Below are positions 1 to 64,000 of a stretch of DNA of 64,000 bases, piece after piece; position 1 is the stretch's first letter; each line of letters opens with the position of its first letter. The translations under genes and the position numbers were made by a program. The notes under the pieces were generated by a model. It was not told the origin of the DNA. It searched no databases and saw nothing but the letters and a program-made list of their open reading frames with translations. The DNA lies in assembly GCA_963802945.1 (NCBI GenBank), contig CAWDKY010000015.1, forward strand, positions 96,001 to 160,000. The letters run 5' to 3'. Source of the stretch: an uncultured delta proteobacterium (GTDB lineage Bacteria > Desulfobacterota > RBG-13-43-22).

Positions 1-183
1 CTCCACTATGCTGTCTGTGACACCTCCACCTTCGGTTAGTTCAGGTTCAAAAAAGACGCACATCTGGATCTTCTTTTCCTCTCTCCGAACGAGATCAATA
101 AATTTATCGCAACGTTTCTCACCACAGAGGCCGCAATTCTTACCTGGTGGTTTCCATAATTGAGCTTTCTTCTTAGCAGCCAT
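1..183 (-). CDS. Fe-S cluster-binding protein, N-terminal part (runs off the window)
   Basis: Manual translation MAAKKKAQLWKPPGKNCGLCGEKRCDKFIDLV...MCVFF; the PGxNCGxCGxxxC...C motif is typical of the PF04060-type FeS domain; GAGGGGAG RBS upstream; absent from the ORF track. Confidence 0.8.
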   Translation of the reverse strand, partial: MAAKKKAQLWKPPGKNCGLCGEKRCDKFIDLVRREEKKIQMCVFFEPELTEGGGVTDSIVE

Positions 184-315
184 CTCTCCCCTCATTATGT
201 ATATCTGATTTTTATACAACAACGCCCGATGTTGAGAGGTCAGGTTTTGTATTACTGAAAATATTATTAAATTTTTCCCTGAGTATTATGACAACATCAA
301 GACCAACGCATTAAA

Positions 316-338
316 AATTACCTTACCTAAGGATAATT
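316..338 (-). promoter_or_regulatory. SECIS-like hairpin (alternatively a terminator)
   Basis: Minus strand AATTA-T-CCTT[AGGT]AAGG-TAATT: bulged U and G-containing loop; a T-run follows. Confidence 0.35.
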
Positions 339-474
339 ATTGTCGTCAGCAGCCCGCAGGTACCACATTGGGTTGTCGGGGGCCATTCTGTAGGCAGACC
401 TCTCTCTTGATTTTAGGTATTTCATTTTTTCGATTTTTTCGTCTTCTGATTCTTCTAGCCTTCTTAATCCTCAA
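337..474 (-). CDS. Putative 45-aa basic selenopeptide ending ...PAGC-U-RQ
   Basis: TTG start at 474, in-frame TGA at 348-346 directly after GC, TAA at 339-337; hairpin with AGGT loop 17 nt after the TGA; weak RBS. Confidence 0.35.
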
Positions 475-611
475 TCAATTTCAACCTTAGCATGGTTATG
501 TTTAAGTATTACTACTATTACTATCGTTTTAATAGTATATAAACGTACCGACCATTCTTGTCAAGAAAAATTTTACAAAAACCAATCCCGTCAGGGATAA
601 AGTTCGATTGT

Positions 612-1313
612 TTATTTTTTTTCAGTTGAAGGGGAGTTAATAGTGATCGTTATCGGGCGGGACAATTTAAAGACCAGTTCCGTGCCGGCCTTAAGGAATA
701 AATTCTCTTTCCCGGTTACATAGGCAAATACCCCACCAATTACTGCTCCCAGGCTCATTCCCACCAAGGCCCCGGGTATTTGCCCAAAGAGAATACCCGC
801 ACCGGCCCCCAGGATGGCCACGCCTCCAATCAGACCCATATTATGCAAAAGATGCGCCCGGCCTGTCTTTTGAAAAGGTTCGGTGGTCAGCAGATAAGTA
901 GTTTGATCGAGCATAAAAATCCGCACTAATCGAAGTTCGATTAAAGCCATGCCGCTAAGATATCCCGACTCAATAGAACGGGAAATTACACCGAGCAATG
1001 GGACCCCTTCCGGGATCAAGGTCTTACTTCCGAGCATAATCGGCTCTTTGAGGGTGGCAAAAAAAGATTGGCCGTTTCGATGGGTGGATGTACGGATAGA
1101 CTGATTTAATTGGACTTTGAATAGGGTTCCTGCAGGAATGGTTACCCGGATGGGTTCGGGTATCGGCGGGGTGGGTTGCTGGGATGGTGTCGTTTGGGGT
1201 GCCTTTCCTTGGTTGGAACCCATGGCCATAAGGGCCGGAGCCTCTACCCATAAGGCAAAAAACATTAAAAGAAAAATCAAAAAAAATGCCCTTTTCATAT
1301 TTGATGATCTCAT
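612..1313 (-). CDS. Exported hypothetical protein with VirB10/TrbI-like beta domain and glycine-zipper segment
   Basis: Signal-like N-terminus (MKRAFFLIFLL, likely start 1298), Pro-rich linker, IPAGT...IPEG motifs, GxxxG-rich hydrophobic stretch. Confidence 0.6.
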   Translation of the reverse strand: MRSSNMKRAFFLIFLLMFFALWVEAPALMAMGSNQGKAPQTTPSQQPTPPIPEPIRVTIPAGTLFKVQLNQSIRTSTHRNGQSFFATLKEPIMLGSKTLIPEGVPLLGVISRSIESGYLSGMALIELRLVRIFMLDQTTYLLTTEPFQKTGRAHLLHNMGLIGGVAILGAGAGILFGQIPGALVGMSLGAVIGGVFAYVTGKENLFLKAGTELVFKLSRPITITINSPSTEKK

Positions 1314-1325
1314 GAGAAGTCTATC

Positions 1326-2510
1326 CTAAAAACGACCAAGCAATTCTTCAAATAGTTTCAGATGAGCCTGGGCAGCGGCTTGAAAGGTGAATTGTCTGGC
1401 ATAAGGCGGCCCGGCTTTTCCCAAACGATCCTGTAGTTCAGGGTCCTCCATCAATTGTTCCAATGCCTGAGCCAGTTGTTGGGGAGTGTTTTCTTTAAGA
1501 ATGATTCCTTTATCCTTGACTAACTCCGGCATGGCACCCAGGGGGCTGCTGATAACCGGCTTTCCGGCCATCATACCTTCCAGAAGTGTGACTCCCCAGC
1601 CCTCTTCTTCCAAAGAAGCCAAAACCACTACATCGGAAGCTGCATAATAAAGGGGTATCTGGTCCCTGGGAACCAATCCGGCATAACGAAAGTGATCGGT
1701 CAGTCTGTTTTTTTCAATGAATTTTTGCACCTGTTTTTGAGTTCGGTCGTCGGTTACTCCGGTGGCGTTAACCAATAGATTGGGATATCGATCCTTCAAC
1801 AAGCGCAGGGCCTTGAGGACATTCATAATACCTTTATTCAAACGTAACGGGCTGGTGTAAACCACAAAACGGCCGGATAAATTTAATTTTATTTTGGCTT
1901 CTTGCCGGGGAAAAACAGGCCAGTCCTGCCAATCAGCCCCGTTGTGTATTACCGTAATTTTCTCTTTGGAAAAACCTCGGACTAGCAATTTTTCCTGCCA
2001 GAATTCAGAAACCGTTACCACCCAAAACCGTTTGGCCAAATGATCTCCCCAGGTATGGTAAATGGTTTGGAAGGGCTTCCGAAAAGTTTCAGGGGTCATA
2101 AAAAATTTAAACCAGGGAACTTGCCTGAAGAGATGATGGATGACCGCTACGGACACCAGGGGCGCATAGGGACCTTTTTGACAGAGATAATTGACGATAT
2201 TGGATGGTCCTCCGACGGAATAGAGGATGTCATAAGATTCTTGGACTAATTTTTTTAAATGGGCAACGGCGGCCAATCTGGAATGGAAAAAAGATTTAAT
2301 GCGGCCTTTATCCGGCCTTTGGCCAAAGGAAAAGCCAACGGTATGGGAAACGATGCAAAGATTGGACGCCCAGGGAATATCCTGTGGTGGAACCAGGGTA
2401 ATCAAGGTCACATCCACCCCCAAGGCGGCTAATTCTTCGGCCACCCGGGCGACATACCAGTTCCCGCCGGTGGCCAAACCCAATCGATCTCCAATAAAAG
2501 CAACTTTCAT
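1326..2510 (-). CDS. Glycosyltransferase family 4
   Basis: GG motif near N-terminus; EGWGVTLLEGMMAGKPVI GT-B signature. Confidence 0.9.
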   Translation of the reverse strand: MKVAFIGDRLGLATGGNWYVARVAEELAALGVDVTLITLVPPQDIPWASNLCIVSHTVGFSFGQRPDKGRIKSFFHSRLAAVAHLKKLVQESYDILYSVGGPSNIVNYLCQKGPYAPLVSVAVIHHLFRQVPWFKFFMTPETFRKPFQTIYHTWGDHLAKRFWVVTVSEFWQEKLLVRGFSKEKITVIHNGADWQDWPVFPRQEAKIKLNLSGRFVVYTSPLRLNKGIMNVLKALRLLKDRYPNLLVNATGVTDDRTQKQVQKFIEKNRLTDHFRYAGLVPRDQIPLYYAASDVVVLASLEEEGWGVTLLEGMMAGKPVISSPLGAMPELVKDKGIILKENTPQQLAQALEQLMEDPELQDRLGKAGPPYARQFTFQAAAQAHLKLFEELLGRF

Positions 2511-2523
2511 ATGAAAAAGTCCC

Positions 2524-2551
2524 GTGTTCAGTGTTCAGTGTTCAGCGTTGA
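2524..2551. repeat. Heptamer tandem repeat (GTGTTCA)x3 plus one degenerate copy
   Basis: gtgttca gtgttca gtgttca gcgttga, intergenic. Confidence 0.8.
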
Positions 2552-2577
2552 CAGAAAAAATATAATTCTTTACTCCT

Positions 2578-3762
2578 TCAGCCTTCAGCCTTTTTTTCAC
2601 ACATGATCTTTTCAAACACCTCTAAAGTAATTTTGGCCGAGGTTTCCCAGGAAAATTTTTTAGCCTGTTCCAATCCGGCCTTCCGTAATTTTTCAGCCAA
2701 CTCAGGCTCCTGCACCAGACGAAGCATGGCCTTTTGCAAATCCTCCAGGCTATTAGGGTCGACCAATAATCCTGCCTCGCCAACAACCTCGGGCATAGCG
2801 CTTTTTCCGGAAGTGATCACCGGGCACCCGCACTGCATGGCCTCCAGCAGGGGCAGGCCGAATCCTTCATACCAGCTTGGATAAGCCAAAAATGCTGCGG
2901 CGTTGTAAAAAAGGACCCTTTCCGAGTCCGGTACATAGCCTACCCAGTAGACTCGTTGTTTAAGCTCCGGCCTTTCCATCTCCTTAAAGATCGGTTCCCA
3001 TTTCCAACCCTTTTGTCCAACCAGAACCAGGTCATGGGGAATTTGATCTCGTATCCCGGCGAAGGCTTTAAGCAAGGTCAGGATATTCTTTCGAGGCTCC
3101 AGAGTGCCCAGAAACAGGATAAAGGTTTTTTTTAGTCCATGGGTTTCAAGAAATTTTTCTTGGGCTCCGATATCCGATAAGGGCTGAAAATCCTCCTCGG
3201 CCCCATGATAAGCAACCGTTATCTTCTCTTCGGAAACCTTGAAAAGGGTGATCAAATCCTTGCGGGTGGCTTCGGAGACGGCCAAGATATGATCATAACG
3301 CCGCAACATGGCCGGGTAGGCCAGACGGTCCAGCACCTTCTGCATAGGATTGAAAGGAAAAAAATGGGGAAACAAGTATCGGGTCAGATCATGCACGACC
3401 ATTACTGAGGCTACTCCGGCAGGAATACGAAAAGGTCCATAAAGACCAGGAGAAAAAATCAGGTCAAATTGATGGAAGGTCTTAGAAACCTCCCAGAGGA
3501 TCCAGCGGGTTATTCCCATTGGATGGTTAGGCAGGTCGATGATCACTTGCTCAAACTGATCTCTGAAGGATATGGGATGGCGACGATGATCGATCAAGAC
3601 ATAACGATGCTCAGGGGCCTGTTTTTTCATGGCCAGAAGAACCTGATGGAGATAGTGATCTATTCCCGTCTTCTTTTCCCCGATCACCCCGTAAATGATC
3701 CCAATTTTAATGGGCTTTTTGCTCACAAGAAAAAGGTTAGGCCGAGGCCAATGAAAAGTCAA
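2578..3762 (-). CDS. Glycosyltransferase family 4 (MtfB/WbdA-like)
   Basis: HDL motif, LGTLEPRKN, YEGFGLPLLEAMQCGCPVI; likely start GTG 3726. Confidence 0.9.
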   Translation of the reverse strand: MTFHWPRPNLFLVSKKPIKIGIIYGVIGEKKTGIDHYLHQVLLAMKKQAPEHRYVLIDHRRHPISFRDQFEQVIIDLPNHPMGITRWILWEVSKTFHQFDLIFSPGLYGPFRIPAGVASVMVVHDLTRYLFPHFFPFNPMQKVLDRLAYPAMLRRYDHILAVSEATRKDLITLFKVSEEKITVAYHGAEEDFQPLSDIGAQEKFLETHGLKKTFILFLGTLEPRKNILTLLKAFAGIRDQIPHDLVLVGQKGWKWEPIFKEMERPELKQRVYWVGYVPDSERVLFYNAAAFLAYPSWYEGFGLPLLEAMQCGCPVITSGKSAMPEVVGEAGLLVDPNSLEDLQKAMLRLVQEPELAEKLRKAGLEQAKKFSWETSAKITLEVFEKIMCEKKAEG

Positions 3763-4904
3763 TCGGTAATCTTATTTTTTGTTACTTCCTTAAAAACCTC
3801 TAAAATTTTTCGGGCAGAAGTCTCGCCGGAAAATTTTTTGGCCTGCTCCAATCCAGCTTGCCTAAGTTGTTTTACCAAACCAGCGTCTTTAATCATACGC
3901 AACATGGCCTTTTGTAATTCCTCTTCGTTATCCGGATTGACTAAGAGGGCTGCGTCCCCGACTACTTCCGGCATAGAACTGGTGCTGGAGGTGATCACCG
4001 GACAGCCACATTGCATGGCCTCCAACAAAGGCATGCCGAATCCTTCATACCAGCTTGGATAGGCCAAAAATGCTGCGGCATTGTAAAAAAGGACCCTTTC
4101 CGAATCCGGTACATAGCCCACCCAATGGATGCGCTGCTGAAGTTTTTGCCTCCCAATCTCTTTAAAGATGGGATCATACTTCCAACCCTTTTGTCCAACC
4201 AGAACCAGATCATGGGGGATCTGATCCTTTAAACCGGCAAAGGCTCTGATGAGGGTCACTAGGTTCTTTCGGGGTTCCAAGGTACTCAGGAATAAAATGA
4301 AAGGTTTCTTTAAGCCGTACCTTTTAATGCATGGTACTAACGTAGCAGGATTGACTAAGGGTTGAAAGGATTCCTCCGCCCAAGGATAAACCACCGTCAT
4401 CTTTTCCTGGGGGATATTAAAAAGAGTCATCAAATCTTTTTGGGCGGATTTGGAGATGGTTAAGATATGATCATAACGCCGCAACATGGCCGGATAGGCA
4501 AACCGATCCAGGATTTTTTGTACGGGATTAAAAGAAAAAAAACGAGGGAAAAGATATCGGGCAAGATCAGGAACCATCATCACCGACGCTACGTTTGTAG
4601 GGATGCGAACAGGCCCGTAAAGACCAGGGGAATAAATCAAGTCAAATTGATCCAGAATCCTGGGGACCGCCAAAAGATTCCAGCGGGTTAATCTCACGGG
4701 ACGACCTGGCAGATCAATGATCAATTGCTCAAAATGATCCCGGAAGGGACCCTGTTGTCTGCGGTGATCGATCAGGACATATCGATGCTCAGGGGCCAGC
4801 CTTTTCATGGCCAATAGGACCTGATGGAGAAAATGATCCATGCCGGCCTTCTGTTCGCTGATCCCCCCATAAATGACCCCGATTTTTAGAGACTCGCCCG
4901 TCAT
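3759..4904 (-). CDS. Glycosyltransferase family 4 (MtfB/WbdA-like), paralog of the neighbour
   Basis: LSTLEPRKN, YEGFGMPLLEAMQCGCPVI. Confidence 0.9.
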   Translation of the reverse strand: MTGESLKIGVIYGGISEQKAGMDHFLHQVLLAMKRLAPEHRYVLIDHRRQQGPFRDHFEQLIIDLPGRPVRLTRWNLLAVPRILDQFDLIYSPGLYGPVRIPTNVASVMMVPDLARYLFPRFFSFNPVQKILDRFAYPAMLRRYDHILTISKSAQKDLMTLFNIPQEKMTVVYPWAEESFQPLVNPATLVPCIKRYGLKKPFILFLSTLEPRKNLVTLIRAFAGLKDQIPHDLVLVGQKGWKYDPIFKEIGRQKLQQRIHWVGYVPDSERVLFYNAAAFLAYPSWYEGFGMPLLEAMQCGCPVITSSTSSMPEVVGDAALLVNPDNEEELQKAMLRMIKDAGLVKQLRQAGLEQAKKFSGETSARKILEVFKEVTKNKITD

Positions 4905-4925
4905 GACTCAGACAGAAAGAAAAGT

Positions 4926-5582
4926 TCACAGCTTGCCGAGCAATCGGGTAAAAAGGCGTATAGCTGATTCATCCATCTGTTGCAGGGCTTTTTTATTCAA
5001 ACCGGCTCCTTCCACAATTCTTGCCCGCTGGTCCAAAGGGACAATATCTTCCGGTGAATGGGTGTCGGAATTTAAAACCAGGCCGGCCTTGGCCTTTTGG
5101 GCCAGACGAACAACATGCCCGTTGGTCAAGCTGTGCCCTTTCCGGGAAGTGACCTCCAGAAGAACCCCTTTTTCGGCTGCCCGGCGAACCTCGTCCAAGG
5201 TGATTAATCCCGGATGGGCCAGGATATTAACCCCGGCCTCGATGGCCGCCCGGTTGGTTCCTGGAGGCACCGGCTCGGCAATGGTTTCCCCATGAACGAC
5301 GATGAGACGGGCACCAAGTTTTCTGGCCTTGGCGACCAAACCGGCAATCGTCTCCGGTGGGACGTGGGTCAATTCAATCCCCGGGATCACTTTGATAGGC
5401 CAATGGGCATTTATTTCTCGAGCCGCAAAAACGATCCGGGGAACAATGTGATCCAGGTTGGAGACATCGGCGTGATCGGTAATGGCCCAATATTGATAGC
5501 CTTTGACTTCCGCCCTCCTGACCAGTTCCGAAGGAAGGAGGTCCCCATCACTAAGTAGAGAATGCGTATGAAGATCGATCAT
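4926..5582 (-). CDS. PHP-domain protein (histidinol-phosphate phosphatase-like)
   Basis: DLHTHS, TDH, HGET, AHP and SDTH metal-binding motifs. Confidence 0.85.
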   Translation of the reverse strand: MIDLHTHSLLSDGDLLPSELVRRAEVKGYQYWAITDHADVSNLDHIVPRIVFAAREINAHWPIKVIPGIELTHVPPETIAGLVAKARKLGARLIVVHGETIAEPVPPGTNRAAIEAGVNILAHPGLITLDEVRRAAEKGVLLEVTSRKGHSLTNGHVVRLAQKAKAGLVLNSDTHSPEDIVPLDQRARIVEGAGLNKKALQQMDESAIRLFTRLLGKL

Positions 5583-5630
5583 GGTCGTGACTTAGACAGA
5601 AAATCCTTTCTTTTAAATTTAAAGAAGAAC

Positions 5631-5761
5631 AGACCGCCAAACCCTCCCCCGAAACTATCCGCCAGGACATCGCCTAAGGGCGCATCTCGTCCGGGAACAA
5701 ACCATTAGGGGAAAAAATATTACCACCATCCACGGGAGGCCTGGGAGGACAAAACTAGTCT
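5631..5761 (-). ncRNA. Candidate structured intergenic RNA
   Basis: GC-rich intergenic segment whose ends pair, with an internal CCGGAC...CGCC-CTTA-GGCG...GTCCTGG hairpin; no family recognised. Confidence 0.3.
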
Positions 5762-5794
5762 CAGGGAATAGGAAAAATCAGAATGGTCAGCCTC

Positions 5795-6292
5795 TCACAT
5801 TTTATATTTTCCGAAATCATCAGGAGCTAGGGATTCCAGGATTTCCGTCCACTTCTTGCCTTCAGTGGATTTAATTTCTTCTTTGGGCCCCATATCCATG
5901 TCTTTGGATTTCAGAATGACTTGTTCTTCCACATAAATGGGGGCCTCAGTCCGCAAGGCCAGGGCGATGGCATCGCTGGGACGGGCATCCAGGGAAAATT
6001 CCTTGTCCTTGAGAATCATATACATGAGCGCAAAAAAAGTATTGTCCCGAAGATCGCATATTTCGACCTTGGCCAGTTTTATGCCCAGTTGATCCATCAG
6101 ATTCTTCATTAAATCATGGGTCATGGGTCTGGAAAACTTGATATTTTCCAGTTCACTGGCTATGGCCGTGGCTTCCAAAAGGCCTATCCAGATAGGTATG
6201 GACTTGTCCCCCTCCAGATTTTTAAGGATCATGATCGGGCTGTTGGTCAAAGGGTCGATGGTTAACCCGAAAATTTTCATTCGAATAGACAT
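5795..6292 (-). CDS. Bifunctional nuclease family protein (DUF151)
   Basis: IPIWIGLLEA, RPMTHDL, DARPSDAIALALR motifs. Confidence 0.92.
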   Translation of the reverse strand: MSIRMKIFGLTIDPLTNSPIMILKNLEGDKSIPIWIGLLEATAIASELENIKFSRPMTHDLMKNLMDQLGIKLAKVEICDLRDNTFFALMYMILKDKEFSLDARPSDAIALALRTEAPIYVEEQVILKSKDMDMGPKEEIKSTEGKKWTEILESLAPDDFGKYKM

Positions 6293-6348
6293 ATAACCTC
6301 ACTACTCAGTTTTGGATTCGAGATATTTTAAAAGTTGTCGTTTGATCT

Positions 6349-7668
6349 TTATAGTAACACACCTTTTAAGGAATGGATATAAGCCTTTTCAATCCGAACC
6401 GGGACCGTTTTCCCCAACAGATCCGAGGGGCCGGGAAAATTGACAATTTTATTGCTCCGGGTTCTCCCCATCCACTCCTGGGAGGATTTTTTGCTGGTTC
6501 CTTCAACCAATACTGTTTGCACCGTCCCTTCCATGGTCTGATTCTTTGAAAGGGTGACTTTTTTCTGATAGGTCTGAAGCTCCCGTAAACGGCGACTCTT
6601 TTCCTCCTCAGGTACCTGATTTGAAAAATGGGAGGCCGTTGTGTTGGGACGATTCGAATATTTAAAGGAGAACATATCATCCAGTTGAACCGCCCGGATC
6701 AGATCCATAGTCTCATCAAAATCAGCTTCGGTCTCTCCTGGAAACCCCACAATGACATCGCTGGTTATGGCTATGCCCGGGCATTGCTGCCTGAGTTGAG
6801 CAATCTTTTCCAGGTAATCTTCACGGGTATAATGCCGATTCATCTTTTTCAGTGTGCGATTTGAGCCGGCCTGGACAGGGAGATGAATATGTTCGCATAA
6901 ATTTGAAATCCGCCCAAAACAATCGATGAGTTCCGGGGAAAGGTCCTTGGGGTGAGAAGTCGTAAAACGAATCCGGTCCAGCCCGGAAATTTTTTCCAGA
7001 AGATGCAACAAAGAAGCAAAGGTCATTTCCCCCGTCCGATTTTGACCATAGGAATTGACGTTTTGGCCTAAAAGAAGGATCTCTTTGACCCCATTGGCCG
7101 CCAGGGTTTCCACCTCGGAAAGGATTTCCTGACTCGGACGGCTTTCCTCGGGTCCGCGGACAAACGGGACCACGCAATAAGCACAATAATTATTGCAGCC
7201 CTGCATAATGGTCACCGAGGCTTTAAGCCCTGGCGAAAAGTCGGAGGTCATCAACAGGGAATTAAGAGATAGTTCCCCCTGGTCCATATCAATTTGGGAT
7301 AATCGGTTTTTACCCCGTCTGACTTTTTCAATCAGGCCGGGAAGCTGATGGATCATTCGAGTCCCAAAGACCAAATCCAGGTGAGGCACCCTTTCTAATA
7401 GGTGTTCTCCTTCCTGTTGGGCCACACAGCCCCCCACTCCAATAACCAGATCTGGTTTTTGGTTCTTCAACCGTTTAAGTCGTCCTAAAAGGCTATAGGT
7501 TTTTTCCTCTGCTTTTTGGCGAATGCTGCAGGTATTGACCAGAATCAGATCGGCCTCTTCCATCTTCTGGGTAACCTGGTAATCGGCAGAGAGCAAAAGC
7601 TGGGCAATCGTCTGGGAATCTCTTTCGTTCATCTGGCAACCGAAGGTGGCAATATGGACCTGTTTCAT
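6349..7668 (-). CDS. miaB: tRNA (N6-isopentenyl-A37) methylthiotransferase
   Basis: TFGCQMN, NTCSIR, radical SAM CNNYCAYC, C-terminal TRAM domain. Confidence 0.95.
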   Translation of the reverse strand: MKQVHIATFGCQMNERDSQTIAQLLLSADYQVTQKMEEADLILVNTCSIRQKAEEKTYSLLGRLKRLKNQKPDLVIGVGGCVAQQEGEHLLERVPHLDLVFGTRMIHQLPGLIEKVRRGKNRLSQIDMDQGELSLNSLLMTSDFSPGLKASVTIMQGCNNYCAYCVVPFVRGPEESRPSQEILSEVETLAANGVKEILLLGQNVNSYGQNRTGEMTFASLLHLLEKISGLDRIRFTTSHPKDLSPELIDCFGRISNLCEHIHLPVQAGSNRTLKKMNRHYTREDYLEKIAQLRQQCPGIAITSDVIVGFPGETEADFDETMDLIRAVQLDDMFSFKYSNRPNTTASHFSNQVPEEEKSRRLRELQTYQKKVTLSKNQTMEGTVQTVLVEGTSKKSSQEWMGRTRSNKIVNFPGPSDLLGKTVPVRIEKAYIHSLKGVLL

Positions 7669-7701
7669 GAAGATCTTTTCTGCTCTAAAATTTTTTTCTG
7701 G

Positions 7702-7749
7702 TTAAGCCTTCATGCCCGCCTGAGGTGGGCGCCGCGAGGCATCAAAATG
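7702..7749. repeat. About 48-bp palindromic dispersed repeat, copy 1
   Basis: ttaagccttcatgcccgcctgaggtgggcgccgcgaggcatcaaaatg aligns with 22228-22277. Confidence 0.65.
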
Positions 7750-7845
7750 TCGAATATCGAATTACGAATATTGAATATCGAAGTTAGGAAGAAACCAATC
7801 CATTCATGATTTGAAATTCGACGTTTGGAATTCAATATTCGCATT
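7746..7845. repeat. Inverted array of degenerate heptamers (AATATCG-like)
   Basis: Left aatgtcg aatatcg aattacg aatattg aatatcg; right arm of complementary heptamers (ttcgacg tttggaa ttcaata ttcg). Confidence 0.75.
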
Positions 7846-7965
7846 TTTAAATAAATAGTAACGAATTTCTAATGAAATATCAAGGAAGAAACCATCCGAC
7901 AAAATTTCCTTGACTTATTTAAGGAAAAGGATACAAGGGAATAAATTTCGCCGGCAGAGCATGAT

Positions 7966-8634
7966 ATGATCCCCCTCAAGGATGACAACCCGACCCAAAC
8001 CTTTCCTCTGATTACCATCCTTATCATCGGCATCAATATTTTAGTTTATCTCTATCAACTCAGCTTATCGACCGAGGGACTGGAGGCCTTTCTCTTTCGC
8101 TATGGAGCCATTCCTTCCCGGCTATTACACCCTTTCTTTCAAGAAAATGCTCCTCGTCAAACCTTTCCCTTCGAATTGACTATATTCAGCTCCATGTTTC
8201 TTCATGGAGGTTTAATCCATTTACTCGGGAATATGCTTTATCTGTGGATCTTTGGAGACAACGTAGAGGATTACCTGGGTCATATCAAGTTTATCTTTTT
8301 TTACTTGATGGCGGGTTTTTTTGCCGCCTTCATCCATACCCTTTCCGATCTCAACTCCCCCATACCCATGATTGGGGCCAGTGGGGCCATCGCCGGAGTC
8401 CTCGGGGCTTACCTGATCCTTTTCCCCAGAACCAATGTATCAACCCTGTTTATTTTTATTATCTTTTTCAAGATCATCAAAGTCCCGGCTGTTCTGATCC
8501 TTGGGTTGTGGTTTCTGATTCAGCTGTTAAACGCCGGCGCCGGAGGAGGCCCGGTGGCCTGGTATGCTCATGTGGGGGGTTTTCTGACCGGGGTCATTCT
8601 GATACGGACCTTCAAAGCGATCCGCTTAAAGTGA
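7966..8634 (+). CDS. Rhomboid family intramembrane serine protease
   Basis: HLLGNM, GASGA catalytic Ser, AHVGG catalytic His. Confidence 0.93.
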   Translation: MIPLKDDNPTQTFPLITILIIGINILVYLYQLSLSTEGLEAFLFRYGAIPSRLLHPFFQENAPRQTFPFELTIFSSMFLHGGLIHLLGNMLYLWIFGDNVEDYLGHIKFIFFYLMAGFFAAFIHTLSDLNSPIPMIGASGAIAGVLGAYLILFPRTNVSTLFIFIIFFKIIKVPAVLILGLWFLIQLLNAGAGGGPVAWYAHVGGFLTGVILIRTFKAIRLK

Positions 8635-8714
8635 AATAAGAAAAAGATCCAAAGGGTCAAGGGCACTACTTAGAAAGCCAAAAGACCTGAAGGTTTGGGA
8701 GAAAACCACGGGAA

Positions 8715-9164
8715 TTAATTCCGGTCCTTTTCCCTTTTCCTTTCGACTATGCCCTGAATCTCTATTTTCTTCAAATGATCCAAAAGAATTTGATAAGTCC
8801 CTGCCTTGATCTTCCCATAAGCCGTAACTCCTTTTTCCAAAAAAAGATTCATTTGACTGTGATCAGTCAACTCCACTTTGGCGGCTATTCCTTTGGACTC
8901 CGAAGAAAGGGCGATAACCCGGATCTGACTAAAGGGAACAGTTACCCGGCCAGCCCCCAACTTTCCGGTTAAATAGGTTTGGCCGTTGATACTGAATTGG
9001 TTCAGAGCCAGGGTCAGACCTTCGCTGTCGGTAATGACAACCGCAACCTCTTTGTCGGGAACCGGTATCACCCCGGGTTTCCCCGGTTGGCCCATGTTAC
9101 CCATACCCAATAAAAATAATGCTGCCACCATAATACTGGCCAGGCCGAATCGAGACTTCATCAT
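8715..9164 (-). CDS. Hypothetical exported protein
   Basis: ORF with signal-like N-terminus (MMKSRFGLASIMVAALFLLG); start placed at ATG 9164. Confidence 0.65.
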   Translation of the reverse strand: MMKSRFGLASIMVAALFLLGMGNMGQPGKPGVIPVPDKEVAVVITDSEGLTLALNQFSINGQTYLTGKLGAGRVTVPFSQIRVIALSSESKGIAAKVELTDHSQMNLFLEKGVTAYGKIKAGTYQILLDHLKKIEIQGIVERKREKDRN

Positions 9165-9181
9165 TCTTTTTCCTTTCCCTT

Positions 9182-10015
9182 TCATCCCCATTTCAATTTT
9201 GTTCGAAGGACTTCAAAATAATTTTTGAAAGGGGTTTTAATCAATTGGACGGATTTAGCCGCTTTTTGAACCCGCACCACATCTCCGGCTTGTAAAGGAT
9301 ATCCTACCTGCCCGTCAAAAGTCAACCAGACCTCACTGGCCTTAGACACCAAACGAATATCAATGACCGCATCGTCCTGGAGAATCAACGGGCGGTTGGT
9401 CAGAGTGAAGGGGCAAATGGGGGTAATGAGAATGGTCTTCAAGGACGGATGCAGGATCGGTCCGCCGGCGGATAGATTATAAGCCGTTGATCCCGTCGGG
9501 GTGGCTACGATCAGCCCATCCCCGCGATAGGAGGTCAGGAATTGACCGCCTATATTGGTTTCTATATCAATGATCCGGGCCAAAGCCCCCTTATTAACAA
9601 CCACGTCATTTAAAAAAGGAACCACAGGAAGGTCTTCCTCGGCCCTAATAATCCGTCCCGTCAATACCATCCGATTTTCAGTCTCATAATCTCCTTTGAG
9701 GATCCTTTCAAAAAGAAGACGGAATTCCTCCAGTCCGATTTCAGTTAAAAACCCCAAACCGCCTAAATTTACCCCCAGGACTGGGGCTTCCAGATGGCCG
9801 TAAAGGCGGGCCGCTTTAAGCAAAGTCCCATCACCACCTAAAACCACCACCAGATCCAAAGGTTCATGGGGCGGCCGAACTTCAAAGGCTGAAGACTCTT
9901 CTTTTTCGTCCCAAAGAACCAAAATCCCTTTTTCCTTTTCCAGCCAGGTCTTGATTTTCAGGGCTTCTTGATAGGCAAAGGGAATATTTTTAACTACCAA
10001 TCGAATCTGTTTCAC
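9182..10015 (-). CDS. nadK: NAD(+) kinase
   Basis: LGGDGT, LND, DGLIVATPTGSTAYNLSAGGP. Confidence 0.95.
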   Translation of the reverse strand: MKQIRLVVKNIPFAYQEALKIKTWLEKEKGILVLWDEKEESSAFEVRPPHEPLDLVVVLGGDGTLLKAARLYGHLEAPVLGVNLGGLGFLTEIGLEEFRLLFERILKGDYETENRMVLTGRIIRAEEDLPVVPFLNDVVVNKGALARIIDIETNIGGQFLTSYRGDGLIVATPTGSTAYNLSAGGPILHPSLKTILITPICPFTLTNRPLILQDDAVIDIRLVSKASEVWLTFDGQVGYPLQAGDVVRVQKAAKSVQLIKTPFKNYFEVLRTKLKWG

Positions 10016-10100
10016 TTGGTTCTCCGTTAATCAGAAGGTCCTATGGCTATTAAATTATATTCTAATACAACTATGAGAATTTTTTATAAATTCTTCCAAT

Positions 10101-10153
10101 TGGAGTGATGGAGTATTGGATTTTTAACCATCACTCCACCACTCCATTACTCC
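10101..10153. repeat. Inverted array of octamers (TGGAGT(G/A)A / T(C/T)ACTCCA)
   Basis: tggagtga tggagtat tgga ... ccatcact ccaccact ccattact cca. Confidence 0.8.
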
Positions 10154-10200
10154 ATCGTTTGATATTTTGGTCAGGTTTTCAAATTAGTCCTGATCTTTTA

Positions 10201-12432
10201 TCATGCCCCTAAAGGCAATTCTATGGTAAAAATGGTCCCTGTGGGGCCATTATTTTTAACTCGAATATGGCCGTGATGATCCGAGATAATAGAGCTGACA
10301 ATAGTCAATCCCAGGCCGGTCCCCCCCTTTTTGGTGGAAAAATAAGGGACAAAAAGTCGGTCTCTATCTCGGGGTGCAATCCCAATACCGGTGTCGATAA
10401 CTTCAATACGGGCCATTGCCAAAAACGGATCGTAATCGGTCCGGACCTTTATGGAACCGCCGTTTTCAACGGCTGCCACCGCATTATCCAACAAATTGAG
10501 CATCACCCTTTTCATCTGTTCCCGATCCAGGGGAAATTGGGGCAGGTTCGGTTCGGCCATAAAGGAAAAATCGATAGTTTTGTGGTTCTCCCGGTACAAA
10601 ATCAGGACTTCTTGAATAATGGCATTCAGGTCATTCAGGGACAGGGTTGTCGCCGGCAAGCGGCCAAAGGTAAAAAATTCATTGACCAGGCCAATCAATT
10701 CATCCACTTGATTGATGATGGTCTGAGTGCATTCATCAAAAATTTCTTTTTCTTTTCCTTCGGACAAAAGGTGGGAATATTTTTTACGCAAACGTTGGGC
10801 CGATAATTTGATGGGGGTCAACGGGTTTTTGATTTCATGGGCCAGGCGTCTGGCCACCTCTCTCCAGGCCGCCACCTTCTGGACTTTTTCGATCTCGGTT
10901 AAATCATCAAAGACCAGAACCATCCCTAAATTTCGTTTTTCCTCGTCCTGTAACAAGGAGACTTTCACTAATAAAGTCAATGTCTTATCCGAAAGCGGAA
11001 CTTGAATGGTTCGCTCGAGGGTCCCTCTTTTAATCAAGTCCAGATTGACCAGCAGGTCGTGAAGCATAACCTTTTGTTCAGGACGAAGCACATCCTGATA
11101 CCGTTTTCCAAGGACCTCCTCGGTCTTTAATCGAAGCATTTCCCTGGCCGAGTGGTTAATGGTGCTGATCCGTCCATCGGCATCTATGGAAATAACCCCG
11201 GTTCCGATATTGGCCAGGACCGTCTCCATGTATTGTTTCCGTTGATTGATTTCCTCGGTGCTCTTCCATAATTTTTGATAGGTCTGTTCGATCTCTTCCT
11301 TGCCTTTTCTTAAATCGGAAGTCATTTTATTGAAGGAACTAACCAACAAGCCGAATTCATCTTTGGCCTCCAAGTCAATGGAAAAGTCATAGTCGCCCTG
11401 GGCGATCCTCAAGGTCCCTTCGGCCAGCTTTTGGATCGGGACCGTCATCCCTTTGGCCAGGTAAAAGCCAAACCAAGTGGCGGAAAAAAGGATCAATAAG
11501 GAGACGATGGAAAGAACGATCAGATAGATGAATTTAATGGGGTTTTTCAACATCTGCATCTGCCGATACCCTTCCAGGCCAGTAGAAATGGTTTCCATTT
11601 TTTTGAGTAAGACCCTCGGAAAATAGGAAGCGACCACCACGGTAGCCAGGGTTTTCCGGGCCTGGAAATTATCCCAGACCGGAACCCCGGCAACAAAAAA
11701 ATCCCCCTCCGAAGTGGATTGTACCTCGGAAATTCCCTTGGGCTGAAAGCCTTTTTGTATAAGACTTAGGGGTGGTTCTTTAAAGAATTGCAGATAGGTC
11801 TCTGAAGTCACGACACGAACTTTTTGTTCCAGATTGGGCAAATAAAGGCCGACCCAGGCCAATCCGTATTCCTGACGTTTGTCCTGGATATTCCGTATGA
11901 TCCCTTCCTGATCGTTTTTGGTTATAAGGCCGGACTGACTCAGATCAAGACTAAGTTGTTGGGCATATATCCGGGTTCCCCGCTGGGAAGCCTGATAATA
12001 GGCCCGGCCCACGTCGACAGAGTCCTGCAGGGATTTCTCGATATGAATATTAAACGAGTAATCCATGCCCATGGCCATGAATTCATAGGCGATAAAAAAC
12101 AGGACGATGGTCGGCACCAGAGAAAGGGTGATAAATCCGATGATTAACCGGGTCCGGATCTTTGATCCCAGGATCTTTCGTCTTCTTTCGGTGACCAGCT
12201 TAAGCAGGTTTCGCACGACCAAAAAGATCAACAGGAAAAGCAAAATAATGTTGACGTTGATTAAAGCAAAAAGGATGACCCGTTGGGATAGGGAAAAGGG
12301 GAAATCGGGCCGAAGGATATTAGTTTCCCAAAAGGTCAGTCCGAGGACCACCAGGATGGTGATAATGATAATCAAGCGTTCTCTTTTTTTTCGCCGCTGT
12401 TCTTTTTGTTCTTCTGATAAAAGGGGGTTCAT
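10201..12432 (-). CDS. NtrY-like sensor histidine kinase (HAMP, PAS, HisKA, HATPase)
   Basis: AWREVARRLAHEIKNPLTPI H-box, N/G1/F/G2 boxes, TM segments; likely start ATG 12432. Confidence 0.9.
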   Translation of the reverse strand: MNPLLSEEQKEQRRKKRERLIIIITILVVLGLTFWETNILRPDFPFSLSQRVILFALINVNIILLFLLIFLVVRNLLKLVTERRRKILGSKIRTRLIIGFITLSLVPTIVLFFIAYEFMAMGMDYSFNIHIEKSLQDSVDVGRAYYQASQRGTRIYAQQLSLDLSQSGLITKNDQEGIIRNIQDKRQEYGLAWVGLYLPNLEQKVRVVTSETYLQFFKEPPLSLIQKGFQPKGISEVQSTSEGDFFVAGVPVWDNFQARKTLATVVVASYFPRVLLKKMETISTGLEGYRQMQMLKNPIKFIYLIVLSIVSLLILFSATWFGFYLAKGMTVPIQKLAEGTLRIAQGDYDFSIDLEAKDEFGLLVSSFNKMTSDLRKGKEEIEQTYQKLWKSTEEINQRKQYMETVLANIGTGVISIDADGRISTINHSAREMLRLKTEEVLGKRYQDVLRPEQKVMLHDLLVNLDLIKRGTLERTIQVPLSDKTLTLLVKVSLLQDEEKRNLGMVLVFDDLTEIEKVQKVAAWREVARRLAHEIKNPLTPIKLSAQRLRKKYSHLLSEGKEKEIFDECTQTIINQVDELIGLVNEFFTFGRLPATTLSLNDLNAIIQEVLILYRENHKTIDFSFMAEPNLPQFPLDREQMKRVMLNLLDNAVAAVENGGSIKVRTDYDPFLAMARIEVIDTGIGIAPRDRDRLFVPYFSTKKGGTGLGLTIVSSIISDHHGHIRVKNNGPTGTIFTIELPLGA

Positions 12433-12460
12433 GGACCTACCGGAGAAGGGAGTTCCTCTA

Positions 12461-13057
12461 TTAATAGATGAAATCCACTTGATACCAATCCGTTTCAAAA
12501 TCCCATAAGGAAACAAAAAACAAAAGGTAATGGAGGTATAAAGGAAGCCTGACTTTATTAAGCTCTGCCTTTATCCGTAATTGATACTGGTTGTTCCTTT
12601 CCAGGGCCTGAAGAGGGATCAGTTGAATATTACTGACATCGGCCATCATCTCCTGGGCTTTAGAAAATTCCTTGACGACAAAAATCTGATTGCCCCGTTC
12701 GCTTAATTGAATGGAATATTCATCCCTTAGAGAATCATATTTAACAGTATGATGTAATTTTAGAGAGGCGATACGTTTATTGGGCCAAATGGAACGGGGT
12801 TTATATAGTTCAACCAGGAAGGTAAAGGTGGTTGGTATCCCATTGTGGATCGCTTTATTCATTTCGGGCGTAAAACAGCCTTTGGTAAAAAAATAAACCA
12901 ATAGATGGTCCTGATTATTGGTGACAATACTATCGGCAATTTGGGCTTGTTTGCTGAAGGCCGTTATTGGGCCGGAGAGAAGCAAGGAAAGAAAAATCAG
13001 GGAAACACCGAGAATTTTCAGTAAAGAAGAACGCTTTTCCAAAATAATTCGCTTCAT
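12461..13057 (-). CDS. DUF4390 domain protein
   Basis: Signal peptide, position directly upstream of the NtrY-like kinase, WDFETDW C-terminal motif. Confidence 0.8.
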   Translation of the reverse strand: MKRIILEKRSSLLKILGVSLIFLSLLLSGPITAFSKQAQIADSIVTNNQDHLLVYFFTKGCFTPEMNKAIHNGIPTTFTFLVELYKPRSIWPNKRIASLKLHHTVKYDSLRDEYSIQLSERGNQIFVVKEFSKAQEMMADVSNIQLIPLQALERNNQYQLRIKAELNKVRLPLYLHYLLFFVSLWDFETDWYQVDFIY

Positions 13058-13306
13058 TATTCTATAGTATCAAAAAGACAAAAAAATGCAAGCCCTTTCC
13101 AATCCGGCGACCTGATGGACATTATAGGAGAAGTTGGTTTTAAAAGACCTCCCTGGAGCCCAATTACCAAGAGGCTGTTTTTCCCCTTTCCAGCGGTTGT
13201 ATTCTGAATGGTCAGGTAGTTAAAATTTTGAAGAACGGCTGCAACGATTTTCTTCAGAAACATTCGCCATGGGCGAGTTTTTTAGAAAAATACGGGAAGT
13301 GCTGGG

Positions 13307-13459
13307 CTAGACCTTGTCTATATTATTTTCTTTGTCTTGCCCTTCAACCTGGCAAGAAGAGGAAGGCATTCAACCTTGTATTCCAAGCTTCGGAAAAATC
13401 CACCGATTCAAAGCATACCACCCAGCGATAATAATCAATAACCAGATAATCGTTTTCAT
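13307..13459 (-). CDS. Putative 50-aa single-pass membrane selenoprotein (U30, U-x5-C)
   Basis: AGGAG RBS 5 nt before ATG 13459; MKTIIWLLIIIAGWYALNRWIFPKLGIQG-U-MPSSSCQVEGQDKENNIDKV; TGA at 13372-13370; SECIS-like stem downstream; absent from the ORF track. Confidence 0.7.
13335..13357 (-). promoter_or_regulatory. SECIS-like element
   Basis: TCTTGCC[AGGTTGAAG]GGCAAGA: perfect 7-bp stem, loop starting 19 nt after the TGA with G in loop position 2. Confidence 0.6.
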
Positions 13460-13478
13460 TTTCACTCCTAAAAAATAT

Positions 13479-13497
13479 TAAGAACGCACGGTTCTTA
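13479..13497 (-). promoter_or_regulatory. SECIS-like hairpin after the FmdB TGA
   Basis: TAAGAAC[CGTGC]GTTCTTA, loop 23 nt after the TGA, G at loop position 2; could also act as a weak terminator. Confidence 0.45.
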
Positions 13498-13504
13498 TTA
13501 TTAC

Positions 13505-13720
13505 TTACGATGCTCAGGAAAATCCAGAAGAAGATGGACCGCAGGTGGAAGGCAATGGAATTTCACCGGTTTGTCCTCCTGCCTGGGAAAAAGTCGAAAG
13601 CAATCGATCCACCTTTTCCCCTTTACAAAAAGGACACTCAATGCCCTCCTTTTTTGAATTCCAGACTATCTTTTTAAATATCCGGTCACATTCTAAACAA
13701 CGATATTCATAAATAGGCAT
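13505..13720 (-). CDS. FmdB-family zinc-ribbon protein, probably with C-terminal Sec (...CGPSSSGFS-U-AS)
   Basis: MPIYEYRCxxC...CPFC motif; GGAGG RBS before ATG 13720; TGA at 13516-13514 then GCA TCG TAA. The CDS itself is secure; readthrough is inferred. Confidence 0.8.
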
Positions 13721-13823
13721 ACCCGCCTCCTTCGCCTCTTTTAAGAAAATAGCTAAACTCGACGTTACAAAGATTAATTGATAAGATAACAATCAATATC
13801 CGTTTGTCAAGGATTCGGCTGTC

Positions 13824-14513
13824 TTAAGGTTCAATCCGGACTTTAGTCCCGATCGGTATTTGATCAAACAGTTCCTGCATATGGAAATTGATCAAGGCGA
13901 TACACCCTTGAGTCCAATCCACTCCTATCCCTTCCCCGTGGATCTCGATTAACCCTCCGATCCCAATGTCTTCGGAAAACTGCTTGTTTTTTAAGGCCTG
14001 TTCATAACGAATGCGATCCGAATCATTCGGATAGTCAAGAACTAAGGCCAGATAGAATTTGGTTTGACCTTGATTTTTTTTCTCAACAATCCGGTATTCC
14101 CCTTCCGGGGTTTTCATGTCTCCCTGATGGACTTTTGGCCCTTCAGGGCTTTCTCCTAGGTCAATGGGATACCATTTCAGCAATTCTCCCTCTTGGAAAA
14201 GGAACAGTTTTCGTTGTTTTTTTTTGACTACGATTTGCCATGATTCGGGGGGAAGGACTTGGACCATATCTTTCAAGGGGGACAGAACTGGGACGGGGGG
14301 AGGAATATCATCCACAATTCGGGCCGTCAAAGCCAGTTCCTCTGACGAAGGCTGGTTGGGAGTCGGACCCGGAGGCAAGGGGACGGCCGTCGCTGTTGGG
14401 GGAGGCGGGATTACCCGGCTGCAGGATAACAATCCCAGAAAGAGAAAGGTCGAGAAAAACAGAAATAAGATTCGACTAAAATAACCGTGGCTGATTGCAA
14501 GCTTGCCGTTCAT
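13824..14513 (-). CDS. L,D-transpeptidase (YkuD) family lipoprotein
   Basis: Lipobox LLSC, GDMKTPEGEY, IEIHG...WTQGCIAL catalytic His/Cys. Confidence 0.9.
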   Translation of the reverse strand: MNGKLAISHGYFSRILFLFFSTFLFLGLLSCSRVIPPPPTATAVPLPPGPTPNQPSSEELALTARIVDDIPPPVPVLSPLKDMVQVLPPESWQIVVKKKQRKLFLFQEGELLKWYPIDLGESPEGPKVHQGDMKTPEGEYRIVEKKNQGQTKFYLALVLDYPNDSDRIRYEQALKNKQFSEDIGIGGLIEIHGEGIGVDWTQGCIALINFHMQELFDQIPIGTKVRIEP

Positions 14514-14686
14514 GTTCTCCAGGGTTTTTGAGTATTTCCTTTTAAAATCTGTAACAAGGATGGGCCTATTGTCAAGAGAATAATTCCCTAAAAAATAGGC
14601 GTCTAAATTTCTCTTTAACAGTTAATAAAAGAGGTTTCCTTTTACTGCGGTTGAGAAGACAGGTTATCATGTTTTCTTTTTCCTTT

Positions 14687-15553
14687 TTATCGAATGACTT
14701 GTCCTCTCTTGGGCAACGAGCCAGATTTTTTCAATTGTTCCGGCAGGGCGAGATAGAAATGACTTTCCTTTTCCCTGCCTCGTTTTAAGCACCCCTGCCC
14801 ATAAATACAGCATTTGGCTTTCAGTTCCTTGAAGGCTAGGTCGTATTGCGCGGCAGTTAACTGTCCCGAACCTAAAATTTTTACCAGGGACTGAATACGA
14901 AAGCGATCCAAGGCAGGCGTAGTTCGAGAGAGCTGGTCTCGGTGTCCGCCCCGTTTGACCACTAAGGGCTGGTCGATCAAAAAAATGGGGAATTGGGCCG
15001 AAATCCTGAGCCAGAGGTCATAATCTTCACAGGCCGGCAGGGTCTCATCAAAACAACCCACCTGCTCGAATAATTCCCTTTGAATCATCACGGCTGAGGG
15101 ACTGACCAGACATAGCAGGAGAGAAGGGGCAAAAATATCGCCTGAATATTTTCGATGCTTTTTACGGGGATTCACCCGGCGGCCGTTGCGAATCCAGATC
15201 TCTTGGGTCTGACAAATCATGGCTTCAGGGTTTTTGGAAAAGAAGTCGATCTGTGTTTCTAATTTTTCGGGCAGCCAGAGGTCATCGTCATCCAAAAAGG
15301 CGACCCATTTTCCTTTGGCCGTTTGGATTCCTCGGTTACGGGCCGCACTAACCCCCTGATGGTCTTGGAAGCTGTAAATTAAACGACCTTTATATGGGCT
15401 GAGGACCTCCGCCGTTCCGTCAATGGACCCGTCGTCGACAACGATCAATTCAAAATCTGCAAAGGTTTGTTTAAAAATGGAGTCAACAGCCTCGAGGACA
15501 AAGAAAGACCGATTGTAGGTTGGAACAATGACACTTACCAGAGGAGTAGGCAT
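14687..15553 (-). CDS. Glycosyltransferase family 2
   Basis: VSVIVPTYN, VDDGS, FLDDDD, EDYDLWLR. Confidence 0.92.
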   Translation of the reverse strand: MPTPLVSVIVPTYNRSFFVLEAVDSIFKQTFADFELIVVDDGSIDGTAEVLSPYKGRLIYSFQDHQGVSAARNRGIQTAKGKWVAFLDDDDLWLPEKLETQIDFFSKNPEAMICQTQEIWIRNGRRVNPRKKHRKYSGDIFAPSLLLCLVSPSAVMIQRELFEQVGCFDETLPACEDYDLWLRISAQFPIFLIDQPLVVKRGGHRDQLSRTTPALDRFRIQSLVKILGSGQLTAAQYDLAFKELKAKCCIYGQGCLKRGREKESHFYLALPEQLKKSGSLPKRGQVIR

Positions 15554-15569
15554 AGAAATTTAGAAAGAG

Positions 15570-17297
15570 TCACGGTATCAATAAGGCAGTCATTCCGGCC
15601 AGAATAAATCCGGCGTCCACCATAGTCTCGAAAAAGACATTCCCGGGCAAAGCCCGATTTTTTTCATAAATAATGAGAAAACCAAATTGGTACAAAAGGC
15701 TGATCAGCAACCATAGACTCCAAAGGGGAAGAAGCCCTCCAAGAACTCCCGCCGACAAACCCGCCATAGTCGCCAGACTGATAATTTTCAGAACATGGAT
15801 GGTTTTTTCTTCTCCGATAATAATCGGCAGGGTTTCTTTGCCAACGATCATATCGCCCTGGATATCCAAAATATCAAAAAGACCGGAGCTGATATAGACA
15901 ATAGAACAAATGACGAAAAAAATCATTATCAGAGAAAGGTTCACCGGCTGCTGTTCGGCCATGGCCGGCATCAAGGTGGTTACAGCTCCCCACCCCAGGG
16001 CCACGGAAAGGGTTTTAGATGCCGGGAGGTCTTTTATTTTTTTCATTCTGGTAAAGCGTTGCCAAACAGTCGGCACGATTTGAAAACTGTAGAGGATGCC
16101 CAAGGCGCTCAAGGCGGCAAGGAATAGGAACGGAGCCCAGCCTAAGTGCAGGGCCAAGGCCAGGGAAATCAGGACGGCAGCAATTCCTGAAAAGAAGAAG
16201 GCGGATCGATGCCTTTGATAAAATTCAGAACGATCCGGATCGTTATATTCCGCTGCCCCCCGGTCAAGGAGGTGATTCAGGATGTGCATGGCATAAATAT
16301 TCAGGAAGGTTATGGTAAAATAAATCCAGTTCAAAGGGACTTGCCGCAGTCGGGAAGCGGTCAAACTCAGACACCCGGCCCCCAGGGCTATCATCAAATT
16401 GCTTTTTAATAAGAAACGTACCCAACTAAAAAGAAAGGTGCTCCAGGTGTATTCTCCCTGACCCTTAATCATCTCCAGTTTCTGGACCACCTTTCGAATC
16501 ATCCAGTTGGGAGTTGAAGCCCCGGCGGTAACACCCACGGTTTTGAATCGGCGGATTTCATTTTTATCCAATTGATCTTCCGTCTCTATATGAAAGCAGG
16601 GAGTGCCCACGGATTCGGCGATCGCCGCTAGGCGCCGGGTATTTCCGCTGTTATAACCTCCCACAACCACCAGTCCATCCACTTGCCGAGCCAGATCCCG
16701 CACTTCTTCCTGCCGTTCGTGAGTGGCATTGCAGATGGTATTAAAAATCAGACTGTTGGGAAATCGCTCTCTGATTTTTTCCACGGCCGCCTGAAAAAGG
16801 GATTCGTCCTGAGTCGTCTGGGCCACCACAATCACCTGTTTCAAATCCGGAAGGTCTTTAACCTGATCCGGATGGGTCAGGATAATTCCCCTGTCTTGAG
16901 AATAGCCCAGCAGTCCTATGACTTCCGGATGATCCCGATCACCGACAATGATCGGGGTGTATCCTTCCTGGGCATATTTCTTGATGATGGCCTGGACCTT
17001 GATCACCCTTGGACAAGTGGCGTCCACGATGGTACACCCCATCTTTTTCAGCCGATCGTGATCCTGAGGAGATATGCCGTGGGCTCGGATAACAACCGTG
17101 CCGGTCTGCCCCTCTTGAACGGGGTCCAGGATACGGATGCCTTTTTCCCCCAGCATCGATAAGACCTGAGGATTATGGATCAAGGGTCCAAAGGTGTAAA
17201 CAGGGTCGGGATAATGGTAATTGGCCTCCAGGGCCATTTCCATAGCCCGGCGGACGCCCATACAAAATCCGGCCTTTTTTGCCAGACGGACTTTCAT
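15570..17297 (-). CDS. ispH: 4-hydroxy-3-methylbut-2-enyl diphosphate reductase fused to a UbiA-type prenyltransferase domain
   Basis: AGFCMGV, DATCP, HPEV, TICNAT, TAGASTP; C-terminal multi-TM domain with NHLLD and FDILDIQGD Asp-rich motifs. Confidence 0.92.
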   Translation of the reverse strand: MKVRLAKKAGFCMGVRRAMEMALEANYHYPDPVYTFGPLIHNPQVLSMLGEKGIRILDPVQEGQTGTVVIRAHGISPQDHDRLKKMGCTIVDATCPRVIKVQAIIKKYAQEGYTPIIVGDRDHPEVIGLLGYSQDRGIILTHPDQVKDLPDLKQVIVVAQTTQDESLFQAAVEKIRERFPNSLIFNTICNATHERQEEVRDLARQVDGLVVVGGYNSGNTRRLAAIAESVGTPCFHIETEDQLDKNEIRRFKTVGVTAGASTPNWMIRKVVQKLEMIKGQGEYTWSTFLFSWVRFLLKSNLMIALGAGCLSLTASRLRQVPLNWIYFTITFLNIYAMHILNHLLDRGAAEYNDPDRSEFYQRHRSAFFFSGIAAVLISLALALHLGWAPFLFLAALSALGILYSFQIVPTVWQRFTRMKKIKDLPASKTLSVALGWGAVTTLMPAMAEQQPVNLSLIMIFFVICSIVYISSGLFDILDIQGDMIVGKETLPIIIGEEKTIHVLKIISLATMAGLSAGVLGGLLPLWSLWLLISLLYQFGFLIIYEKNRALPGNVFFETMVDAGFILAGMTALLIP

Positions 17298-17306
17298 AAA
17301 TTTAGT

Positions 17307-18278
17307 TTACTCTAATGAACCCAGGGAATCAAAATATTCTTCAAAAAGGATCTTTAATCTTTCTTTGCTTTTGGCCAAGGCCACGTTTTTCCTGAATTCT
17401 CCTGATGCCGGAAGTCCCCTGGTCAGGACAAACAAGGTCCTCCGCAAGGCTTTGATTTGAGCCGGGCCCTGATAATTTTCCTCAATCCATTCCCAGTAGG
17501 AAAAAAGCCATTCCCGCCTTTTCTCCGTATCAGGATGGGTCGGGGTTTCTCCGGCCTCCACTTCCCTTATTTGTTTAAATATCCAAGGAGTCCTCAAGGC
17601 TTGACGGCCGATCATGATCCCATCACACTGGGTTTGCCTTTTATGCTGCAGGGCTAGCTCCGGAGAGGTGATATCTCCACTTCCAATGACAGGGATACGG
17701 ACCCCTGCTTTGAGTTCCGTTATCACCGACCAGTCCGCTTGACCGGAAAAACCCTGGATTGCATAACGGGGGTGGATAATCAGGGCATCGACTCCGGAAT
17801 CCTCGGCGACCTGGGCCAATGTCCGGTAGGTTCGATCTCCTTCTTGCCATCCGGAGCGAATCTTGATCGTCAGGGGAAGATGAGTTGCCTTCCGAACGGC
17901 TTTTATCAGCGTTTCAGCTTGGTGCAGATCCTTAAGTAAAGCCGCTCCTGATCCTGATTTGGAGACCTTTTTTACTGAGCAGCCCATGTTGATATCGATA
18001 ATGTCCGCCCCTGCCTCCCCGGACAGAACAGCGGCCCGGGCCATCACTTCCGGGTTGAAACCGAATAACTGAACCGATAAGGGATGGTCCTCGGGAACGG
18101 TTTTCAGGATCGACCAAGTCAAGGGAATCTTTCGGACCAGTCCTTCGGCGCTGACCATTTCGGTGCAGGCCAGCTCGCAGCCCATTCTTCGGACCAACAA
18201 ACGGAAGGGCAAGTCCGTGTATCCGGCCATGGGGGCCATGATGTAAGGAAACGATATGGTTTGGGATCCTAATTTCAT
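17307..18278 (-). CDS. dusB: tRNA dihydrouridine synthase (DusB-like)
   Basis: APMAG, TEMVS, DINMGC, KIRSGW, GIMIGR. Confidence 0.88.
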   Translation of the reverse strand: MKLGSQTISFPYIMAPMAGYTDLPFRLLVRRMGCELACTEMVSAEGLVRKIPLTWSILKTVPEDHPLSVQLFGFNPEVMARAAVLSGEAGADIIDINMGCSVKKVSKSGSGAALLKDLHQAETLIKAVRKATHLPLTIKIRSGWQEGDRTYRTLAQVAEDSGVDALIIHPRYAIQGFSGQADWSVITELKAGVRIPVIGSGDITSPELALQHKRQTQCDGIMIGRQALRTPWIFKQIREVEAGETPTHPDTEKRREWLFSYWEWIEENYQGPAQIKALRRTLFVLTRGLPASGEFRKNVALAKSKERLKILFEEYFDSLGSLE

Positions 18279-18292
18279 ATGAGGTTCATCTT

Positions 18293-18427
18293 TGATGATT
18301 TCTTAAAAAGCCACCGAAAGCTGATTTTCGTCATTCCGGCGAAAGCCGGAATCCAGGAACCTCAACCGTTTAGAAAATCCCTGGACCCCGGTTTTCACCG
18401 GGGTGACGGCTTTTTGCGAATCCATCA
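18293..18427. mobile_element. MITE-like element enclosing a REP-like double hairpin
   Basis: 20-bp terminal inverted repeats (16/20 match by eye) around CGTCATTCCGGCGAAAGCCGGAATCCAG...CTGGACCCCGGTTTTCACCGGGGTGACG. Confidence 0.65.
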
Positions 18428-18512
18428 TCTTTTCATCTTTTTTAATGGACTTTTTTGATTACCTTTAAAGTATATACCACACTAGGCCATTCCTGGATAA
18501 AAAAACCGCTGC

Positions 18513-18541
18513 TTGACTAATTCAATTGAATATTTTATAAA
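18513..18541 (+). promoter_or_regulatory. Sigma70-like promoter of selC
   Basis: TTGACT-N17-TATAAA ending 8 nt before the tRNA 5' end. Confidence 0.65.
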
Positions 18542-18549
18542 AAATTAAC

Positions 18550-18647
18550 GGAAGTGGAAAGCTCACTGGTGGGGCTCCCGGACTTCAAATCCGGTGTGCC
18601 GTCTGAAGAGGGCGGCAGGTGGGTTCGATTCCCATGCACTTCCGCCA
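18550..18647 (+). tRNA. selC: tRNA-Sec (anticodon UCA)
   Basis: GGAAGTG/CACTTCC acceptor, CCGGA-CTTCAAA-TCCGG anticodon arm, long variable arm, TTCGATT T-loop, encoded GCCA end; 98 nt. Confidence 0.96.
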
Positions 18648-18737
18648 ACTTTTATCTGGTTGGACTTTCTACTTTTTTTGACTTTCACGGTTTCCATCAA
18701 ATTCTGGTCTCTATCCTAACAACTATCCATTTACCCC

Positions 18738-18949
18738 AAATTGCAGGATGAATTGCTGAATCGGGAGATTTTTGAGACCTTATTTGAAGCCAAAGTACTT
18801 GTTGAGCGGTGGAAGGTAGAATATAATACACTCAGGCCACATAGTTCATTGAATTACCAGCCTCCTGCTCCAGAGGCTGTTAAGCCAGAGTGGTTAGAAA
18901 ATGCGGTTGTTCTCTCTTAAAAACTGGTACAACTTAGAGGGGCAGGTCA
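18738..18949 (+). mobile_element. IS3-family transposase remnant (OrfB C-terminus plus right end)
   Basis: KLQDELLNREIFETLFEAKVLVERWKVEYNTLRPHSSLNYQPPAPEA; terminal ...CTGGTACAAC...GGGGCAGGTCA. Confidence 0.85.
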
Positions 18950-19032
18950 CTGGATGCTTGATTCTTGATACTGGATAGTCGATGATTCTTTTTATCGGCT
19001 CGATGCTTAAGGTTTTTATCCAGCATCCAGCT
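18950..19032. repeat. Inverted array of degenerate heptamers (CTGGATG-like)
   Basis: ctggatg cttgatt cttgata ctggat ... atccagc atccagc. Confidence 0.65.
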
Positions 19033-19047
19033 TCCATTATCAGTCCT

Positions 19048-20229
19048 CTATTTTTTTCCTCGTATCCTGTCCATAGTGCCCCGAGGGACCCATAACCCTT
19101 CATGGGGACAATGTTCCAGACAACAATAACACTCAATGCACAGCTCCTGATCAAGGGTCAACAGGTGGTCGGAGAACGTCAGGGCTTGGGCCGGACAAGC
19201 CTTGACGCAGAGGCCGCATTCTTGACACTGTTCCGGGCGCCAGCGAGGTTTGGCTTCGTACAACCAGTCATAGGCCCGGCCGATCAACCAAGTTGGTATA
19301 ACCCTCTCAGCCCATTCACGTGATCTGGTAAAAGAATGTTTAAAACCAGGGACCGGAAGTTCAGACCAGTCAGCCCCCCGAAGTTCGATACGAGACGGGT
19401 CGGCGATTCCTAAGCCAGCTTTGGCAGCTCGAACAATGGTAAGGACTCTGGCCGGATTAAATCCCATGATGGAAGCAGCAGTAACATCTAAAGCCACCGG
19501 GTCAGTCGAAGCCAGAAGCCAGCCTGTTTCCCGGGCCTGACCGTGGGTTGGCCCTTGGCCTTCCATGGCGATTATCCCATCCATAAGATTTAAGGCCAGG
19601 GGAACCTTGATCTTTATCCCGCTGAAAATATCAACCAAGGCCTGGGACATGGCCGGGCCACTGAAGGCAATCCTATGAACGGCTCGTTTGAGCGAACCGG
19701 GCAGTAAGCCCAAACAATTTTTAATCGCCCCGGTGATCCCGGTCAGGATATGCGTTTTCATCTTGGGCAGATTGACAATGGCATCAACCTGCTCCAAAAG
19801 GTCCGTGGCCATGAATTTAGGCAATATCTGGCCTTCCGGGCTTTGGAGTTCGATAAATCGGAGTTCCTCAAGATTGACTAACTCAGCCTTAAGGCAAATT
19901 GCCGCCTGATCCAGTCCCATGAGGGTATAGGCCCGTTTGGTCATGCCGTAAGATCCCATTCCACAGGAATCGGCGATAACTAGGTTGGTTTGATGACGGT
20001 TACGCAGGTAATGTCCGACTGCCTCAATCACCTCAACCCGGGTATTGACCGGCTGATCAGGACCATGGTCGGCCGATAGGCAATTGGGTTTAAGCAGGAC
20101 CCGGGCGCCGTTGGACAAAGGGAGGGGTTCCAGGGCGGATAAAATTTTTTCCACCGCCCTGGTCAGATGGGTTGGTTGATAATCCGGACAGCGGCAGACA
20201 CTGACCCGGCTGGAATATTCAGTCATCAA
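19048..20229 (-). CDS. DUF362 domain protein with C-terminal 4Fe-4S dicluster
   Basis: VLLKPN, NLPKMKTH, TGAIKN, DGIIAMEGQGP, DPVALD; CQECGLCVKACP and CIECYCCLEHCP. Confidence 0.9.
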   Translation of the reverse strand: MMTEYSSRVSVCRCPDYQPTHLTRAVEKILSALEPLPLSNGARVLLKPNCLSADHGPDQPVNTRVEVIEAVGHYLRNRHQTNLVIADSCGMGSYGMTKRAYTLMGLDQAAICLKAELVNLEELRFIELQSPEGQILPKFMATDLLEQVDAIVNLPKMKTHILTGITGAIKNCLGLLPGSLKRAVHRIAFSGPAMSQALVDIFSGIKIKVPLALNLMDGIIAMEGQGPTHGQARETGWLLASTDPVALDVTAASIMGFNPARVLTIVRAAKAGLGIADPSRIELRGADWSELPVPGFKHSFTRSREWAERVIPTWLIGRAYDWLYEAKPRWRPEQCQECGLCVKACPAQALTFSDHLLTLDQELCIECYCCLEHCPHEGLWVPRGTMDRIRGKK

Positions 20230-20243
20230 ATTTATTTTATGGG

Positions 20244-20870
20244 TTATGTTTGAACCGGTTGAGAGACAACGCTCTCCATAGACGGGAGACCTTCTCCCGC
20301 CTTCAGATCATCATAAAACCGCGCTAACGTAGTTTGCAAATAAGGCATGATCCACAGGAAGCCTATTCCCAGGCTTAGGATTCCCAACAGGAACCAGCCA
20401 AAGAATCTCCAGCAAAGACAAAACAACTTCCAACGGTTTCCTTTCATCATGGCCTTGCTTTTTTTCAGGGCATCCGACCCGGCCATCTGAGGGTTCTCAG
20501 CCAATATGAAAAAGGTCTGGGAATAAGACAAGGCGGCGACAATGCCGGGAATAACCAGCAGGATGGTCCAGAGTAAAATAAATAAGATCATCAAAAGATA
20601 GGCCACCAGGGCCTGGGTAAGACGCTGGAAACCGTCAAATAACTGGGAGAGTTGGGCATCTTGTTTTCGGGAAAGGGACAGAAAAAAAATGGACATTCCT
20701 AAAACTAAAGGACCGTTGATGATCAGGCTTCCAATCCAACCCACTTTTGGGATAGCTGAAATCAGGACGGCAAGGATAAAATAGATCACACTTCCGCCGA
20801 TAGCCAATCCCCAACGCCCTTTCAGGGCCTCTCTGGCCTGTCGCATCAAATCGCGATTCGTGGTTTCCAT
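20244..20870 (-). CDS. DUF975 family membrane protein
   Basis: AREALKGRW, LWTILLVIPGIV..LSYSQ, MKGNRWKLF. Confidence 0.85.
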   Translation of the reverse strand: METTNRDLMRQAREALKGRWGLAIGGSVIYFILAVLISAIPKVGWIGSLIINGPLVLGMSIFFLSLSRKQDAQLSQLFDGFQRLTQALVAYLLMILFILLWTILLVIPGIVAALSYSQTFFILAENPQMAGSDALKKSKAMMKGNRWKLFCLCWRFFGWFLLGILSLGIGFLWIMPYLQTTLARFYDDLKAGEGLPSMESVVSQPVQT

Positions 20871-20904
20871 AGAACACCTCCTTGTTATTATTTCCCGCAG
20901 ATTT

Positions 20905-21662
20905 TCAGATTATACTAAATTTCCAGGCACAAAACCAGTTCTCCGGGTGGTGATCCGGAGGACAGCCGAGACATTCGGTTTTGATCCGACGGTCAATCGT
21001 CGAAGCAAAAAAGGGATATTCGACCAGACCTGCAGATTTGCAGGGATAATCGGGCAATCCTTTCCGTTTTCTGGCCGATTGGACGCGGCAGTCGTTCATC
21101 TGAAATACAAATTGGGTCTTATCTATTTCTTCAATGGATTGTCTATTGATTTGGGCATACATGCGAAACCCGAGGGCGGTTTTTAGTCCTTCCAACCCCG
21201 GAGATTCAGGTAAACCCAGGAGTTTTTTGATCCTCCAGGCTTCGTAAGGGGAAAAACGGGACCAGCAGGTGTCGTTACAGCGTTTGGCATAGTCCATCCC
21301 ATATTGGTTTTCCACGGTTTGAAACCAGACTCCGTCATTGGCCAGCCAGTTGACTGCTGTGGTCTCAATGGCCTCAATCAGTTTTTCTTTGCTCAAGCCG
21401 ACTTCAAGGCCCGGGGAACCCCATTTTCGATTTCGAAACCGAAGAGACCGGCCATACGCTTTAGTATGATTGGCCAAGCCAGATCCCCGGCTTCCCCTTC
21501 AATTTCGGTGGCCTTTTCAATGCCAAGCTGATATTCCACTTCTCGAAACCAGCAGCCGTAATGGATCAAGGTCCTGCGAAATCCTTCCATGAGCCATTGG
21601 ACCAGTTCAGCTTGAGATAGATCTTCTATTCTCTGGGGAAAATGATGTTCAGACATTATCAT
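20905..21662 (-). CDS. DUF6125 family protein, frameshifted near 21398
   Basis: ORFs 21393-21662 (HYGCWFREVE) and 20905-21477 (NWLANDGVWFQ...CRVQSAR...C..CPPD) join at PRALKS/LSKEKL. Confidence 0.8.
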
Positions 21663-21671
21663 TCCTTCTTT

Positions 21672-22223
21672 TTAAAAGAGATGCTCCTTGAGAGCCGAGG
21701 GAGAAAAAGGAAGAAGTCGAAAAATCCTTTTTTCTACCTTCAAGGTGTCTTGATATAAGGCTTCGATGCGCTGTACGGCCTCTTGGGAACGCCCATAGGT
21801 CTCCACCAGATACGCAAAACGTTCTTCTAAATCGACTAGTTCTTCGTGGCGGACCCGTTTATCGGCATAATGAACAATGACCACCTCGTCCAGGCAACCA
21901 TTTTGGAAATACTTATCTTCCAGGAGGACATGCTGGGCCACGATTGGGGCCAACGAATAAAAACCCATGGCTTTGACCTTTTCTTCACCGACCAGGGCAT
22001 GATTGCCCCGAGTCTTAAGGCATTCGGTTTTAGCAATGTCATGGAGTAAAGCACCGGCCTCAACCAGATCCATATTCAATCCCGGGAAATGAACCATCAA
22101 ATTTTTCCCAAGACAAAGGGCTATCCGGGCAACTTGAAGGCTGTGGGCCTTGATATTCGGGAGCATGCCGTGCTGTTCCATCAGGGATAAGCAGATCTCG
22201 CGAGTGGGTATATTATCATTCAT
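21672..22223 (-). CDS. HD (HDIG-type) domain metal-dependent hydrolase
   Basis: HSLQV, LLHDIAK, HYADKRV. Confidence 0.88.
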   Translation of the reverse strand: MNDNIPTREICLSLMEQHGMLPNIKAHSLQVARIALCLGKNLMVHFPGLNMDLVEAGALLHDIAKTECLKTRGNHALVGEEKVKAMGFYSLAPIVAQHVLLEDKYFQNGCLDEVVIVHYADKRVRHEELVDLEERFAYLVETYGRSQEAVQRIEALYQDTLKVEKRIFRLLPFSPSALKEHLF

Positions 22224-22227
22224 TGTA

Positions 22228-22277
22228 TTAAGCCCTCATGTCTCGCATGCGCTGGGGCGCCACGAAACATAATAATG
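22228..22277. repeat. About 48-bp palindromic dispersed repeat, copy 2
   Basis: ttaagccctcatgtctcgcatgcgctggggcgccacgaaacataataatg aligns with 7702-7749. Confidence 0.65.
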
Positions 22278-22298
22278 TTCCTTTACCGGGAAATGGGT

Positions 22299-22377
22299 CG
22301 TCTTTCCGGCGAAAGCCGGAATCCAGGTTTTTTAAATCGTCAAAAGTCCTGGATGCCGGATCAAGTCCGGCATGACA
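22299..22377. repeat. REP-like double hairpin element
   Basis: CGTCTTTCCGGCGAAAGCCGGAATCCAG...CTGGATGCCGGATCAAGTCCGGCATGACA; same core as 18329-18408. Confidence 0.8.
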
Positions 22378-22479
22378 GTAAACAAATCAATCAAAATTTT
22401 AGTCCGGTTTTTTTTCGTATTAAACCAGCATATACGCTTAAGCAGATAAAAAAATATGAAAACAAATATCTCCGAACTC

Positions 22480-24434
22480 TCATTTTTTAAGCTCCGGAAG
22501 ATTTTTATACAAATCCAAGGCCTCGGGATTGGCCAGGGCGTCTTTGTTCAAAACGGGTTTGCCATGAATCACATTCCTAACCGCCAGCTCTACCTTTTTC
22601 ATGTTGATGGTATAAGGGATATCAATTACCGGAATGATCTTGGCCGGGACATGGCGGGGGGAAGTGTTTTCCCGGATTATTTTTTTGATCTTGTTCACCA
22701 GGGTATCGTCCAACTGCACCCCTTCAGCCGTTTTTACAAAAAGGATAATCCGCACATCACTGTCCCAATCCTGGCCTACGACAATGCTGTCAGCGATCTC
22801 CGGCAGGGTCTCCACCTGCCGGTAGATATCGGCCGTGCCGATGCGCACCCCGCCCGGATTAAGGGTGGCATCAGAGCGCCCATAAATGACCACCCCGCCG
22901 TTTTCAGTGATTTTGATAAAATCACCGTGACACCAGACCCCGGGAAATGTCTTGAAATAGGCGTTTAAATATTTTTCATTATCCGGATCGTTCCAAAAGT
23001 AGAGAGGCATGGAAGGAAAGGGGGCGGTGCAGACCAGTTCTCCCAGTTCGTTGATAACCGATTCCCCCCGGTCATTAAAGGCTTCAACCTTCATGCCCAG
23101 TCCGCGGCACTGGAGTTCTCCTTCATACACCGGCAGAATAGGATTTCCCAGGGCAAAACAACCGTTCAGGTCGGTGCCGCCTGAAATGGAGGCCAGTTGA
23201 ACCTCCTTTTTCACTTCCCGATAAATATAACGGAATCCCTCAACAGCCAGAGGAGAACCGGTGGAAAGCACAGCCCGCAAAGGAGTCAGGTCATAATCCG
23301 TTCCCGGTTTAATCCCTTCCTTCTCAAGGGCCGCAATGTATCGGGCACTGGTCCCGAAGACAGTGATCTTCTCATCCTGGGCCAGCTTCCAGAGGACCCC
23401 GGGATCGGGATAAAAGGGAGATCCATCGAACAGCACCACGGTGGCCCCGCAGGCCAGGGAACAGGTCAGCCAGTTCCACATCATCCAACCGCAGGTGGTG
23501 AAATAAAAGATGGTGTCCTCCCGCTTCAGGTCGGTATGGAGCATCAATTCCTTGAGCTGGTGCACCAGGATGCCGGCTACGCCCTGGACCATACATTTGG
23601 GCAGCCCGGTGGTGCCTGAGGAATACATAATGTACAGAGGATGATCGGCCGGCACCTGGACAAAATCGATTTCCAGGTCGGACTCCGGGGATATAAAGTC
23701 CTGGTAATGAGACGGCCCTGGGTATGGGGCTGATGTCCGGCTTTCCCTGGAGATAAGGCACAACAACGACCTGCTGGATGGAAGGAAGGTCTTGGACGAT
23801 ATCGGCAACCCGGCCGATGGAATCAAAGGATTTCCCGTTGTAGGAATAGCCATCGGTTGTAAAAAGGACCTTGGGTTCGATTTGTCCAAAACGATCCAGG
23901 ACACCCTTGATCCCGAAATCAGGCGAGCAGGAAGACCAGACCGCACCCAGGGAAGTGGCGGCCAGCATGGCGATGATGGTCTCCATCATATTGGGCATGA
24001 ATCCCACCACCCGGTCTCCCGTTTTGACCCCCCGACCCTTAAGAGACTTGGCCAAAGCAGCAACCCGTGAATACAACTTCTGATAGGTGATCCTTTCTGT
24101 TTCTCGGGCTTCCCCCTTAAAGATCAGGGCCGTTTGATCATCCCGATAGCGGAGTAAATTTTCCGCAAAATTAAGCCTGGCCCCTTCAAACCATTTGGCC
24201 CCAGGCATCTTGGTCAGATCATCCACTATCCGATTATAATTATGCGAGGACTTGATCTCTCCAAATTCCCACATGGCCGCCCAGAATTCCGGGATTTGAG
24301 TCACAGACCAGTCATACAGTTCCGGATAGTTTTTAAAATTTTTCCCATAATTCTGATTCACAGAATCGAATGAAACGGGTCATATTGGATTTTTGGATTA
24401 ATTCCCTGGATGGTTCCCACAATGGTTTTTTCAT
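22480..24434 (-). CDS. Acetoacetate--CoA ligase, two apparent +1 frameshifts (about 24362 and 23710)
   Basis: MKKPLWEPS start at 24434; [49 protein letters not shown]. Confidence 0.9.
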
Positions 24435-24728
24435 AATATTTTTTTCTTATTATTTATTTTATTCTGTTAATCCTGACTAAAAGCAACTTGGTTATGGAGA
24501 TTTTAATAATGGAAGGGATTTTTATCAACCTAAATCTTCATCATTTGAAAATCCTGGGAAAGGTAAAAAACATAATATTTGACTTGACAATAAGGAGAGC
24601 TTTAATGCAGCATACTTGTAAGATTTAATGGTAGACCTCATAAGGCACGTCCCCGCTAAATCAATCCAAGAGGTTAATTCATTAAAGTATAACCCTATCT
24701 TTTAAATACTTAGGAGGAACTGATAACT

Positions 24729-25928
24729 ATGGCTAAACCTGCAGGAAATCGAATGATACAAATTAACAATGGAATAATCGGACCACGCGAACCCCGAAGA
24801 AAGACGGTCAAAGTCAAGAAGACCAGTGACTATCCGGAAGTGTCTAAAGCCCTTCTTGAGGTTGCAGAACTATATGCCGACCGTAAAATGGCCGGGGGCG
24901 TTCCGATCTGTGACGAATCCATCGCCTTGATGCTGCATTTATTTACAGAGGAAGAGGCCTCAATCATGAGGTACTTGAAACCAGGAGTAAAAGAAACGGC
25001 CAAGGCAGTGGCCGAGGCCGAGCACCGGCCGGTTGAAGAAGTGAAAAAAATTCTGCACAGCCTGGCCGAGGAGAAACATATCATTGTCAGTATCGGTTCG
25101 GGAGAAGAAAAAGTCTATTTGGCCCTTCCTTTGCTGCCGGGTGTTTTTGAGTTTGTTTTATTCAGATCCTCAATGGATACCTTGACGGATTGGCATCGCC
25201 GCTTCTGCGAGTTGTTTGAAAAACTCTATGAGACCGGCTATTCCATAGACGTTGTGAGCAAGGCCCCTCCAGCCATTAAATATTTGCCCATCGGCCAGGT
25301 CATCGAATCCAACCCCATGGCCTTTCCGTCGGATAAACTGGAGGAGGTTTTCTCCCGGTATAAAACCTTCGGCGTAACCCTTTGCCAGTGCCGCATAGCG
25401 GAAAAAGTGGTCGGCCGCGGTTGTGAAAGACCTATGGAGGTTTGCATGTCCATGGGACCTATGGCCGAAGCGGCCATCCGCTCAGGCCGATTACGCCGTA
25501 TCGAATTGAAGGAGGCCCTGGAGATCAAGGCCGAGGCCGAGGCCAATGGCTTGGTCACCTGGATTGACAATCGTGATCCGAAATTGGGTGGGACCTCTTG
25601 TTCCTGCTGCGGGTGCTGTTGTCATTTTATGAGAAGGATATCCGAATTCAATATGCCTGGCAGGATTGCTCCTCCGCACTTTATGCCCAAGGTCGATTTT
25701 GATCAGTGTAATTTTTGCGGCAAATGCGCCCTGGCCTGTCCGATGGGGGCCATCACGGTGGATATCGTAAATAATAAGCATGTCCACGACCCCAATCGCT
25801 GTATCGGCTGTGCCCAATGTGCTGTGGCCTGTAGTAAACTCAAAGCCATCGAGATGCAAGCCGTTCCGGACTACCAGGAATTTGTTCAGAACAGTACCAG
25901 ATCATTACTGAGTTCCTCCGGGGATTAA
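24729..25928 (+). CDS. 4Fe-4S binding protein (HTH-like N-terminus, Cys-rich middle, ferredoxin C-terminus)
   Basis: CQCR...C...C, CSCCGCCCH, CNFCGKCALACP, CIGCAQCAVAC; AGGAGG RBS. Confidence 0.85.
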   Translation: MAKPAGNRMIQINNGIIGPREPRRKTVKVKKTSDYPEVSKALLEVAELYADRKMAGGVPICDESIALMLHLFTEEEASIMRYLKPGVKETAKAVAEAEHRPVEEVKKILHSLAEEKHIIVSIGSGEEKVYLALPLLPGVFEFVLFRSSMDTLTDWHRRFCELFEKLYETGYSIDVVSKAPPAIKYLPIGQVIESNPMAFPSDKLEEVFSRYKTFGVTLCQCRIAEKVVGRGCERPMEVCMSMGPMAEAAIRSGRLRRIELKEALEIKAEAEANGLVTWIDNRDPKLGGTSCSCCGCCCHFMRRISEFNMPGRIAPPHFMPKVDFDQCNFCGKCALACPMGAITVDIVNNKHVHDPNRCIGCAQCAVACSKLKAIEMQAVPDYQEFVQNSTRSLLSSSGD

Positions 25929-25972
25929 AATCAAATCAGGCGTTAACAGGACTAAGGCCTTAGGAAAACAAC

Positions 25973-26407
25973 ATGCATGAAATGTCCCTGGTCCAGAATA
26001 TCATCGACATTGTTCAACAGGAGATGGATCGTCATGGTGTAGAGAAACTTAAAGCCATCCACCTGGCCGTGGGCAGGATGTCCGCCGTGGTCCCGGAGCA
26101 GTTGACCCTTTGCTTTGAGATTCTGACCAGCAAGACAAATCTGGCCGGTACTGCCCTCAATATAAAAATGGTGCCGATAACCTATCAATGTCGAGATTGT
26201 CATCAAGAATTCACTTCGGAAGGGTTTACTTATAAATGCCCTTCCTGTAATGGAGAAAATGCGGAACTGATATTCGGTCGGGAATTGAAAATCGAATGCA
26301 TCGAGGTCATGCAGATTAAAAGTAATTTTTCATCGCAGCTGGTTCTGGGTACGTCATTCCTGGAATTTCGGGGTCTGTATCTAAACCTTTTGAGAACCTG
26401 TAATTAA
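25973..26407 (+). CDS. hypA: Nickel metallochaperone HypA (C-terminus possibly extended by a frameshift near 26310)
   Basis: MHEMS, CRDC...CPSC, GRELKIE; an out-of-frame GCA GAT TAA would give the usual ...EVAD stop. Confidence 0.9.
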   Translation: MHEMSLVQNIIDIVQQEMDRHGVEKLKAIHLAVGRMSAVVPEQLTLCFEILTSKTNLAGTALNIKMVPITYQCRDCHQEFTSEGFTYKCPSCNGENAELIFGRELKIECIEVMQIKSNFSSQLVLGTSFLEFRGLYLNLLRTCN

Positions 26408-26443
26408 GTACCTAATCATTGAAAGTGAATTTGTTAGGAGGCA

Positions 26444-27112
26444 ATGATGAAAATACCCGTGGTACGCAATGTTTTGGAAGTCAATGACCGGATCGCCGAT
26501 CAGAATCGGGAGATATTCGACCGGAACAACTTATTTGTGATCAACCTCATGTCCAGTCCTGGGGCCGGCAAGACAAGCCTCTTGGAAAAAACCATAGAAC
26601 GATTAAAAGACCGTCTGCCTATGGGGGTGATCGAAGGGGATATCCAGTGCAGCTTTGATGCCGAACGGATCGCCAAAAAAGGGATCCAGGCCATACAGAT
26701 CAACACCGATGGGGCCTGTCACCTGGACGGAAATATGATCCGGGAGGCAATGAATCAGCTCGATTTATCTGCCCTGGATCTGCTCATCGTGGAGAATGTG
26801 GGCAACCTGGTCTGCCCCGCCGAATTTAAGGTGGGGGAGAATATGAAAGCTATGCTTTTGTCCGTCACCGAAGGGGATGACAAGCCATTAAAATATCCCC
26901 TAATGTTTCAGGAAAGCCGGGTTCTTATTATCAATAAAATCGATCTGCTTCCTTATGTCGATTGCCGTGTTGATAAAATCAAGGAAGCGGTAGCACAACT
27001 GAATCGGGATATGGTTATATTTGAAGTGTCCTGCAAGACCGGTGAAGGGATTGAAGCCTGGGCGAATTGGCTGGAAGAACAGGTTAAGCGATCAAAAACA
27101 TCCAAAGGTTAA
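26444..27112 (+). CDS. hypB: Nickel-insertion GTPase HypB
   Basis: SSPGAGKT, EGD, GACHLD, ENVGNLVCPA, EGDDKPLKYP, NKID. Confidence 0.95.
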   Translation: MMKIPVVRNVLEVNDRIADQNREIFDRNNLFVINLMSSPGAGKTSLLEKTIERLKDRLPMGVIEGDIQCSFDAERIAKKGIQAIQINTDGACHLDGNMIREAMNQLDLSALDLLIVENVGNLVCPAEFKVGENMKAMLLSVTEGDDKPLKYPLMFQESRVLIINKIDLLPYVDCRVDKIKEAVAQLNRDMVIFEVSCKTGEGIEAWANWLEEQVKRSKTSKG

Positions 27113-27174
27113 GGTGGACACCGGCGTTTGAAGAGGTGATTGACTGATATTCATTTTCAATCAGGAGGTCGATT

Positions 27175-27984
27175 ATGACACTGGTGAAATTAAACCGGGT
27201 AAATCTGAATTATAAAGCGGTGGGAAAAGGTGAAGCCGTGATTTTCCTTCACGGCTTCACGGGCAGCGGGATAGATTGGGCCAACCAGATGAAGGTTGTA
27301 AAAAATAAATACCGAGGGATTGCCCTGGACTTCAGAGGCCACGGCAAGTCGGAAGCCCCAACTAAAGAAAAGGACTATTCGATTTATCTCAACTGTGAAG
27401 ATGTTTATCGGTTGATAAATCATCTTGGCATCGGACGCTGCTGCCTGGTGGGGCATTCCATGGGAGGTTTCACTGCTTTGCAGTTCGCCCTGGATCATCC
27501 TGAGATGGTCAGGGGATTGGTGCTGGTCGATACCTCCAGCGGCGAATGGGATGTCGTCCCTGGATATGCCGAATTAAGGGCCAAGCTGGACGAACTGGCC
27601 AGGACCAAGGGGCTTGAGGCCGCCTTTGCCTATGATGCCGCCAACAACCCTATTCGAATTCAAAGATTTCAAAAAGAACCCGAACAGCGGGAAATAGCCC
27701 GGCAGAAAACAATGAATACCTCAGTGGATGGCTATATATACGTTCCAAGGTCTTTTGGAAAATGGCAGCCGGTAACTTCGAGGCTGGGTGAAATCAAGGT
27801 GCCGACCATCATCTTCCGTGGAGAGGAGGACTTGGGCTTTGTACGGGCGTCCCAAATCTTGAAGGAATCCATCAAAGGGGCTGAACTGGTTGTTATCGCA
27901 GGGGCCTATCACAATCCCCATGAAGAATCTCCTGCCTTCTTCAATGAAAACTTCTTGAAATTTCTATCTGGAATAAAGTGGTAG
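27175..27984 (+). CDS. Alpha/beta fold hydrolase
   Basis: HGFTG, DFRGHG, GHSMGG nucleophile elbow, catalytic D and H. Confidence 0.92.
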   Translation: MTLVKLNRVNLNYKAVGKGEAVIFLHGFTGSGIDWANQMKVVKNKYRGIALDFRGHGKSEAPTKEKDYSIYLNCEDVYRLINHLGIGRCCLVGHSMGGFTALQFALDHPEMVRGLVLVDTSSGEWDVVPGYAELRAKLDELARTKGLEAAFAYDAANNPIRIQRFQKEPEQREIARQKTMNTSVDGYIYVPRSFGKWQPVTSRLGEIKVPTIIFRGEEDLGFVRASQILKESIKGAELVVIAGAYHNPHEESPAFFNENFLKFLSGIKW

Positions 27985-28035
27985 TTGTTCTTTTTGAATA
28001 GTTTTAATCAAGGAGCAACACGGAAAACCGGAATT

Positions 28036-28063
28036 GGAGCGAGGCTGATATCGGCCCCGCTCC
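28036..28063. terminator. Hairpin between convergent genes
   Basis: GGAGCGAGGCTGA-TA-TCGGCCCCGCTCC stem-loop. Confidence 0.55.
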
Positions 28064-28072
28064 GCTGTTATT

Positions 28073-30157
28073 TTACCTTCTAAAATCCTTGAAACCTTTA
28101 CCCTCCTTGGCCAATTTTTCCAAAAGGGCCGACGGCTTCCAAACGTCGCCTTCCTTCTTTTGAAATTCGATCATCTTGTCATAGATCTTTTTAACCCCCA
28201 CCAGATCGGCATAAAACATGGGGCCCCCGCGATAGATGGGCCAGCCGTATCCATAAATCCAAATGACATCAATATCACTGGGCCGGATGGCGATCCCTTC
28301 TTCTAGAGTCTTGGCCCCTTCATTGATCATGGGATACAGACTCTTTTCCAGGATCTCTTCATCGGAAATCGGTCGTTGCATGATATGGTGCTCGGCTGCA
28401 AAGCCTTTGATCATTTTTTCCACGACCGGTGAGGGAATCGGGGTCCGGTTACCCGGTTGGTAATCATAGAAACCGGCATTGGTCTTTTGACCCAGTCGTC
28501 CGGCTTCACAGAGACGTTCCCGAAGGGTGGCCCCCTGGGAGGTGGCCTTGTTCCAGCCGATATCAAGTCCGGCCATATCGCTCATGGTGAATGGTCCCAT
28601 GGGGAATCCGAAATCGAAGATGACTTTGTCGATCTGCTGAGGTGAACCCGATTCCAGGATCAATTTATTGGTTTCACGAGAGCGTTGACCAAGCATACGG
28701 TTACCCACGAACCCTTGGCAGACCCCGACCAGCGCGGCAATTTTCTGTATCCTTTTTCCAAAGGCCATAGAGGTGGCAATAACATCCTTGGCCGTCTTGG
28801 CCCCGCGCACAACCTCCAGAAGCCGCATGACATTGGCCGGGCTGAAGAAATGTAATCCGATAACGCTCTCCGGCCGTTTAGTTGCCGAAGCGATTTCATT
28901 GATATTCAAACCCGAGGTGTTGGATGCCAGAATGGCCCCCGGCTTGCAGATCTTGTCAAGTTTGGCAAAGATCTCTTTTTTGAGATCCATATTTTCGTAT
29001 ACGGCCTCGATCACCAGATCGACATCCTTCAAGTCATCCAGGGACAGAGTACCCTTGATAAGCGACAAGCGTTTTTCCACATCCTCCTTGGTGATCCGTC
29101 CTTTGGCCGCTGTGTTTTCGTAGTTTTTTCGGCAAATGCTTAGACCCTTGTCCAGCAACTGCTGGTTGACTTCCATAATGATGACCGGTATCCCTACATT
29201 GGCACAGCTCATGGCAATACCGCCGCCCATAGTTCCCGCTCCGACAATACCGACCTTGTTAATGGGTATCTGCGGAGTGTCCGCCGGGACATTGGGTATC
29301 TTGGCCACTTCTCTCTCGGCAAAGAAGGCATAGCGCTGGGCTGCAGACTGAGAACCCATCATCAATTTGAGAAAAAGGTCTCTTTCTTTTTTCAATCCTT
29401 CTTCAAAGGGAAGGTTTACCGCAGCTTCTACGGCCTCGACACAAGCCTGAGGTGCCTCGAATCCCCGTTTTGATCGGGCGAAAGACTTACGGGCTTCAAC
29501 AAAAATCTCCGGCTTGCCTTTCTCCGCATCAACTTTTTCTCGTCTGTCACGGATCTTCCTCAAAGGACGTCCCTCCGTAAGAATTTTCTTGGCAAAGGCG
29601 ACGGCACCAGTTACCAGATCTCCTTCAAGGATCTCATCGATCAAGCCTTCCCTAAGGGCCTCCTGGGCGCTGATTTGATTGCCGGTGGCAATCATCTGAA
29701 TGGCCTTTTCTACCCCGACGATAAGGGGCAACCGCTGGGTCCCACCGCCCCCGGGTAATAGCCCGAGAAGGACTTCCGGTAGACCAAATCTGGCTGAAGG
29801 CACGGCTACACGAAAATGACAGACCATAGCCGTTTCCAAACCTCCACCCAGGGCAGTGCCATGAATGGCGGCGATAACGGGTTTCTTGCCGTTTTCAATC
29901 AAGGCAAAAGGAACCTCTAAACCGGGCTCCTGAGGTGGTTTTCCAAATTCGGTGATATCGGCTCCGGCGATAAAGGTCCGTCCCATACAGGCGATCACCA
30001 CGGCCTTAACTGAATCATCTTCCATGGCCGCCTTGACACCGTCGGCCATGCCTTTACGAACCCCTACGCTGAGGGCGTTGACAGGTGGATTGTTGATCAT
30101 GAGAACGGCAATCTCACCCTGTTTCTCCACATCAACCACGTCGGTAATTTTGGTCAT
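28073..30157 (-). CDS. Bifunctional enoyl-CoA hydratase / 3-hydroxyacyl-CoA dehydrogenase (FadB/PimF-like)
   Basis: NPPVNAL, AGADI, GGGLE, PEV; [23 protein letters not shown]. Confidence 0.93.
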
Positions 30158-30748
30158 TTTTTTCCTCCTTTTTGATCAGATTCTGACTGGGTCATAATTA
30201 TCAAAAGTGGATAAAGTGTCAAGGCAATAATAAAGGCTTTTTTTAAGTTAACGCCTTTTTAGACCAAACCGGTTTGATTGCCCTTTTCTCTTCAACCTGC
30301 CGCCTGGCCATGAGATCGAAGCTCATGGCTGAAAGTTCTAAGGGAGTTTAAAGTATGGTGTTTGGAGTTCGAAGTTGGAATTTGGGGATAGAATCAGGAG
30401 CTCGAAGCCCGGCCCCGTTGGAACCCTTTATGAAAGAAGGCGAGAAAATATTTCTTCTTGATCTTTTAAAATGATTTGGACTGGAGATTCGAAATTAATC
30501 CATTTTATTGAAATTTCTTTTTCGGAAAAATTGATACATGATACAATTGAGATGATCGATCAGGTTTTTGCGGGGGATTTTTTTGGTATGGTTGAATCCT
30601 TTTTAAAGTTCTCCTTCGATCAATAATTGGACCAGTTCAAATAAATTCCCATAGGTCAGGTCTCGACCCCCAGATTCTTTCTCTTTCGATAAATTAGGGG
30701 CCGGGATGGCCAGGCTCATTTCTTGACTGAAAGGTTTTTAGATTCTTT

Positions 30749-31939
30749 TTAATCCGCTCCTTTACGGATAAAAGTCGGGACTTCCAGTTCTTCTTCATCA
30801 AAGTAGTATTCCGGAGCCTTGGCCGGCCTTTTGGGCCCGTATTTGTCAATCTCTTTTCCCTTGCGAACAAAGGTCGGGGTTTCCCGATCTTCCGATCGAT
30901 CCGGTTTTATCTCCGACAAGCCGGGCCGTATCCGGTCAAAGTCGATAACAACCCTTTCTTCCTTGGGATTGATCCCAGTGGCCACAACGGTAACCCGGAG
31001 TTCGTCTCCCATACTTTCATCAATGGCCGTCCCCCAAATAATATTGGCCTCTTCATGCACTTCCTTCTGAATCAAGGTGGAAGCTTCAATGACCTCTTCA
31101 AAACCGAGGTTTGAGCTGGCGGTAATATTCAATAATAAAGCCTTGGCCCCGGTGATGGAGATATCCTCTAATAAGGGACTTGAAATGGCCCGTTGAGCCG
31201 CCTCCAGGGCACGATTCTCACCGCTGGCTATACCGGTTCCCATGAGAGCCACACCCATTTCAGCCATGATCGTTTTAACATCAGCGAAATCAAGAACAAT
31301 CAAGCCGGGTGCCACGATTAAGTCGGAAATACCTTTAACGGCATAGAGTAAAACATCATCGGCCTTTTTAAGCATTTCCAAAAAGCTGGCCTTCTTGGTG
31401 GCCAGAGAAATAAGACGATCATTGGGAATAGTGATCAGGCTGTCCACGACCTTCCGCATTTCAATGACCCCTTCGTTGGCCTGTTTTTGACGTATCGGCC
31501 CTTCAAAATGAAAGGGTTTGGTAACCACGGCTACGGTCAGGATATCCAATTCCTTACAGATCTGGGCTACAATCGGGGCGCCGCCTGTTCCGGTTCCTCC
31601 ACCCATCCCGGCCGTGATAAAAACCATGTCGCTGCCTTCTAATTCCTGACGGATTTTTTCGGCATCTTCCAAGGTGGCGTTTCTGCCGATTTCCGGAACA
31701 CCCCCGGCCCCCAACCCCTTGGTCAAGGAGGTCCCGAGCTGGATACGGGTATCGGCCATAGAAGAAGTAAGGGCCTTTAGATCCGTATTGGCAGCGATAA
31801 ACTCCACTCCTGTTAGGAGTTGGGACCTGATCATATTATTGATGGCATTATTTCCCCCTCCTCCAATCCCGACCACTCGGATTTTAGCCCCTTTTTGGAT
31901 TTCTTCTTCCACTCCGACCATTTCAATATTCATCATCAT
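30749..31939 (-). CDS. ftsZ: Cell division protein FtsZ
   Basis: GGGTGTG tubulin signature; C-terminal LEVPTFIR. Confidence 0.98.
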
Positions 31940-31975
31940 TTACCTCCCCTTTTAATATGATCTGTCTGCCTATGA

Positions 31976-33202
31976 CTAAAAAATTTTCATATCCATAAAC
32001 CATTTTTTCATTCGTTCCATAACCCGATTGAAAATCTGTTGATCGCGAATCCTAAATTTCTTTTTGGGCATCGCCTTGGCCCCGTAAAGGACCAAACCCA
32101 CAGCAGTGGCATACATCGGGCTGTTGACCACATCCATAATGCCTCCAAAACCCTGGGGATAGCCCCGCCGGCTCGGAAGGTTAAAAATCTGTTCCGCCAG
32201 TTCAGGAATCCCTTCCAATAAGGATGCTCCTCCGGTGACCACGACGCCGGAAGCAAGGATGTCCCCAAAACCCGATTTCAGGATTTCCCGATTGACCAGA
32301 GAAAAAATTTCTTCAACCCTCGGTTCCAGGATTTCCCCCAAAATTTGGCGGGATAGGGGCCGAGGTTTTCTTCCCCCGACACTCGATACCTCGATGGTTT
32401 CATCTTTATTGATCATGGAAGTCAAACAACAGCCATGAATTTTTTTAATCCGTTCCGCTGCCTGATGAGGAGTTCTGAGACCAATGGCGATATCATTGGT
32501 TAAATTGTTTCCACCCAAGCCCAGAATCGAGGTATGTTTGATGCAGCCATTGGAAAAAATGGCCAAATCAGTGGTGCCTCCTCCAAAGTCGACCAGGGCC
32601 ACCCCAAGTTCCTTTTCTTCAGAAGAAAGCACCGTTTCGCTTGAAGCGATCGATTCTAAAACAATATCCGAGACATCCAATCCAGCCTTGTTTGCACAGC
32701 GAATAATATTCTGGGCCGAGGTAACCGCCCCGGTTATGATATGGACCTTGACTTCCAATCGTACACCGGAAATGCCCAGGGGATCTTGGATTCCATCCTG
32801 ATCATCAACGATAAATTCCTGAGGAAGCACATGAATCACTTCCCGATCCAAAGGGATGGCTATGGCCTTGGCGGCATCAATGACCCGTTCAATGTCAGTT
32901 TTAGTGACTTCCCGGGTTTTAACGGCAATAACCCCATGGCTGTTGAAGGCTTTGATATGCCCTCCGGCAATGCCGGCATAAACCGACCTGATTTCACAGC
33001 CGGCCATAAGTTCTGCCTCTTCCACCGCCTTTTTGATGGAGTTAACCGTACTTTCAATATTGACCACTACCCCTTTGCGTAAACCCACCGAGGGATGGGT
33101 CCCGATACCCACGATATCAATACCACCGGAAGAGATTTCACCAACTACCGCACAGATCTTAGTAGTTCCGATATCCAATCCTACGATCAGATGATCTTCC
33201 AA
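31976..33202 (-). CDS. ftsA: Cell division protein FtsA
   Basis: GLDIGTTK, DFGGGTTD, TGG. Confidence 0.97.
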   Translation of the reverse strand: MEDHLIVGLDIGTTKICAVVGEISSGGIDIVGIGTHPSVGLRKGVVVNIESTVNSIKKAVEEAELMAGCEIRSVYAGIAGGHIKAFNSHGVIAVKTREVTKTDIERVIDAAKAIAIPLDREVIHVLPQEFIVDDQDGIQDPLGISGVRLEVKVHIITGAVTSAQNIIRCANKAGLDVSDIVLESIASSETVLSSEEKELGVALVDFGGGTTDLAIFSNGCIKHTSILGLGGNNLTNDIAIGLRTPHQAAERIKKIHGCCLTSMINKDETIEVSSVGGRKPRPLSRQILGEILEPRVEEIFSLVNREILKSGFGDILASGVVVTGGASLLEGIPELAEQIFNLPSRRGYPQGFGGIMDVVNSPMYATAVGLVLYGAKAMPKKKFRIRDQQIFNRVMERMKKWFMDMKIF

Positions 33203-33280
33203 TCGAGACGCACCCCCTTTCTTTTTCTCTGGTTTTTAATGTTCATTTCTACCTCGGACATTGCTATTCGCCTACTATTC

Positions 33281-34147
33281 TCAGACTCCCTTGAAGGATT
33301 TAGACCTAAGGCCATGAACGATAATCCGCTGGCCGAATTGGAGGGAAATCCCATTCAAAAGGACCTGGTTGGGCCGTTTCTCAAGCTCGGCCCAAACCCT
33401 TTCCAGACGCTTGATCCGCACCGGAATTTCTTCTTTCCCCAGAGTGATCCGGATTCCTCTTTCCAAGGTGAATAAAGAAAAACCACAATCAGGATCGTAA
33501 TGAATTTCCGAAAGTTTATTGGGATAAAACGGATCTGCCCCTTGACTCAAATACCTTTGAAGCAATACTAGTTCTTGAAGGATAGGGGACTTAAGTTGTC
33601 TGGCCGGAGTCCAATCCTTTTCCTCCAGGCCTGTCAAGAGCGGAAGAGAAACTCCTTCTTTCATCTCGCATTTTTTAAAAAGGAGACCATCTTCATTTAA
33701 ATAATAAAGCTCTTGTCGGACCGGCACCAAAAATTTCGCTTGATGTTCGGTAACTACCACCTGGAGTTTGTTGGGAAGTTCCCGCCGGAGATAAACACTT
33801 TTTACCCACGGGATGGATTCCATATTTTTTTTAACCTCACTCAAATTTAAAGCCAGTAGATTGACCCTGTTTTCCAGGCCTCCTTTTTGAAGCAATTCGG
33901 TTTGAGAAACATGTTTTATCCCCTTAAAACCGACATCTTCCAATTTAAAAATCGGAGTGGACAAGGCGGTCAGATACCCGATCAACAAGACAATGCTCAC
34001 CCCCACAATAATCATCATAATCAGTGAACCAACCCAGAAATGATGCATCAGCTTTTCCGTCCAGGAAAACCCGGAGTCCAGTTCCACTAACGACCCCCGA
34101 TAATAATTGCGACCTATAGTTCCCAGCCTGGTTTTCCCTATATACAT
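33281..34147 (-). CDS. ftsQ: Cell division protein FtsQ/DivIB
   Basis: Single TM plus POTRA domain (PWV..RRELPNKL); dcw position. Confidence 0.85.
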   Translation of the reverse strand: MYIGKTRLGTIGRNYYRGSLVELDSGFSWTEKLMHHFWVGSLIMMIIVGVSIVLLIGYLTALSTPIFKLEDVGFKGIKHVSQTELLQKGGLENRVNLLALNLSEVKKNMESIPWVKSVYLRRELPNKLQVVVTEHQAKFLVPVRQELYYLNEDGLLFKKCEMKEGVSLPLLTGLEEKDWTPARQLKSPILQELVLLQRYLSQGADPFYPNKLSEIHYDPDCGFSLFTLERGIRITLGKEEIPVRIKRLERVWAELEKRPNQVLLNGISLQFGQRIIVHGLRSKSFKGV

Positions 34148-34190
34148 GATGAGTTCTCCTTAGTCCCAACAAGAGATATTTATTAAATTG

Positions 34191-34274
34191 GAATTCAGGA
34201 GTCAGAAGTCAGAATATCGTCTTGAATTCTTTTAAGGCTTTTCTTCTGGATTCTGACTCCTGGATTCTGAATTC
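34191..34274. repeat. Inverted array of heptamers (GTCAGAA-like)
   Basis: gaattcaggagtcagaagtcagaat ... ttctggattctgactcctggattctgaattc. Confidence 0.8.
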
Positions 34275-35213
34275 TATGCATCTTTTAAACTACACCCCCA
34301 CAATCGCACCTCGGGTTCGAGGAGGATCCCGAATTGTTTTCTGACCCGGGTCCGTATCAGGTTCATTAAATACAAAACATCCTTAGCCCGGGCCTCGCCC
34401 TGATTAACGATAAAATTAGCATGTCGGTTTGATATCTGTGCCCCGCCCCTTTCGACCCCTTTGAGGCCTGCTTTTTCAATCAGCCGTCCGGCATAGTCTT
34501 CCGGGGGATTTTTGAAAACCGATCCGCAACTCGGTCGGTCCAACGGTTGGGTGGCTTTTCTTTGAGTCCAAAGCCTTCGAGTTTCTTTTTGAATACTCTC
34601 CGCGTCCCCTGAAGACAGCTTGATGCCCCCGGCCATGATGATTTCTCCTGGTTCCAACTTCAAAGTTCGATAGCCGAAGCAAAGTTGTGTTTTTCCCTTT
34701 CCGAATCAGCCGTCCTTCAGAAGAAACCACTTTCAAGTAAGCGGTTATGTCTTTCATTTCCTGGCCGTAGCTTCCGGCATTCATGGCCCAGGCTCCTCCG
34801 ACCGATCCCGGGATACCGGCTAAAAACTCAAGACCTCTGAGCTGGTTTTTGATCCCGAACCCAACCAGTTTTGAAAGGGGAAATCCGGCTTCCACTTCCA
34901 TAAGGATTTGGCCGTCTTTAAAACGTTTAACGGTTTTTGGCTTCCTGGGAGACGAACACTGAATAACAATTCCCCGCACCCCTCGGTCGGATACCAGCAA
35001 ATTACTTCCCTGCCCTAGGACAAACCAGGGGATATTTTGCGCCTTCGCTACCTCCAATAGCTTTTTCATCTCCGAAATAGTTTGGGGTTGTATAAACCAA
35101 TCCGCCCTTCCACCTATCTGAATTGTGGTATAAGGACCCAATCGTTCCCTCTGTTTAACCCGTCCCGGGCAAATCTTGTCCAAGAGCTTTTTAAGACCCT
35201 GTGGTTGATACAA
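34274..35213 (-). CDS. murB: UDP-N-acetylenolpyruvoylglucosamine reductase, +1 frameshift near 34690
   Basis: IGGRA, GQGSNLL, GIPGSVGG, MNAG; second frame TQP..SCGSVFKNP, HANFIVN, LEPEV. Confidence 0.93.
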
Positions 35214-36565
35214 TTTCCTGACCTATTTTCCAGACATCTCCGGCACCCAAGGTAACCAATACATCTCCGGCCTTCAATATTTTCTGAAGAGATGAAATGA
35301 CTTCAGCAGGATTGGAAAACAACCTCACTTCCCGGTGCCCTTTTCCCTTGATCCCCTCCATCAGGTATTCGGAATTGACCCCTTCTATCGGATCTTCACT
35401 GGCCGCATAAATGGGCAGCAGCAGCAAGCAGTCGGCCTGATAAAAGGAAGTGGTAAATTCATCAAAAAGGGCCTTGGTCCGGCTGAAACGATGGGGCTGA
35501 AAAACAACCACAATCCGGTGGTCGGGCCAGCATCCCCGAACGGCATTCAGAGTAGCTCGAATCTCCGTAGGATGATGACCATAGTCATCCAGGACAGTTA
35601 CCCCCCGGTATTCCCCTCTGACCTGAAAACGCCGCTGAACCCCTTCCAAACTTTCAAAGGCCTCCTGGATCCGATTGAAAGGAACCTCTAATTCAAATCC
35701 TACGGCAATGGCTGCCAACGAGTTATAGACATTATGGAGTCCTGGAATTTTGAATCGGATCTCTCCCCAATCCTTTCCAGCGCTGTAAAGACGATATTGG
35801 GTGGACAGACCGCTCTGAATGACATCCCTGGCCTGAAAGTCGGCTTGAGCCGTCAAGCCATAGGTTCGATACCTCTTTTTGAGTTTGCGGGATCAAGGAC
35901 GGTAAATGGGGATCGTCCAAACAAAGGATCGCCAGACCGTAAAAAGGCAGCCGACTTAAGAAATCCAGAAAGGTATTCTGGATATGATCTAGGTCTTTAT
36001 AGAAATCCAGATGCTCCAGATCTATATTGGTGACCACGGCAATGCTCGGGGACAGATGCAGAAAAGATCCGTCGCTTTCATCGGCCTCCGCTACCAGAAA
36101 GGCCCCCTGCCCCAACCGGGCGTTGCTCCCCCATTTATCCAATCGTCCTCCGATAATGACCGTGGGATCTAATCCACCGTAGGCCAGGACATTGGCCACC
36201 ATTGCGGTGGTGGTTGTTTTTCCGTGGGACCCGGCCACAGCGACACCATATTTCAGTCGCATTAACTCGGCCAGCATCTCTGCCCTGGGGATGACCGGCA
36301 GAAGGGCTTGCCTGGCCGCCAGGACTTCAGGGTTATCCGGCCGCACTGCCGAAGAGGTGACTACCACCTCGGCCCCTTGAATATGTTCTCTCTTATGCCC
36401 GTAGGCAATTTCCCCGCCCAGGGATTTGAGACGGCGGGTGATCTCGGTTTCTTTCAGGTCCGATCCGCTGACCTGATAACCGAGATTCAACAAGACCTCG
36501 GCAATACCGCTCATGCCGATACCGCCGATTCCTATAAAGTGAATATGTTGAAACCGAGGATACAT
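35191..36565 (-). CDS. murC: UDP-N-acetylmuramate--L-alanine ligase, +1 frameshift near 35887
   Basis: [24 protein letters not shown]; second frame [18 protein letters not shown]. Confidence 0.95.
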
Positions 36566-36635
36566 ACCTCTAATCCAAAACTGTTATAATTTTTCGGTGA
36601 TGCCCAATTAAATAATAGGCTACAAACTTAAAAAC

Positions 36636-36727
36636 TGGAGTATGGAGTAATGGATTAATGATCAATAAACACCCTTTATCCACTACTCCATTACTCCAAT
36701 ACTCCTATTCTACTCCTCCACTCCAAT
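36636..36727. repeat. Inverted array of octamers (TGGAGTAA / TTACTCCA)
   Basis: tggagta tggagtaa tgga ... cactactcca ttactcca atactcc; same family as 10101-10153. Confidence 0.75.
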
Positions 36728-36729
36728 CT

Positions 36730-37837
36730 TTAATTCAACGATCCCTTGAATCCTTTTTTTTCATTAACCATTTGATAACAGGCTTCCACGATCTCCTCGG
36801 CGGCCTGCCGTCGGCCCAGGGCCCCGGCCTTTTTCCCCATGTCAATCAATTTATCCCGATCGGCCAACCAGCCCCGGATGCGGTCCAGCCAGGACGCCAG
36901 GCTTTATTTCCCTTTCTAATATCATTTCCGCTGCCCCGGCATTAACCAAGGACCGGGCATTATGTTCCTGATGATTATTGGCGGCAAAAGGAAAAGGGAT
37001 CAATAAGCTCGGTTTTCCCAGGGCCGTGATTTCACTTAAGGTCATGGCCCCGGCCCGTCCGATGATCATATCCGACTGCTGGTAGGCCCAAATCATGTCG
37101 GAAATAAAAGCCATAACCTGGTGCTGGAAGCCTTTTTCCTGATAGGCCAGAGCAACCCCTTTTTCATCTCTTTCCCCGGTCTGATGAATAAAATAAAGAT
37201 CATCTTTCCACGGCCCTAATTCATCTAAAGCATTTACAACCGCTTGGTTGATACGGTGAGCTCCCTGGCTGCCTCCCAGAATTAATAAGGTAAGAGGTCC
37301 CTCAAGAGAAACCTGGCGATCGGAGATCTCTTGAAATTCTTTTCGGATTGGGTTGCCGATTATTCGGCATTTCTTTTTCGGAAAATAGATCTCGCTCCCT
37401 TCGAAGGCCAAAAATACGCGATTCACCACCTTACCCAACAACCGATTGGTTATTCCGGGGATCGAGTTCTGTTCTTGAACGGCACAAGGGATATGCCTCC
37501 ACCAAGCAGCCAGAACCATTGGTCCGGTGACATATCCCCCCACCCCCAGGATCACCTCCGGCCGAACCTCCTCAATAATTTTCAGAGAACTTCTAAAGGC
37601 CTGCGGAAGTTGAATCATCGATTGTATCTTTCCGGCCATCCCTTTGCCCTTGATCCCTTCCACCTTGAGGGTCCTGAAAGAAAACCCCCGTTCCCCCAAT
37701 ATCTTTGAGTCCAGGGGGCGCTGGGTGACGACAAATTCCACCTGATTTTCCCGGTCTCTATTCATAAAGGCTTCCGCCAATGCAATGGCTGGGAACAAAT
37801 GTCCCCCGGTCCCTCCTCCCACAATCAGGATACGCAC
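36730..37837 (-). CDS. murG: Undecaprenyl-PP-MurNAc-pentapeptide GlcNAc transferase, +1 frameshift near 36886
   Basis: GTG start, GGGTGGHLFP, GGSQGA, RAGA, HQEHNA; the corrected tail DRIRGWL...AAEEIVEAC ends at TAA 36730. Confidence 0.93.
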
Positions 37838-39006
37838 CCCTTTTCCTCTTGATTCTGGGCGGTAAGATTCATCAGGATACCAATACAAATCATGTTCAGA
37901 AGAAGAGAAGACCCGCCATAGCTCAAGAAAGGCAAAGTCAATCCCTTGGTTGGGAGAAGTCCCATAACCACCAACATATTGATCAAGGCCTGAAGGCCGA
38001 TCATCACTGTGATCCCGACCACCAGGTACATCCCAAAAAGATCCTTTATCTTGACCGCCAATTGAAGGCATTTAATAATCAGGACCAGATATAAGGCTGC
38101 TATGACAAAAACACCTATAAAACCAAATTCCTCCCCGACAATGGAAAAAATAAAATCGGTATGAGGTTCGGGTAGGTAAAAGAGTTTTTGCTGGCTCCCG
38201 GTTAATCCCCGTCCTACAAGGCCTCCTGAGCCGAAGGCCAGGAAAGAGTGCTTGAGGTGGAATCCTGAACCCAAGGGGTCCTTCCAGGGATCCAGATACG
38301 ACAAGATCCTTATCCGGCGATAAGGAACCCTCCAGACCAGGAAATAGGCCAAAGGGATCAAGGGGAAAATGGAGACAATCAAATGCTTCATCCGTACCCC
38401 GCCTACGAAGAGCATGATTCCGGTGATCAAGAGCAAAGTGATGGCCATCCCCAAATCCGGTTCTAAAAGGATCAGGACGAGAAAAACCCCGACCACTCCC
38501 CAATGAAACAGAAAACCTCTCATTAAATTTTTCATCTGATCTCGATACCTGGTCATGGACCAAGCTAAAAAAACAACCAGGACCAACTTGGAAAATTCCG
38601 CCGGTTGAATCGAGATGCCCGCCAATCGAAACCAGCGGGATGCCCCACCCATGCGGGAACCGATCCCCGGGACAAGGACTAGAATTAAGCTTAAAAAACT
38701 ACCCAGTAAAAGCCAGTAAACCCATTTTTGAAACTTTTGATAAGGAATAAATCGAAAGACAATCATGGCCAAAAACCCGATTAAAGCAAAACAGACTTGT
38801 TTCTGGGCGAAATAGAAACTGTTATGATACCGCCTGGCGGCCAACTGGGAGCTGGCGCTGTAAATCATAACGATCCCAAAAATAACCAGGGCCATGGTTA
38901 CCCCCAACCAGGTGTAATCGATTTTCCATTCAGGCTTAGCTTCTTGCTGCCCAGCACTGCTTTGAAAATCCAGAAGCTGATTTCTTTCAAAAAAGGACGA
39001 AGACAT
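37825..39006 (-). CDS. ftsW: Peptidoglycan glycosyltransferase FtsW
   Basis: SEDS motifs SAS, RW, QPAE, EPD, LPEPHTDF, EEFG, LPFLSYGGSS; ATG 39006 overlaps the murD TAA. Confidence 0.93.
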   Translation of the reverse strand: MSSSFFERNQLLDFQSSAGQQEAKPEWKIDYTWLGVTMALVIFGIVMIYSASSQLAARRYHNSFYFAQKQVCFALIGFLAMIVFRFIPYQKFQKWVYWLLLGSFLSLILVLVPGIGSRMGGASRWFRLAGISIQPAEFSKLVLVVFLAWSMTRYRDQMKNLMRGFLFHWGVVGVFLVLILLEPDLGMAITLLLITGIMLFVGGVRMKHLIVSIFPLIPLAYFLVWRVPYRRIRILSYLDPWKDPLGSGFHLKHSFLAFGSGGLVGRGLTGSQQKLFYLPEPHTDFIFSIVGEEFGFIGVFVIAALYLVLIIKCLQLAVKIKDLFGMYLVVGITVMIGLQALINMLVVMGLLPTKGLTLPFLSYGGSSLLLNMICIGILMNLTAQNQEEKGCVS

Positions 39007-40371
39007 TAACTCTTTAATTCCCCCAGTGTTCTCGACCGTTTGCTGAAAAACATTTCCTCTGTGGATATAATCCCGGAACATATCAAAACTGGAACAGGCC
39101 GGAGAGAGCAGGACCACATCCCCTGACCGCCCTTGCTGAAAGGCCCAAAGGACCGCCTCTTCCAGGGTGCCGGCGTATTCGGTTTTGGTCAGCCCCCCCA
39201 GTTGTTCCCTCATGATATTCCTGGCCTCTCCTATTAAAACCATGGCCTTGACCTTGGTTTGAACCAATTCCTTCAGTGGAAGATAGTCTCCCCCTTTGTC
39301 GCGGCCGCCGGCAATCAGAATAATCGGCCGGTCAAAACCCTCTAAGGCCTTGACCACGGCCCCGACATTGGTGGCCTTGGAATCATCATAAAACTCTATC
39401 CCCTTAACCTGGCCGATATATTCCAATCGATGTCCGAATCCCTTAAAAGTCAAAAGGCTCTTTTGAACAGCCTCTGGGATCGCTCCCACCAAGCGGGCCC
39501 CCAGGATGGCTGCCAGGGCATTTTCCAGATTGTGAACACCTGGCAAAGTAAATCCTTTCAAATCGTACGTCTCGAGTGTGGGGCCGATTCGGACAACCGC
39601 CTTGTCTTCATCCAGAAAAGCCCCTTGATGGACTTGCCGGGTCCGGCTGAAAAAATAAACCGGTCCGGAGAGACATTCTCCGATGGAACGACAGACCGGA
39701 TCATCCCAATTAATCACGGCGGCATTTTTCAGCCCTTGATTTCGAAAAAGGCCGGCCTTGGATGCAACATAACCTTGAAAGTCAGGATAACGATCCAGAT
39801 GATCTTCAGAGATATTCAACAGCAAACCCACCACCGGAGAAAAGCGGGGTGAGGTATCCAGTTGAAAACTGCTGATCTCCGCCACCACTATCTCTTTGTT
39901 TTGTCCGTTGAGGATATAGTCCATCAAAGGCCGCCCGATATTTCCACCCAGGAAAGTTTTTTTCCCAGAATTGACCAGCATTTCATTTAATAAGGCCGTT
40001 GTGGTTGTCTTGCCGTTAGTTCCGGTTACGGCGACCACCGGGGTTGTTGATCGATCGGCAAATACCTCCAGCTCCCCAAGGATCGGAATCCCTTTCACCC
40101 GAGCGGCATTCAAGGCCGGGGTATCCAGAGGGATTCCAGGGCTGACAAAGACCATATCCGCGGTTGAAAAAAAGGTCGGGCTGTGACCTCCACCCTCCAG
40201 AACCAACGGAAGACCAATCCCTTTAAAAGGGGATACCATTTCTTGAAGTTCGGAAATTTTCCGGGAATCGGACACCATTACCTCGGCCCTTTGACCCAAT
40301 AAAAAGGAGACCAAAGCCTTCCCTGTTTTTCCTAGACCGACCACCAGGATTTTTTTGCCTTGATAATTCAA
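39006..40371 (-). CDS. murD: UDP-MurNAc-L-Ala--D-glutamate ligase, +1 frameshift near 39033
   Basis: GTNGKTT, EISSFQL, DHLDRY, DDSKATN, LLSPACSSFD. Confidence 0.94.
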
Positions 40372-40384
40372 ACAGGTTCTTTCT

Positions 40385-41464
40385 CTATCTGAGCTTTAAC
40401 GTACTCAAAGATAATAAACTCAGGATCACGGCAATGATCCAAAAACGGACGATTATTTTAGGCTCAGGCCACCCCTTTAATTCAAAATGATGGTGCAAGG
40501 GGGCCATTCGGAAAATCCTTTTCCCCCGGGTCATCTTGAAATATCCTACCTGAAAGATGACCGAGAGGGCCTCGATTAAAAAAAGTCCGCCGACAACGAT
40601 CAATAATATTTCATTTTTAGTGATCACCGCTACGGTTCCCAAGGCGGCCCCAAGGGGCAGGGAACCTACATCTCCCATAAAAAGCTGGGCCGGATAGCTA
40701 TTGAACCAGAGGAAGCCCATGCCGGCCCCGACCATGGCCCCGCAAAACACCGACAACTCTCCAGACCCGGGGACAAAGGGGATCTGGAGGTAATTAGCAA
40801 TCTTCAAATTTCCACTCAAATAACTCAGCAGCAGGAACGTGCCGAAGGCGATCGTGGCCGGGCCGATGGCCAAACCGTCCAGCCCATCGGTTAAATTGAC
40901 GGCATTAGAAGTGCCCACGATGATGATCAAGGCTAAAAGGATATAACCCCAGTAAAGGTCCGGAGTGACAGTCTTGAAAAAGGGGATATTCAGCCGGGTG
41001 TTGAATTTAAAATTCAGATACAAAAAGACGGCGGGTACCAAAGCAATAACAATCTGCAGGATAAATTTGGACTTGGCGTTCAGCCCTTTACTCTTTTTTT
41101 TGATCAGCATCAGATAGTCATCCAAAAACCCGATACCCCCAAAACATAGGGTGACCAACAGGACCAGCCAGATATACCAATTGGTCAGATCAGCCCAGAA
41201 AAGGGTTGCGATAGAGACGGCAAAAAGGATCAAGACTCCCCCCATAGTCGGGGTCCCCTCTTTGCTAAAATGAGAGCGGGGGCCCTCTTCCCGGATATAC
41301 TGACCGATCTGATACCTGGTCAGCAGTCGAACTACATAAGGTCCAAGAAGAAAGGTGATCAACAAGGCTGTCAAGGTGGAATAGATGGTCCTTAAGGTAA
41401 TGTAACGGAAGACATTGAAGAAAGAGATCTGACTATGTAAGGCATATAACAAATAATACAACAT
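40385..41464 (-). CDS. mraY: Phospho-N-acetylmuramoyl-pentapeptide transferase
   Basis: [34 protein letters not shown]. Confidence 0.97.
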
Positions 41465-41467
41465 GGC

Positions 41468-42862
41468 TTACCCTTGCTCCTCCAAGGCCCTGACGATGGA
41501 CTCCATGTCCAAACCATGAGAACCTTTGACCAACAGCCAATCTCCTTCCCGGATGATGTCCGGTAAAAGATCGATTACTTCTTTATGATTCGATGCCCAG
41601 AAGGCCTTTTGCGGAGGCCGGATACCGCTTTTGGCCTCTTTCAGCATTTCCTCGGACAAGGGGCCTAAGCACAGAAGAAAATCCACTCCCATTTCTCCGA
41701 TCATCCTGCCGATTTTTTTGTGGGCCTCAGTTGACTGATTCCCGAGTTCCAGCATATCCCCAAGAACCAGCCCTCCCCTTGCCCCTTGCCTTAAAGATTG
41801 GAAGACCTCCAGGGCGGCCTTCATCGATGCCGGATTGGCATTATAGGTGTCGTCTATCAAACGGACTCCCAGGATGCCTTTTTTGGTTTGCAGCCGGTGA
41901 TCAGGGGGCTGAAAATTCTCCAGCCCTTGACGAACCCTTTTCAGGGAAAAGCCGAGCGCCAGGGCCGTTGCCGCTGCCCCCAGGGCATTAGTGCAATTAT
42001 GGGCTCCCTGAATAGGCAAAAATATTTCTTCTTCTCCTTGAAAAAGGATTCGGAAACGGACTCCCCACTCGGTACTGGTCAACCGATCTGCCCTAACTTG
42101 CGCCTCAGGGGCCTGACCGAAGGTTATTTTTCGGGCCTGGCAAGTTCGAGCCAGATCCCGTATCCATGGATCATCCCCATTGACCACCGCCCAATGTTCC
42201 GGTTCAAGGGCTTCAAAGAGTTCTCCCTTGGCCTTGGCCACGGCCGAAAGGGTTCCCAAACCTTCTAGGTGGGCTGGCCCGATATTGGTCAGCAATCCCA
42301 CGGATGGCCTTGCGATCTGGCATAGACGGGCAATCTCGCCGGAATGGTTCATACCCATTTCCATGACGGCAAATCGATGTCTTTCATTTAAAGAAAAAAG
42401 GGTCAAAGGCAAACCGATCCAGTTATTCAAGTTGCCTGGATTTTTTAAAGTCGGGCCTTCCTGTTCCAAAATGGCGGCCAGCATTTCCTTGGTCGTCGTC
42501 TTTCCGTTACTCCCACTGATCCCGATCACGGTCACCGGAAATTTTCTGCGCCAAAGGGAAGCTAAATCTCCCAAGGCCGAGAGAGTGTCCTTGACCTGGA
42601 TAACTACTTTATCCGCCGGCACCATCCCCGTTTCGGTGGGTTCGGAAACCAGAACGGCTGCTGCCCCTTTTTCAAAAGCCTGGCGGACATGATCGTGACC
42701 GTTAAATCGGGGGCCTTTCAAGGCAATAAATAGATCCCCGGCCTTCAGAGTCCTGGTATCGGTCGATACTCCGCTAGCCTTTCCCGCCAGATCTCCCTGA
42801 ATCAGCCGGCCGGATAGTCCGGAAATCAATTCGTCCCATACCAGTTCATCCGTGCTGAACAT
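41468..42862 (-). CDS. murF: UDP-MurNAc-tripeptide--D-Ala-D-Ala ligase
   Basis: GSNGKTTTKE, EMGMNH, DTYNANP, GDMLELG. Confidence 0.95.
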   Translation of the reverse strand: MFSTDELVWDELISGLSGRLIQGDLAGKASGVSTDTRTLKAGDLFIALKGPRFNGHDHVRQAFEKGAAAVLVSEPTETGMVPADKVVIQVKDTLSALGDLASLWRRKFPVTVIGISGSNGKTTTKEMLAAILEQEGPTLKNPGNLNNWIGLPLTLFSLNERHRFAVMEMGMNHSGEIARLCQIARPSVGLLTNIGPAHLEGLGTLSAVAKAKGELFEALEPEHWAVVNGDDPWIRDLARTCQARKITFGQAPEAQVRADRLTSTEWGVRFRILFQGEEEIFLPIQGAHNCTNALGAAATALALGFSLKRVRQGLENFQPPDHRLQTKKGILGVRLIDDTYNANPASMKAALEVFQSLRQGARGGLVLGDMLELGNQSTEAHKKIGRMIGEMGVDFLLCLGPLSEEMLKEAKSGIRPPQKAFWASNHKEVIDLLPDIIREGDWLLVKGSHGLDMESIVRALEEQG

Positions 42863-44390
42863 TCTCAGCCTCTATGGCCTTTCGGGCTTCTTCCCGATCA
42901 TCAAAGTCAACAGTTTTTGAACCAAGGAGTTGATAAGTTTCATGCCCTTTCCCGGCAATCAAGACTTTATCCCCGTGCTGGGCAAGGTTTAAAGCCAAGG
43001 CAATGGCCTCCCTACGATCAGGAACTATGGTGTATCCGGGAGATTCAGGGACTTCTTTCAAATCATCCCGATCCAGAAAGGTTACGCCTTGTTCCTTCAA
43101 CCCTTGTTCAATATCCAAAATAATTTTTTCAGGATCCTCGGACCTCGGATTATCCGAAGTGATTATCGTCAGGTGACTCAGTTGACCGGCAATACGACCC
43201 ATGATCGGCCGTTTTTGTTGATCCCGGTCCCCACCGCATCCGAACACGGTCAGGATTTTTCCTTCGCCATATCCATTCAAAGCCGACAAGGCAAAACGCA
43301 GGGCCTCCGGCTTATGAGAATAATCCACCAGAATGGTCAGACCCTTTTTATTGGGGACCGGTTCCATACGGCCGGGGACGATCGTCAGGGATTCAATCCC
43401 TTTTTGAATAATATTCCCCTTCAGAAGAAAACCCTCTCCCACCGCCCAGGCAGCCAGGATATTGTACATATTAAAACGCCCGATTAAGGAGGACTTCATA
43501 GGATATTCACCCTGGGGGGTCTGAATTCGGGCTTGGATTCCATTTAAACTTGAGCGAATCTCTAAAGGAAAGTAAGAGGCCTTATGCTCTATCCCAAAAT
43601 CTTTTTTAGGATCTTGACAATCCCGCCAGAGCCGTTGTCCATAAGGATCATCGCGATTAATAATGGCCAGACCTTTCCCATTTTTTTTAAGGTGTTGATG
43701 AAAAAGTCCGGTCTTGGCCTGAAAATACAATTCCATATCCTGGTGGTAGTCCAGATGATCTTGAGATAGATTGGTGAACACCGCCTGATCAAAAACCATC
43801 TCTCCCAACCTTCCCTGATCCAGGGCGTGGGAGGAAACCTCCATGACGACATGGGTGATCCCCTCCCTGACCATTTCGGCCAACAGGGCCTGCAGATCCA
43901 GAGATTCCGGTGTGGTTACCGGTGCAGGCTTTACCTTGGCCCCATAACGATAAGAGACCGTTCCCAAAACACCAACCGAAAATCCGGCTGTATTCAATAT
44001 CGATTCGACTAAGTAAGACGTGGTCGTCTTTCCACTCGTTCCGGTGATGCCGATCAGCCGGAGTCGGGAAGCGGGATAGCCATAAAAACAGGCCGACAAA
44101 AGTGAGAGGGCCTGCCGACTGTTTTTAACCTTGATCTGAGTCACCGAAGAAGGGACAGTCCCCTCCTCTTTCTCAACCACAACGGTCCGGGCCCCATTTT
44201 GGGCCGCTTGTTCTATAAAACGGTGCCCATCAGCCTTGTGACCCTTTATGGCTACAAACAACCCCTTTCCCATGACCTTCCTGGAGTCATAAGCCAGGTT
44301 GGTTATTTCCTGAGCCGTATCCCCTTTGATCTCTGTCCCGGGCAGTGCTTTTAACAATTCTTTGAGCTGCAAAAAACTCTTTCTCTTCAC
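42846..44390 (-). CDS. murE: UDP-MurNAc-dipeptide--meso-DAP ligase
   Basis: GTSGKTT, TTPES, MEVSSH, DNPR (DAP specificity), AGKGHE. Confidence 0.95.
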   Translation of the reverse strand: MKRKSFLQLKELLKALPGTEIKGDTAQEITNLAYDSRKVMGKGLFVAIKGHKADGHRFIEQAAQNGARTVVVEKEEGTVPSSVTQIKVKNSRQALSLLSACFYGYPASRLRLIGITGTSGKTTTSYLVESILNTAGFSVGVLGTVSYRYGAKVKPAPVTTPESLDLQALLAEMVREGITHVVMEVSSHALDQGRLGEMVFDQAVFTNLSQDHLDYHQDMELYFQAKTGLFHQHLKKNGKGLAIINRDDPYGQRLWRDCQDPKKDFGIEHKASYFPLEIRSSLNGIQARIQTPQGEYPMKSSLIGRFNMYNILAAWAVGEGFLLKGNIIQKGIESLTIVPGRMEPVPNKKGLTILVDYSHKPEALRFALSALNGYGEGKILTVFGCGGDRDQQKRPIMGRIAGQLSHLTIITSDNPRSEDPEKIILDIEQGLKEQGVTFLDRDDLKEVPESPGYTIVPDRREAIALALNLAQHGDKVLIAGKGHETYQLLGSKTVDFDDREEARKAIEAENVQHG

Positions 44391-46381
44391 AGAACCGGCT
44401 GAAATTGGATCTGACAGCGGGTTTTCTGATTTAAAATCATACCGGGCAAGGGCGATTGGGCCACGGCCTTTCCGCTCCCCAGGAAAACGACCGGGATTTC
44501 ATATCCCCTCATAACCTCAAGTACCTTACGCATACTCATTCCCCGGATATCAGGCATGATCCGCTTGGTTTGCAAATCCGCCGGATTGACCTTCTCTTCT
44601 TCTCCGGTTTTTTGGGCCATGATCAAAGGGGCCATGTCTGGTTTCTCGTAAAGAGGCTCATAGGGCTGTTCGGGGGGCGCAACCGGTGCAGGCCGTCTTA
44701 TGCCCAGTATGGATAAGGATTGCTCGGCTATCGCCTTGAAAATCGGGGCCGCAACTACTCCCCCATAATGGGATCCCTTGGGTTCGTCAACCACCACCAG
44801 GATGACCAAAGAAGGATCTTCGGCAGGGAGGAATCCCATAAAATTGGACATATATCTCCCCGGCGCATAGTTCCTGGTCTCCGGGGAAACCTTTTGGGCC
44901 GTACCTGTCTTTCCTCCGACCGAAAGGCCGTCAATGGCCGCCTGAGTGGCCGTTCCTCCTTCTTCAGTCACCCGGATCAAGAGATCCCGCATCACCCGGG
45001 CAGTTTCCGAAGAGATGACCTGGCGTACAAATTGAGGGGAAAATTTTTTAACCGGGCTCCCTTTCTGATCGAGAATTTGCTGGACCAGGTAGGGTTTCAT
45101 TAGACGGCCGTTATTGGCAATGGCCCCCAGGGCGCAAGCCAGTTGAATCGCTGTGACTGTGACCCCCTGACCAAAACAAATATTGGAGGCCTCAATTTCT
45201 CCCCAACGATGGTACGGCCAGACCACTCCACTGACTTCCCCTGGCAGATCAATGGCCGTTTCTTTTCCAAAGCCGAAATTTTTAAGATAGGTATAATGCG
45301 TCTTAGGCCCTAACTTTTTCCCTATTTTCGTGGCCCCGATATTACTGGAAAACTTGATCACATCCTGGAAAGACAGCCACCCATGGGGGTGGGCATCATG
45401 AATCACATGGCTTCCCACCCGATAGTTCCCGTTCTCACAGAAAATCATATCATTGGGGGAAAACTTTTTTTCCTCCAGGGCGCCAGCCAACAAAAAAGTC
45501 TTAAAGGTCGATCCCGGCTCAAAGGTATCGGTTATGGCCTGGTTCCTTCTAAAGGACGCCGGAGTCTTTTGAAAGATATTCAAATTAAAGGTCGGGTAAT
45601 TGGCCAGAGCAAGTACCTCCCCGGTTTTAGGATTCAGTACAATGGCCATCCCCCCTTTGGCCTGGGCCTTAATCACACCTTTTTTTAATTCTTTTTCAGT
45701 AAAATATTGTATGTCTTTATCGAGGGTCAAGACCAGGCTTAAGCCTTCATTTTCCTGGATAGACTCGACATCATTCAAATACAGAGACCGCCCCAAGGCA
45801 TCTCGAAAACTGGGTTCATATAAATAAGGACTCTTTAAATACGAATTGTATTGCCTCTCCAGACCTTCTAAACCATTGGGATCCGTTCCAATGAACCCGA
45901 TGACATGACAGGCCAAGTCCATATAGGGATAAAAGCGTTGGGCTTCTTTAGTAAAGGCCACCCCTTCCAAGGCCTTGGCCCGCACGGCCTCATATTCATT
46001 GGGGGTGGCCCGGCGTTTTATATAGACAAAGGGTTTGGATGGCTTAAGCAAATTGGAAAGATATTTCCGGTCCATGGAAAGTAGGGGGCTTAATTGAACT
46101 GAGACTTCCTGGATGTTTTTTATTTCTTTGGGTTGGGCAAAAATAGATTCCATTTCAACGGTCATAGCTAGTTCAAAACGGTTGCGGTCATAAATGATTC
46201 CCCGTTTATGGGACCTGGGAATCAGTTTTTCTATTTCTCCCTTGGCAATCCTGGCCAATTTGGGTCCCTCCCACAACTGGAGCTGGACAGCCCGTCCGAC
46301 GACTAAGATAAAGAGGAGACAAACTAGTCCAAAAACCCAATACAAACGAAAACGGATCCATTTGAATTCCGGGTCTCTCAT
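44387..46381 (-). CDS. ftsI: Peptidoglycan D,D-transpeptidase FtsI (PBP3) with PASTA domain
   Basis: RGIIYDRN, EPGSTFK, SSN, KTGTAQ. Confidence 0.95.
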   Translation of the reverse strand: MRDPEFKWIRFRLYWVFGLVCLLFILVVGRAVQLQLWEGPKLARIAKGEIEKLIPRSHKRGIIYDRNRFELAMTVEMESIFAQPKEIKNIQEVSVQLSPLLSMDRKYLSNLLKPSKPFVYIKRRATPNEYEAVRAKALEGVAFTKEAQRFYPYMDLACHVIGFIGTDPNGLEGLERQYNSYLKSPYLYEPSFRDALGRSLYLNDVESIQENEGLSLVLTLDKDIQYFTEKELKKGVIKAQAKGGMAIVLNPKTGEVLALANYPTFNLNIFQKTPASFRRNQAITDTFEPGSTFKTFLLAGALEEKKFSPNDMIFCENGNYRVGSHVIHDAHPHGWLSFQDVIKFSSNIGATKIGKKLGPKTHYTYLKNFGFGKETAIDLPGEVSGVVWPYHRWGEIEASNICFGQGVTVTAIQLACALGAIANNGRLMKPYLVQQILDQKGSPVKKFSPQFVRQVISSETARVMRDLLIRVTEEGGTATQAAIDGLSVGGKTGTAQKVSPETRNYAPGRYMSNFMGFLPAEDPSLVILVVVDEPKGSHYGGVVAAPIFKAIAEQSLSILGIRRPAPVAPPEQPYEPLYEKPDMAPLIMAQKTGEEEKVNPADLQTKRIMPDIRGMSMRKVLEVMRGYEIPVVFLGSGKAVAQSPLPGMILNQKTRCQIQFQPVL

Positions 46382-46704
46382 TTCAGGATCTCAATCTGTC
46401 CTTTTCCTGGAGGCCTCAATCCTAACTGGTTCAGGGCGATGCCTTCTATTCTTTCCGGAGATTTCATATTGGCCACTTGGATGCGCAATTTTTTGTTGAT
46501 TTCCATCAGCTCCTTTCTTTGATTCTGGGCGCTGGCGATATCATAGCTCAGACTCAAGGTCTGGACATGAAGCCGGATAAAGGCCAGAACCCCTAAGACC
46601 AAAAAGGTCAACAGGATAAAAAAATATTTTTTAGGGCCACGGGGAAGTTTTTCCCTAACTTTTTTCCCCCTCGAATGGGGCTGAGGCTTGATGGAAGCGT
46701 TCAA
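46378..46704 (-). CDS. ftsL: Cell division protein FtsL
   Basis: Basic N-terminus, TM, coiled coil, SPERIE..A...LGL; dcw position. Confidence 0.85.
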   Translation of the reverse strand: MNASIKPQPHSRGKKVREKLPRGPKKYFFILLTFLVLGVLAFIRLHVQTLSLSYDIASAQNQRKELMEINKKLRIQVANMKSPERIEGIALNQLGLRPPGKGQIEILK

Positions 46705-47640
46705 ACCAATCCTCCCATCCGTTCTCCTATCCGTAGTTTTGCCCCTCGTGACCGGGGATTCTCTTTTATCTCCTTTTGAGATGGAACAATAGGTTTAGAG
46801 CTTAGCCGTTTAAATGCCGGCTGATCCTTTGGCCGGCTTGGCTTTGCTAATCCGAGTGGATCCTGGGTCCCTCGTTCCAACTTTAAAAAGGCCTGTTTGA
46901 TGAGCCGGTCTTCTAAGGAATGATAGGCTATCAAACAGACCCTCCCTCCATCCGTCAAGGCCTCAAGAAACTGTTCCAGAAAAGCCTTTAACTGGATCAT
47001 CTCGTCATTAATCAAGATCCGCAGGGCCTGAAACGTCCGGGTGGCCGGATGAATCCGTCCTCCCCTGGGAATGGACCCTGATATCAGATCAGCCAATTCT
47101 CGCGTGGTCTTAACAGGCCTTTGGGCCTGAAAGGCCATAATTTTCCCGGCAAGGCGTCTGGCCCATCTTTCTTCCCCATATTCTTTTAAGACCCCGGTTA
47201 ATTCCTTTTTATTGGTCCGGGTCAACCATTCCCGGGCACTGATCCCCTGAGTCTGATCCATTCGCATATCCAAAGGATCATCCCGTTGGAAGCTGAACCC
47301 CCTTCCTGGATTTTCTATCTGAAAAGAAGAAAAACCCAGATCAAGGAGGATGCCGTCCACCGCACGGACACCCAATTTGGAAAGGATTTTTCTTAAGTCT
47401 CCAAATTTTCCATGAACCGGATGAAGTCGATTGGAAAAAGGTTTTAATCTCTCCCGGGCTAAAGCCAAACCTTCCGGGTCTCGATCTATCCCAATAACCT
47501 GGGTCGTTACAGGACTATGTTGAAAAATAGCCAGGGTATGTCCTCCAGTTCCGAGGGTGCCGTCCACAAAGAGGCCTCCCTTGTCACATTGAAGATAATG
47601 AACCACCTCATTAATCATTACCGGCTGATGGATGATCGAT
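46701..47640 (-). CDS. rsmH: 16S rRNA m4C1402 methyltransferase; true start apparently broken by an inserted base
   Basis: DGTLGTGGH, DLGFSS, LDMRMD, HPATRTFQALRI, HSLEDR; AAAGGAG-N7-AT(C)G ATC ATC CAT CAG CCG GTA ATG. Confidence 0.95.
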
Positions 47641-47653
47641 GTCGTTGCTCCTT

Positions 47654-48094
47654 TTAAAGACCTAACGAGGCCAATTTGTCTTCCAACACGGGCAAATTTT
47701 CTTTGCTTTTAGCCCATTCTTTTTCAAACTTGACCTTGTCCCAAATCTCAAAATATTTAAGCTGACCGACGAGGATGACCTCTTTCTCCAAGCCGGCATG
47801 TTCTCGAAGGGTCGGTGGTATCAGGATTCGGCTTTGGCTGTCCAGGCTGCACTCACAGGCCCCGGAAATAAAAAACCGTTTATAGGCACGGATATCCCTG
47901 TCTGCCAAGGAGAGCTGGCTTACTTTTTCTTCAATCTCCTGCCATTCTTGATAAGGGTAAACCGCCAGGCATTGGTCGGAGTTGGTCACAATTAGACGAG
48001 GGTCTCCGTTGGTTTTTATTAAGTCCCGAAATCGTGCCGGAACATTGACTCGACCCTTGGAGTCAATTAGATGGTTCGATCGGCCACGAAACAT
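47654..48094 (-). CDS. mraZ: Transcriptional regulator MraZ
   Basis: DSKGRVNVPARFR and DSQSRILIP SpoVT/AbrB repeats. Confidence 0.96.
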   Translation of the reverse strand: MFRGRSNHLIDSKGRVNVPARFRDLIKTNGDPRLIVTNSDQCLAVYPYQEWQEIEEKVSQLSLADRDIRAYKRFFISGACECSLDSQSRILIPPTLREHAGLEKEVILVGQLKYFEIWDKVKFEKEWAKSKENLPVLEDKLASLGL

Positions 48095-48120
48095 ATTTCT
48101 GCTCCCCTTTTATTGGTCTA

Positions 48121-48153
48121 ACTACCCACAATACTCCATAATTCCCCACTTTC
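48121..48153 (-). promoter_or_regulatory. MraZ-binding direct repeats
   Basis: Minus strand GTGGG-gaatt-ATGGA-gtatt-GTGGG with 10-bp period, upstream of mraZ. Confidence 0.75.
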
Positions 48154-48158
48154 ATGTA

Positions 48159-48186
48159 ACTATAGTAAAAAAACAGCCTTTGTCAA
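48159..48186 (-). promoter_or_regulatory. Sigma70-like dcw promoter
   Basis: TTGACA-N16-TATAGT just upstream of the MraZ boxes. Confidence 0.6.
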
Positions 48187-48358
48187 GGAAAAAAATAGGA
48201 TTACCGTTGGAAATTCTTTAAATTTCTCCCTTTGCCGGAGAAAAAGGGTTGCAGGTTGAAAAGGCCGGGAGGATGCATTATATTTATAGCTAATCGGAAG
48301 TAACCCGTTGTGCCAAAAAACGTTCAGGGTTTTGCGGACAATGATGTTGGGCAAAAAT

Positions 48359-48420
48359 AGAATTCAGAAGACAGAATTTAGAAGAAATCTCTTTATTCTG
48401 CTTCTGGGTCCTGGATTCTA
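48359..48420. repeat. Inverted array of degenerate heptamers (TCAGAA-like)
   Basis: agaattcagaagacagaatttagaa ... ttctgcttctgggtcctggattct; related to 34191-34274. Confidence 0.6.
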
Positions 48421-48451
48421 ACTTATGGTTTTTCATAAAAAAAGAGGAGTT

Positions 48452-50263
48452 ATGAATAACTTAGAGAAAAGAAAAAATATTTTACAGGAATTAAACCAGA
48501 ACCTCCCCACTCAAAAAGAACTGGAAAGGGAATTGAGCGATTATCTTTCCAAGAAATATGGAGACCGGGTAAAAATCATCACACCTTTTGTTTTCCCAAA
48601 GGAGGAAACCGAGGAAACTGAAGGCCCTCCTAAAGAAAAGAAAGGGGTGGCCTCAAAAATCAATTTTAATCTTAAGCCGGAAGAACTGGAAGCGTTTTTG
48701 AACGAATACGTCATCAGGCAGGATGAGGCCAAGGCCGTACTGGCCACCAAAATCTGCACCCATTTTAATCGCATCAAGTTCTGGGAGCAGCAGGACAAGG
48801 GAAACGGGTCCGATCCGGTGGGAATGATCAAAAACAATATCATCATGATCGGGCCTACGGGAGTTGGAAAAACTTATATAATTAAATTAATTGCCAAGAA
48901 ACTTGGAGTCCCTTTTGTCAAAGGGGATGCCACTAAATTCAGCGAAACCGGTTATGTAGGAGGAGATGTTGAGGATCTGGTAAGAGATTTGGTTTATGAG
49001 GCCGGTGATGATATTGAGTTAGCTCAATACGGGATCATTTACATAGATGAGATCGATAAAATCGCTGCCAGCAGCCAGATGATCGGCCCTGATGTATCCC
49101 GAACCGGGGTCCAAAGGGCTTTGCTGAAACCCATGGAAGAAACCGAAGTGGACTTGAGGGTTTCCCATGACCCGATCTCGCAAATACAGGCCATAGAAAA
49201 TTATCGTAAAACCGGGAAAAAGGAAAAGAGAACCGTCAATACCCGGAATATTCTATTCATTGTCAGCGGGGCCTTTAATCACCTGGAAAAAATCATTCAA
49301 AAAAGGATCCAGGAAAAGGGAATGGGATTCGGTGCTTCTCTCAAATCTAAGAAGCAGACCGCTAAACTGCTGAGCCAGGTGCGCGCCGAAGACCTGATTG
49401 CCTATGGATTTGAATCGGAGTTTGTGGGAAGATTGCCGGTGGCCGTTGTCCTGGAAGAGCTGTCCGAAGAAGACCTTTATCAGATTCTGAAAAACCCCAA
49501 TAACCCGATTATTCGAAGCAAGAAGAGGGATTTTAAATCTTACGGCATCGACATCCTGTTTGAAGACGAAGCCCTTCGCCTATTGGCCCAAAAGGCTTTT
49601 AAAGAAAAGACCGGGGCCCGGGGCCTAGTCAGTGTAGTGGAAAAGTCCTTAATTAAATTTGAAAAAAAATTACCTTCCACCTCGATTAATCAACTTCTCG
49701 TTTCACGTGAAGTGGTCCTCAATCCGGAAACGGAACTGGAACGGCTTTTGAGCGATCCGGAAAATCCCAAAACAAAGGCCGCTTTTCTTGATGCCTGGGA
49801 TAAGGAACAAAAGACCCTAATTGAAAGGCTTAAAGAAAAGAGTTCTGAATTCACCGCCCGGTTTGACAGCGGATTAACGGAATTCCGAATGAAATTGGCC
49901 GCGGGGCGTTGTCTGGAATTGGTTCAGGATTTCCCAAGATCTCTCGAAGAAGTATGGCAGATGATCCGGCAGGTCCGGGAATATGAACTGCGTTTTTTCG
50001 AGCGCTTCGGGATCAGTCTGAAGTTCTCCGAGGATGGGATCGATGCGGTCCTTCAAAAGGCCATCGAGTCTAAGGTGAGTGTCTGGTCCATTTGTGAAAA
50101 TCTATCAAAAGATTTCGAGTATGGATTTAAACTGGTCCAGGAAAAAACCGGAAGGAATCAATTTATCATAACCCCGGAAGCCGTTTCCAACCCGGAAGGT
50201 TATATTCAACAACTGATCCGAACCTATTACCAGGGCGGGGAAACGGGACCGAATGAAAAATAA
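48452..50263 (+). CDS. ClpX-like AAA+ ATPase without Zn-binding domain, with C-terminal extension
   Basis: GPTGVGKT, DATKFSETGYVGGDVE, YIDEIDKI, GVQRALLK, MGF loop, GARGL; GAGGA RBS before ATG 48452. Confidence 0.88.
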   Translation: MNNLEKRKNILQELNQNLPTQKELERELSDYLSKKYGDRVKIITPFVFPKEETEETEGPPKEKKGVASKINFNLKPEELEAFLNEYVIRQDEAKAVLATKICTHFNRIKFWEQQDKGNGSDPVGMIKNNIIMIGPTGVGKTYIIKLIAKKLGVPFVKGDATKFSETGYVGGDVEDLVRDLVYEAGDDIELAQYGIIYIDEIDKIAASSQMIGPDVSRTGVQRALLKPMEETEVDLRVSHDPISQIQAIENYRKTGKKEKRTVNTRNILFIVSGAFNHLEKIIQKRIQEKGMGFGASLKSKKQTAKLLSQVRAEDLIAYGFESEFVGRLPVAVVLEELSEEDLYQILKNPNNPIIRSKKRDFKSYGIDILFEDEALRLLAQKAFKEKTGARGLVSVVEKSLIKFEKKLPSTSINQLLVSREVVLNPETELERLLSDPENPKTKAAFLDAWDKEQKTLIERLKEKSSEFTARFDSGLTEFRMKLAAGRCLELVQDFPRSLEEVWQMIRQVREYELRFFERFGISLKFSEDGIDAVLQKAIESKVSVWSICENLSKDFEYGFKLVQEKTGRNQFIITPEAVSNPEGYIQQLIRTYYQGGETGPNEK

Positions 50264-50270
50264 AAGAATC

Positions 50271-50387
50271 CAAAATTCGAAGCACGAAACAAGTTCAAAT
50301 GACCAAAATGCAAAAACCCAAACGTTTTAATATTGGAAATTGAAGTTTTGGATTTGCTTCGGATTTCGTGCTTTGAATTTTGAATTT
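50271..50387. repeat. Inverted degenerate heptamer array
   Basis: caaaattcgaagcacgaaac ... gatttcgtgctttgaattttg. Confidence 0.65.
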
Positions 50388-50461
50388 GCTCTCCAATTTT
50401 TTTGGTATATAGAGGTCGAAAATAATTTCTTAGAATAAAAAATAGAAGAAACTAACGCACA

Positions 50462-51697
50462 ATGATCGGCATATCGAAACTCTATCTGGGCACTGTTGAA
50501 CCCTCCGATGCCTTGCGTTACGGGCGGCGCTCGGATGAACTGCCTTCGCACCTCCTTCAATTTTCTCAGGATAAAAAGCCGGTTGTGGTCTGGAACATCA
50601 CCCGGCAGTGCAACCTGAAATGCCGTCATTGTTATGCCCAGGCCCAAGCGAAAAAACCGAAAGGGGAATTGACCACCCAGGAAGGGAAGGTCTTATTGGA
50701 TGACTTAAGTTCCTTTGGAGCTCCGGTGATCCTGTTCTCCGGCGGGGAACCGGTCTTGCGCCCGGACCTTCCGGAATTGGCCGAGTATGCGGTGGCCAAA
50801 GGGATGCGGGCGGTCATCTCCACCAATGGCACTTTAATAACCAAAGGGCTGGCTAAAACTCTAAAAGATATCGGCCTGTCCTATGTAGGCATCAGTCTCG
50901 ACGGGATGGAGGCGGTCAATGATCGCTTTCGCGGGATTGCCGGGGCCTTTGCCCAGGCCTTGACCGGTATCCGGAATTGCCGGGAGGCCGGGATCAGGGT
51001 GGGCTTGCGTTTTACCATCAACCGTCTGAACAGGGATCAAATCTCTCCTATCTTTGATCTTATTAAAAACGAGGACATCCCCAGGGTCTGTTTTTATCAC
51101 CTGGTTTATGCCGGCCGGGGCTCGAGCTTGATCAACGAAGATCTGGATCACATCCAGACCCGGCAAATCGTGGATTTGATCATTGATCGCAGCAAAGAAT
51201 TATTCGATGCCGGTTATGAAAAAGAAGTGCTTACCGTGGACAATCATGCCGACGGTCCCTATCTGTATCTGCGGATGTTGAAAGAAGGCTCTTCCCGGGC
51301 CCCGGAAGTTCTGGAGCTTTTAAGAATGAACGAAGGCAATAGTTCGGGCCGGGGGATCGGCTGTGTCAGTTGGGACGGCCAGGTCCATGCCGATCAATTC
51401 TGGCGGCATTATTCCTTCGGCAATGTGCGAGAAAGGCCATTCAGCGAAATCTGGGAGGATACAACCCATCCTTTGATGGCCCGCCTGAAGGACAAAAAAA
51501 AATATGTCACCGGCCGCTGCGCCGCCTGCCGCTGGCTGGATATTTGCGGCGGTAATTTCCGGGTCCGTGCCGAAGCCGCAACCGGTGAACTTTGGGCCCC
51601 CGATCCGGCTTGTTACCTGACGGACGAGGAGATTAAAGTGCCCTGGCCTCCACTTGAATTGACAGACACTGTAGAAATAAGTCCCATCTCGAATTGA
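50462..51697 (+). CDS. ahbC: Radical SAM/SPASM 12,18-didecarboxysiroheme deacetylase (alternative heme biosynthesis)
   Basis: MIGISKLY...DALRYGR...LPSHLLQFS.DKKPVVVWN, CNLKCRHCY, LTVDNHADG, SPASM cysteines. Confidence 0.9.
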   Translation: MIGISKLYLGTVEPSDALRYGRRSDELPSHLLQFSQDKKPVVVWNITRQCNLKCRHCYAQAQAKKPKGELTTQEGKVLLDDLSSFGAPVILFSGGEPVLRPDLPELAEYAVAKGMRAVISTNGTLITKGLAKTLKDIGLSYVGISLDGMEAVNDRFRGIAGAFAQALTGIRNCREAGIRVGLRFTINRLNRDQISPIFDLIKNEDIPRVCFYHLVYAGRGSSLINEDLDHIQTRQIVDLIIDRSKELFDAGYEKEVLTVDNHADGPYLYLRMLKEGSSRAPEVLELLRMNEGNSSGRGIGCVSWDGQVHADQFWRHYSFGNVRERPFSEIWEDTTHPLMARLKDKKKYVTGRCAACRWLDICGGNFRVRAEAATGELWAPDPACYLTDEEIKVPWPPLELTDTVEISPISN

Positions 51698-51803
51698 TTT
51701 ATTTGTTACACCTACTTCTCTTCAAAAAAGCTGGACTCAAAAATTAACAATTACGGATTGAACTCAACAGGCCGTCTCGCGAGCCTCTCCATTGTTAAGA
51801 TGC

Positions 51804-53727
51804 CTAACCAGTCGATGAGCCTGCCATTTCGGGTGTGGATTCGGACAACATCTTTCTAAGCTCCTCCCCCTGGACGATTTCCTGCTGCGAAAGGAGATGG
51901 GCCAAATCATCGAGGACCTTCCGCCGTTCCCGAGAGGATTCCTTGCACCCTTTGATGGGCTTCCTCGACGACCCGAGCGACCTCTTCATCAATCTGGCCG
52001 GCTTTTTCTTCACTGTAGGTTTTGCTGGGGGCAAAGCCTTCCGGGAGGAACATGGGCTGACGAGGGCGCTCATAGGTCACCAGTCCCAGGCGATCGCTCA
52101 TGCCATATTCCGCGACCATGGACCGGGCAATGTCTGTGGCCCGCTGCAGGTCGTTTTGGGCCCCGGTGGAGATTTCTTTGAAAACCAGTTCCTCCGCCAC
52201 CCGGCCTCCTAAAAGAACGGCCAGCCGGTCCAGCAGCTCCGGGCGAGTCATTAAATAGCGATCCTCCGTGGGTTGTTGTTGGGTATAACCGAGGGCGGCA
52301 ATCCCCCGGGGAATAATGGAAATTTTGTGCCACCGGGTCGGCATGTTCAACCGATTCAGCCACAATGGCATGTCCGGACTCATGAAAGGCAACGATTTCT
52401 TTCTCCTGCGGATTCATGACCCGGGTCTTTTTCTGCAGTCCCCCAACCACCCGGTCGATAGCCTCGTCGAGATCCGCCAACTTCGACCATTTCTTTATTT
52501 TTCCGGGCGGCCAACAGGGCGGCCTCATTGACGAGGTTGGCCAGATCGGCCCCCACAAAGCCCGGGGTGCGGCCGGCGATCTTGCGGAGGTCCACATCGG
52601 GACCCAAAAGGACATTCTTGGAATGGATTTTCAGGATGGCTTCCCGGCCGTTGATATCCGGGCGGTCCACCAGGACCTGCCGATCAAACCGTCCCGGACG
52701 CAACAAGGCCGGGTCCAGGATTTCCGGCCGGTTGGTGGCGGCCATGATGATGACCCCTTTATTCGTTTCGAATCCGTCCATCTCCACCAGGAGCTGGTTG
52801 AGTGTTTGCTCTTGCTCGTCATGCCCACCCATGACATTGATTCCCCGGGCCTTTCCCAAGGCGTCCAGTTCATCGATGAAGATGATGCAGGGGGCTTGGG
52901 TAGTGGCCTGAGAAAAAAGATCGCGAACCCGTGCGGCCCCCACGCCGACGAACATCTCCACAAACTCAGACCCGCTGATGCTGAAGAAAGGGACTTTGGC
53001 CTCCCCGGCCACAGCCTTGGCCAGAAGGGTTTTGCCGGTCCCCGGCGGGCCGACCAGAAGCACCCCTTTGGGAATCCTTCCTCCCAGTTTCTGGAATTTT
53101 TCCGGAGTGCTCAAAAAATCCACGACTTCCTGAAGCTCATCTTTGGCCTCATCGATGCCGGCCACATCGGCAAAAGTGACCTTGGTTTCGTTCTGGGCAA
53201 AAAGCTTGGCCTTACTCTTGCTGAAAGACATGACCCCCATACCCGGCCCCATCCTTTTCATAGCGAACCGCCAGATGATAAAAAAAATACCGATAGGGAG
53301 GACCCAGGAAAGAAGACCGCTCAGGAATTTGCTCTCGATAAAGTCCGGAGTAATTGACCTTGTGTTCATCCAAATCCTTGACCAGGTCGGGATCATTCAC
53401 CCGAATCGTGGTGAAGGCCTGGTCCGGTTTTTTTTCTTTTCCTTTCAACGTTCCGCTGATATTGTCCGGGCCGATGGTCAGTTTAGTAACAGTCCCGTCG
53501 GCCAAGTATTGTTTAAACTGACTATAAGGAATAGTCTCCACTTTTTGAGAAAGAAAGTATTGTTGCACGAAGGTAAATAACAGAAAGACGATCAGGAAAT
53601 ACCAGATGCTGAAATGAGCCTTGGGGGGCAGGGCATTCTGCTTTTTCTGGGGGTCCTGAGGGTTGAAGATAGAACGAAATTTTTCTTTTGATTTTTCCAT
53701 GAGGTCTTTCATTCCATCGGACGGCAT
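51804..53727 (-). CDS. ftsH: ATP-dependent zinc metalloprotease FtsH, four apparent +1 frameshifts
   Basis: [56 protein letters not shown]; breaks near 53344, 52480, 52331 and 51930. Confidence 0.92.
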
Positions 53728-53904
53728 ATTTCCTCCTTTATAATTTTAAAAATTTAAAAATATTATAGTAACAGTATTTACCCTTTATTAAATGGTAGCC
53801 TTGTAAGGCCTGTATCAAATCTACTTAAGCGTTCCTTCGGCCTGCTGCATGGATTGACTGAATACACGAGATGCTAAAAAGGAACCGCCGCAGCCTAGTG
53901 GTTA

Positions 53905-54141
53905 TCATGCTAAACGATGCTCTCGCAACCGCAAGAGAGCCTTGCCTAACTCATCGATAAGAAAAATAATGGGTGTCCACGCCAAGACAAAGGCCCACTC
54001 AACCAAACCAAGGGGAGCCATATTAAATACCCTTTGTAGAAAGGGGACGTACATCAAAAACCCGAGGATGCATAGCTCAACCACAATGCCGCCCAATACC
54101 AGCCGGTTCGAAAATAGGCCGATTTTAAGGACTGAGGCGCG
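53905..54141 (-). pseudogene. C-terminal remnant of a cation-transporting P-type ATPase
   Basis: RASVLKIGLFSNRLVLGGIVVEL...YVPFLQRVFNMAPL...DELGK; no N-terminal part. Confidence 0.8.
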
Positions 54142-54574
54142 ATACTATTCGGGTTTGGATTGAGGATAGATTATAAAATGAGAAAGGCTTAGAGGTCAAG
54201 GAGAAAGGCATGGCAAAAGACAAAGGGATGGGGGGTTCTTTAGAAGAAAATAGGGTTTTGCTGGCCTGGATCTTACAAATAGAAATGGATAAGAGGAAAA
54301 GAACTGATAGACACTCCCTGGGATTTTTACCGATTTTCTTTTTGATGAAGCCCCCGCTATAGAAACCATAATAGCGGATTATTTATTCGCCCTGGTCAGG
54401 GATATGGGTGGTCAAATCCGTTCACCCTGTTAATATTGAATTAACTTGGTCGGGGTGATTTTGAAACTAAAAAAATCCAGACACAGCGCAAATAGTTGCC
54501 CCTTTAATCGGAAAAGCATATAATGCCTAAAAGCGAAATCAATATCATGAAAATATTTTAGAGGTAAAAATCCA

Positions 54575-55681
54575 TTGATGGGCAAAAACCAAACAGATTT
54601 GACCCGCACCATTCTGGGTGCGCTCTTTATCCTGTCTCTGATAGGGGTATCGTTATGGATCCTGCGTCCTTTCTTAGCCGCCATCATCTGGGCGGCCATG
54701 ATTGTGTTAGCCACCTGGCCCCTGATGATTAGAGTGCAGGGCTGGCTTTGGGGGCGCCGCGGGCTGGCCGTAACGGTCATGTCCCTGATCCTCCTGTGTC
54801 TGTTGGTAGCGCCCCTTATGGCGGCCATCGGGTTAATCGTTTCGAATGCCGACCTGCTCATCAGCTGGGCCAAATCCTTGGCCCAATACGAAATCATAAC
54901 GACTCCGAAATGGATAACCCGGATACCGCTCATCGGCGTCCCGATCACCGAGACCTGGAATAAAATGGCCACCTCCGGGTCTCGGGGAATAGCCGCCAAG
55001 GCCTGGCCCTATGCGGGCAGCGTAATTACATGGTTTGTTTCCCGCGTGGGGAGTCTAGGTGGCCTGTTTGTCGAGTTCCTACTGACGGTCATCCTTTCGG
55101 CCATTTTCTATGCCAACGGCGAAAGGGCCGCAGCTGGCATCCTGCGCTTCGGGCAACGGGTAGCCGGAAGGCAAGGGGAGGAGTTGGTCCGCCTGGCGGG
55201 GCAGGCTATTCGCGGGATCGCCCTCGGGGTGGTGGTGACCGCCCTGGCCCAGACAGTGCTGGGCGGTATCGGTCTGTTTATAACCGGAGTGCCTTTCGCC
55301 CCGGTCCTGACCACGGTGATGTTCATACTGGCCATCGTCCAGATCGGGCCCATCCCGGTACTTGGATTGGCGGTAGTCTGGCTTTACTGGAGCGGCAGCC
55401 CGATCGGGGGGACGGTTCTTATTCTGTTTACCTTGGGAGTGGGACTTATGGACAACTTTCTGCGGCCTTACCTGATCAAAAAGGGAGCCGATATGCCCCT
55501 GCTTCTTATTTTTGCCGGCGTTATCGGCGGCCTGATGGCCTTCGGCCTCATCGGCATCTTTATCGGCCCGGTGGTGCTGGTGGTGGCTTACACGCTGACG
55601 GTGGCCTGGGTAAAGGAAGACCCCGTGGAAGCGGTGGAGGTTCCTGAAACGGAAGTCTCAGAAAACAGTGGAAGCATATAA
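54575..55681 (+). CDS. ydiK: AI-2E family transporter (YdiK-like)
   Basis: PFL.AIIWAAMIVLATWP, GQAIRGIALGVVVTAL, DNFLRP, GVIGGL.AFG..GIFIGP. Confidence 0.88.
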   Translation: MMGKNQTDLTRTILGALFILSLIGVSLWILRPFLAAIIWAAMIVLATWPLMIRVQGWLWGRRGLAVTVMSLILLCLLVAPLMAAIGLIVSNADLLISWAKSLAQYEIITTPKWITRIPLIGVPITETWNKMATSGSRGIAAKAWPYAGSVITWFVSRVGSLGGLFVEFLLTVILSAIFYANGERAAAGILRFGQRVAGRQGEELVRLAGQAIRGIALGVVVTALAQTVLGGIGLFITGVPFAPVLTTVMFILAIVQIGPIPVLGLAVVWLYWSGSPIGGTVLILFTLGVGLMDNFLRPYLIKKGADMPLLLIFAGVIGGLMAFGLIGIFIGPVVLVVAYTLTVAWVKEDPVEAVEVPETEVSENSGSI

Positions 55682-55847
55682 AAGGTCGGCAGAACAAAGG
55701 ACCTCCTAAAAAGATTCCGGGAAATGGTTTAAATTTTTAGCCACCTTGATAACGATTTCAGTTTGAACTCTTCTGATTTTTTCAAAATCGAATTTTGAAG
55801 GAAGAACTCGTTAACTGACCCTTCTCTTTTTTATCAAGACCAAATCC

Positions 55848-56070
55848 CTATTTTTCCACCCGCCTGGCAGCTTTCTCTTCAAGGAGCTTTCTGACCTCCC
55901 GACGACCAAGCTTCCTCAAAGCTACCAGCACCCTCTTCTTCTCCTCCTTCGGCCTAAACTTCCCTGTCTCCCACAGGTGCACAGCCCCAACCGAAACGCC
56001 GGCCAGAACGGCTAACTCCTTCTGGGAAATGCCCAAGTGCCTACGGAGGCTTCGAATCAACCCAGGATAT
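55848..56070 (-). pseudogene. Truncated XRE-family helix-turn-helix protein
   Basis: PGLIRSLRRHLGISQKELAVLAGVSVGAVHLWETGKFRP; the upstream part of ORF 55848-56249 does not look protein-like. Confidence 0.6.
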
Positions 56071-56323
56071 TCCCCGAAACCCGGCGATTGCAAAATCCAG
56101 GTGCTCCATAGCTGTTTTTTCTTTTCAGGATACTTTCCGGCAACAGACTGGGAAGTCCATGCCATAGGCAAAATATGGGGCCTCACGCTTTCCGGATCAA
56201 CGATTTGGGTGAGGAGCAGGGATTCAAATCGGCGACTTCGGTCTGGCATTTGCTATGGAGCTCTCCCGCCTGACACAGAAGGGGATGTTGGTGGGAACAG
56301 ATATTGATGCGAAAATGAAATTA

Positions 56324-57160
56324 TTATTTCAAAATGCCGAATTGTATGATGTTGATGATGAATTCGAGGATTACCTCCGTAGGGTAGGCTCCCTGGTTTA
56401 TCAATGATGCACCATACTCCCCCAGGCCCATGAGATAATAGCCGGCCAGGGCGGAGTCAATCTCCTTCCGAACACGGCCCTCCCGTTTGAGGGTTTCGAT
56501 TTCCCTGACCATCGGGCTGATCATCTGATGAAGGAGTTCTCTAAATTTTTCCTTAAAGACCGGATTATCACCTACGGCCAAACTCCTGACCAGGTCCATC
56601 ATCTCAATCCATTTTGGATAAGAGGCATAGAAGGCCCGGCTTCGTTTCTCAATGCGTTTAAACCTGTCTTTCTCGTCCCGAATCTCCTGCCAGACGCTGT
56701 TAAACATATCGTGGAAGATTCGGTCGGCACATTCCATAAATAGCTCTTCTTTATTCCTGAAATGGACATAAAAGGTTTCCTTGCTTATCTGGGCCTGGCG
56801 GGCAATATCCGCTATGCTGGTTCCCCTATAACCCTTTTGAAGGAAAAGCTCGGTGGCGGCCAAAATAATTTCTTCCTGCCGGCTTGAAGGGATTATTTCT
56901 TCTACAAATTTATTGGCTTGGCTCAGTTCCGGCCCTATTTCTTCTTTAATCACCTGCAGAGACTTTTTCCCTTTGAGCTGCTTTTTTTTGATCAGCTTAA
57001 TCGCCTCAAGATAGAACTTTGAATAGTAAGCCCGTGTTTTCCCCCGCCTTATCGGTGCCGGTAAAAGGCCTTCTTGAATATAGTACCTTATGGTTGAAGC
57101 CGGCAAGTCAGCGGCCAGTGATAATTCAGAGATCTTCATCAAATTTTTATCTTCGTTCAT
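56324..57160 (-). CDS. MerR-HTH / TetR fusion transcriptional regulator
   Basis: MKISELS...STIRYY...GLLP.P...AYY then ILAA.ELF..KGY..TSI.DIA..A.ISK.TFY.HF.NKEEL. Confidence 0.9.
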   Translation of the reverse strand: MNEDKNLMKISELSLAADLPASTIRYYIQEGLLPAPIRRGKTRAYYSKFYLEAIKLIKKKQLKGKKSLQVIKEEIGPELSQANKFVEEIIPSSRQEEIILAATELFLQKGYRGTSIADIARQAQISKETFYVHFRNKEELFMECADRIFHDMFNSVWQEIRDEKDRFKRIEKRSRAFYASYPKWIEMMDLVRSLAVGDNPVFKEKFRELLHQMISPMVREIETLKREGRVRKEIDSALAGYYLMGLGEYGASLINQGAYPTEVILEFIINIIQFGILK

Positions 57161-58034
57161 GCTTTTTCAAATCCTGCGGTTTCTGCTTTTTGAAAATTCC
57201 GTTTAAAACCATATCCCAGAGCTTACCCAGGTTCCTATTTAATTCGGAGGGATTATCATACGTATAATAAATCAAATATTCAGCGGCACCCATCAGCAAA
57301 TGAGCCAGAATGTTGCTATCCCTAAATTTGATTTTCCCTTGATGAATGGCCGTTTCCAGATCTTGCTGAATCGGTTCGATGAGGTCCTTCATGACCTTTT
57401 CGAGTTTCTCTCTGACATGGGGATTTTCCTTGAGGGCTGCACCACGCATGAGGTTGAGCATCTCAACTATGTGGCTTTGAAAATGCCCAAAATAGTTGTC
57501 CCGGTTCAGGAGTTTTTTGATGGGGTCTTTCTCCTCCTGGATATCAGGTATATTTTCTCCAATGTCGTGAAAAATACTATCAGCGCATTCAATGAAAAGC
57601 TCTTCTTTATTCCGAAAATTTTGATAAAACGTTCCTTTTCCAATCCCCGCCCGTTCCGGGATTTCGGAAATTTTGACCCCATCATAACCTTTTTCCTGGA
57701 AGAGGTTTCCCGCTGACCTTATGATCTGCTCTCTCTTGCTAGTATTAATTACATTATTTTCTTCTGTTGGCGAATAATCAAAAGCTTTGCCCTTGACGAT
57801 CTTTTTGATGTCCTCGAGCGCCAGTCCCTTTTGCTTTCCTTTCCGGATCTCCAAAAGAGTCTTAAGGTGTTTTTCCGTATAGTAGGCCATGGTCTTGCTG
57901 GTTTTAAGGGGCTGAGGAAGCAGTCCCTGACGCAAATAAAAGCGGATGGCCGTAGCCGGGGTCTTGGAATAAGCACTGAGCTCGGAAATTCTCATGTGCT
58001 CCGGATGTTTGTCTCTTTGGTTGTTTTCCGTCAT
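57147..58034 (-). CDS. MerR-HTH / TetR fusion transcriptional regulator
   Basis: MRISELS...AIRFY..QGLLP.P...AYY then IIRSA..LF.EKGY...AGIGKGTFY..F.NKEEL. Confidence 0.9.
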   Translation of the reverse strand: MTENNQRDKHPEHMRISELSAYSKTPATAIRFYLRQGLLPQPLKTSKTMAYYTEKHLKTLLEIRKGKQKGLALEDIKKIVKGKAFDYSPTEENNVINTSKREQIIRSAGNLFQEKGYDGVKISEIPERAGIGKGTFYQNFRNKEELFIECADSIFHDIGENIPDIQEEKDPIKKLLNRDNYFGHFQSHIVEMLNLMRGAALKENPHVREKLEKVMKDLIEPIQQDLETAIHQGKIKFRDSNILAHLLMGAAEYLIYYTYDNPSELNRNLGKLWDMVLNGIFKKQKPQDLKKHERR

Positions 58035-58189
58035 TCTTGTTTGTCCTCTCTTATTGGTTCCTTATAAAGCGGAAGCGCTGTGGATATCAAGAAGAATAAA
58101 CCTAATCCAGCCAGCGGCAGGGACTTCCGTTTAAATAGTCTTGTTATCACGAGTACTTATAATTTTTTTTAAAAATTGAAAAAAAATGA

Positions 58190-58249
58190 TTGACAGCCAT
58201 AAAATTTTGTATTAGTAATATAGACAATAGAACAAAACGGTACTGTTGT
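58190..58249 (+). promoter_or_regulatory. Promoter (-35 TTGACA) with downstream inverted repeat, candidate TetR operator
   Basis: TTGACA at 58190; ACAATAGAAC-N6-GTACTGTTGT (8/10 symmetric) at 58224-58249. Confidence 0.5.
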
Positions 58250-58283
58250 AAAGTAAAAATATAATGAAAGGAGGAAAAAATTT

Positions 58284-59465
58284 ATGGGAAAGGGAAAAAT
58301 CGCCATTATTGGAATTGGTGAAGTGCCTACCGGAACTTATCCGCAACGGACGCACTGGGATATCATTTATGATACCTGCATGGAGGCCATTCGGGATTCA
58401 GGGCTTCATAAGAATGATATCGAGGCCACTGCCATTGTTGAGCCCCAAGCTCAACCGCAGATTACGGGTGAGCTCGCCTTTGGGAAATTGCCGGAAGAAC
58501 TGGGACTCAAAGGATGCAAGGATTCCGTTCTTTGCAATGCAGGGGGCGCCACTACTTCGAGCTGCATACGGTTGGCTGAGTACTGGATTACCAACGGTAT
58601 GGCCAAGGCTGTTCTTGTGCCTCACGTGACGGTCCATTCTACCATTCCCTTGGCAGATCAGATTAATTTCTTTGCCAAGGCCGGGGTTGATCTGCAATGG
58701 GAATATCCCTACGGAACCACCTACAACATCATTATGGGCCTAATGGCCAATCAATATATGCATCAATCGGGATGCACACCGGAAGAAATGGCCTCGGTCG
58801 TAACGGCCCTCCGAAGCTGGGCTTCCCGGGACCCCCACTCCATTTTCTATAAGAAAGAAGTGCCCTCGGTGGAGAAGGTCCTGGCTTCCGACCTATTGAA
58901 CACGCCGCTGCATAAAAGGGAGAGCAATGTGCTGGGTGACGGCGGCTGCGCCATGGTGATCGTATCGGCCGAAGAGGCCAAGAAGATGAAAAAACCGGCG
59001 GCCTATAAGCTGGGCGAATCGATGCGGTATTTCAGCGGAACATGTGTCATGAGGGATATGGCGAAGGTGCAGGAAGGTTGGCGGGTGACGTCTAAAGAAG
59101 CTATGGCCCAGGCCGGTATCAAAAAAGAAGATGTAACCCTCTGGAACGTCTACGTGGCCTACCCGCTGGCCCATCCTATGATGGCTGAAGCGTTAGAAGT
59201 TGCGCCTCCAGGGCAGGCCGGCAAATATTTCCTGCAGGGCCGGATGTCTTTTGGCGGGGACATCCCCTGGTCGACTATCGGCGAGGCGCCTGGCCGAGGC
59301 CATACGGGTTCGGGCGTCAGCGCGGCCGTCTACGTGGAAACGGCCCGGCAGCTCATGGGCAAGGCCGGAGAAAGGCAGGTTAAAAACTGCAAATACGTTT
59401 ATCAGAACAGCAATGGTGGATCAGGTTTCAATGTGATCGCTACGATTTGGGGAAAGGAGGTTTAA
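58284..59465 (+). CDS. Thiolase-superfamily protein (SCP-x/Ltp2-like)
   Basis: AIIGIGE start, PYGTT, A..YM...GCT.EEMA.V, DGGCAMV, EAMAQAGI, GHTGSG. Confidence 0.85.
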   Translation: MGKGKIAIIGIGEVPTGTYPQRTHWDIIYDTCMEAIRDSGLHKNDIEATAIVEPQAQPQITGELAFGKLPEELGLKGCKDSVLCNAGGATTSSCIRLAEYWITNGMAKAVLVPHVTVHSTIPLADQINFFAKAGVDLQWEYPYGTTYNIIMGLMANQYMHQSGCTPEEMASVVTALRSWASRDPHSIFYKKEVPSVEKVLASDLLNTPLHKRESNVLGDGGCAMVIVSAEEAKKMKKPAAYKLGESMRYFSGTCVMRDMAKVQEGWRVTSKEAMAQAGIKKEDVTLWNVYVAYPLAHPMMAEALEVAPPGQAGKYFLQGRMSFGGDIPWSTIGEAPGRGHTGSGVSAAVYVETARQLMGKAGERQVKNCKYVYQNSNGGSGFNVIATIWGKEV

Positions 59466-59467
59466 CA

Positions 59468-59884
59468 ATGGAATTTGATATGAAGAAACCCGTACCGGTG
59501 ACCCAACCGTGGTCGGAAAAATTTTGGGAAGGCACCAAAGAAGGAAAACTGCTTATTCAGGTCTGCAACGATTGTAAGTCAAAAATTTTCTATCCGAGGA
59601 AATTCTGCCCGGAGTGCTGGTCCGGCAACTTGGGTTGGATGGAGGCAAGCGGAAAAGCAAAGATTGAAACGTTCTCTACGGCCTACGCCAATGTGGAGCC
59701 CAAATTCATGGATGAACTCCCCTACACGATTGCTTATGTCAACCTGGATGAAGGGATAAGGATGATGACCCGGATCGTTGACTGCAAACCGGAGGAAATT
59801 CGGTTCGATATGGACGTGGAGGTTATTTTCCACAACCGCGAAGGATTCTTCCTGCCGTACTTCCGGCCTGCGGCTAAAAAGTAA
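59468..59884 (+). CDS. Zn-ribbon / OB-fold protein (DUF35)
   Basis: FWEG..EGKLLIQ.CNDC...YPR..CPEC, ASG, PY, LDEG.RM; GGAGG RBS. Confidence 0.92.
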   Translation: MEFDMKKPVPVTQPWSEKFWEGTKEGKLLIQVCNDCKSKIFYPRKFCPECWSGNLGWMEASGKAKIETFSTAYANVEPKFMDELPYTIAYVNLDEGIRMMTRIVDCKPEEIRFDMDVEVIFHNREGFFLPYFRPAAKK

Positions 59885-59896
59885 AGGAGGTCATTA

Positions 59897-60724
59897 ATGC
59901 CTGATTATACCACCCTACTTTTCGATATCAAGGGGCCCGTCTGTAATATTACCCTGAACAGACCGGACAAATACAACGCCATCAACCGGGAAATGGCTGC
60001 TGAACTGCTCCATGCCTTCCAGAAGGTCCGGGACCTCCCCGAAATAGCCGTTGTCGTGCTCAGCGGGGCGGGAAAGGCCTTCTGTACAGGTGGAGACCTG
60101 AGCATCTTCCCTTCCCTGGCCGAGCACCAGGGGGGGCTTAACTGGTTGGCCCACGACGGTTTTGGGGTCGGCAAAGCCATTGAACTTTGCGAAAAGGTCG
60201 TCATTGCCAAGGTGACCGGTCATTGCCTGGCCGGAGGACTCGAACTGGCTCTGATGTGCGACCTTATTTATGCCAGGGAATCGGCTAAATTCGGCACCAC
60301 GGAGATCAATATGGGCATTCTGCCCGGCTGGGGCGGCACGGTGCGGCTGCCCCGGTCCATGCCCATTTATCGGGCACGGGAAATTGTTTACAGCGGGCGT
60401 AAGGATATCCTGGCCCGCGAAATGTTTGAGATGGGTTTTCTCACCCGGGTGTTCAAGGATGAGGAGTTCGAAACTAAGTTTAACGAAGTGGTGGCCAATA
60501 TCAGTTCAAAAAAGGTGATCGCATTGCGCATGGCCAAGGAGGTCATGGGGCGCTCCCTGGAATGCGGCAGCCTGGATGCCGCCCTGGCCCTCGAGCGCGA
60601 TGCCATCCAGTGGCTGAATTATGCCCCGGATATCCAGGCCATGATGGAGTCGTTCAGAAAAAAGCCGGAGATGCTGGTTGATCAGCAAAAAAAGGCCAAC
60701 ATTGAATCGGATAGAAAAAAATAA
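59897..60724 (+). CDS. Enoyl-CoA hydratase/isomerase family protein
   Basis: LNRPDKYNA, FCTGGDL, AGGLELAL.CD, TEI..G..PGWGG. Confidence 0.92.
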   Translation: MPDYTTLLFDIKGPVCNITLNRPDKYNAINREMAAELLHAFQKVRDLPEIAVVVLSGAGKAFCTGGDLSIFPSLAEHQGGLNWLAHDGFGVGKAIELCEKVVIAKVTGHCLAGGLELALMCDLIYARESAKFGTTEINMGILPGWGGTVRLPRSMPIYRAREIVYSGRKDILAREMFEMGFLTRVFKDEEFETKFNEVVANISSKKVIALRMAKEVMGRSLECGSLDAALALERDAIQWLNYAPDIQAMMESFRKKPEMLVDQQKKANIESDRKK

Positions 60725-60735
60725 AGGAGAGGACC

Positions 60736-61899
60736 ATGGATTTCAGTTTTGATGAAGACCAGCTTTTAATCCAGCAGACGTTTCAGAAGTTCTGCCAGAA
60801 GGAGCTCAATTATGAGTATGTCCGCTGGATGGATGAGAATGTCGATTTTCCCCCGGATGAGCTGTGGCAGAAGTTTGTCGATTTGGGCTACTTTGCGGCC
60901 ACCGTTCCCGAGGAATACGGGGGACAGGGTCTCGGGTATTTCGATAGCATGATCATGTATGAGCAAATCTGCAAGGCCTCCATGTCCGTTGCCCTGGCGA
61001 CGGGCGTCACCTCGGGATTTGGTGTTCGTTTTATCGGAGAACTGGGTACGAAGGAGCAGAAAGAAAAGTGTTTGCCGCTCATCGCCGAGGGCAAGTTTAA
61101 GACCTGCATGGCCTTGACCGAACCGGGCGGCGGGACGGACATTCTGGGCGCTCTGTCCACCTTTGCCGAAGATAAGGGTGATCGCTGGGTGATCAATGGA
61201 CAGAAAATTTTTATTACCGGAGCGCATGTGGCCGATTCCCTGATCACCATTTGCAAGACCGAGCGTGAGGCCAAGAGGAGCCGATCCTGGACTACGATTA
61301 TGGTTCCCCGGGAAAGCCCCGGTATTACCATCCGCAAGATCGGGAAGATCTGTTGCCATCACTGCGAAAGCGTCGAGATTTTCTACGACAACGTGGAGGT
61401 GCCCAAGGAAAATATGCTTGGGACCCGCGGCAACGGCTATATGGAGATCATGACCGTCCTCAATCCCGAACGTATTGGGGTGGCCATGATGGGTGTGGGA
61501 ATTATCGCGGCCATCTATGAACAGTGTTTCAAGTATGTCCAGGAAAGAACCGCCTTTGGCGGGCCGATCAGTCGCTTCCAGATCCTCCAGAATTATCTGG
61601 CCGATATGTATATCAACTTAGAAAATTCAAGGAACCTGACCTACAAGGCCGCCTGGCTGTGCGACAATGGCAAGCCCTATCACCTGGAAGCAACCATGGC
61701 CAAACTGGTTGCGGCAGAGGGCGCGCGGCATGCGGCCACCTATGGTGCGGAAATCTTCGGAGGTTACGGCATCTGCAATGAATATCCCGTTTCCATGTTT
61801 GTAAGAGATGCCTATCAGATTCAGTTTTCTCCTATTTCCAATGAGATGAGCCGGAACATGCTCATGCAGTTCCAGGGATTGCCGAAGTCCTGGGCTTAA
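60736..61899 (+). CDS. Acyl-CoA dehydrogenase
   Basis: PEEYGG, ALTEPGGGTD, NGQKIFIT, LNPERI, R.AFG.PI..FQ, GGYG. Confidence 0.93.
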   Translation: MDFSFDEDQLLIQQTFQKFCQKELNYEYVRWMDENVDFPPDELWQKFVDLGYFAATVPEEYGGQGLGYFDSMIMYEQICKASMSVALATGVTSGFGVRFIGELGTKEQKEKCLPLIAEGKFKTCMALTEPGGGTDILGALSTFAEDKGDRWVINGQKIFITGAHVADSLITICKTEREAKRSRSWTTIMVPRESPGITIRKIGKICCHHCESVEIFYDNVEVPKENMLGTRGNGYMEIMTVLNPERIGVAMMGVGIIAAIYEQCFKYVQERTAFGGPISRFQILQNYLADMYINLENSRNLTYKAAWLCDNGKPYHLEATMAKLVAAEGARHAATYGAEIFGGYGICNEYPVSMFVRDAYQIQFSPISNEMSRNMLMQFQGLPKSWA

Positions 61900-61936
61900 A
61901 AAAAAACATTTAAACCAAAACAAAGGAGGACTCATT

Positions 61937-63484
61937 ATGTACACCTTAGGAGACATAGTCCGGAAATCAGCCCTTCTCTTTCCCGACAACATCGCTACCG
62001 TTTTTGAGGGCACTCGTTTAACCTATCATGCCCTCAATGCTCGCGTGAACCGGCTCGGTAACGCTTTGCTGGCCATAGGACTCGGTAAAAAAGATCGGCT
62101 GACCGTCCTGGCCGAAAACACCCACAAATATCTGGAAATTTATTTTGCGGCCAGCAAGATCGGGATCAGTGTCACGCCCCTTAACTTTCGATTATCGGAC
62201 AAAGAACTCGTCCAAATCATCAATGATTCGGAATCCACCTGCCTCTTCGCCGCCGATGGCTATGAGGACCGGGTTATGAAGATAAAACCGGATCTCAAGA
62301 ATATCAAGCACTGGATTAGCCTGGATAATCCTGTCTCAGGTTATCGCTTCTATGAAGACCTTCTCAAAAGCTCCAGTCCCGATGAACCGGGACGGGATGC
62401 CAATGAAGAGGACCTGGCCATCCTGATGTATACCGGGGGGACTACTGGTGTCCCCAAGGGGGTCATGATGTCGCACCGCAGCCTTATGAATGGGATTGTT
62501 GGCACAACGATCGGGTATTCTTTCAATCGAAATGATGCCACTTGTTTTGTGCTGCCTCTATTCCATGTATCCTTCTGGCCGGCCTTTGCTGTGCTGCTCA
62601 ATGGCGGAAAAGTCGTGATCAACCGCAAACCCGACCTGAACGGCATCCTTCAGCTTATCCAGGATGAAAAATGCACCCATATCAATGCCGTACCGACCTT
62701 GTACGGTTGGCTGCTTCAATTAGCCAATCCGGATGCCTACGATCTTTCCAGTCTGCGGTTGATTACTTATGCGGGCAGTCCCTTTCCTCCCGAACTTCTC
62801 AAACAGTGCATCCTGAAACTCGGCCCCAAGTTCGAACAGGCCTACGGTATGACCGAATGTATCGGAGGGACCGTTTTATTCAAGGAAGATCATATATTGG
62901 AAGGCCCGAAATCCAAGCTCCTGGCCAGTGCGGGGAAAGCCAGCTTAGGGGTCGAAGTGCAGGTAGTGGATGAAGCGGACCGGCCAGTTCAGCCAGCCCA
63001 GATAGGAGAAATCACCATCCGCGGCAAGGTCGTAATGATGGGCTACTGGAAGAATCCAGAACTGACGGCCGCGACCCTCCGGGGTGGCTGGTATCACACC
63101 GGAGACATGGGCTACCTGGACCAGGAGGGGTACCTTTTTCTGGTGGACCGTAAGGCCGATATGATCGTTACCGGCGGGGAAAACGTTTATCCCAAGGAAA
63201 CCGAAGATATTCTCTATCAGCATCCGGCCGTGGCCATGGCCGCCGTAGTTTCCGCTCCGGATGAGAGGTGGGGTGAACGGGTCCAGGCCGTGGTGGTCTT
63301 GAAATCAGATCAACAGGCTACGGAGGAAGAACTGATCGCCTACTGCAAAGAGCGTTTGGCCGGGTACAAATGCCCCAAAGCTGTTGACTTTTGGCCGCAA
63401 CTGCCTACCACCACTGTGGGTAAAATCCTGCGTAAAGATATCAAAAAGAAGTTCTGGGAAGGACGGGAACGATCTATTGGGTAA
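61937..63484 (+). CDS. Long-chain acyl-CoA ligase (AMP-binding)
   Basis: YTGGTTGVPKG, YGMTE, HTGD, DRKAD.IVTGGENV, GKI. Confidence 0.93.
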   Translation: MYTLGDIVRKSALLFPDNIATVFEGTRLTYHALNARVNRLGNALLAIGLGKKDRLTVLAENTHKYLEIYFAASKIGISVTPLNFRLSDKELVQIINDSESTCLFAADGYEDRVMKIKPDLKNIKHWISLDNPVSGYRFYEDLLKSSSPDEPGRDANEEDLAILMYTGGTTGVPKGVMMSHRSLMNGIVGTTIGYSFNRNDATCFVLPLFHVSFWPAFAVLLNGGKVVINRKPDLNGILQLIQDEKCTHINAVPTLYGWLLQLANPDAYDLSSLRLITYAGSPFPPELLKQCILKLGPKFEQAYGMTECIGGTVLFKEDHILEGPKSKLLASAGKASLGVEVQVVDEADRPVQPAQIGEITIRGKVVMMGYWKNPELTAATLRGGWYHTGDMGYLDQEGYLFLVDRKADMIVTGGENVYPKETEDILYQHPAVAMAAVVSAPDERWGERVQAVVVLKSDQQATEEELIAYCKERLAGYKCPKAVDFWPQLPTTTVGKILRKDIKKKFWEGRERSIG

Positions 63485-63516
63485 TGAACCATTATCAAAA
63501 AAAGGAGGGTACGACA

Positions 63517-63615
63517 ATGAATTTCGACAAGCTTTTTGAACCAATCCAGATCGGGACCATGGAGCTGAAAAACCGTATCGCCATCAACGTATGCGGTGGC
63601 GCAGCATTTTATTGA
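63517..63615 (+). pseudogene. N-terminal stub of an NADH:flavin oxidoreductase (Old Yellow Enzyme family)
   Basis: AAGGAGG RBS; MNFDKLFEPIQIGTMELKNRIA matches the typical OYE start, then diverges and stops after 32 aa. Confidence 0.75.
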
Positions 63616-63792
63616 TTATGGAACAAAAATATTTCGTGTTTTGAAGAGGAATACAAATAGGGGGTATCCTGGCTAAAGGCGATGAGGATAAGTATGATAT
63701 GCATACCGATTCCTTTGTGGTCGGCTTTTAGAGGGGATGTGAATGGACATAAAAAAAATATCTTTTTTTGAATAAGAGGAGGGCAACTGAAA

Positions 63793-64000
63793 ATGCGTGA
63801 AAAAAGCAAAGTAAAAAGAATGTTCATCCTTGATGGGGGATCAATCTCTTACGACGTGGGGATGATGATGTATGGGACGGACCTGGACAAGAAAACACGG
63901 GTAGCCACGCCTTTCTACGCTTTTGATACGGAAGAAGGTTGGATCTTGTTCGATACCGGTTGGCCGAAAGAAGCGGTACCTATTCTGGAGATGATCGGTT
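63793..64000 (+). CDS. Metallo-beta-lactamase fold hydrolase (AHL-lactonase-like), N-terminal part
   Basis: AGGAGG RBS; MREKSKVKRMFILDGGSI...PFYAFDTEEGWILFDTGW; runs off the window before any HxHxDH motif. Confidence 0.7.
   Translation, partial: MREKSKVKRMFILDGGSISYDVGMMMYGTDLDKKTRVATPFYAFDTEEGWILFDTGWPKEAVPILEMIG

Follow-up and report, generated by a model that had tools for sequence, protein, structure and literature searches.

A very small, predicted membrane-anchored selenoprotein from an uncultured delta proteobacterium that very probably belongs to a widespread family

The DNA considered here, a window of 64,000 nucleotides from an uncultured delta proteobacterium, very probably carries on its minus strand (13307–13459) a real gene for a tiny, membrane-anchored selenoprotein that is a member of a widespread family, as judged from comparisons at the sequence level. 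The explanation that we favor as a whole, to which we give a probability of about 0.8, is that of a 50-residue single-pass membrane selenoprotein whose UGA is decoded under the direction of a hairpin and which would act in a relay recycled by thioredoxin. In the proposed mechanism SelB and Sec-tRNA(Sec) would read the UGA at 13372–13370 as selenocysteine, directed by a hairpin (13357–13335) that would operate from inside the coding frame, as in other bacterial SECIS elements. The acidic N-terminus would face outward, leaving the Sec/Cys pair at the cytoplasmic face, where the pair may cycle between the selenol/thiol and selenenyl-sulfide states, be re-reduced by thioredoxin, and so serve as a membrane-tethered relay in the handling of thiol, sulfane-sulfur or peroxide stress. 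The kind of system is well known, and by comparison with the main table of a 2026 inventory (PMC13188914) the family is a new, uncatalogued one; supplementary tables of selenoprotein papers might list it.

On the minus strand the gene reads ATG at 13459–13457, MKTIIWLLIIIAGWYALNRWIFPKLGIQG (29 codons including the ATG), TGA at 13372–13370, MPSSSCQVEGQDKENNIDKV (20 codons) and TAG at 13309–13307, giving 50 codons plus the TAG, with codon 30 being the TGA. A Shine-Dalgarno sequence, AGGAG, can be read directly at 13465–13469 on the same strand, separated from the ATG by a 5-nt spacer. This reading, with TGA translated as U, bears out a preliminary description of the same DNA, which had pointed to the AGGAG, the in-frame TGA and the terminal TAG. 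The U-x5-C spacing given there is also correct for the window gene, as a TGC at 13352–13354 (minus strand) encodes Cys36 (U+6), the partner in the putative Sec/Cys pair, and is itself part of the hairpin's 5' arm. The designation of the whole frame as a selenoprotein gene is based on homologues of the same layout and on substitutions within the genus that are rich in third positions on both sides of the TGA. The TGA is the predicted selenocysteine codon, U30, based on the Cys that homologues have at this column and on its invariance in an alignment of 29 related loci (alignment A1). We consider it highly likely, from these comparisons, that the TGA is a selenocysteine codon.

If the TGA were instead an ordinary stop, the product would be a 29-residue membrane peptide, with the hairpin acting as a terminator or attenuator, or with the ATG that directly follows the TGA starting a coupled mini-ORF. 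Such an ATG is present in the window gene and in most of its relatives, and among the best 150 of 1218 database relatives there are 29 in which the public gene call ends exactly before the Sec column, an observation that can be cited in favor of an ordinary stop but also agrees with the preliminary expectation that gene callers would miss the gene. However, each Cys form is one uninterrupted ORF in which the same Met follows the Cys, and all 149 listed TGA forms kept an open frame past the TGA over 13 codons or more (median 25), versus stops within 10 codons in 55/149 and 49/149 of them for the +1 and +2 frames, respectively. Pairwise differences within the genus were distributed over codon positions 1:2:3 as 401:69:802 before the TGA and as 161:31:226 in the 11 codons after it. 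The first Cys after the Sec was located at U+5 in 109 of the 149 listed TGA forms, at U+6 in 24, at U+7 in two and at U+10 in one, and 13 had no Cys within 10 residues of the Sec, several of these ending in G-G-C or N-G-C. Conservation past the TGA, which had been put forward as a check, is thus seen in the open frame, in the codon-position bias and in alignment A1, where the tail beyond Cys36 is poorly conserved. These observations, together with those on the hairpin and on the decoding machinery given below, lead us to regard an ordinary stop as improbable.

The SECIS-like hairpin, with a 7-bp stem and the 9-nt loop AGGUUGAAG, occupies positions 13335–13357 of the minus strand, its stem starting 12 nt past the TGA. 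The stem is formed without mismatch by TCTTGCC (13357–13351) and GGCAAGA (13341–13335) around the loop AGGTTGAAG (13350–13342), and there are 19 nt between the TGA and the loop; both the perfect stem and the loop distance had been correctly described beforehand. Folding an 81-nt region containing the hairpin gave z = -0.43 versus shuffles, which is no better than chance by itself, and an Rfam search of window positions 12000–20000 at E ≤ 10 returned only tRNA-Sec and chance-level matches, with nothing at the hairpin. Since the fold of the single sequence was not significant, the case for a SECIS element is made by family comparison. With the hairpin defined as a perfect stem of at least 6 bp starting 9–24 nt after the T of the TGA, one was identified in 88% of 148 listed TGA forms, versus 29% expected by resampling of synonymous codons (maximum 40% in 100 runs) and 17% in shuffled sequences. 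The 84 Cys forms showed no enrichment (32% versus 26% expected, maximum 38%). Stem starts had a median of 17 and an interquartile range of 15–19 in the listed TGA forms and an interquartile range of 9–18 in the Cys forms, and a G was found in the first two loop bases in 131/148 listed TGA forms versus 44/84 Cys forms. There were 77 distinct arm sequences among the 130 hairpins of listed TGA forms. Because the hairpin is enriched past TGA but not past Cys codons, we conclude that selection acts on the RNA structure itself, and does so only in genes with a TGA at this codon. The claim that its position and loop G follow the rule for bacterial SECIS elements has its support in the family, not in the single fold. 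Against a role as terminator or attenuator of a 29-residue reading frame stand the lack of a U tract in the window hairpin, its SECIS-type distance, its enrichment after TGA and not after TGY, and its location inside conserved coding sequence.

A six-frame search of 61 related genomes with the 50-residue product identified 28 places in 27 genomes (which are not independent of each other) at E ≤ 1e-3, each with exactly one in-frame TGA. Homologues with TAA or TAG at this column, which had been named as grounds for refutation, were not found at this threshold in the 61 genomes, all 28 places having TGA. The first stop-free match in these genomes, at E = 0.025, was a false match inside a 495-residue ORF. 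All 29 related loci had an ATG 28–30 codons 5' of the motif P-[KR]-x-G-x-x-x-U, and in alignment A1 M1, P23, G26 and U30 were invariant and C36 was at least 90% conserved, the Cys36 column being conserved to the same extent (at least 90%) in alignment A2. One of the matches is a second TGA copy in the genome of the window itself (contig G000:C32, 81% identity over the match), whose stem, TCCTGCC/GGCAGGA, differs from that of the window by a compensatory T>C and A>G change.

These data also bear on the possibility that the window copy is really a Cys-form gene, either decaying into a pseudogene or misassembled. A single base change converts TGC to TGA, a pair of loci outside the related genomes (L110 and L215, see below) shows that such a state exists, and the contamination of the genome bin is 6.72%. 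The TGA form, however, was matched at E ≤ 1e-3 in 17 of the 21 genomes of the taxonomic family (that of the window and 16 of 20 relatives), no Cys form was found among the 61 related genomes searched, the second TGA copy has its compensatory stem change, and hairpin, ribosome-binding site and ATG are all retained in the window gene. We consider a pseudogene or assembly error very improbable.

Searching 1.84 billion representative proteins with a profile of the 29 sequences identified 1218 proteins at E ≤ 1e-3, 32 of them at E ≤ 1e-10, and where these relatives were named it was always as 'hypothetical protein'; a word-index protein search with the 50-residue query gave no match. In 87 of the best 150 of the 1218 relatives the Sec column was occupied by Cys, typically within the core L-P-x-x-G-I-P-T-C-M-S-G-A-C. 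Among the same 150, W at this column in 26 and G in one are read as TGA that gene callers translated under other codes; the remaining residues were R in four and E, L and K in one each, with the K case, a repetitive protein of 592 residues, probably a false match. Two scans with degenerate DNA patterns that fix a W-x-L-P-x-x-G-[IV]-x-x-TGA/TGY-ATG core, each covering one genome per species, returned at least 120 TGA stretches in further species of many phyla and 84 TGY stretches in other species. All of the listed TGA and TGY stretches translate to the layout of the family, and since the core motif is built into the scan patterns, the similarity among these loci (L031–L234) is in part by construction. 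The features that are independent of the pattern are the hydrophobic N-terminus, the upstream ATG (25–36 codons upstream in 113 of 120 listed TGA stretches), the downstream Cys and the open frame. The resulting sets comprise 149 listed TGA-form loci and 84 genomic Cys-form loci, and their common core can be written W-x-L-P-[KR]-x-G-[IV]-x-T-[U/C]-M-S-x-x-C, with T-C-M-S-G-x-C in the Cys forms. Conservation of WIxPxLG..[U/C] had been suggested as support to look for, and homologues do retain W-x-[LF]-P-[KR]-x-G-[IV]-x-x-[U/C]. Hosts of the listed TGA forms include Deltaproteobacteria-type metagenome-assembled genomes (Syntrophobacteraceae, Smithella, Desulfomonile and others), Myxococcota, Acidobacteriota, Planctomycetota including Kuenenia, Melainabacteria-like 'Cyanobacteria', Verrucomicrobia, Fibrobacteraceae, spirochaetes, KSB1 and Rokubacteria. 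Among the hosts of the Cys forms Planctomycetota predominate, and some Myxococcota and Acidobacteriota also occur.

The machinery for selenocysteine insertion is present in the genome of the window. A tRNA-Sec gene (selC, anticodon TCA) was located by ARAGORN and by Rfam RF01852 (74.3 bits) at 18550–18647 on the plus strand, 5.2 kb from the small gene, confirming the selC that the preliminary description had placed 5 kb away. The same genome encodes SelA (627 bits) and a SelD that itself has a TGA (Sec-type), and its SelB match is over the cut-off at 266 bits, covering model positions 1–210 only. SelB was over the cut-off in 55 of the 61 related genomes; the six relatives below it include two TGA-form genomes (G010 and G035), both of which have SelA. 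One relative that is 100% complete (G047) has neither SelA nor SelB and no member of the family. Beyond the phylum, where the genomes of 50 of the 120 listed TGA loci and of 50 of the 84 Cys loci were sampled, SelA was over the cut-off in 44/50 TGA-form versus 20/50 Cys-form genomes, a difference that speaks against an ordinary stop. Three further TGA-form genomes, only one of which was SelA-positive, bring the number below the SelA cut-off to eight of 53, and six of these eight have SelB over the cut-off and/or a tRNA-Sec of at least 66 bits. The earlier proposal that TGA forms should occur only with Sec machinery therefore holds for most of the 53 genomes, with one doubtful case and one clear exception. 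The doubtful case is G080, a TGA-form genome with SelA only as fragments containing stops. The exception is G161, the host of locus L110, which lacks SelA and SelB and has a marginal tRNA-Sec of 48.7 bits, similar to the Sec-less controls G130 and G156. A TGA form in a genome where Sec machinery was not detected can be cited in favor of an ordinary stop. Given that L110 is 91% identical at the DNA level to the Cys form L215, its TGA may well represent a nonsense change, or an error of sequencing, within a lineage of Cys forms; its hairpin is weak.

With regard to the architecture of the protein, AlphaFold2 with alignment A1 predicted one helix, residues 2–24, with pLDDT of 87–89 over the first 20 residues and disorder in the remainder (mean pLDDT 69.8), in agreement with the single-TM protein of the preliminary description. 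The model and the charge distribution both point to residues 2–24 (13388–13456, minus strand) as a single hydrophobic helix and predicted membrane anchor. The helix is followed by a conserved turn, L/F-P-K-L-G-I-x-x, then by Sec30, Cys36 and a disordered charged tail. A profile search against the PDB gave no meaningful match, the best being GPCR helices at E = 0.15. Among 216 members the segment ahead of the helix is short and net acidic, averaging K+R of 0.32 in Sec forms and 0.47 in Cys forms and D+E of 0.82 and 0.96 in the same order. In the 11 residues from the helix to the Sec, K+R averages 1.8 in Sec forms and 1.08 in Cys forms and acidic residues are essentially absent (D+E 0.0 in Sec forms). 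Positive charge marks the cytoplasmic side under the positive-inside rule. Because of this distribution of charge the N-terminus is predicted to be outside, and under that rule the Sec and Cys are probably at the cytoplasmic face of the membrane.

Leads to function come from fusions and neighbors in other phyla. A thioredoxin domain is fused to the module in one Sec form (L124) and in three Cys forms (L196, L216 and P0138), and DUF302 is fused to it in two loci (L189 and L226). In a census of ORFs within ~3 kb, with identities taken from Pfam matches of representatives, without a background control and over loci that are phylogenetically clumped, thioredoxin was a neighbor of 16/149 listed Sec and 28/84 Cys loci (on the same strand in 42 of 44), a zf-HC2 anti-sigma factor of 7/149 and 31/84, rhodanese of 7/149 and 18/84, a YgaP-type membrane domain of 6/149 and 22/84, DUF302 of 10/149 and 7/84, TauE of 3/149 and 12/84, an SQR-like flavoprotein of 4/149 and 6/84, and ArsR of 22/149 and 18/84, with at least one of these eight types present at 51/149 listed Sec and 68/84 Cys loci. 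Genes for thioredoxin are rare within a genome. We take the fusions as a strong hint of a link to thioredoxin, despite the census having no background control. The preliminary description had ascribed a redox or metal-binding role to the protein, and the context in other phyla, though not that in this window, leans to thiol/sulfur redox with thioredoxin. These data suggest, as our leading hypothesis, a relay for redox or sulfur chemistry at the inner face of the membrane that is recycled by thioredoxin. We speculate, tentatively, that the protein is a minimal membrane-tethered catalytic selenol, its one helix placing the Sec/Cys pair at the inner lipid-water interface, which reduces oxidants near the membrane (lipid hydroperoxides, polysulfides or quinone-derived species), or carries persulfide or perselenide, and is recycled by thioredoxin. 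If so, it would be a 50-residue bacterial functional counterpart of GPx4 or of the SELENOK/S type, present in at least eight phyla and overlooked by annotation.

The main functional rival keeps the gene and its Sec decoding and has the Sec/Cys pair serve as a ligand for soft metals or metalloids (Cu(I), Hg(II), As or Se species) in a chaperone or sensor at the membrane face. The ArsR family includes many metal sensors, and in MerT a Cys pair on the cytoplasmic face hands over Hg. ArsR neighbors at 22/149 listed Sec and 18/84 Cys loci are in keeping with a metal ligand, as are HlyD/CusB-type adaptors next to nine of the 149 listed Sec loci and 13 of the 84 Cys loci, and the gene order at L179, which runs zf-HC2 anti-sigma factor, small Cys protein, DUF2892 protein, CusB-like adaptor and RND pump. 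A MerT-type selenoprotein is among the families in Table 1 of the 2026 inventory (PMC13188914). Thioredoxin fusions and same-strand thioredoxin neighbors are more frequent, however, and rhodanese, TauE, DUF302 and SQR-like neighbors indicate sulfur rather than metals. Moreover, no match to MerT-type mercuric transport protein (PF02411) was obtained at E ≤ 1 for Sec or Cys forms, HMA and other metal-binding Pfam families were likewise unmatched, and with one Sec and one Cys per chain good chelation would need dimerization. On balance a metal-ligand role appears rather unlikely to us, and the redox relay is retained as the preferred function.

The gene has much in common with bacterial selenoprotein genes of the fdhF type: a single in-frame UGA, Cys homologues, a hairpin ~12–16 nt past the UGA with a G at the loop start, and SelA, SelB, SelD and tRNA-Sec. 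The bSECISearch consensus for such elements (type case E. coli fdhF) is described in PMC12013277 and PMC13188914. Unlike the listed bacterial selenoproteins, the protein has ~50 residues, is predicted to be membrane-anchored and has no fold domain, and because it is so small the SECIS element encodes a large share of its soluble part. Searches of Pfam at E ≤ 1 gave no match for the Sec form, and the one NCBIfam (release 20.0) match, P2_Rz1 at E = 0.057, did not reach the cut-off of that model; ten other forms (Cys, W or fusion) matched nothing in Pfam or NCBIfam except the fused thioredoxin. In the ESM Atlas a natural Cys-form relative yielded only a cluster labelled 'hypothetical protein', whose value of 0.84 is too low to be useful. 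Table 1 of PMC13188914 covers 119 families of prokaryotic selenoproteins, giving Sec motifs and, where available, model identifiers; it has no single-helix, ~50-residue entry with U-x4/5-C, its scannable identifiers were unmatched, and the families with cd or PTHR identifiers only were compared by their listing. Pfam, NCBIfam and this main table thus agree with the preliminary description, which could not place the protein in a named selenoprotein family. No such protein is described in the passages found by keyword in the papers on deep-Sep (PMC12013277) and BSepDB (PMC13326102), the Olavius symbiont paper (PMC1976440) and the Haft and Gwadz preprint (10.1101/2022.07.06.499078). The word 'transmembrane' occurs in these four texts, in that order, 0, 0, 0 and 1 times, the single occurrence being unrelated. 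Full-text literature searches found no paper on such a protein.

Two other kinds of small membrane protein invite comparison. SELENOK and SELENOS span the membrane with a single helix that follows a short N-terminus, they carry their Sec near the C-terminal end of a disordered cytosolic tail, and their SECIS is in the 3'-UTR. The architecture of the family is alike, but by analogy only: its Sec (residue 30 of 50 in the window gene) follows the helix directly, a Cys comes 5–6 residues later, and its hairpin is of the bacterial, in-frame type. In the absence of a Pfam match we see no sequence relation to SELENOK/SELENOS. YgaP/DUF2892 (PF11127) is likewise a small membrane module with a conserved Cys near a G-x-T-C-type motif, and thioredoxin, rhodanese and ArsR contexts are common to both; there are two helices in DUF2892 and one in the small family. 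A kinship with YgaP/DUF2892, suspected from the G-x-T-C-like motif and the neighborhood, was rejected, there being no Pfam match at E ≤ 1 and an hhalign probability of 7.5%.

The family would represent the smallest and simplest kind of selenoprotein, consisting of one helix and a Sec/Cys pair. Selenium dependence, and redox biology in anaerobes, are inferred from selenoproteomes, whose counts are systematically short because the family (at least 149 TGA loci) is cut to 29 residues or skipped and is absent from model libraries; a family HMM would let annotation pipelines call these genes. Orthologues of the Cys form occur in cultivable planctomycetes, such as Lacipirellula limnantheis I41 (L175), which makes the chemistry and the link to thioredoxin directly testable.

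In the window, none of the thiol/sulfur-type neighbors of other loci is found around the small gene. Located 54 nt upstream of it is a gene for an FmdB-family zinc ribbon (13514–13720, minus strand; start taken at the Met of MPIYEYRC; TIGR02605 6.1e-14, PF09723 1.8e-12), and the two genes are probably co-transcribed. The remaining neighbors are a YkuD transpeptidase, a DUF4390 protein, a PAS/HAMP sensor kinase and a family-2 glycosyltransferase. The FmdB gene is preceded by a promoter-like site, TTGACA-16-TATCTT with a TG (13783–13810, minus strand), identified by its match to the consensus only; it is considered weak because the number of sites in the scan, five, is near the 4.2 expected from shuffles, and the promoter and terminator scans as a whole gave chance-level results only. 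An FmdB gene is upstream in 16 of the 27 related loci scored (L001–L016), and it is the operon partner throughout this taxonomic family. A general link to FmdB was rejected, as it was found elsewhere at only 3/110 and 0/79 loci. The FmdB family (TIGR02605) has a UxxU selenoprotein form according to Table 1 of PMC13188914; the FmdB of the window is a separate gene with Cys, not Sec. It is the upstream partner of both copies in this genome, in that the second copy (G000:C32), amid transposase-like ORFs, also lies behind an FmdB-type zinc-ribbon gene.

The genome from which the window derives carries a second TGA-form copy of the selenoprotein gene, on the minus strand of contig C32 (109365-109508; approximately 5366-5509 of the locus designated L235). 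This copy has 81% identity to the window gene over the match, an FmdB zinc-ribbon gene lies directly ahead of it as in the window (L235, 5551-5775), and in the stem of its hairpin a T>C change relative to the window gene is compensated by A>G. It is surrounded by transposase-like and HNH-like ORFs. Since the contamination of the bin is 6.72%, the second copy may come from a second strain. An in-frame TGA was also identified in the genome's own SelD gene (contig C17, 415477-416388; 392 bits to TIGR00476), and therefore its selenophosphate synthetase is itself a selenoprotein.

Variation in the family was apparent both at the Sec column and at the partner Cys. A subgroup of TGA forms, chiefly Myxococcota-type, has no Cys five to six residues past the Sec (loci L031, L090 and L106, and also L038, L122 and L146), and there the sequence after the Sec runs U-M-A-P-P-R-R-S. 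Three of these members have G-G-C or N-G-C right ahead of the stop, which reads as if the partner Cys had been relocated to the end of the flexible tail. In four database relatives (P0045, P0061, P0067 and P0150) the Sec/Cys column is occupied by Arg. Because TGA is not known to specify Arg in any standard code, the Arg codons may be genuine, namely CGA or AGA, each a single base away from TGA. Among the four, P0150 closely resembles L077, a TGA form. Two Isosphaeraceae-type loci, L110 (549-680) and L215 (1493-1624), share 91% DNA identity, with TGA at the Sec/Cys column in one and TGC in the other. No SelA or SelB was seen in either genome, and the tRNA-Sec model gave only 48.7 and 46.0 bits. 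L110 is thus a TGA form within an apparently Sec-less genome, to be explained by a nonsense mutation, a fault in the assembly or machinery that is missing.

The helix-plus-U/C module was also found in natural fusions: a thioredoxin domain lies C-terminal to it in the Sec form L124 and in three Cys forms (L196, L216 and protein P0138), and in two further Cys forms, L189 and L226, its partner is a DUF302 domain. Unlike the thioredoxin contexts of other family loci, the context at L179 (1712-7344), from a Thermoguttaceae MAG, is metal-efflux-like, comprising, in order, a zf-HC2 anti-sigma factor, the small Cys-form protein, a 77-residue DUF2892 protein, a CusB/HlyD-type adaptor and an RND pump.

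In the window, a 68-residue ORF, a candidate gene without a match in Pfam or NCBIfam, lies directly 3' of the selenoprotein gene (13057-13263, minus strand). In a 575-residue ORF on the same strand (15570-17297), IspH/LytB (PF02401, 2.4e-94) is joined with a membrane domain of the UbiA prenyltransferase type (PF01040, 3.2e-13), a fusion that would link the final step of isoprenoid precursor synthesis with a prenyl-transfer enzyme.
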